Assembly (NCBI GenBank): GCA_000004985.1
Contig: GG738862.1
Length of the DNA: 64,000 nt
Source of the DNA: Naegleria gruberi
Lineage: Eukaryota
Reading direction: 5' to 3' (one strand)
Shown: in pieces, positions 1-64,000 of the stretch
Layout: each line of letters begins with the position of its first letter
Position numbering within the stretch: position 1 is the stretch's first letter
The notes under the pieces: model-generated
The model's input: only the letters and a program-made list of their open reading frames with translations
The model's database searches: none
Told to the model about the DNA's origin: nothing
Program-made: the position numbers and the translations under genes

Positions 1-10555: not shown

Positions 10556-12166
10556 ATGCAACAACTTCCCGATGAAATTCTTATGACAATTTTTACCTAT
10601 TTACCAGCCGAAGAAATTGTTGGGTGCATTAGTTTAGTTTCTAAATATTGGTATCAAAATTTGTGTTCAGAAATGGATTTAAAAGTAATCCAAGTAAAAT
10701 CACATCAAATTCCTAGCTTTGTAAAATGTCCCATGCTGAAAAAATTAATCAAGTTACATCTGATTGATGAAATTCATTTAGATCACTTTACATTGATTGG
10801 AAAATGTGAATTTCTTGAAAATCTACAGGTTTTAAAAGGAGACTATATGAATTTTGCAAGTCCTAAAGTGTTGTGTTCTTTAGTTTTCAGCAAATTTGCT
10901 ACAAAGTTGAAGAAAATCAAAAATGAATGGTCCTCTGTTTCATATTATAGCTTTGAATGGGCTGAGCAAATACTTCCAAACATAGCAGAAATTACAGGAA
11001 ATCCATTATGGTATCATGTTTTAGGAATGTGTTCTAACAAATTGAATGGATATTTTAAAGCAAGTGATCTTGGATACATACCTTCTCTGATACATCTTGG
11101 AGAGAAATTTGAAGATGTTGATGTAGAAGAAAGTTTTCATTACTATTTAAAAGCAGCAGAATTGGGTAGCCCTAAAGCTCAATATTTCGTTGGTCGGATG
11201 TATCAAATTGGTGAAGGTGTTAACCAGGATTTGAAGGAAGCATTCCAATGGTATTTAAAATCTGCCAATCAAGGACGTGTAGAATCAATATTTCAAGTTG
11301 CAACTAATTATAGAAAGGGAATTGGAATTGAAAAGTCTTTGTCAAAAGCTGAAGAGTGGTACCGAATTGGGGCTTTGAAAAATCATCCTGCTTGTCAATT
11401 TGGTTTAGGGCAAATTTTATTACTAAATGGATCGAGTACAAATTGTAAACAAGCAGTTTCATTCTTGATGAAATCAGCAGAGCAGGATTGCTTTGGTGCC
11501 ATGCATACTATTGGAAAATTATATGAATACGGGATTGGGCTTGATACGGATTTGGAAAAAGCATTCGAGCAATATTTGAAATGTGCAAAAGAAGGAAAAG
11601 ATTTAGAATCTGAATACCTAGTTGGAAAAATGTTAATTCAAGGAAAGGGAACGAAAAAACATTTCTACAGAGGTTTTAAATACCTTGAAAAAGCAGCAAA
11701 TAGATCCCATAGATTGAGTTGCATACTAGTAGGAATTATTTATCGCTTTGGATTAGGAGTTGATAAGGATGTTGAACAATCCAATGAATTATTACAATCA
11801 TTGGATTTAGATATTGATTTGTTAATTGATCCAACAAAGGTTGAGTCAGATTGTACTTGTAATTTGTGTTTCAATACTAAAATCATTAAGGGGTATTATC
11901 ATGGATGTGAGAATGAACAATGCAACTTTGAAATTTGTACAGATTGTTATGAATCAATCATTGACTTACAATGTCAATCATGTAAAGGAAATTCATTTAA
12001 AAAGAAGAATGCCATGTATGAGCTACTACCAACTCTGAATCAGTTATTGGAAAATTCAGAAGAAACCAAACCAAAGAAAAGAAAGAAGAAAAAAAATGAA
12101 AATCAAGATGGAAGGAAATTATTTACAGAATTCATGAATAAGCTTACAACAGCATTACAACAATGA
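10556..12166 (+). CDS. F-box protein with Sel1-like (SLR) repeats and C-terminal Cys-rich region
   Basis: N-terminal LPDEILMTIFTYLP..LVSKYWY F-box. Multiple repeats of type AQYFVGRMYQIGEGVNQDLKEAFQWYLKSANQG. C-terminus is CxxC-rich. Confidence 0.75.
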   Translation: MQQLPDEILMTIFTYLPAEEIVGCISLVSKYWYQNLCSEMDLKVIQVKSHQIPSFVKCPMLKKLIKLHLIDEIHLDHFTLIGKCEFLENLQVLKGDYMNFASPKVLCSLVFSKFATKLKKIKNEWSSVSYYSFEWAEQILPNIAEITGNPLWYHVLGMCSNKLNGYFKASDLGYIPSLIHLGEKFEDVDVEESFHYYLKAAELGSPKAQYFVGRMYQIGEGVNQDLKEAFQWYLKSANQGRVESIFQVATNYRKGIGIEKSLSKAEEWYRIGALKNHPACQFGLGQILLLNGSSTNCKQAVSFLMKSAEQDCFGAMHTIGKLYEYGIGLDTDLEKAFEQYLKCAKEGKDLESEYLVGKMLIQGKGTKKHFYRGFKYLEKAANRSHRLSCILVGIIYRFGLGVDKDVEQSNELLQSLDLDIDLLIDPTKVESDCTCNLCFNTKIIKGYYHGCENEQCNFEICTDCYESIIDLQCQSCKGNSFKKKNAMYELLPTLNQLLENSEETKPKKRKKKKNENQDGRKLFTEFMNKLTTALQQ

Positions 12167-12566
12167 AACAACTCATCAATGGAAAGCTTTAAATATCCGC
12201 CATAGTACCATCATTAATTTGCAGGAAGCCAAGTACTTCTTCTGTTGGAGATGGACATTGTCTTCCATGGCACTGGTTCCCTTAATATAATCTTTTGCAT
12301 CCATGGAAATGATTACTAAATTGGCGCCCACACCCGAACAAAGAGTCCATGTTAAATCCTTTCATAACAAATTTCATAACATGAAAGAAATGGTTTAACT
12401 ACCAACATTGTTACGAGCACTTATTAATTTCACATGGCTGTCATCGCATTACTCTTAACCAAGTGACACGCGCAGTTTTTAAAAAGACAGAGATGATTCG
12501 AATCTATTGATTTAGTACGCTACGACGTTCCTGTGCTGATACTCAACTTACTCATCACCCAAAAAA

Positions 12567-14436
12567 ATGACAAGTAGAGTTAAACTAGTTTTATTTGCTC
12601 TTTTCTCAATTGCCTTGTTATGTTTGACCATTCAAGGTACTGAAGGAAGAGGCATTGCTAAACGTTTCCAAAGAGCAATTCAGAAAGCTGCTCAAAAAGC
12701 TGCTGCCAGAGTAACCATTAATCATTGTCAAGCTGTTGGTGATCCTCATATCACTGATTTCAGAAGACAATACAAGGTAGGTTTTGAAATTAGACCAATT
12801 AATTGACATGCAATAGGATCATTATGGAGCTGGTGATTATGTTTTAGCCGAAACTGAGGATGGAAATTTTGTTGTACATGGAAGAACCACAAAGTTTAGA
12901 ACTGTCAGTGTTCACACTGGTCTTGCTGCTCTCATCAATAAGGAACGTAGAATTGAGTTTGATCTTGGCACTCGTCAAATTTATATTGATGGTGTTGTTA
13001 CCAATATGAATGTTGGACAAAAGATTCAATTAGATAATGCTGGATCATATGTTCAAAGAACTGGTCCACAAACTTTGGTTATTGCTGGAAAAAGAGGTGA
13101 AAGATGTACATTCTCATGGACATTCGCATGGTTGACACCATATATTGATTTCTACTTGGATGCTCCTTCCAATGTTCCATTCACTGGTGGTGTATGTGCT
13201 GACATGAAGTATTTGACAAGTAGTGCTAGTGGTGTTTTCCGTAATCACATAAAACGTACCATTAATACAGTTGTTCCAAAGAAACCAACACCAGCCAAGA
13301 TTGAAAAGGCCACTAAGAAATGTACTAAAGCTGGTTTGAGTTCTGCACTCCATCCAATGGCTTTCCGTTCATGCATGGAAGATCAAATTCAATTCGGTGG
13401 AAAGGGTGGTGATGCTTTAGCTAAGAATGCTGCCAAGAATCAAAAACATCACGATAAGAATGTCAAGAAGTGGAAGAAACAAGCTGTCAAGAAGGCAATT
13501 GCCAAGGCTGTTAAAAAGGTCATTAAGAAGGCAGTTGCAAAGGCAAGTCCAGAAGAAAAGAAGAAACTCAAAAAGCAATTGAAAAAGGTTGCCAAGAAAG
13601 TTCAAAAGAAGGTTGTTAAAAAGGCTGCCAAGAAGGATGCCAAGAAGAGAGCAAAGAAACTTTCTAAGAAGGCCCAAAAGAAGGCTGCCAAGAAACTTGC
13701 CAAGATTTTGAAGAAATCAGGTAAAAGAAGTAAAAGAAGAGCTGCAAGACGTGCTAAAAGACAAGCTGAAAGAAGAAAGAGATTGGCTAAAAGACGTGCT
13801 GCTAGAAGACAAAGATTGGCTGCTAGAGAAGCTGCTAGAAGAAGAAAAGCTCAAAGACGTGCTGCTAGAAGAGCTGCTAGACGTCTCAGAAGAGCTGCCA
13901 AAAAGAACTCAAAAAGACATTCCAAGAAGGCATCCAAGAGATCTAAGAGGAGAAGACACTCTGGCAAGAAATCCCAAAAGAGAGTCAAGAAAGTTATCAA
14001 GTGTGCTAAAAGAAAGAGAGGTGTTAGAAAGTCTAAACGTTCCACAAGACGTTCTCTAATCAAGAAGGCCAAGAGGGCTGCCAAACGTGCAAAGAAAGCA
14101 TTGTTGAAGAAGAAACGTTCTGCCATTAGATCTCAAAAGAGAGCCATTAGAAGATTAAGAAGAACTGTTAGAAAGTTGAAGAGAAAGTCCAGAAGAGCTC
14201 GTAACATCGTTAAGAAACTCAGAAGACGTGCTGAAAAGACTGGTAAGAAGAGAGCCATTCGTGCTTACAAACTTGCAATTAAGGCTGCAAGAAGAGCCAG
14301 AAGAGCCGCCAGAAGAGCATGTAAAAAAATTAACAAGAAGGCAAGAAAGATCAATAAGCTTGTTAAAAAGATTAAGAAAGCTGCTAAAAAAGCTGCCAAA
14401 AAGGCTGAAAAGAAGGTTTTGAAGAAGAATAAATAA
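12567..14436 (+). CDS. Secreted protein: signal peptide, VWD-like N-domain (..CQAVGDPHITDF..), then about 330-aa polybasic K/R/A tail; exons 12567..12776, 12817..14436
   Basis: Hydrophobic N-terminus MTSRVKLVLFALFSIALLCLTIQG. A 40-nt GTAGGT..ATAG intron joins the two ORFs in frame. The C-terminal half is almost entirely K, R and A (AKKAAKK / RRAARR repeats). Confidence 0.7.
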
Positions 14437-14508
14437 ATCTAAACCGTTGGTGTCACCTGGAATAAGGAATATCACATTGCGCCTAAATAGGATAATTTTG
14501 GGTGTAAA

Positions 14509-14582
14509 GCCTTCCTAGCTCAGTTGGCAGTAGCGCTGTCCTAGTAAGACAGAGGTCTTGGGTTCGATTCCCAAGGGAGGCA
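14509..14582 (+). tRNA. tRNA-Thr (anticodon AGT)
   Basis: Cloverleaf by hand. Acceptor GCCTTCC/GGGAGGC, anticodon loop CTAGTAA, T-arm TTGGGTTCGATTCCCAA. Confidence 0.85.
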
Positions 14583-15031
14583 TTCTTTTACACTCTCAAT
14601 TTGCATTTTTTTTTATTTCTTATCTGTTCTTTATTTTGAATTACGGATCTTAGTATTGGTTCTTCAAAGTTAACATACGTTTAGGTTCAAACTAGTGTAA
14701 TCAGAGAAATGACTTGGAATCTATCTTTGACCTTCCAATAAATATTGTAAACATCTTAAATACGTCCGTTTAATGCAGCCGACCCAAATAGTTCCAGTGA
14801 GGCGCATCAATTCAATACGCACATGCGTCATTAAATAAGCAACCAACACAAAAAAAATAACAAAATTCTCCTCTTCTTCAGCTGAGCTTTGTTATTTTCT
14901 CACTCATATTTCAACCACTGCAGTAAATATCAAGAGAGAGTTTCATCACAATTTTCAATTTTATTTGCATTATTTAATATTATCCGTATTCCATATTGTT
15001 ACTAAATATAAAATACAATACATAATTGAAA

Positions 15032-16742
15032 ATGGGTAATGTCATTGCTGATCAAGTGATGGAATCAAGTAATGGACTTTTTGGATGGAGTTCGGGAAGC
15101 CTTCTTGTGGCAGTACTTGTATTGTTTGCATTGTACAAGTTTATAGTGGCTAGTTATGGAGTCTATTCACAAGCAAACAAACTAAAGATGATTCCTGGAG
15201 TGAGCCAATACTTCTTTTCTCCTTTTTATATTCCATTCTTTGCTCCGTATGCATATATGGGTAATTCAAAACATGTGCCAGAATTTATTGAAAAGTATGG
15301 TGATAAGAATAAGACTTTCAGACTTTCATTTATTGACCGTTCAGCACTTTGGATAAGTGATCCAAAATTATTGAAAGAGTTCTTTATTACAAAGGCAACC
15401 CATTTTGACAAACCAAAGTTTGTTTATGAAATGATGAATATCTTTGGAGAGAATATTTTGACAGCTATGAATAACGATACATGGAAGAAGCATTTCAGGA
15501 TTTGCAGTCCTGCTTTTGTCCCAAAGAACTTGGAATATACTTGCAGAGTTGCCACAAAAACTTGTGATTTAATGTTCAAGAATTGGAATAGAAAAATTGA
15601 AAAGAATGGAAACATGCAATTAACTGTTGGCGATTATTCTGATATTACACTTGGTAAGTTTCAGTTGACGACTCAATCAATATTTAGAGAGAAAATATAG
15701 ACATTTTAGGAAAAGCTGGATTCAATATTGATTTTGGTATCTTTTCTGATAATGCTGAAGGTAGAAAATTCAGAGAGTCTATGGATTTAATGATGGCTAA
15801 GGGTCTTTTGATGAGAAGATTTTTGAAAGCTGATTCATTTTTATATAATTTAATTGGAAAATTCACTGGAGTTATTGAGGCTATTGAATATTGTGGAAAT
15901 ACTCTCGATAAAATTATCAATGAAAGAAGAGAAGCTGTCAAGCAGCGTATCAGTGGAGCTAATGATGATGAATATAGTGATATTTTGAGTTTGCTTGTAG
16001 AAGCCAACGTACTTGAGAACTTATTAACAGATGGTGAAGTTAAGAGTAATTCGATGATAATGGTGCTTGCTGGCCATGAAACGACGTCAACTTGTAAGTT
16101 TGATTGCATGATAATGTATCTCATCTCATCCTAATAGTGATGCAATGGGTTTCTTATGAAATTTCAAAGAAGCCAGAAATTCAAGACAAGTTATTTAAGG
16201 AAGTTACTGAGGTTTTGAATGGAAGAGATCCAACCTATGAGGATGTCGAAAAGTTGCACTATGTTAATGCTGTTTTGATGGAAACTCTTCGTTACAGACC
16301 TCCAGTTTCTGCAATTATTCGTCAAGCAAACAGAAACACTACTCTTGGAGATTATCCAATTCCAAAAGGAACTACCATCAACCCAATGTTCCAATATCTT
16401 CACAAGAGACCAGACATTTGGACTGAACCAAACTCTTATATGCCAGAAAGATTTGTTGACCCACAATTCAGAGAGGAATCTCAACATAATTTAACATTCT
16501 TGGCTTTCAGTTTTGGTAATAGGTAAGTATTGATGATATTTCAATTTGTAATATTAACAATATTAAGACAATGTATTGGTAAGAAGTTTAGTTTGTTGGA
16601 GGCTTGTATGATTTTGGCTAAACTTATTCAAAACTACAAGTTTAGATTGTTGAATGATGAAACTGTTGATCCAGTTGTTAGTCATATCAGAGTTGTAAAT
16701 AGACCTTCCAAAAATATGAAAATTGAAATTACAAGAAGATAA
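15032..16742 (+). CDS. Cytochrome P450; exons 15032..15653, 15710..16093, 16138..16522, 16568..16742
   Basis: N-terminal TM anchor, I-helix AGHETTS, ETLR, PERF, and heme loop FSFGNRQCIG split by a 45-nt GTAAGT..AG intron. All three introns are 44-56 nt and keep the frame. Confidence 0.85.
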
Positions 16743-16877
16743 ATTGTATTAATTCTAATAAACAAATATTGTACATAGTTATTTTACAAGATTTACAATG
16801 ATTTTTGAAATATCTACAAATCTTTCACCCATGAAGTGCGAATATCTTCAGCATTATCAACCCAAAATCTAATTCCA

Positions 16878-17492
16878 TTAAATATTCAAAATACAGACAA
16901 AATAAACATACTGTTCAACTCCTTCAATAATAAATCCATTCTCGTTATTTTTCTCAATATTATGTTCGATAATCTCTTTAAAATTCTTCGACGAATTAAG
17001 GTACCCTTCTGAGAGTAATGAATCGAATTGATCAATCGAATTTTTAAATGCACTATCTGAAAATAATGTCTTTTTAGCAATGCCATTCTCATCCATATCG
17101 TACTTTTCAATCAAGAATTTTGATAATTTCTTTTGATTCTCCTCACTCAAAGAATTGTACACTTCATACGAAAATATTTTCTAGTAGTTCCACAATGATG
17201 TTGAAAAATGGTAAATCTTTCCTCAACAACCTACATTCAAATCCAATCTAGTCAACACTGAATTTTTAAAAAACAATCTATTTATCTGATTTCTATTAAA
17301 TTTTCAATATAGATCTTCATGCATGTATTAAACTTACGAATATTCCGATTTTTTCCTTGATGATCCCGATGATGATGTTGATGAGGAGCCAACTTCACTT
17401 GTACTATCAATAGTAGTTGTTGCTTCATCATCAGAGGAAGAATTTGGTTCTACTTTTTTCCGAGTTTGTGATCGTGTTCGCTTTTTCGTCAT
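16878..17492 (-). CDS. Hypothetical protein, 3 exons (17338..17492, 17235..17292, 16878..17180); basic Ser-rich N-terminus
   Basis: Exon 1 MTKKRTRSQTRKK..KSEY ends at GTAAGT. A 45-nt intron ends TAATAG. The 58-nt exon 2 ends at GTAGGT. A 54-nt intron ends CTAG. Exon 3 is the long ORF. Phases are consistent. Confidence 0.55.
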
Positions 17493-17648
17493 TTTTTTTA
17501 ATTTTTACTTTTTTAAAAACCAGCAAAATATGGAATTATCAAAGTCTATTACTTTTTGTAAATTAAATGTATAATACTAGATATTAATACTTTCAAAAGT
17601 TTAGAGTTCGTTGTGAAATTGAATTATTTTTTAAATTTTCAAAAAAAA

Positions 17649-18551
17649 ATGGACGAATCAAACTCTGTTTCTCTCACGCTTACTGATCTTCATCCAATTT
17701 CCAATTTATTCACAAAATTAAAGCAAAAACTTTCCCATCAACCAATCGTGCCATTTTCTCTCCAAAATTTCAAAGTTGTTGACTCCATTTCTTCCGATTC
17801 TTTTAATTTGTCAATTTGTTATGAATTTAATTATCTGGTCACTGGTTGTGATAATCACATTGCAATTTATGATTTACTCACTCATAAACCAATATTTGAG
17901 AGAATTGAATGTGAATGTGGAGTTTATGGAATTGATTTGGAAAGAGAACATTCAGGAAAGTGGAATTTGATTATTTCCTCTCGAAATAATCAAGTTTTAA
18001 AGTTTGATTTTAGCAAGATTTTGAGTGAAAAGAGAATTGGAGAACCAATTTATAAGATTGAAAGGGAATTTGATCATGTTTGGGCTGTCAGATGTTTTAA
18101 AACTGAGCTTTATGTGGTTGATTATCAATCAAAAGTTTTTGTATTCGATTTGAAAACAGGAGTGGAACGTACAGATATTATAGTTGATTTGAAGGAGGGA
18201 ATGGTTGACCTGATTTTTACACCAAATGAGGAAATGATTGTTTGTGGATTGGATGTATTTCACATTCTCAAATTTAATTCACAATTTTCTACTTGGGAGA
18301 TCATTAAAACCTATTCGAATGATACTCAATTGGTACAAGTTAAGGATTGCTATTGTGTTTGGTATGAAAGAAAGACAAAACTAATCTACATCTCAGATGG
18401 ATGTGGGAAAATGTTCATTTTCGATAGAGAATTCAATCTCCTCAGGGAAATCACTTCTCTTGAATCTCCTTATGGGATTGTAATTAATGAGCAAAATGGA
18501 GAAATGTTCGTTTGTGAAACAACTTCACAAAAAATAACAATTTACAAGTAA
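17649..18551 (+). CDS. Hypothetical beta-propeller-like protein (NHL/SMP30-like repeats suggested)
   Basis: Intact 300-aa ORF with repeated aromatic/hydrophobic blade-like segments (..YGIVINEQNGEMFVCETTSQKITIY). Confidence 0.45.
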   Translation: MDESNSVSLTLTDLHPISNLFTKLKQKLSHQPIVPFSLQNFKVVDSISSDSFNLSICYEFNYLVTGCDNHIAIYDLLTHKPIFERIECECGVYGIDLEREHSGKWNLIISSRNNQVLKFDFSKILSEKRIGEPIYKIEREFDHVWAVRCFKTELYVVDYQSKVFVFDLKTGVERTDIIVDLKEGMVDLIFTPNEEMIVCGLDVFHILKFNSQFSTWEIIKTYSNDTQLVQVKDCYCVWYERKTKLIYISDGCGKMFIFDREFNLLREITSLESPYGIVINEQNGEMFVCETTSQKITIYK

Positions 18552-18624
18552 AATTAATTTAGTTTATAGATTTCAATACATGAAGTATACTTGTGCTATG
18601 TAGATCATGAATGAATGAAACAAT

Positions 18625-19416
18625 TTATTTAAAGTTTACAGTGTGGAATCTTAGTGTTTTTTTGCCGCCATTTCCAACAACTGGTGGCAAGACTAATTCT
18701 TCTGGTGGTTTATCGATGGAACTGCAAATGTTTTCTAACCAACCCTTTCGTTTGGCATTTGACTTTTTCTTTGAGTTGCTACCTGTTGGAGTGGTTGGAG
18801 TATTAGAATTGCTAGAGGATACACTGGAAGAAACTCCAGCAGACGAAACTGTGATTGAATGATTAATTGCAAAAGTATTGTCCTTCTTTCTCTTCTTCGA
18901 TTGGTCGTAGAATTCGTTCGAGCTGGAAATTTCCTTTCGTTTCTTTTTAGTTTCTTCCTGTTGAGGAGGTTGAGGATTTGGTTGAGCTGCGAAAATGAGA
19001 TTTGCAAAAGGTTGTTCGATAATTGCAGCAATTGTGGATTGTAATTGCTCTTCAAAGAGTGGAGTCATGGTTTCGCCTACTAGCAAAGGATTCATCAATG
19101 AATTGTTGCTATTCGAAAGTAAACACTGTTCTGCAACATTTTCATTGGATGAAATTAATTCAGAATGTAAATCTACATTATTGAGGGTTATACTACTAGT
19201 ACTACTATCGGTTTGTTGTTGAATCGGAATTGGAGAAAAGACGCTGGATTGGTTTTCAAAATACTCTACATTACTAGACGAAACTATTGACGAATCAAAA
19301 CTAAAGGATGGTTCTTGATTAAACAAAAGAAAGACTTCATTGTTTTGAGGGAATAGACTGTTCAATTCACTTTCCCAATTGTCTTCCAAAATAAAGTCGG
19401 CAAGAGTCGAATCCAT
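18625..19416 (-). CDS. Ser-rich acidic/basic hypothetical protein, possible nuclear factor
   Basis: 263-aa ORF with an acidic N-terminus, a poly-Ser middle, and a basic C-terminus KKKRK..KRKGW. Confidence 0.45.
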   Translation of the reverse strand: MDSTLADFILEDNWESELNSLFPQNNEVFLLFNQEPSFSFDSSIVSSSNVEYFENQSSVFSPIPIQQQTDSSTSSITLNNVDLHSELISSNENVAEQCLLSNSNNSLMNPLLVGETMTPLFEEQLQSTIAAIIEQPFANLIFAAQPNPQPPQQEETKKKRKEISSSNEFYDQSKKRKKDNTFAINHSITVSSAGVSSSVSSSNSNTPTTPTGSNSKKKSNAKRKGWLENICSSIDKPPEELVLPPVVGNGGKKTLRFHTVNFK

Positions 19417-19877
19417 TTGTTTTTTTGTTTTGTTTGTAATAACAATTCCTTATTGATTCGTTTTGTTTCAGAACGAAAGTACTAAAAGAGCCTAACGACA
19501 AGTTGACGTTTAACCTTAGAAATATGGCTACATTCCAATTATATGCCAAATCTGTCGGTTGGTTTGAAAAACTCTAGACAAACCGAATAGTTTGCTCTTG
19601 TAATCTCGTTTCAAATATTTTGTATTCTATTCAAAGGGTTGTACACCTTGTTGAACTTGTTTCAGCAAGGTTCCATTTAAGGAATGTAAGACACTTTTGG
19701 ATCATGTGAGCTGCCATCTTCGCAAGATTGCGAAAGATTTTCCCATCACTGTCAATTATTACAAAACTCTTTACAACATTGTAAATATTGGTAATTTAAG
19801 AAAGAGATTCGAATTAGCAACTGTCATATTAGTAATTTGACAAAACAATGACAGAAACCAATCGAGCCAATGAATAT

Positions 19878-21818
19878 TTATTTTGAATTATGATAAAAGT
19901 AGAGTTTCAGATTATGATTTTTAAATATTCTAATGATGGCATCAAGTGAACCAGATTCCAATACAACTGGATCATATCTCACTCTGATAATACGAAGTTT
20001 TTCGAATGATGTATTCTGAATCAAAGCTTGTGCACTTTCTGCATCATAAATGGTGACATCCAACCTGGTTACCTTATTCATTGGAGCAGAATACATTGCT
20101 CGAGCCAATGATGTAATAGGAGTGTTCAAAATAATTTCCTTAATATTTGAAAAGTCTGAATCCATAGTGATTGACATTGTCTTGTAATTTTCAATGGTTG
20201 TCTTTGGTATAATATGTAAGGTCAATTTGTCTAGATTTTCAAATGCTGTACCAACTCCAATATCAGTATTAATTAATTTTCCAATAGACCATTTCAAGGA
20301 TAATCTCTTCAAGTGTGTATATGGATAAATTAATAAGTGTTCAATATCATCCACATAAGTACATTGATTAATTTCAAGGAACTCGAGTTGTGGAAATTTC
20401 TCTGGAATCGATACAAGTTCTTCTTGACAGTTTGCGTGTATGTGACGAATGGCTAACGTTTTCAAACCGGATATAGTCAAGTTGTTGTCTAACTCTTGAA
20501 AAACTTCTGGGCTATCTACCCTATCAATATACAGATATTGTAATTTTTCCATCTTCATCTTGAACAATTGTACAAGAAATGCATCACCAAAACCTCCAAT
20601 ATTTAGATAGACAAGGTTGGATTCTTTACCTATAGTAGTGGTAGTATCAGCAAGTGTGATAACTTGAGAAGGGCTTGCTTTCAAACGTAGGTGAGTGAGT
20701 TGAATAAATTTCGAGTTTGAAAAAATGGCAGTAACTATGGATGAAATTTGAGCTACTGGTATAGTGGTAAATTTCAAATCCAATTTTGTAAGTGAAAATA
20801 TTTCAAAGGATGAAGGAAAAGGACCAAGCTTTGTAGATATATTTTCCAATTTCAATTCTGTCAATCTCTCTTTAACAGAAAGAAGAGATTTATATACCGT
20901 ACGTCCAATATTGTTCACAGATACTACTCTTAAATTGTACAAGTATGGATTATTGATGGCATATTTGAGATCTGCTGTTTTTCCAGGAGAAAATGAACAA
21001 TCGTCAATTACAATAGTCTTCAATTTGCTCAAATTTGTGTTATGTACATCAGGTCCAAGAACTGTACAATTCAAATGTCTTATTCTCAAATGAGTCAAAT
21101 TAACACATGCTTTGAATATCCATTGCCATGCTTTAGGTTTCAAATTTGCACGAACATCCAAACAGGCAAGATTCTTAAAGCATGGACTACCAATAAACTT
21201 TTTCAGAACAGTACTCTTGATCGTTTCTTTAATGTAGGCCATAGTCACTCCACATTGTGCTTGTTTCCACTCAGACGAAACACTCATCAAGCGAATGGTT
21301 TGAAAATAGGGTAAATATTGCATAATCTTGGAAACTACATCCGAACAGAATACATTACTACTTTCATTACTGGCATAGAAAGGTGAACCGGAAGTGTTGC
21401 CATCAGAAACCATTGCTTCTTGATCAAATTCTTCAAATTTAATCTTTTTTCGTGATGGTTCGAATTCTTGTTGATGATGATAAACATTGATCACTTCGGA
21501 ATCTGCTTCTTCGTCGTCTATTGTATCCAATTCAATGAATTCTTCATCGTCATCATCGTCAACATTAATTACTTGATGACTTCTCTTTCTGGCTCCATCG
21601 TTGGTTCTGACCATAGTGTTTTTGCTTTTTTTTTTTTGCTTTTGTGTAAATTGGAATGTTTGTTTGCTTCTGGAAATAGAAATTGTTAAAACAAGTTTAT
21701 TGGTTGGAGAACAATTCTTCTTGTCCATGTTAAAAATGGTGAAATGCACTGACTGGGTGTGATTGTTATTCACATAATTGTTTAACAATGTTTGATATAT
21801 TTCTTCATTGATTGTCAA
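19878..21818 (-). CDS. F-box / leucine-rich-repeat protein (start possibly at Met 21614)
   Basis: F-box-like VVSKIMQYLPYFQTIRLMSVSSEWK followed by many LRR units (LxxLxLxxC..). Acidic D/E stretch upstream. Confidence 0.7.
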   Translation of the reverse strand: MTINEEIYQTLLNNYVNNNHTQSVHFTIFNMDKKNCSPTNKLVLTISISRSKQTFQFTQKQKKKSKNTMVRTNDGARKRSHQVINVDDDDDEEFIELDTIDDEEADSEVINVYHHQQEFEPSRKKIKFEEFDQEAMVSDGNTSGSPFYASNESSNVFCSDVVSKIMQYLPYFQTIRLMSVSSEWKQAQCGVTMAYIKETIKSTVLKKFIGSPCFKNLACLDVRANLKPKAWQWIFKACVNLTHLRIRHLNCTVLGPDVHNTNLSKLKTIVIDDCSFSPGKTADLKYAINNPYLYNLRVVSVNNIGRTVYKSLLSVKERLTELKLENISTKLGPFPSSFEIFSLTKLDLKFTTIPVAQISSIVTAIFSNSKFIQLTHLRLKASPSQVITLADTTTTIGKESNLVYLNIGGFGDAFLVQLFKMKMEKLQYLYIDRVDSPEVFQELDNNLTISGLKTLAIRHIHANCQEELVSIPEKFPQLEFLEINQCTYVDDIEHLLIYPYTHLKRLSLKWSIGKLINTDIGVGTAFENLDKLTLHIIPKTTIENYKTMSITMDSDFSNIKEIILNTPITSLARAMYSAPMNKVTRLDVTIYDAESAQALIQNTSFEKLRIIRVRYDPVVLESGSLDAIIRIFKNHNLKLYFYHNSK

Positions 21819-22195
21819 AACAACAGTGACAGAACTAAACTTGGTCTAAGTTATTTGAACAAAACTTCACACATATTTCATTCGATAAGTTTCTTCAATT
21901 TTAAAGGTAATTGGAAAGAACATGCAAAGTCATTGAAGTTACGTTTGGAATATATTTCAACAAGCTCTTTGTTTTCTAATTCCACAAATTAGATTATATT
22001 TAGTTTATACCAACATACATGGTTCTCCACAAGTGTCAATTCACTCAGAATAGAATCGACAGTTTGGAATTTACTAAAACAGAATGAGATGTAACATTTT
22101 ACTGTAAATTGAATTCAAGTTGAGGTCAAGGAACATTGAACAATGGTACTAAGACATGAGGTGCATCTCTGTAAGACAAACTCTATTCTAAACTC

Positions 22196-22202
22196 TATAA
22201 AT
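22196..22202 (+). promoter_or_regulatory. TATA box (TATAAAT) about 80 nt upstream of actin ATG
   Basis: Consensus TATAAAT at 22196, at a promoter-typical distance from the actin start. Confidence 0.3.
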
Positions 22203-22280
22203 CCAGGGCTATAGTTGAGCTATTTTCTAAACAAATTCAAAACAAAAGACTCAAAAACACAAGTAAATACTAAAAACAAA

Positions 22281-23405
22281 ATGGAAGAACATCAAGCTCT
22301 CGTTATTGACAATGGTTCTGGAATGTGTAAAGCTGGTTTCGCAGGTGAAGATGCTCCTCGTGCTGTTTTCCCATCATTGATTGGTAGACCAAAACAAAGG
22401 TCAATTATGGTTGGAATGGGTAACAAGGATGCCTATGTTGGAGATGAAGCCATGTCCAAGAAGGGTATCCTCGCTCTCAAATATCCAATTGAGCACGGAA
22501 TTATCACCAACTGGGATGATATGGAAAAGATTTGGCATCACACTTTCTATAATGAATTGAGAGTTGGACCTGAAGAGCATGGTGTCTTGTTAACTGAAGC
22601 TCCATTGAATCCAAAGGCAAATCGTGAAAAGATGACACAAATCATGTTCGAAACCTTTAGAGTTCCAGCCATGTATGTTGCCATTCAAGCTGTCTTGTCC
22701 TTGTATGCTTCTGGAAGAACTACTGGTATTGTTTTGGATTCAGGTGATGGTGTTTCACATACTGTTCCAATCTATGAAGGTTATGCTTTGCCACACGCCA
22801 TTTTAAGATTGGATTTAGCTGGTCGTGATTTAACTGATTACTTGATGAAGATCTTGATGGAACGTGGATACAGTTTCAACACCAGTGCTGAACGTGAAAT
22901 TGTAAGAGATATTAAGGAAAAGCTTTGTTATGTTGCATTTGACTTTGAAACTGAAATGAAGAAAGCATCTGATAGTTCATCCATTGATACTTCATATGAA
23001 TTACCAGATGGTAACGTTATCACAGTTGGTAACGAAAGATTCAGATGTCCAGAAGTTCTATTCCAGCCAAACTTTATTGGAATGGAAGCTGCTGGTGTTC
23101 ACGAAACTACTTTCAATTCTATTGGAAAGTGTGATATTGATATTAGAAAGGATTTATATGCCAATGTTGTTCTTTCAGGTGGTACAACCATGTTTGAAGG
23201 AATTGCTGAGAGAATGAACAAGGAATTGACAGCTATGGCTCCAGCCTCGATGAAGATTAAAGTTGTTGCTCCACCTGAAAGAAAGTATTCAGTTTGGATT
23301 GGTGGTAGTATTCTTTCCTCATTATCAACCTTTCAATCTATGTGGATATCTGCAGAGGAATATGAAGATGCTGGCTGTGCAATTGTTCACAGAAAATGTT
23401 TCTAA
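22281..23405 (+). CDS. act: Actin (divergent isoform, about 85% like conventional actins)
   Basis: Unmistakable actin sequence from [26 protein letters not shown] through [20 protein letters not shown]. Single exon. Confidence 0.95.
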
Positions 23406-23539
23406 ACCAAGTTTACTCATAGTCATCTATCACATAAATTGTAAATAACCAAAATAAATTATCCTTATTATCATGAGAACAGACAGCCCAAAACAACCTT
23501 TAACATTTTTAGAATCCATCATAGCTATTAAGGTAAAAA

Positions 23540-23657
23540 GACTACAGCACCACAGGTTCCCAAGTTGTCTCCAACCTCAGTACTGATGTGGCTCGACGAT
23601 GCTTAACTTCTCAAATCGGACGGGATGAGGTGCATTCATCGTGATATGGCCGTAGCC
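23540..23657 (-). rRNA. 5S ribosomal RNA gene followed by T5 terminator
   Basis: The minus-strand sequence GGCTACGGCCATATCAC...GTCCGATTTGAGAAGTTAAGC...GGGAACCTGTGGTGCTGTAGTC aligns along its whole length with eukaryotic 5S rRNA. A TTTTT run follows. Confidence 0.85.
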
Positions 23658-23753
23658 ATTCATAACCTTAAAACAATGAATATAAAGTATATGGAATACT
23701 AAATAATAAAGTGTTTAATTTTTCAATAGTTTGTTTTTCAAAGATTTGATGAG

Positions 23754-24299
23754 TTAACACTTTTCAATCCATTTGGCAACAAATTGACGATATTGTTCAG
23801 CACTTTCTTCCAATTCTTCAACTGATTTCTTATTGGCACGATAAGTAATGAATGGTTCGTTCCATTCTAATTTACATCTGTGAGCGAGAGCTTTCAATGG
23901 ATTCAACAAGTCATTGAGTGGAATCAAATTCTGACCTTGTGGAGTGTAAGCCTCCTCAAAATTGCCAGCAGTAACAGAGATCAATAATTGCTTACCCTCC
24001 AATTTCAATCCTTCCTCTCCATAACGAATATAGTACATTCTTGTAAAGGTTTCATCAATCCATTGTTTCATGAAAGCTGGCATTGAGTACCATTGGATTG
24101 GAAATTGGAAGATAATTCTATCTGCATTCAACAGTCTTTGAATATCAGAATTGGAATCAAACTTGTTACCATTCTCAGTAAATAATTGATGCATGTTGAT
24201 AATTTCAATATTGTCAAGAGTTGACAAGGCCTTTATCATTGAACGATTGGCTTGAGAGCTTTCAAATCTTTCGTGGAAGAAGAGTACAAGAGTAGACAT
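23754..24299 (-). CDS. Flavodoxin-fold NAD(P)H-dependent oxidoreductase (KefG / MdaB / general stress protein 14 family)
   Basis: VLFFHERFESS...NRSM...IIFQFPIQWYSMPAFMKQWIDETF closely matches the bacterial KefG/NQO-like Flavodoxin_2 signature. Confidence 0.7.
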   Translation of the reverse strand: MSTLVLFFHERFESSQANRSMIKALSTLDNIEIINMHQLFTENGNKFDSNSDIQRLLNADRIIFQFPIQWYSMPAFMKQWIDETFTRMYYIRYGEEGLKLEGKQLLISVTAGNFEEAYTPQGQNLIPLNDLLNPLKALAHRCKLEWNEPFITYRANKKSVEELEESAEQYRQFVAKWIEKC

Positions 24300-24574
24300 T
24301 TGTTTGTTTTGTTGTTGTTAATTTCGAATATTTGTGAAACATTCAAAATTAAATAGTATTTCTGAAATGTCTCCATTTAGATTTGTGCTTGCGCTTGACG
24401 GATTATTTTATAGCTCCCAATATTTTCTATGCGATAGGAAAGAATTATACTCACTACGTTCTATTTACTGTCAAATTGGGAATAAACCATTTCAAAGGAA
24501 TTCAGTAATTGATATTGAATTAAATTGAAAAATTCATTGAAATATAATAAACTGTGGAAAATAGATATCATTTA

Positions 24575-25420
24575 TTAACCGCCACCCTTCTTTTTAGTGG
24601 AATTAGATTTGGAAACTTTTCTTTGGGAAGAAGGCTTTGAAGAGTTTCGTCCTGAACTGCTTCTTGATCTTTGACCTACTGTGTTTCTTGAATTTGTATT
24701 CTTTCTGTTGCTATTATTATTGGTTCTACTGCTTGTACTTCTGGAAGAAACTACATTGTTTCTGTTAGAATTGTTCTTAGTGTTTCTGCTGTTTCTACTA
24801 TTATTTCTAGAAGAAACTTGTTGTTTCTTATTGGTACCACTTGCTTGATTCTTTTTAGATCTGTTAGCAACATACTTCTTGACATTCGAATAATCAGTCT
24901 TGAAATCATTCACAGAATCATAGGCACCCTTCAATCCATCAACATGTTTAATCTTATTCCAAGTTGACATTCTCTTGAATGTAACAGCATTCATCTTTGC
25001 CACTCTTCCAGCAGTTTTCAAAGCTTGTTTAGAAGCTCCAACAACTTTCGTCAACTTTCCACTAGAATTTACAAAGGTCTTGGCATTTTGAATGAGTTTT
25101 TTTGATTGAGCAACAGAAGTTGAGAGAGATTTCTTCAAAGCAGCAAAATTGGTTGGCAACTTGACACCTCCTCCTTTAATCAAATGCAAAGATTTCAATC
25201 CGCCATGAATTCCCAAAACTCCACTTACAACATTCACAGATTTCTTGACAACTTGGAAACTTTTTGATTTGACAACTGGTGCAATAAACTTGGCAGCCTT
25301 CTGCTCATATGGCTCCAACTTTTTAGAATAGGTACTAATGGAACCACCTGTGTTTTTGGAAATGCTAGCCAAAGATTTCATATTCCACTTTTCAAGTTTT
25401 TTAGCAACTGGTCCACTCAT
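24575..25420 (-). CDS. Basic Ser/Asn-rich low-complexity protein; frame is open a further 94 codons upstream without ATG (likely C-terminal part of the 26114 gene)
   Basis: 281-aa ORF from Met 25420. The same frame stays open to 25702 with no ATG, which argues the real gene is longer (see finding). Confidence 0.45.
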   Translation of the reverse strand: MSGPVAKKLEKWNMKSLASISKNTGGSISTYSKKLEPYEQKAAKFIAPVVKSKSFQVVKKSVNVVSGVLGIHGGLKSLHLIKGGGVKLPTNFAALKKSLSTSVAQSKKLIQNAKTFVNSSGKLTKVVGASKQALKTAGRVAKMNAVTFKRMSTWNKIKHVDGLKGAYDSVNDFKTDYSNVKKYVANRSKKNQASGTNKKQQVSSRNNSRNSRNTKNNSNRNNVVSSRSTSSRTNNNSNRKNTNSRNTVGQRSRSSSGRNSSKPSSQRKVSKSNSTKKKGGG

Positions 25421-25554
25421 GAATTCTCCAACTTTGTTGAATTTCTGTGAGTAGGTTCCAATATCGTCGACAACGTTTAGGCCGAGTGCGACCCAATCGA
25501 GAGGACTTGTTGGGATGATGAGGGTTTCAGCTCCAAGTTTGTTTCGTTTAGTTT

Positions 25555-26114
25555 CTAATAATGAAAGAGTTGGAGCTGATTGTCTGATTGTTCTTGTTGT
25601 TTCTTTTGTTGAGCAACGAGAGCGAGAGATGATTCCAATAACAAAGCTTTTGGAGTTTCTGCTTGTTGGAAGAGGTTGGAAACAATAACAGTCAATTGAT
25701 CTTTAAGATCTTTTTGCTCTTTCAATTGATTGGAAGGAATCATGTTAGCAATCTATTCGAAACATTATTAGAATTGTTATTAACAGAAGAGGATCAACTT
25801 ACATTTCTAATTTCGTTAGCTAGAATCAATATGTCTTCAGATATTTGAGTCGCATCCTTGGAAGAAACAGAAATTTCAATAATTGAAGCAGCCTTCTTTG
25901 AAAGTGAATCAATCTTTGGTTGACCATCTTGATTTGTTTCTTTTTTTACATGTGAAACTGATCTTTTCTTTCCAATTGATAAATCAATAGTGATGGTCAA
26001 ATCACCACCATCTTCGTGTCTTGAGCTGAGTACTGGAGTTGTGGCATGAGAAAGACAAGTCAACCAACAAACAATCAATACGAAACTCAATATTACACTA
26101 AACCATTTAGCCAT
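25555..26114 (-). CDS. Signal-peptide protein, exons 25794..26114 and 25555..25743 (50-nt GTAAGT..AATAG intron); ends at TAG where the downstream frame takes over
   Basis: MAKWFSVILSFVLIVCWLTCLSHA signal/anchor. The ORF-track stop VS* is GTAAGT read through. Exon 2 is in frame after the intron and is Q/K-rich. Confidence 0.45.
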
Positions 26115-27007
26115 TTTTCTTTGCAATGTTTCTTGCCAATTCTCAAGTAACTCTACTGTTCTCGAAACTGGAAAGATTGAATAACGTTTTGTAAACTTAC
26201 AAACCATTTCTCCCGTTTCAAAGTCAACTTTCAAAAAAAAGGGAACGGAAGATAATCTTTTCGTTCAAGAGACCACCAATGGAAATTGATTTGGATTTTT
26301 CCTAGTTGAATATATGTTTGTAATGGAATGAACTGAGGTGTTGAGTAAAAATGCATGCAACATTGCAAAAACTATTTAAAGAGTTAATTCTGATTTAACA
26401 GTGTGTTAGATTTGGTTATTCAAATAGCTGCTCTGATCCTTCGTACAGGTCACAGACCATGAGTTCTAATGATAGTATTGGGAATAACAAATTGAATCAT
26501 AAAGAAAAATAGTACTTAGTATGTTTCTGACTATGTAATTGAATACTATTTACCATTGCATCAATTTTATTATTGGTGATATTAAAATTCTCCACCTACT
26601 TTGAAGTTTCTTCCGTACTGCCTTTCAAATCTATCCTGCAACATCATCTCATTCAATAAACCTACATCTCTAACTTATACAACTTGTTTAAGGAATTATT
26701 ATTCTCATCGATCTTCTTATCTACCACCCCCAATCTCTTCACTAGTATTTAACGGCTCGGCTAGTGCTTCGCTTGGCGTTGCAGACGTTTTTTTGAGTTT
26801 TTTCTAAGGGACCTCAATGTTCCCATTCTAATCAATAACAAACTAATCCTCAACAAATAATTAATCAGCTTGAACAATAGCCTCAGTTGTTATGGATATC
26901 TAGAGAACTACTCACTATTGAAACTCTACGAGTAAAACTAATTCCAAGATTCACAAGTGTTAAAAATAGTGGGTATATTAATACTTTTATTTTTTTATGA
27001 ATGTGCT

Positions 27008-27078
27008 CGTCTCGTGGTGTAATGGTAGCATAGTGGACTTTGAATCCATTGACGGAGGTTCGATTCCTCCCGAGACGG
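27008..27078 (+). tRNA. tRNA-Gln (anticodon TTG)
   Basis: Acceptor CGTCTCG/CGAGACG with all 7 pairs Watson-Crick. Anticodon loop CTTTGAA. T-arm GGAGGTTCGATTCCTCC. Gln-type D-arm GGTGTAATGGTAGCAT. Confidence 0.8.
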
Positions 27079-27410
27079 TAACGTGGCGAGCCATCAGAAA
27101 TTTTTTATTTTCATGCCAACCGAGTTGCTTTGAGAATCAGTGACGTTTTTTGCCATTTTAACATGTTCTGATTTCATAAATACAATAAAATAAATAAACA
27201 AAATATTTGAATAGTTCAAATTTCAACAATTACGTATTGTCACTGACTGAAAACTTTTGAAACTTCTTAATCTACTTGTTTCTCGAAATCGCACAAAAGT
27301 TTGAACTTGGTACTATTACTGGAGAGAGAAAATAATTGCATGGCTAGCAACTGCAGCATCATGTTGACGATTAAAGCAGTGCTAGAAATCAAACATCATC
27401 TCACAACTGT

Positions 27411-29209
27411 ATGGAATCTCAAAAAAAAATGGCAACAACACCTTTGGATCTTTATATTCCGTCCCTGAATAGAACCTTGGATAACATGACGCTGTTGTAC
27501 TGCCAACTTCCTCTCTTTGAAATTGAAGGATTGAGTAGAGAAAAAGTTCCTGTATTTTCTAATGGTCTATGTCCTGACACGTGGTCGACATTTGGCACGG
27601 CCTTGACATTTCTGGTGGTGTATGTTGTGCAATTAGTGGCCAGTCTCGTTCTTATTATATGGAAGAGAAAAAATGGTTTCATTGTGGCCAGAAATCCTGT
27701 ATATATGGTAATGGCCAGCTGGTCAACTGTGGTTTATGTCTTGTTGGGTTCTATTAGGTTTTTAGTTGGTCGGAAAATCTTCCCATGTGCACTTTATACA
27801 TTTAGTTACTTTTTATTTCCTCCTACAATGATTTTACCAATCACATTGAGATGTACGAGGGCTTTCTTCTTGTACAAGGTTAGTTTCAAATTTATTCGAA
27901 TTGAAAATCATGAAATTGATGATTTAAATTTATGATATTTTATTGGATATCATGATGATAATGATTGGACATTTGGAAATTCTAGTTGAACTTGCTCAAA
28001 ACTAAACTTTTTGAAGAAATTCCAAAGAAGGACCCACAAACTAAACCAAAAGAAAGTGAATTAACCAAAGCCACTCCTCCATCCTCTCTCACTATTTCTA
28101 ATTCAGCGATTTCTGATATGGACAATACTTCATCAATATTGTCCACATCTGCTCTCAAGATTGCGATGGAAGAACCAGAAGACGAATTCACAAATTCAAC
28201 TAGAATCTCAGATCTCTCACAAAAGAAAGACTTTCGTCTATTGAAAGTCTACGAGTTTCTTTCTGGAAAGAAAATCATGACTATTGCCTACTTGACTGGT
28301 TTTGCATTGAGTATTGGAACTTGGTTACTGTTTGGAGTCATTGAGGAAGCTGCCTATTCGAATGATCCTAATCCAGAAAAGAAGAGAATCTTTCTCATAG
28401 AAGGAGGAATGTTAGTTTTCACAGTTGGTTGTTCAGTAACCATCACCGCTGTTCTTATCATTGCCATTTTGTGTTTGATTCTTATTGTTTTTGAGGTTTC
28501 GTTTTTAATTTTACTTTTCAAATCAGATCGTGACACTTGGAATATCAAGAAGGAAACGTTTGTGCAATTGATCTTCCAGATATTGGTTGGAATTCTATTT
28601 ATTGTGCTGAGTCAATTGCATGATTTTGATACAATGATTGATTACATGTGGCCTTACGCTAATGTTATATTTTATTACTTGTTGATTGACAATTTCATTT
28701 GTACCATATTGCCTATCATTTATGCAATTAGAAAGGATAGGAAAGATTCCAATTTTAATCAGAATGTGGATAAGGTGGAAGAGAAATCAGATTTGGAACG
28801 AATTTTGAGTGAGAAGAAAACATTTGATGTGTTATTGGATTTTGGAAGAAGAAGTTATTGCACGGAGAGTATTTTGTGTTATCGAGATATTCAAGATTAC
28901 AAAAAATTGAAAAAGCTTGCCACAAGAAAGAAGCTTGCTATGAGAATAATCAATTCCTATCTCAAGAAGGACTCTCCCTATGAATTGAATATGCCAAAGA
29001 TTGAACAAAGAGGTGAAGAATTGAAATCTATTGTAGAAAATAGTGATGAAATATCTAGAGATTTGTTCCAATCGATACAGGAACATTGCATGAATGATAT
29101 GAAAGATGTCTTTGAAAGGCTAAAATCATCTAATAAGGAGATTCAATCATTAATTACATCATGGAAAAGCAATTCTCAATCAGGTGCTGTTTCAACAGAA
29201 TTGAATTAA
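27411..29209 (+). CDS. Seven-transmembrane receptor fused to C-terminal RGS domain; exons 27411..27878, 27986..29209
   Basis: A 107-nt GTTAGT..TCTAG intron joins two ORFs in frame. There are 3 TM helices in exon 1 and 4 in exon 2. RGS box FDVLLDFGRRSYCTESILCYRDIQDYKK... Confidence 0.65.
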
Positions 29210-29369
29210 TCATTCAAGAACAACAAACAAATCATAACACGTTAGGTTCTCCATTAATTGGTATTATCAGCTTGAAAATACTTTTGAAATCGAATGAGCA
29301 ATCTCTTTGAACGGTCGAGGTTTTGACCTGGGTGCTCATCCAATATTGAACGAATTGAACAAAAATAAA

Positions 29370-30172
29370 CTATTGTTTCTTCCTTTTCAATTCATTCAAT
29401 TGGTGTGTAAGAACATTTGTCAATTCAAATTGATTCAACAGCACCGATTTGATAGTTCCAATCTCCTCTCTTTGTGCATACTTTTTCTTTCCATCATTTC
29501 TTGTTTGAGATTCCCTCTTGTTTTTAATGAATCTGTACGGATCCTCAGTAAAGTATATTATATTTTCCTTCTCTTCCTTCTCTGGGCTCTCACCAGAGAT
29601 GGTATTTTGAGCAATTTCTTTCTCAATTTCTATCTTCTTTTTTGATTTTAACCTTTCAAGTTCTACATTCTAAATATCAAAAAATTGTTGAATTCTATTC
29701 CTTGAAAATAAAAACATACAATTTCTGCTTCAACAATTTCCTCAATTGACATTGTAGGTTCATCCTCAAGAGACAAATCTGATGTATTCTTTGATAAGAG
29801 CAAAATTGGATTTCTCTTCAATGCCTCCTTTTGAATTTTCTTATTATAACTTCCATCCAATATTTCCTTCATGGTTGGTTTGGTGATTCGGGGAGGTTTC
29901 TGCTCAACTTTCTGAGGAGATGTTGGCGAAGAGCAAACAGATTTCGATCTTTGAATTGGTTCTTCCATTCTGATGAAGGTAAATTTGTCATCCAAAACTT
30001 CAGCAGGTAATTCCGAAGTGAATATTTCCTCTCGTTCCTCTTCATTATCAATTTTGAGAAACCCCAGAATATTGACAAACATTCTCTCATCCAAATACTT
30101 TTCAGCAGTTAGAAAACTACCATCCCTTTCCAACAATGATTCATTTGATGTATCCATTACAATTTGTTCCAA
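29370..30172 (-). CDS. Hypothetical acidic coiled-coil protein, 2 exons (29720..30172, 29370..29669)
   Basis: Exon 1 ends ..EEIVEAEI at GTATGT. A 50-nt intron ends TTTAG. Exon 2 NVELERLKSKKKIEIEKE...LNELKRKKQ* is in phase. The ORF-track stop was intron read-through. Confidence 0.55.
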
Positions 30173-30420
30173 TTAATAATAAACCCAATTTTAATATTGT
30201 TGATGATGTAAATTTCCCTCTTTTTGAAATGAAAATAGGAACGTTAAGGTAAAGGAATTTTTTTAATTGAAAAGACAATTTCTAAAATAGTTGTAGTAAA
30301 ATTAGGCGCCAATCGAAAGCACATCTTTTCGCGCCAAAAGATTGATTGGTTGTGGAAATTAAACATCAAAAATTCACTCATCAAAAAAAATACATCAACA
30401 ACAATAAAAGAATATACACA

Positions 30421-30873
30421 ATGCCAAAATTGTCCCAAGAACAACTTTCTGATGCCCAAGATGCTTTCAATCTCTATGACAGAGACGGTGATGGAAAGAT
30501 TCAAATTTCTGATCTTGGTACTCTCCTCCGTTGTTGTGGTAAGAACCCAACCAATGCTGAAGTTGAAAATTTGAAGCCTGAAGCTGATTCATCCAACTCT
30601 GGTTCATTCAACTTTGAAACATTGAAAACTCTTTTGGAAAAGTACACTTTCAAGGCTGATAACGAACAAGATGTTAAAGATTGTTTCCGTATCTTTGATA
30701 AAGACGGTACTGGTTTTGTCCCAGTTTCTGAATTGAGACACGTCTTGACAACATTAGGTGAAAAGTTGTCTGCTGCTGAAGTTGATGATTTGCTCCGTGA
30801 TGCTGAAGTTGATGACAATGGTAACCTTAACTATGCTACTTTTGTTCACATGCTCATGCCAAGCAAGAACTAA
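30421..30873 (+). CDS. EF-hand protein, myosin essential light chain / calmodulin-like
   Basis: Loops DRDGDGKIQISDL and DKDGTGFVPVSEL. Overall pattern matches non-muscle myosin light chains. Confidence 0.8.
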   Translation: MPKLSQEQLSDAQDAFNLYDRDGDGKIQISDLGTLLRCCGKNPTNAEVENLKPEADSSNSGSFNFETLKTLLEKYTFKADNEQDVKDCFRIFDKDGTGFVPVSELRHVLTTLGEKLSAAEVDDLLRDAEVDDNGNLNYATFVHMLMPSKN

Positions 30874-31260
30874 ATTATTTCCTCCATCACCATAATTTAA
30901 TTTATCAAAACATTCCAATCTCCCAATTTCAATTCCCTCCATATTACCTTCCCTTTGATAATTTTGACGTTCATATTAATTCATGATCGTCATTATTGTT
31001 GTATACAATATATTAAAATTAATTTAATTTAAATTATTATAATTAATCAATTTTACTATTATTGCAATCAACAGCTGATGAATTCACATCACTACCAAAC
31101 GTGATGAACATCATTCTCTTCTAAGAGTGGATCAACTTCTTCTTTCGTTCCATTCTCCTATTCGTGCAGACATTCAACAATTACATCAACCCCATCACGA
31201 TCGTTATTATTAATAATTCAATTATCTATCTAATAAGAAAAACAATTTATAATTAGAAAA

Positions 31261-32868
31261 ATGTCTCAACAGCCAACAATTGGAGAGACAATACCCTTTC
31301 CCTATTTGTTAGCCATTCCAAACGTTTACTATTGGAAAAAGGCTTTTAATCACATTGTAGGAACCTTGTACATAGCCTTTGATTTCTTGTATTTTGAAGG
31401 AAGGGAAGCAACAATCAATCCAATGATTAAAGTTTCATCATCAAGTGGATCATCACTCAAGAATTGGTCAACATCAATTATCGGATCATCATCAAGTAAT
31501 AATTCATCAAATAGTGAAGAAAGTACAACAGCAACAGAAGAGAATTCAAAAGTCTTGTCGGATAAGGATAAGGATTTGTCAATTGTTGTTCTATATGAAC
31601 ATGTCGGCTCGATTGTAAGGGAGAATTACTTGTTGAAACCATGTCTATGTATTAAAACGAATAGAGAAGAAGCCGAAAAGGTAAAGTTTCCATTTATTAT
31701 TAGAGGATGTTTACAATTTAATTAATTGGAATATTGTAGCATTACTTTTATGGATTGGAGAGTATTGCAAACACCATTTCGATTATTGAGCATGCAAGTT
31801 ATCTGTCATTAACATCTCAATTGGCTTGTAAATTAATTGCTATCAAACAAGATAGACCAGAAGTGAAATCTCATACTCAATCTAAAAGGAAAGAGAAATT
31901 AAAGACTCCAATTATTGGAGAAATGTCAGTTAAGGATAGAATAGAACACGAGAAAGATCAAATGATTAGACTAGCAAAAAAGACAAAGGAAGTTAATATA
32001 GATACTCTTAATGAATTGAATTATCAAACGAAAGAATTGAAAGAGACAAAGGAGAATTATTTGGAGCCAATCAAGGCATATAACTCACTTGGAAGTCGAT
32101 TACTGACTGGAATGTCTTGGGGAGGTTTTGCTAAAAACTTATGGAGTTATTCCAAGTGGAAAAAGATTGAAAAGGAAGCTCTCATATTTAGGGATGATAT
32201 TCAAAGGGAGAGGAGTTTGGACTTTAATTCATTATCTTTTGAGGTACTGGTGAGAAATTCAGACGAGAAGCATTGTAAGTTTCAATATTGTTTTATCTAA
32301 TAACCATTCCAAAGATGAATCATTTATTGCTGTGATTGGACCTAAGACTATCGATTTGATTCGAGACAAACAAACACGTGTGATATTGAGGCAATTTGAT
32401 TACAAGAGCTTGAATGGAATGAAAATTTTTAATCCATTTTTATTCGAAATGAGCGTTATGCAATTGGATGTAGATATAGTTGTGCTATCAGTATTCTCAC
32501 CTTTTATAGTGGAACAAATCAGAAATACCAATAGAGCACTAATCATAGAGGATGATAATCAATTGCTTTGCTCTAGCAGATACGATCCATTCAAATTCTA
32601 CTCAAAAGATTCTACTCAACTTGTAAATATTTCAGCCAGGACCATCCAAAAGTACAACCCAAAGACTGTCGGAGATAAATTGGAAAGTGATAAGGAAGCA
32701 AAGCTAGATTACTTGTACGATATTGTTACAGATATTAAGGATATTTCTGAAGTGACAGGTCAAGTCATTACAGATTCGAGTGAATTTTTGGAAGATTTCA
32801 TATCAGAGGTTGATGATGCTGATCAACATGTGAGAGCAAACATTAGAGCAATCAATAGAAAGTTGTAA
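31261..32868 (+). CDS. Hypothetical protein, 3 exons (31261..31680, 31740..32274, 32315..32868)
   Basis: GTAAAG..TTGTAG (59 nt) and GTAAGT..CAAAG (40 nt) introns link three ORFs in frame. N-terminal Ser-rich, C-terminal acidic. Confidence 0.5.
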
Positions 32869-32908
32869 TTGTTTTATCGAGATTTTCAATTTTTTTAATT
32901 TAAAAAAA

Positions 32909-34324
32909 ATGAAAAGACGAGAGCCAGAGGAAACCTCATCTTGCTCCGATATCAATCCAAGCAAGAAAACAAAGCAAACAACCAATTCTCAAGATTCTCA
33001 ATGTAAAAGTTTTGATGATGGTATTGTGGCGACAATTTTAAAATACTTAGATTCTATGAATGTTATCAAGAAATGTTTTTTACTCTCTAAACAGTGGTAT
33101 CGGTTGGCCATCACGGAATATAAATTTGCATTGGAATTTGATAAGGAAATGTGGGGCAAATTTGTGGAACTAATGTTTTCTGACCATGAAAACGTCGACC
33201 AACAAACATTTCTCTGTACATATCGAAAGAATATTATTGGATTGGATTTTGGAAACACCAGTCTTTCTTATCGTGATGCATGCCTTATTGCAAAATTTGA
33301 ATCATTAGAAGAATTAATTGGAGAAGTTGGGGATGAAATGGAAGCCCTTGTCGATTATTTGCCCAATTTAAAATCACTAGATGTTGGTTTGGTGCAGGAA
33401 ATTTGTTATGAAAATGTGGAATATATAAGTGAATTACAAAATTTGACCACTTTTTCTATTAGATACTCAAATATCGGAAGAAAACACCTTCAAATAATTG
33501 GTGAAATGAGTCAACTTACAGATCTTAATATATCTGGAAACCCAATTAATTCTTTACTACCAATAAGACCGCTCACTAGAATTACATCTCTATCAGCTGC
33601 AGACTGTAGTTTTTTAGGTGATGATGGAATATATCCTATTGTGAATTTTAAAGGGCTACAAAAACTCAATTTATCAAGCAATGGCATTACATGGGAAGGT
33701 TGCATGTTTATTAGTGAAAAATTTCCAAATTTAAGTCATCTATCCTTGAATGAAACCAGAATTTGTGACGGTGCTATTAAGAGATTGTCTAAGATGAAAC
33801 AGTTAACATATCTAGACGTTGGAAATAATGCAAAAATTACTATGGAAGGGATTAAATTAATTTCTAACAATTTAACCAACTTGACACATTTAAATATCAG
33901 CTCAAACAATGTGACTGATGAAGGTTTGATGATGGCTTGTGATCTCCCTAAATTACAAGAGCTCTTTGTAGGCCATAACCAAATTACTGATAGTGGAATT
34001 AACGAATTTTCTGAGAAAATTGGTAACAAATTGAAAATTCTTTCACTAAGTAGAAACAATATTACCTCACTTTGTACTCAATATTTATGTACCAAATTGA
34101 CAAACCTTAAGAAGCTATATTTGGCTGGTGTATCAATCACAGATGAAGATGTCAAGTTGATTTGTCAATGTATGAAATTATTGATATATTTAGATGTGTC
34201 TTGGAATAATGTTACAGATAAGTCATTGGAGTATGTTATTGCATCGGAGAGCCTTAGAGAAGTTGATGTAAATGGAAATGAACAAATCCATGATACAAAC
34301 TGGTCTAAAATTGGAAAACTTTGA
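32909..34324 (+). CDS. F-box / leucine-rich-repeat protein (RNI-like LRRs)
   Basis: IVATILKYLDSMNVIKKCFLLSKQWYRLA F-box, then about 12 LRRs (LxxLxLSxNxITDEG). Confidence 0.75.
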   Translation: MKRREPEETSSCSDINPSKKTKQTTNSQDSQCKSFDDGIVATILKYLDSMNVIKKCFLLSKQWYRLAITEYKFALEFDKEMWGKFVELMFSDHENVDQQTFLCTYRKNIIGLDFGNTSLSYRDACLIAKFESLEELIGEVGDEMEALVDYLPNLKSLDVGLVQEICYENVEYISELQNLTTFSIRYSNIGRKHLQIIGEMSQLTDLNISGNPINSLLPIRPLTRITSLSAADCSFLGDDGIYPIVNFKGLQKLNLSSNGITWEGCMFISEKFPNLSHLSLNETRICDGAIKRLSKMKQLTYLDVGNNAKITMEGIKLISNNLTNLTHLNISSNNVTDEGLMMACDLPKLQELFVGHNQITDSGINEFSEKIGNKLKILSLSRNNITSLCTQYLCTKLTNLKKLYLAGVSITDEDVKLICQCMKLLIYLDVSWNNVTDKSLEYVIASESLREVDVNGNEQIHDTNWSKIGKL

Positions 34325-34336
34325 TCAGTAATTTAT
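34307..34336 (+). repeat. 30-bp dispersed repeat AAAATTGGAAAACTTTGATCAGTAATTTAT, copy 1 (includes stop codon of the LRR gene)
   Basis: Identical 30-mer recurs at 37214..37243 in intergenic DNA. Confidence 0.6.
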
Positions 34337-34760
34337 GTTGAATTTAACAATTCCAATTAATCATATTTGAGATTTCCAGTTGAGTGGATCATTGCCTCAT
34401 TCTCATTCTTATTTCTATCATAATCCTGTTCAATCTCGAATTGCCAGGGAGCAATTCAAAAACGAGATGTGTCATCTTGAATATGTTCATAGTTCACAAA
34501 ATGAACTAGTGAAATTTTCATTAGTTCACAATTTAAGCTTTGAGAAAAACTTGCAGTCCTTAACTTATATTTGCCAAGTTCCCACTTCTTTGAACCTGTA
34601 AAATAGTTATTCAAATTTCCTCTCAAGTAAATCCCACTCACCATAACTGGAGGCTTTACAAAATTGACATGTCGTATCCCTATTCGTCAAGTTCAAACAC
34701 AATGAAAACTGAACGTTTAAAAAACCTACTCAACCATAGTGAACTGAGCTCTAAAACAAA

Positions 34761-36899
34761 ATGTCTCCACATACTATCAAACACACTCTTGTGTTAGTTT
34801 TCTTCCACTTGATCGTGCTTGCATGTGCTATCAATGCGCTTCCTTCATCTTATCGATACTATGCCTATGACGAAGTTAATGTAAACATGTCAGTTGCTTT
34901 CGTTAATAATTACATGTCAGCAATAATTTGGAAGGATGTTAGCAGGTCGAATAATATTACATCTATGGAGGATGTAGAGCATGTAATGAAGAAACAGAAT
35001 TCATTGAAAATAGTATTTATTTCATCCGAAACTAAACTAAACAAATTGTGGACCGGTGTGAGTAACAGCTTCTACAAGTCAAATATTGTGAAAATTTACA
35101 GTATTGAGAAGGGATCATGTTTTAGATATCATGTTCTCGAAGACTTTGATATTATTCTTGCTAATAGAAACTTATTCTTGGAAAGGTTTAGAATATTCAA
35201 GAAATCAACTGGTAACAGAAAGCCATCTAATCAAGCAATTCAAACAAGCGACTTTGAGTTTATTGACCTATATCCCTATACAGTTGCACAACTGAACGCA
35301 AGTAATTCTGATTTAAATTTGACACTTTCGAATGTGAAACCAACATGTGATGGTTTAATGCAGAGTTTTGAATATGAGCCAAGTTTATTTAATGCTTATT
35401 CAATAGTTCATTCAGATAGCCTTATTAGAAGCAGTGATCTTGCATTCCTAAGAAAGTGGAATAATTTCGAAATCAAACAACTCAACAAGTACAATCAACA
35501 AATTATCCTAAATGATATTTACCTTTCGTATTACTTTAATTCAACAACTAATCAAACCGATTTTGAGTCTCAACTTCTCCCTTCCACATGTTCAGTGTGC
35601 ATGAGTGATTTTTGTGGATATGATTTGGAATTTTCACAAGTTGACTATTGGAATATTCCACAAGCAATAATTGTGCTTTCCTATTTAATTCTCTTGATAT
35701 TTTCTGGGGTATATACTCAACCTTCTATCAAAAGAAGAATGGCGATTCCGTTTCTTCCAATTGTACTTCTCTATTTTCAATTTGCACTTTCAGATAGTTT
35801 GGAACTAATGTGTTCGAATGTTCTAGTTACCATTATTGGATTACTATTGACTTTTGTACTATTAAGCCAAATAGCAACCTATTCCAGACTCTATTATTTG
35901 AGAAATTTGTATAATCTATTTTCAAAATCAAAGCAAGTCAACGCTCGATTAAGTGGAACAATTCCAGGATTAATTTTGACCGTAGTAATTCCATTTTTCC
36001 TCTCATTCATCTTTGCTTTACCTTATAGCTCAGTTACTTTGGATGTTTCTCAACCTAAAAAGTTAATATTTAACATTGCACTTGCCTGTTACATTGGAAT
36101 TTGTTGTATTATTGGACTTGTTGTAATATCAATTGATGGAATAATCAACCGTAAAAGGTGGAGAGAAAAGGGAATTGCCTACATGCTCTTTTTCGATGAT
36201 CCATTCCTAGTTCGAATCGATATGATGTTACTTTCACTTTGTTTGATTTTAATCATCTTGATTGGAACTGTTGGATCACTGAACAGACATCTTTCGTATT
36301 TCCTTAGAACTATGATATTTTTATTTTGTTGTTTCATATCTGGAGGACAATGTATTGTGAAATATTCTATTGATAGATTGACCAGTTGGAAGAATGAAAG
36401 TAATGAATCAGTATTTGCTACCAAATTTGAGGAATATATGAAACATGACGATTTCAAAAAGATTATGAGAGAATATACTGTGAAAGAACTTTCATTGGAA
36501 AATTACAATTTCTTCCTCGTTTTGCAAGATTTGAAAACGAAATCGAATAGAGCACTCACATTGCAACAAATGATTGATGTGGAAAAGGAGTATTTATCAC
36601 CAGTTGGATCTTTCGAATTGAATGTTTCGTCAAACACCAAAAAATCATTTCACACTTTAAAGAAAACTGTTACGGAGAGTTCATCATCAACACTGGATAC
36701 AGCATCTACTTCGACAACTTCCATTGAATTAGATTCCACTAGTTCGAAAGCTACAATCAAAATTCAAGATTTGGTCACTGTATTCGAATATGAAGTTTTG
36801 GCAAATTTACATGACACATTTTCTAGATTGGAAAAGACAAATGAATTTACTACATGGTTGCAAGTTTACACTATTCAAAAACAAAATAACATTATTTAA
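34761..36899 (+). CDS. Signal peptide, large Cys-containing ectodomain, 7TM and C-terminal RGS domain receptor
   Basis: N-terminal signal, about 280-aa ectodomain, seven hydrophobic helices, RGS box MREYTVKELSLENYNFFLVLQDLK... Paralogue of 27411.. and 60862.. Confidence 0.7.
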   Translation: MSPHTIKHTLVLVFFHLIVLACAINALPSSYRYYAYDEVNVNMSVAFVNNYMSAIIWKDVSRSNNITSMEDVEHVMKKQNSLKIVFISSETKLNKLWTGVSNSFYKSNIVKIYSIEKGSCFRYHVLEDFDIILANRNLFLERFRIFKKSTGNRKPSNQAIQTSDFEFIDLYPYTVAQLNASNSDLNLTLSNVKPTCDGLMQSFEYEPSLFNAYSIVHSDSLIRSSDLAFLRKWNNFEIKQLNKYNQQIILNDIYLSYYFNSTTNQTDFESQLLPSTCSVCMSDFCGYDLEFSQVDYWNIPQAIIVLSYLILLIFSGVYTQPSIKRRMAIPFLPIVLLYFQFALSDSLELMCSNVLVTIIGLLLTFVLLSQIATYSRLYYLRNLYNLFSKSKQVNARLSGTIPGLILTVVIPFFLSFIFALPYSSVTLDVSQPKKLIFNIALACYIGICCIIGLVVISIDGIINRKRWREKGIAYMLFFDDPFLVRIDMMLLSLCLILIILIGTVGSLNRHLSYFLRTMIFLFCCFISGGQCIVKYSIDRLTSWKNESNESVFATKFEEYMKHDDFKKIMREYTVKELSLENYNFFLVLQDLKTKSNRALTLQQMIDVEKEYLSPVGSFELNVSSNTKKSFHTLKKTVTESSSSTLDTASTSTTSIELDSTSSKATIKIQDLVTVFEYEVLANLHDTFSRLEKTNEFTTWLQVYTIQKQNNII

Positions 36900-37213
36900 T
36901 CAATCCAATTTAATAAATCAAGCACTTCTGACCGTGCAGCCCCACCATCGACGTCCAATATTTTGGATTCATATTTGTTGGATGTGTAGAGCATGATGCG
37001 GATGCAAGATCGAAGAGAGCAGGAATAAAGGTGGCTGTTTTTGAGTATTTGTGTGGTCATTGTCTAGATCAATAAAAATTGTATTGTTCAGTAAGCCAAG
37101 AAAAAATGTCAAGGATGTCTGATTATGAAATGCTGACTACATTCTTCAATCTGAAATTGTATCAGATCCAAACCTTAGAAAATTATACCAATTTGTATCA
37201 TGTATTAATGTAT

Positions 37214-37243
37214 AAAATTGGAAAACTTTGATCAGTAATTTAT
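37214..37243 (+). repeat. 30-bp dispersed repeat, copy 2 (intergenic)
   Basis: Exact copy of 34307..34336. Confidence 0.6.
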
Positions 37244-37299
37244 TTTTACTGACCTACTCGTAAAATTATTTTTGACCTAAATATTAGTTTTTACTAGAT

Positions 37300-38436
37300 T
37301 TATCTTCTTTCATTTCTAGAGAGTCTTCTGGCAGATCTTCTTGGAGCTCTTCTGTATCTTCTATTTCTCTTATTTGGGAATCTTCTACCGAATCTTTGTC
37401 TTCTAGCTTGTCTTCTGGATGGTCTTCTACCGAATCTTCTTTGTCTTCTAGCTGGTCTTTGTCTTCTGGCTGGTCTTCTAGATTGTCTTCTTGGTCTTCT
37501 GGCTGGTCTTTGTCTTCTGACTGGAGCTCTTCTTCTTGGGGCAACTCTTCTTCTTGGAGCTCTTCTTGGGGCTCTTCTAACAGATCTTCTCTTTGGAGCA
37601 GCACACTTTCTCTTTACAACTCTCTTCTTTGGGGCAGCACACTTTCTGACCTTTCTCTTTGGGGCAGCACACTTTCTCTTTGGAGCTCTTCTCTTTGGAG
37701 CAGCACACTTTCTGACCTTTCTCTTGACAATTCTCTTCTTTGGAGCACATCTTCTTCTTCTGACGATCTTTCTCTTTGGAGCTCTTCTTCTCTTTGGAGC
37801 AGCACATCTTCTTCTTCTGACGATCTTTCTCTTTGGAGCAGCACACTTTCTCTTAACAACTCTCTTCTTTGGAGCAGCACACTTTCTCTTGTTGTTTCTT
37901 CTGATGGCCTTGGTGACCTTCTTTGATTTCTTTGATGAAGCAGACTTCTTAGCAGCAGCTTTAATCTTTCTGGCAAGAGCTCTGATATTCTTTCTGTAAA
38001 TCTTTCTCAAGATAGCTCTGATCAATCTGACACCAGTAGCAAAATTAGTAGATGTCTTTAAATCAGCAATGTAAGTCTTTAAATCTTCAGCCTTTCCGTC
38101 CTTCTTCAATTGAGCAAGATGCTTTGAAACAGCAACCATCTTATTCATAATAATAGTAGCTTCTTCCAAATTGAATTTATCTTGTTCAGAGTTTCTTTTA
38201 ATCAATCCAAGTTCCTTCAATTGCTTCAACATGCCTCTCAAAAATTGAACCTTTGACTTTTGGTTCTTTCCTTCAACAGCGTTGAGTGTAGCATTAACAA
38301 CTTGCACAATATTTTGAATAGTCTTTGGTTGAGTAGCCAAGGCTGGAGTTGTTGTTGGTGTTGCGGTTTGTGCAAAGACGCTAACAGCAATACTCAACAA
38401 GGCAATTAAAAAGGCGATCAAGAGTGTCTTGTTCAT
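37300..38436 (-). CDS. Secreted protein with signal peptide, helical N-domain and arginine/lysine-rich tandem-repeat tail (KCAAPKRKxVRR units, then RRxxRRP repeats)
   Basis: MNKTLLIAFLIALLSIAVSVFAQ signal. The tail is more than 60% K/R with at least 8 Cys-containing repeat units. The underlying DNA is a tandem repeat. Confidence 0.7.
   Translation of the reverse strand: MNKTLLIAFLIALLSIAVSVFAQTATPTTTPALATQPKTIQNIVQVVNATLNAVEGKNQKSKVQFLRGMLKQLKELGLIKRNSEQDKFNLEEATIIMNKMVAVSKHLAQLKKDGKAEDLKTYIADLKTSTNFATGVRLIRAILRKIYRKNIRALARKIKAAAKKSASSKKSKKVTKAIRRNNKRKCAAPKKRVVKRKCAAPKRKIVRRRRCAAPKRRRAPKRKIVRRRRCAPKKRIVKRKVRKCAAPKRRAPKRKCAAPKRKVRKCAAPKKRVVKRKCAAPKRRSVRRAPRRAPRRRVAPRRRAPVRRQRPARRPRRQSRRPARRQRPARRQRRFGRRPSRRQARRQRFGRRFPNKRNRRYRRAPRRSARRLSRNERR
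37580..37900 (+). repeat. Imperfect tandem DNA repeat (about 24-48 bp units, CTTTGGAGCAGCACACTTTCTC...) encoding the polybasic repeats of the minus-strand gene
   Basis: Motif recurs at least 8 times. Produces multiple spurious antisense ORFs in the track. Confidence 0.6.
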
Positions 38437-40192
38437 CGTTCTCGTGTTTTTTGTTTTTTTTTGGATGATTTTTTGAATTGCTGTGTGGAAGATGATGAGA
38501 AATAGATTTGGAGAGATTATAATTTTTCAGAGGAGGAATTATAATGGACTATTGACAGTTGAAGGGTGGTTATTGTATGAACAGAGGTTGGATTAGCATG
38601 ATTATTAAGATGATGATAATTAATGAAATATTTGGTTTTGGATTATGTAATCATGATTCGAATACTTTGTTAGAATCTAATAAAATCAATGTAAAGTACT
38701 GGTTAAATTAGATTACAATTTATCTAATGTAAAATGGAGAGTGGAACTTGTTAAAACTATTTTAAATTGTTACACTGAATAGATCTTGTTCTCAAATTCA
38801 GAAGAGCAGCTTCAATTCATTACAATAAAGATTAATCAACAATTTTTTCAAACTGTGACAAAAATCAATTAGTTCTCAAAAAGTGTTAGCTTTAAAGATG
38901 TCACAGTTCATAAGATGACACTGAATCCAATTAGAGAGATGTGCAACTTGTCATTAGCCGAATATATTGTTTTTTTTTGTAATGATAATACATTTTGTCA
39001 TTTGTGCTGGGTGAGTGCATTGATGATAGAACTGGAAAATCGTACAAGATTTCAATTTTATTCGAAATAAATCTCAATTTTCTTTTTTTATTTACAAATT
39101 AGGATAATTTAAAAGTGATTCAATATTTCGGTGTAATTTACATCTTTTTCGATTTGGTAATCTTCTTATTTGATTGTTTAGCTCTCTTTTCAATTGAATT
39201 TTTAGAAGATCTTTTCACTGAAATTTGTTTACCATTTAAATTTGCATGATGATAATCAATATTATTACGATGTCTTGTTCCACTTATAATATTAGATGTG
39301 TCAATATCAAATAATGGTAATCTTTTAGATAAATCAATTGGTTTAGATCTTGTCCAGACTGTTTTTGTTGGAATTCTATCTTCGGAAGATGAAGAAGTAT
39401 TTGATGAAGTATTTGATGATAGGAAAATTAATGCAAATCAACAAAAGAAAATAACAAAATGGTCTCAACAAGAAGAAATATGTATAATTCCTCCAATAAT
39501 ACTTCACAATTTAATTCCGAAATTTCTCTGGATAATATTGTTGGTGGTACAAGAAAAAGAAATTTAATTGATTTCCAAACATTGAATTCTATTGGAAATG
39601 AAACAAGCAAAACTTCCAAATCTCAATCAAATAATACTTTAGAAATGAGAAACAAACAATTCAAAAAGTGGTAGTCTCCCCAACTCGACATTTTGAACCC
39701 CTAGGCATTCATTGTAAATAAAACCAAAATAATAACAAAGAGTTGAAAATCAAATGTTCCAGTATTTGCAGAATCTGATGTGTTCACTATCAGCTTGTTT
39801 CATTTTGTGAAGAACATATGATGGTGCTTTGAATAGCTCCAATGCAACCTGTGAATCTTCACCTTCATAATAATTGACAAAAATTGCTAATCTTAAATGA
39901 TTACATTCATCACCTGAAAGACACAAAACAATATGTGCAAGGCAAAGTGTTTTTCCATAACTTCTCTTAGTAAAAAATACAATTGTTAAATGTTAAAAGC
40001 TGATTGAAAATCATAAAATTCAATTTGAAAATCAACAATAATATCAATAATTCTACAATAAGTGTCTACTCTTTTTTTGAATAATTGTATTTATATCATC
40101 TCCAGTATTTGATCGAATTCTTCATGATAACAATCTGTACAAACCTTTGTAAATAAAATAAGTTTAATTAGAACTGACAAGCAAAATAAAAA

Positions 40193-40852
40193 ATGATCAA
40201 ACAACAACCAAACACAATACCCAATAGAAAGATCAGCGAATTGCCCGATGAAATGCTAATGGAGATTTTTGAATTTGCCTCTGTTGACACTGTAAATGTT
40301 TTCAATTATTCGAAAGTTTGTTCCAAGTGGAGATGTCTCTTGCATAGTTCAACTCCTATCAATGCACAAGCATTAATATTTAAAAGAATTAGATTGGCAT
40401 TTCCTCCCCGATTTAAAAACATTAATTCAAAACAAATCCAAGAAACCATCAAGGCAAAACCCAACATTCAGTCCTTGAACGATTATTTCATTCTATTGAA
40501 AAAGATTACTGAAAAACGATTGAACCAAACGACCATTGAAAATATCAAAAAGTGGAGTAGAATATTCGAAAGTAAGGCCTTTTATTTCAATTATCAAGTG
40601 TATGGACTTGTGTTTCGATTCTATTTGGCAATGGTTTCGTTTTATGTGGCAATGTTTCTTGACGAAAATCAAAGAACTTATAAGAGTGGATTATGGTGGT
40701 TTCCATTCCTATCGTGTTTCATATTCCTTCTTGATGAGATTGTGAAAATTCCATATCAAATCCTCTCCATTATTTCCAATTATTGGTTTGGTGAATTTTT
40801 GTTCAGAGGGTTTCATTTGATATCAAACCAATTTCTATGGCTCCAATCCTAA
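40193..40852 (+). CDS. F-box-like N-terminus followed by TM helices
   Basis: ISELPDEMLMEIFEFASVD...CSKWRCLL F-box motif. Hydrophobic helices follow. The ORF overlaps the start of the next ORF by 16 nt. Confidence 0.45.
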   Translation: MIKQQPNTIPNRKISELPDEMLMEIFEFASVDTVNVFNYSKVCSKWRCLLHSSTPINAQALIFKRIRLAFPPRFKNINSKQIQETIKAKPNIQSLNDYFILLKKITEKRLNQTTIENIKKWSRIFESKAFYFNYQVYGLVFRFYLAMVSFYVAMFLDENQRTYKSGLWWFPFLSCFIFLLDEIVKIPYQILSIISNYWFGEFLFRGFHLISNQFLWLQS

Positions 40853-41337
40853 TGAACATTCTCTACAGTATTGGAATTGATAATTATTTTACCTTTCTAT
40901 TTTCATTTAGAAGTGTCATAGTGTTAGTTTATTCAGTCCTCCTGTGGTTTCTGGCAACAATTACCACAAGGGAACACGAGGAAGATCCATGGAAGGCGGT
41001 CAATTCTGGATATTTTCTAATAGTTATTACGTTGATCCTTCTTGCAAGATTTAGACAAGATTCACATGTTTGGTCTCTTATATGGCTACTCGTGTGCTGT
41101 ACAATTGTTTATCTCATTTATGCTCTGTTAAATATTAGGAATGGGTGGGAGAGCTCAAGGGGTTGGATTGAGAATTTGTTTGGAAATTTGGAGGATAGAA
41201 GTGAATTGATGGATTGGTTGGCACTGACCTCTCTCTACTGTTTGGCCATGAATTGGTTTCACATGGTGTGGATCTATTTGTTCATTGAGACCACTCTAGC
41301 ATTCAGGGAATATTTCAGGATCAATAAACTCGAATAA
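40837..41337 (+). CDS. Multi-pass membrane protein (possibly the frameshifted continuation of 40193..40852)
   Basis: Has its own ATG but overlaps the upstream ORF. Four or five hydrophobic helices. Confidence 0.4.
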   Translation: MAPILMNILYSIGIDNYFTFLFSFRSVIVLVYSVLLWFLATITTREHEEDPWKAVNSGYFLIVITLILLARFRQDSHVWSLIWLLVCCTIVYLIYALLNIRNGWESSRGWIENLFGNLEDRSELMDWLALTSLYCLAMNWFHMVWIYLFIETTLAFREYFRINKLE

Positions 41338-41375
41338 TCTTTTACAATCTTTGAAAATTCACAAATTCAACCAAG

Positions 41376-42953
41376 TTAGTGAAAATGACATTTCTTTGCG
41401 AATTGTTTGAATTCATTTCTCAATTTCTTGTTTTTGATTAAGCCCAAAGGACATCCATTTAATAAAGCCAATTTTATCAGTTCAATATCATCTTTTAAGG
41501 TTTCATCAATAAATTTAAATGCTTGTCCATTTTGTTCAATTGCTAATTTAAGTAAATTAACATCTGTTTTTAATTCATCACTGGCATATTGTAATGCTGT
41601 TCCTTTGTTTTTAATACATTCAATTACAATTTCTTTATCATTTTTAAATTCATCGGTTAATAAACTTAAATATAATCCATTTGTTTTAATTATTAACATT
41701 ATTAGATTTTTATCATTTTGTAATTTACTATTAATGGATTTGTAATTAAATGGTGATCTTTCTAATGCTTTTGTTACAATTTCAATATCACCTCGCAATT
41801 CAATATCTATATAGGGAAATATTTTTGCATTTATATCCAATAATTCCAAAATTAAGCTTCTGTTTGATTTTATTGAACTGTCAACAAAATAAAATGTTGA
41901 TTCGCAAATTGAAATTGCTATTTTAATAATTTCAACATTATTTAAAAAGTTAGAATTTTTAAAATTTAGTGGATTTTTTTTTAAAGCTTCCTTCACAATT
42001 TCCATATCCAGTAATAATTCATGAGGTAGATATGTGAATGTATCAGCGTTTAAATTAGATTTTACATATAAAAATGCATATTCTTTAATATTTTTAAAAT
42101 TATCATTTAAATATAAATAATTTAATCCATTTAATTTCATTGCGTATTTAATAAAATCTGAATTATCAATATATTTTAAACAAGATTTGTCATAATTGAA
42201 ACTATTATTTAAAATTTCCAAATCATTTTTAAGGATATTGTCGCATAATTTTAAAGTTAAATTTGAACATTTACTTGATGATATAATTACATCCCTATCA
42301 CTATACAATTTAGAATTAAAATATTTTAATGAAATATGATTCATGGTCAATAAACACATTTCTTTATCATTTCTAATTTCATCAGAAAATAAATTAAAAA
42401 TACAAATTTGATTATGATAATCCTGTGTGTATGAATAAAATCTAGTTTTATAATTATCTTTACGTTTGGAAAATAATAATTTAATAAATGTCTTACTTGC
42501 GAATAAATCATTATTGTTTTTTAAAATAATATTTACAATTTCCGATGACGAACTATTCAGTAATAATTTTAAGGATAAATTAAAATCATTATTAAAATAT
42601 GGTAGTAATGTTAAAATAATTTCATTGATATTAATACATTGAATTAATAATTGTTTATCTCGTTTTACATCCAATTCATTATTTTTCAATTTTGATTTGA
42701 TTAAGTCATATATTCTAGCTGTATTTATAGCCTGATCATTATATTGTCTTTTGAATATAGTTGTATTATTAATATTAGTAATTTCATTTAATAATTCTTT
42801 TTGAATATTTTTACAAAGACTTTTTAATTTGTATTCCAATTTAATAGATGAATAATTACAATCTAATTGGCATGTAACCGCTTGTTCTGAGCAATCATCA
42901 CGTAACAATTTATTATTTTGATCAATATCATTCCGTAAAATTGATTGCAGCAT
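41376..42953 (-). CDS. DUF4116-type repeat protein
   Basis: Repeats of form DxEIVxxALxxNPLNFKxxNxxLxND... alternate with (K)NGLxLxYL. Similar to the 56984..58840 protein. Confidence 0.65.
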   Translation of the reverse strand: MLQSILRNDIDQNNKLLRDDCSEQAVTCQLDCNYSSIKLEYKLKSLCKNIQKELLNEITNINNTTIFKRQYNDQAINTARIYDLIKSKLKNNELDVKRDKQLLIQCININEIILTLLPYFNNDFNLSLKLLLNSSSSEIVNIILKNNNDLFASKTFIKLLFSKRKDNYKTRFYSYTQDYHNQICIFNLFSDEIRNDKEMCLLTMNHISLKYFNSKLYSDRDVIISSSKCSNLTLKLCDNILKNDLEILNNSFNYDKSCLKYIDNSDFIKYAMKLNGLNYLYLNDNFKNIKEYAFLYVKSNLNADTFTYLPHELLLDMEIVKEALKKNPLNFKNSNFLNNVEIIKIAISICESTFYFVDSSIKSNRSLILELLDINAKIFPYIDIELRGDIEIVTKALERSPFNYKSINSKLQNDKNLIMLIIKTNGLYLSLLTDEFKNDKEIVIECIKNKGTALQYASDELKTDVNLLKLAIEQNGQAFKFIDETLKDDIELIKLALLNGCPLGLIKNKKLRNEFKQFAKKCHFH

Positions 42954-43605
42954 TTTTATTTAAGGTTTAATGTTGGTAGTGTGTCGGAATAATTGTATTA
43001 GACTATATCAAACCAATAATTTATATTCCTAAAGAATTCATTGTAGAGAAAGCAGAAAAAGATCCTTGAAAATCCACCTTATGATGAATCCGTTAAAAGA
43101 GGAAGGGAAGGAGTAGGCCTGAATGGATATTGCTTTTTTACACTGGATAATGTACAACAACGCACCAATTCCACACCTCGGTAATCATTTCCCTCGAATT
43201 CCCATTATTTTCTGTTATACAACTACCACTGAGCTTCACTTAGGGTACTCAATCCAAATTATTAACTTTATGGTTTTCCAGACTATTGCCCCATTCAGTA
43301 AATGATGAACTATTTTCAATCTCCTCTTAATGTTCTCTCTGTCCTTCATGAACAAGTTATTAAGGTTAATCCATCCAGAAACACTATTAAAGAACATATT
43401 CACACAGACAAATCAGTTTCTATTAAAGAATAATAAGTCAAAGAAACAAGAGCAGAATTTACAAAGAACAGGATAATTTATAATCCAATTTGTTGAATAT
43501 TAAAAGGTTTAAGTAACGCTTGGAAATATTATTGATAGCTCTATAAACCAATAATGTTAAACTGTTGGAAATGGGAATTCTTGAACTTTACAATTTCATA
43601 TAAAT

Positions 43606-44646
43606 TTAACGAACTTTATTTTGGTGTTGCTTGCTAGCATGCCCAAGAGCAAGAAAAGTACCACCTATCAAACAACCAGCTAATAACAGTAGCGGCACAT
43701 TCCTTCGGTTTGAAACTTGTTTTGTAATTCCACAATTTTTTCGATTTGGAACATCTTTGATCGGTGTCTTCTTTCTTGATTGACTAGATGAATGTTGTTG
43801 AATAGTAGTACTATTGGATTGAGTTGGCCTTGAATTGTTTACATATTGTTGAATAGTAGTACTATCGGATTGACTATAATTCCTTAATTCCAATAACATT
43901 CCAATTTCTTCAATACTGAACCTTTTTAAGGGATCTTCCAAAATCATTCCTTGAATCAAATCGAGTAGCTTACGATTCTTAATTCCACAATTTTCAACCC
44001 TTCTCAATAAAGACGAGGCACTTTCATTTGTATATTTCAAGAATTCTTCACCCAAAACGAAATGAATAACTGTTCTTCCCAATGAATAAATATCAACTTT
44101 TTTTGCCTGCTCAAATCCAATTTTACGATCACGTTGTAATTCTGGCGCCATGAAAGCTCGTGTTCCTGCAGTGCTGACTTGACAAGTTGACAATTCACTC
44201 TTTGCTAAACCAAAATCACATAGAACTAATTGGAAACCTGGTCCATCTCTCACTAGAATATTATCCAATTTTACATCTCTGTGGATTAGGAACAGTGTTT
44301 TTAATTTATCCAAGGCACTGTGCATCTGTTTGATCAATTCCCAAACTGCTCTCTCATCAATTGTGTTGAATCTTTTTCTGTATTGGCGCAAATTTTCACC
44401 AACAAATTCACAACACAAATAGGAGTAATTACCAAGATGAAAATGACGAGCTGTAAAGTATTTTAATAGATTTGGATGATTAAATTCTCTCCAACCTTCC
44501 TTTTCATATTTATTGTCTACAACTTTAACAGCAAGCTTTTTATTTTGATGATCTTGAACTGAATAAACCTGTCCGAAAGCTCCTTGGCCAATTAAATTGA
44601 CTTTGGCACCTTTAAAGTGAGAAGAAATAATTTCTTGATGAGACAT
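43606..44646 (-). CDS. Ser/Thr protein kinase with C-terminal TM tail anchor
   Basis: Motifs GQGAFGQV, AVK, HRDVKLDNIL, DFGLAK and APE present. A direct-repeat segment (STTIQQ x2) precedes the hydrophobic C-terminus LLLLAGCLIGGTFLALG. Confidence 0.8.
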   Translation of the reverse strand: MSHQEIISSHFKGAKVNLIGQGAFGQVYSVQDHQNKKLAVKVVDNKYEKEGWREFNHPNLLKYFTARHFHLGNYSYLCCEFVGENLRQYRKRFNTIDERAVWELIKQMHSALDKLKTLFLIHRDVKLDNILVRDGPGFQLVLCDFGLAKSELSTCQVSTAGTRAFMAPELQRDRKIGFEQAKKVDIYSLGRTVIHFVLGEEFLKYTNESASSLLRRVENCGIKNRKLLDLIQGMILEDPLKRFSIEEIGMLLELRNYSQSDSTTIQQYVNNSRPTQSNSTTIQQHSSSQSRKKTPIKDVPNRKNCGITKQVSNRRNVPLLLLAGCLIGGTFLALGHASKQHQNKVR

Positions 44647-45288
44647 TTGTTTTTTGAATTTGTTGAAAAATTCTGTGATTTTCTGTGATTATTTTTATTG
44701 CCTGGCAAATTTTCCACTAATTCTGTGATTCGGAAATATGAACTTGTTTCCAGTGATAACAAGAAGATGAATAATCCAACCCGTCCAAATTTTGTAAACC
44801 TATACAATCATTGTAAATAAAACGAATCTCTAATACTAAATATCCTTTTGAGGTTGAAGTAACAAATTTGCCTAGTCGATCTACACGTTTTCCGGGTTTA
44901 CAACATAAATACTATGAATATAAAAAAATAACACCAATGACTAACATTACTAACACTAATATCACATGTATAATGAATCCGAATCCAATTAAATCAATGA
45001 CTCAAATAATTTAGAAATTGAGTTTTTCTGATTTTTCTCAAAAGTCAGATTGAAGAATCACTATAATCCACACAGCCAGATTCTTTCGATTTGCTCTAAA
45101 AGTACAAACAAGATTGTTGAACACATGTTTATTTTAAGCAGTCTGTAATTTCAAGTCGACTAGGCAAATTGGACTGCTGCCCCTTTTGAAGATGTAATCA
45201 CCAATAGTTCTTCCATCTTCCAATTATTCTTAATCATGAATTAAACATTGCAAAATAAGCAAAAAACATGTTTGAATTCGTGCATACA

Positions 45289-64000: not shown

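Follow-up and report, generated by a model that had tools for sequence, protein, structure and literature searches.

A Naegleria gene for a putatively secreted, extremely basic protein with a predicted helical domain and a repetitive Cys-, Arg- and Pro-rich tail

Results and Discussion

The 64,000-nt stretch of Naegleria gruberi DNA analyzed here (contig GG738862.1; in the following, the window) harbors a minus-strand gene for a protein of 378 amino acids that we read, with moderate confidence and on sequence grounds, as a genuine nuclear gene of Naegleria (Heterolobosea) encoding a lineage-restricted, abundant secreted polycation, in which a conserved carrier domain would be joined to a fast-evolving cationic tail. 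The protein contains 85 Arg, 55 Lys, 11 Asp plus Glu and eight Cys residues (K+R 140/378), with a pI of 12.0 and a net charge of +129. It is composed of four parts: a signal-peptide-like segment (aa 1-22), a helical region (about aa 38-184), Cys-containing repeats (aa 185-288) and Arg/Pro-rich blocks (aa 289-378). The features of the locus are as follows.

37300..38436, minus strand: complete single-exon coding sequence of 378 aa, from ATG to TAA (TAA at 37300..37302), from the ORF list and its translation
38371..38436, minus strand: signal-peptide-like N-terminus, aa 1-22, MNKTLLIAFLIALLSIAVSVFA followed by Q, from hydrophobicity and the residues at -3/-1
37885..38370, minus strand: N domain, aa 23-184, a Thr/Pro-rich linker (aa 23-37) followed by about six helices
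38287..38295, minus strand: N-glycosylation sequon N48-A-T50 (N-S-T in the Naegleria lovaniensis homolog; N48 and T50 invariant)
37573..37884, minus strand: eight Cys-containing basic tandem repeats, aa 185-288, consensus [KR]CAAPK[KR][KR]xV[KR]R, from the table of units
37303..37572, minus strand: Arg/Pro-rich block tail, aa 289-378, irregular x(1-4)-RR(R) blocks
37284..37604, minus strand: E/D-rich ORF of 106 aa, an alternative frame over the tail DNA
37396..37926, plus strand: Ser/Leu-rich ORF of 176 aa, an alternative frame with a TTG start

Reading frame and codon usage

The 378-aa ORF is preceded by an A-rich leader, and there is no in-frame start between the upstream stop codon and its ATG. 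As the purine-rich (AGA/AAG)n DNA of the tail region is open in many frames, the length of an ORF is uninformative there; the ORF list indeed contains overlapping ORFs of 89-176 aa in other frames. The frame was decided by three features: only here does an ATG open into a signal-peptide-like segment with a non-repetitive domain behind it, the codon usage of the frame is distinctive, and the N domain has a homolog (see below). The minus-strand 378-aa frame is thus the coding one. An earlier interpretation made without database searches (the sequence-only reading) had placed the gene on this strand at 37300..38436, which is borne out by the ORF coordinates, the codon usage and the N-domain homolog; it had also regarded the plus-strand Ser/Leu-rich ORF as an artefact, in agreement with the TTG start of the latter and its codon score of -0.11 versus +0.42 for the minus-strand ORF. 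We also considered that ribosomes might shift into the poly-acidic frame in a programmed manner, but rejected this, the E/D-rich ORF being just the +1 reading of (AGA)n.

The codon usage of the 378-aa ORF is strongly restricted: AGA specifies all 85 Arg residues, AAG 51 of the 55 Lys, CCA all 24 Pro and GCT/GCC 48 of the 50 Ala residues (GCA 2/50), with binomial p values of 1e-6 to 1e-18. On each of these measures the ORF was the extreme among 27 ORFs of the window. Ten reference genes of the window employ AAG for 35% of their Lys and AGA for 62% of their Arg codons, and the bias also surpassed that of the actin gene located in the window (AAG/K, 0.93 versus 0.71; AGA/R, 1.00 versus 0.67). The non-repetitive N domain taken alone is equally biased (AAG 23/27, p = 1.8e-6), so that duplication of the repeats does not account for the bias. 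Although 55 Lys residues are encoded, the longest A-run of the coding sequence comprises 4 nt; short A-runs in Lys-rich coding sequences avoid poly(A)-type stalling tracts. From the codon pattern common to the 378-aa ORF and the actin gene we infer selection for efficient translation, i.e. high expression, and the 378-aa gene is, as judged by its codons, probably highly expressed.

N-terminus and helical domain

The N-terminus consists of MNK, an 18-residue hydrophobic core (Kyte-Doolittle mean 2.76) and the putative cleavage site VFA/Q with Val and Ala at the positions -3 and -1. The flank that follows the core is uncharged over 15 residues, and there is no second hydrophobic segment in the protein (maximum elsewhere 0.82 on the Kyte-Doolittle scale). 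The assignment as a signal peptide is based on a heuristic n/h/c analysis, which was positive, and not on a dedicated predictor. The homolog shares both the FAQ junction and the N-x-T sequon, which is consistent with a passage through the ER; the putative signal peptide would be cleaved at VFA/Q and the 378-aa protein would enter the ER co-translationally.

AlphaFold2 placed helices at residues 38-54, 59-75, 90-113, 116-128, 130-166 and 171-184 and left the tail disordered, all at low confidence: the mean pLDDT of the models (whole protein; N domain with a two-sequence alignment) was 51-53, with values of 50-80 for the N-domain helices. Neither the N domain nor the 378-aa protein gave a significant match in Pfam, NCBIfam or PDB sequence searches, and a Foldseek comparison of the AlphaFold2 model with the PDB yielded helical-bundle noise only (E >= 0.56); given models of such low mean pLDDT, the Foldseek matches (best E 0.56) were disregarded. 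The N domain is basic and free of cysteine (pI 10.6 and 0 Cys, as measured on aa 23-170). Its last long helix (about aa 131-166, GVRLIRAILRKIYRKNIRALARKIK) is cationic, amphipathic and conserved, with a hydrophobic moment of 0.71-0.75 (0.99 in the N. lovaniensis homolog); judging from these properties, it might either pack into a helical bundle or act on membranes. The helical domain of about 140 residues with its conserved sequon might represent a conserved carrier or oligomerization part of the protein. The layout of signal peptide, helical domain and extreme K/R tail postulated in the sequence-only reading was recovered in the hydrophobic core, the low-confidence AlphaFold2 helices and the K+R content of the tail (52%).

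Cysteine repeats and Arg/Pro-rich tail

The tail (aa 171-378) consists of Lys and Arg to 52%, contains a single acidic residue and carries a net charge of about +107. It has no secondary structure in the AlphaFold2 models (mean pLDDT 51-53). Proline accounts for 21 of its 208 residues (about 10%), and PRP triplets are absent from the sequence.

All eight Cys residues lie within aa 186-278, spaced 10-19 residues apart, each in one unit of the tandem array. The units measure 36, 39, 57, 42, 36, 30, 36 and 36 nt (10-19 aa), all multiples of 3, and read in order KCAAPKKRVVKR, KCAAPKRKIVRRR, RCAAPKRRRAPKRKIVRRR, RCAPKKRIVKRKVR, KCAAPKRRAPKR, KCAAPKRKVR, KCAAPKKRVVKR and KCAAPKRRSVRR. Tandem Repeats Finder described the array as 8.9 copies of a 36-nt period (69% matches) at 37587..37891 and as 2.1 copies of a 66-nt period (90%). 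In the repeat search a 75-nt block recurred at 89% and a 52-nt block at 90% identity, and the 24-nt core of the unit occurred seven times versus 0.00 expected from 100 shuffles. The previously proposed origin of the tail in a tandem DNA repeat at 37580..37900 is hence well founded, the measured extent being 37573..37884. Of the suggested succession (KCAAPKRKxVRR)n and (RRPxRRQ)n, the first part holds for the Cys repeats, albeit with units varying from 30 to 57 nt, whereas the second part is not a strict heptad: aa 289-378 form irregular x(1-4)-RR(R) blocks (APRR, QRPARR, QSRR, FGRR and others, with RRAPRR occurring three times), for which Tandem Repeats Finder reported short periods of 12-51 nt.

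The repeat had furthermore been called recent, a statement that the DNA does not sustain. The units are 56-96% identical over 27 nt; since Arg is always encoded by AGA, the Lys of the tail by AAG and Pro by CCA, DNA identity tracks protein identity, and the age of the repeat is not to be inferred from it. Dating of the duplication by DNA identity was rejected, being confounded by the use of one codon per amino acid.

In an oxidizing compartment the eight cysteines could form inter- or intramolecular disulfides, the former of which would link tails into multimers. The protamine-like intermolecular disulfides suggested in the sequence-only reading are accordingly hypothetical. As the tail of the N. 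lovaniensis homolog is devoid of Cys, neither the cysteines nor a crosslinking through them can be regarded as typical of the family. The tail might evolve fast by gain and loss of repeats while its cationic character is kept.

A homolog in Naegleria lovaniensis

When the N domain (aa 1-178) was compared exhaustively by phmmer with 1.84 billion representative proteins, two matches were obtained, one of which was true: the "hypothetical protein" C9374_008892 of Naegleria lovaniensis (XP_044545069.1, A0AA88GI67; E 7e-30, 50% identity over aa 32-166). The second, a repetitive 999-aa protein, was regarded as spurious, for it matched aa 16-60 only, in 10 stretches. The N. lovaniensis locus was likewise detected by tblastn of the N domain (E 1.4e-29). 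BLASTP with composition adjustment left the two homologs unaligned because of their tails, so that the phmmer and tblastn searches with the N domain are the valid tests. The N-domain alignment contains 72 invariant columns, and on this sequence evidence the two proteins constitute an unnamed Naegleria family. In a tblastn comparison of seven gene products of the window with the N. lovaniensis locus, the target gene alone was matched and no synteny was seen; as the neighboring genes differ between the two loci, C9374_008892 is termed a homolog and not an ortholog.

The tail of C9374_008892 is also Arg-rich (RRVPRRAPRRVSRNRRQRRVSRRAPRRQ; 35% K+R) and of RRxPRR type, contains no Cys and is broken by hydrophobic, helical-looking segments. 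Counted from the end of the alignment it measures 162 aa, versus 213 aa in the 378-aa protein, and the motif RR.PRR is present four and three times, respectively. The Smith-Waterman score between the two tails was 129, versus 93 +/- 11 in shuffles, and was reached by 1 of 500 shuffles; this weak residual similarity hints at a common descent of the RRxPRR part of both tails. The codons of C9374_008892 are biased as well (AAG 26/36, AGA 46/53), the AAG fraction being 0.29-0.33 in two of the three neighboring genes measured.

C9374_008892 is annotated to begin with MIHTSFAQQ, which leaves its signal peptide incomplete. Farther upstream there is an ATG (MKSLIIFG) in a frame shifted by one base, and a single additional T in a T-run would give MKSLIIFGLLAIVCAIMIHTSFA followed by QQ, i.e. 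a full signal peptide. To judge from the nucleotide sequence, the truncation would accordingly stem from a frameshift in the assembly or annotation and not from a genuine loss.

Relatives were found neither in metagenome and viral contigs scanned with N-domain patterns nor in metagenomes scanned with the repeat DNA unit, and the viral-contig scans gave no sign of a giant-virus origin of the 378-aa gene. A literature search for arginine-rich secreted proteins of Naegleria and for the locus tag C9374_008892 returned nothing.

A second polybasic gene in the window

In a six-frame scan of the 64 kb, only the 378-aa gene and one further gene reached at least 40% K+R per 60 aa. The latter is located as follows.

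12567..14436: spliced gene of 609 aa; exon 1 at 12567..12776, a 40-nt GT..AG intron and exon 2 at 12817..14436

After its signal peptide the 609-aa protein continues with CQAVGDPHITDF..YGAGDYVLAE, which matches human FCGBP where its VWD domains begin, with the GDPH autocleavage motif inside the matched part (PDB 8rde_A, E 8.4e-7); the Pfam VWD model gave no match to the protein. Its tail is rich in Lys, Ala and Arg (KKAAKK, RRAARR), with up to 57% K+R per 60 aa, and its codon bias is weaker than that of the 378-aa gene (AAG 78/118, AGA 55/71). The two proteins share the succession of a signal peptide, a folded N domain and a strongly K+R-rich tail; they differ in the VWD-like N domain, the Lys/Ala/Arg composition of the tail and the weaker codon bias of the 609-aa protein, and there is no homology between them. 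The view that their N domains are unrelated was therefore correct, the 609-aa protein possessing a VWD-like domain with GDPH motif. The further claim that two such genes suggest a functional class is not established, as nothing links them beyond a signal peptide and a positively charged tail, the latter of different chemistry (Lys/Ala versus Arg/Pro/Cys); the presence of two polybasic genes in 64 kb, a count lacking a genome-wide baseline, is suggestive and makes a functional class a hypothesis.

Proposed function and alternative interpretations

As far as its sequence goes, the 378-aa protein fails the defining features of protamines, cathelicidins, linker histones and Giardia cyst wall proteins (CWPs), and resembles each of them in composition or layout only. 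Its function is not to be fixed by sequence analysis; the gene itself is real and rather extreme. In the reading as a secreted polycation, the disordered tail of about 200 residues (net about +107) would be the working part and would bind polyanions electrostatically, with bacterial envelopes, nucleic acids, polyphosphate and acidic glycans or surfaces as candidate targets. Among the possible roles we favor, as a guess by analogy, that of a polycation directed at prey or microbes in an amoeba that feeds on bacteria.

Cathelicidin precursors are arranged as signal peptide, conserved N-terminal pro-region and cationic C-terminal part, and the precursors of cationic antimicrobial peptides (AMPs) in general (cathelicidins Bac7/PR-39; Hydra arminins) resemble the 378-aa protein in their signal peptide, conserved pro-region and hypervariable cationic C-terminus. 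Acidic pro-pieces neutralize the cationic part in eosinophil MBP and in the arminins. The N domain described here is helical and basic, not acidic (pI 10.6), and cannot neutralize the tail in this way, which counts against a reading as AMP precursor; besides, the tail of about 200 aa is far longer than any mature AMP, and the four-Cys cathelin domain of cathelicidins is absent (no Pfam match; 0 Cys in the N domain). A single homolog cluster was found and no paralog clusters, unlike in typical antimicrobial-peptide families, which likewise speaks against the antimicrobial role. If Kex2/furin-like convertases were met, the KR/RR-rich tail would be shredded, to judge from its sequence. The antimicrobial role is nevertheless favored in view of the bacterivorous life style, the pro-region with hypervariable cationic C-terminus, the restriction to one genus and a codon bias exceeding that of actin, the last of which echoes the antimicrobial-peptide families of Hydra, which are restricted to a single genus, evolve fast and exceed actin in their expression (PMC10945409). 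It is favored, too, by a precedent in the same genus: the antimicrobial pore-formers that Naegleria secretes are made from precursor proteins (bioRxiv 10.1101/2020.01.16.908186).

The main alternative, possible although rather unlikely, is a structural extracellular protein of the cyst wall, a surface coat or a substrate adhesive, the tail of which would bind acidic polysaccharides or negatively charged surfaces while the cysteines crosslink an insoluble network. The eight regularly spaced Cys of the repeat array would suit such a protein, the strong codon bias fits an abundant structural component, and a VWD-like GDPH domain, of a kind that occurs in gel-forming proteins outside the cell, is present in the 609-aa protein of the same window. 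A precedent is provided by Giardia, in which CWP2 bears a basic C-terminal extension of 121 residues and the CWPs are disulfide-linked (PMC2851657). The LRR and Cys-rich domains of CWP2 are, however, absent from the 378-aa protein, which shows no sequence similarity to it and gave no LRR match, though LRR models fired on a neighboring gene in the same search. Against a matrix function stand also the lack of Cys in the tail of C9374_008892 and the negative Pfam search for LRR, chitin-binding, cellulose-binding or other wall domains.

The basic domain of CWP2 is processed and carries sorting information (PMC2851657), and by analogy the 378-aa protein may be an intraluminal packaging or sorting factor, its tail either condensing polyphosphate or sulfated/acidic cargo in secretory or acidocalcisome-like organelles or serving as a cleaved-off sorting/condensation signal as proposed for CWP2. 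With a charge of +129 that nothing within the protein balances, a polyanionic partner is required along the secretory route; yet the sequence gives no sign of such organelles or partners, and we consider this purely analogical interpretation improbable.

A protein that is not secreted at all appears very improbable. The hydrophobic stretch would in that case anchor the protein in a membrane or have no role, and the Arg-rich tail would be a domain of protamine-, H1- or ARM-like type that binds nucleic acids inside the cell or resides in the nucleolus. The Arg clusters with interspersed Cys do bring to mind mammalian protamine P1, the AAPK[KR][KR] repeats recall the tails of linker histone H1, RRQxRR is reminiscent of arginine-rich RNA-binding motifs, and the annotated model of the N. 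lovaniensis homolog is without a full signal peptide. The latter is accounted for by the 1-nt shift in the T-run, however, and the canonical n/h/c layout of the N-terminus, the 15 uncharged residues behind its core and the conserved N-x-T sequon argue against an intracellular location. Protamines (P1/P2) are nuclear proteins of about 50 aa with no signal peptide, in contrast to 378 aa with a signal-peptide-like N-terminus here; H1 is nuclear and possesses a winged-helix globular domain, whereas the N domain is predicted to be all-helical and had no PDB or Foldseek match. The Pfam models of protamines and of the linker-histone globular domain did not match the 378-aa protein at E <= 10.

That there is no gene at all, or one in another strand or frame, the tract being a purine-rich (AGA/AAG)n simple sequence open in several frames by chance, has next to negligible probability, for although such DNA is open in all frames and alternative ORFs of 89-176 aa exist, these begin with GTG or TTG and sit wholly or mostly inside the repeat tract, while the 378-aa frame alone leads from an ATG through a signal peptide into a non-repetitive domain with a homolog at E 7e-30 and is nearly exclusive in its preferred codons.

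The preferred reading of a secreted polycation can be extended, speculatively and to a distinctly unlikely scenario, to an "extracellular protamine": an abundant secreted protein of about +129, the helical domain of which would escort a disulfide-crosslinkable Arg/Lys/Cys tail that condenses or permeabilizes bacterial envelopes, DNA or polyphosphate outside the cell or in the phagosome. In that case this gene and the VWD-polybasic gene would define an unrecognized heterolobosean class of secreted polycations, with members acting as effectors or in a matrix.

If truly secreted and abundant, the 378-aa protein would belong to the secretory proteins with the highest charge described, and secretion would raise the questions of how a +129 polypeptide crosses ER and Golgi and which polyanion awaits it. 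The protein could be an antimicrobial of a new type in amoebae or a component of the cyst or adhesion matrix; the pathogen N. fowleri is a member of the same genus. At present, the gene is a genus-restricted orphan with a low-complexity tail, which addresses no long-standing question by itself and is of interest to Naegleria biologists and to students of polycationic disordered proteins.

Other genes of the window

The window has a G+C content of 30-38% and is densely packed with mostly intron-poor ORFs. It is eukaryotic nuclear DNA, assigned to Naegleria by the one true homolog of the 378-aa protein; with an identity of only 50%, N. lovaniensis itself is excluded as its source. Its genes include actin (22281..23405, Pfam Actin E 1e-143) as well as F-box, LRR, DUF4116, RGS, protein kinase and M24 aminopeptidase genes; four dispersed tRNA genes and a lone 5S rRNA gene are also present.

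Start site of the Naegleria lovaniensis homolog

The N. lovaniensis homolog of the N domain of the target protein, XP_044545069.1, begins as annotated at an internal methionine. Upstream of this start (about positions 9950..10020 of the PYSW02000036.1 locus), an ATG opens the sequence MKSLIIFG..., which is shifted by one base relative to the annotated frame. The addition of a single T to a T-run here would restore a full signal peptide; the short annotated start probably reflects either a homopolymer error in the assembly or an incorrect annotation. One homolog search of a protein collection missed this very protein, although it was a member of the collection and part of the query alignment; the null results of that search for the target family are not to be trusted.

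Reading frames and flanks of the target gene

Two further frames are open in the purine-rich repeat DNA of the target gene:
37284..37604, (-), poly-acidic E/D-rich ORF of 106 aa
37396..37926, (+), antisense Ser/Leu/Trp-rich ORF of 176 aa
Both start at GTG/TTG and were rejected as genes, being mirror artefacts of (AGA/AAG)n.

The target gene is convergent with a gene whose product carries a weak RGS match (E 0.0012), with a gap of 400 bp to the target 3' end:
34761..36899, (+), RGS-domain gene, 712 aa
In this protein, the RGS match is preceded by a long hydrophobic N-terminal region that, judged by eye, is apparently multi-pass. Upstream of the target gene, the AT-rich spacer 38437..40192 (1.75 kb, 27-30% GC) contains no ORF of at least 100 aa and is long relative to the rest of the compact window.

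The second polybasic gene

The other polybasic gene with a signal peptide encodes a protein not homologous to that of the target:
12567..14436, (+), spliced gene (intron 12777..12816), 609 aa
Its signal peptide is followed by a VWD-like segment with a GDPH autocleavage motif. This segment matches the sequence at which the VWD domains of human FCGBP begin (E 8.4e-7 to PDB 8rde_A), although the protein has no match to the VWD model of Pfam. With its Lys/Ala/Arg-rich tail of about 350 aa, the protein represents an unusual heterolobosean fusion of a VWD-like module and a polybasic tail.

Other genes in the window

27986..29209, (+), second gene with an RGS domain
23539..23657, (-), one dispersed copy of the 5S rRNA gene, 105 bits against Rfam
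41376..42953 and 56984..58840, both (-), DUF4116-repeat genes
3..1274, 19878..21818, 40193..40852 and 52519..54330, F-box genes

Several DUF4116-repeat and F-box/LRR genes occur within the 64 kb. The 5S rRNA gene has the actin gene on one side and a small ORF on the other, outside any rDNA array.
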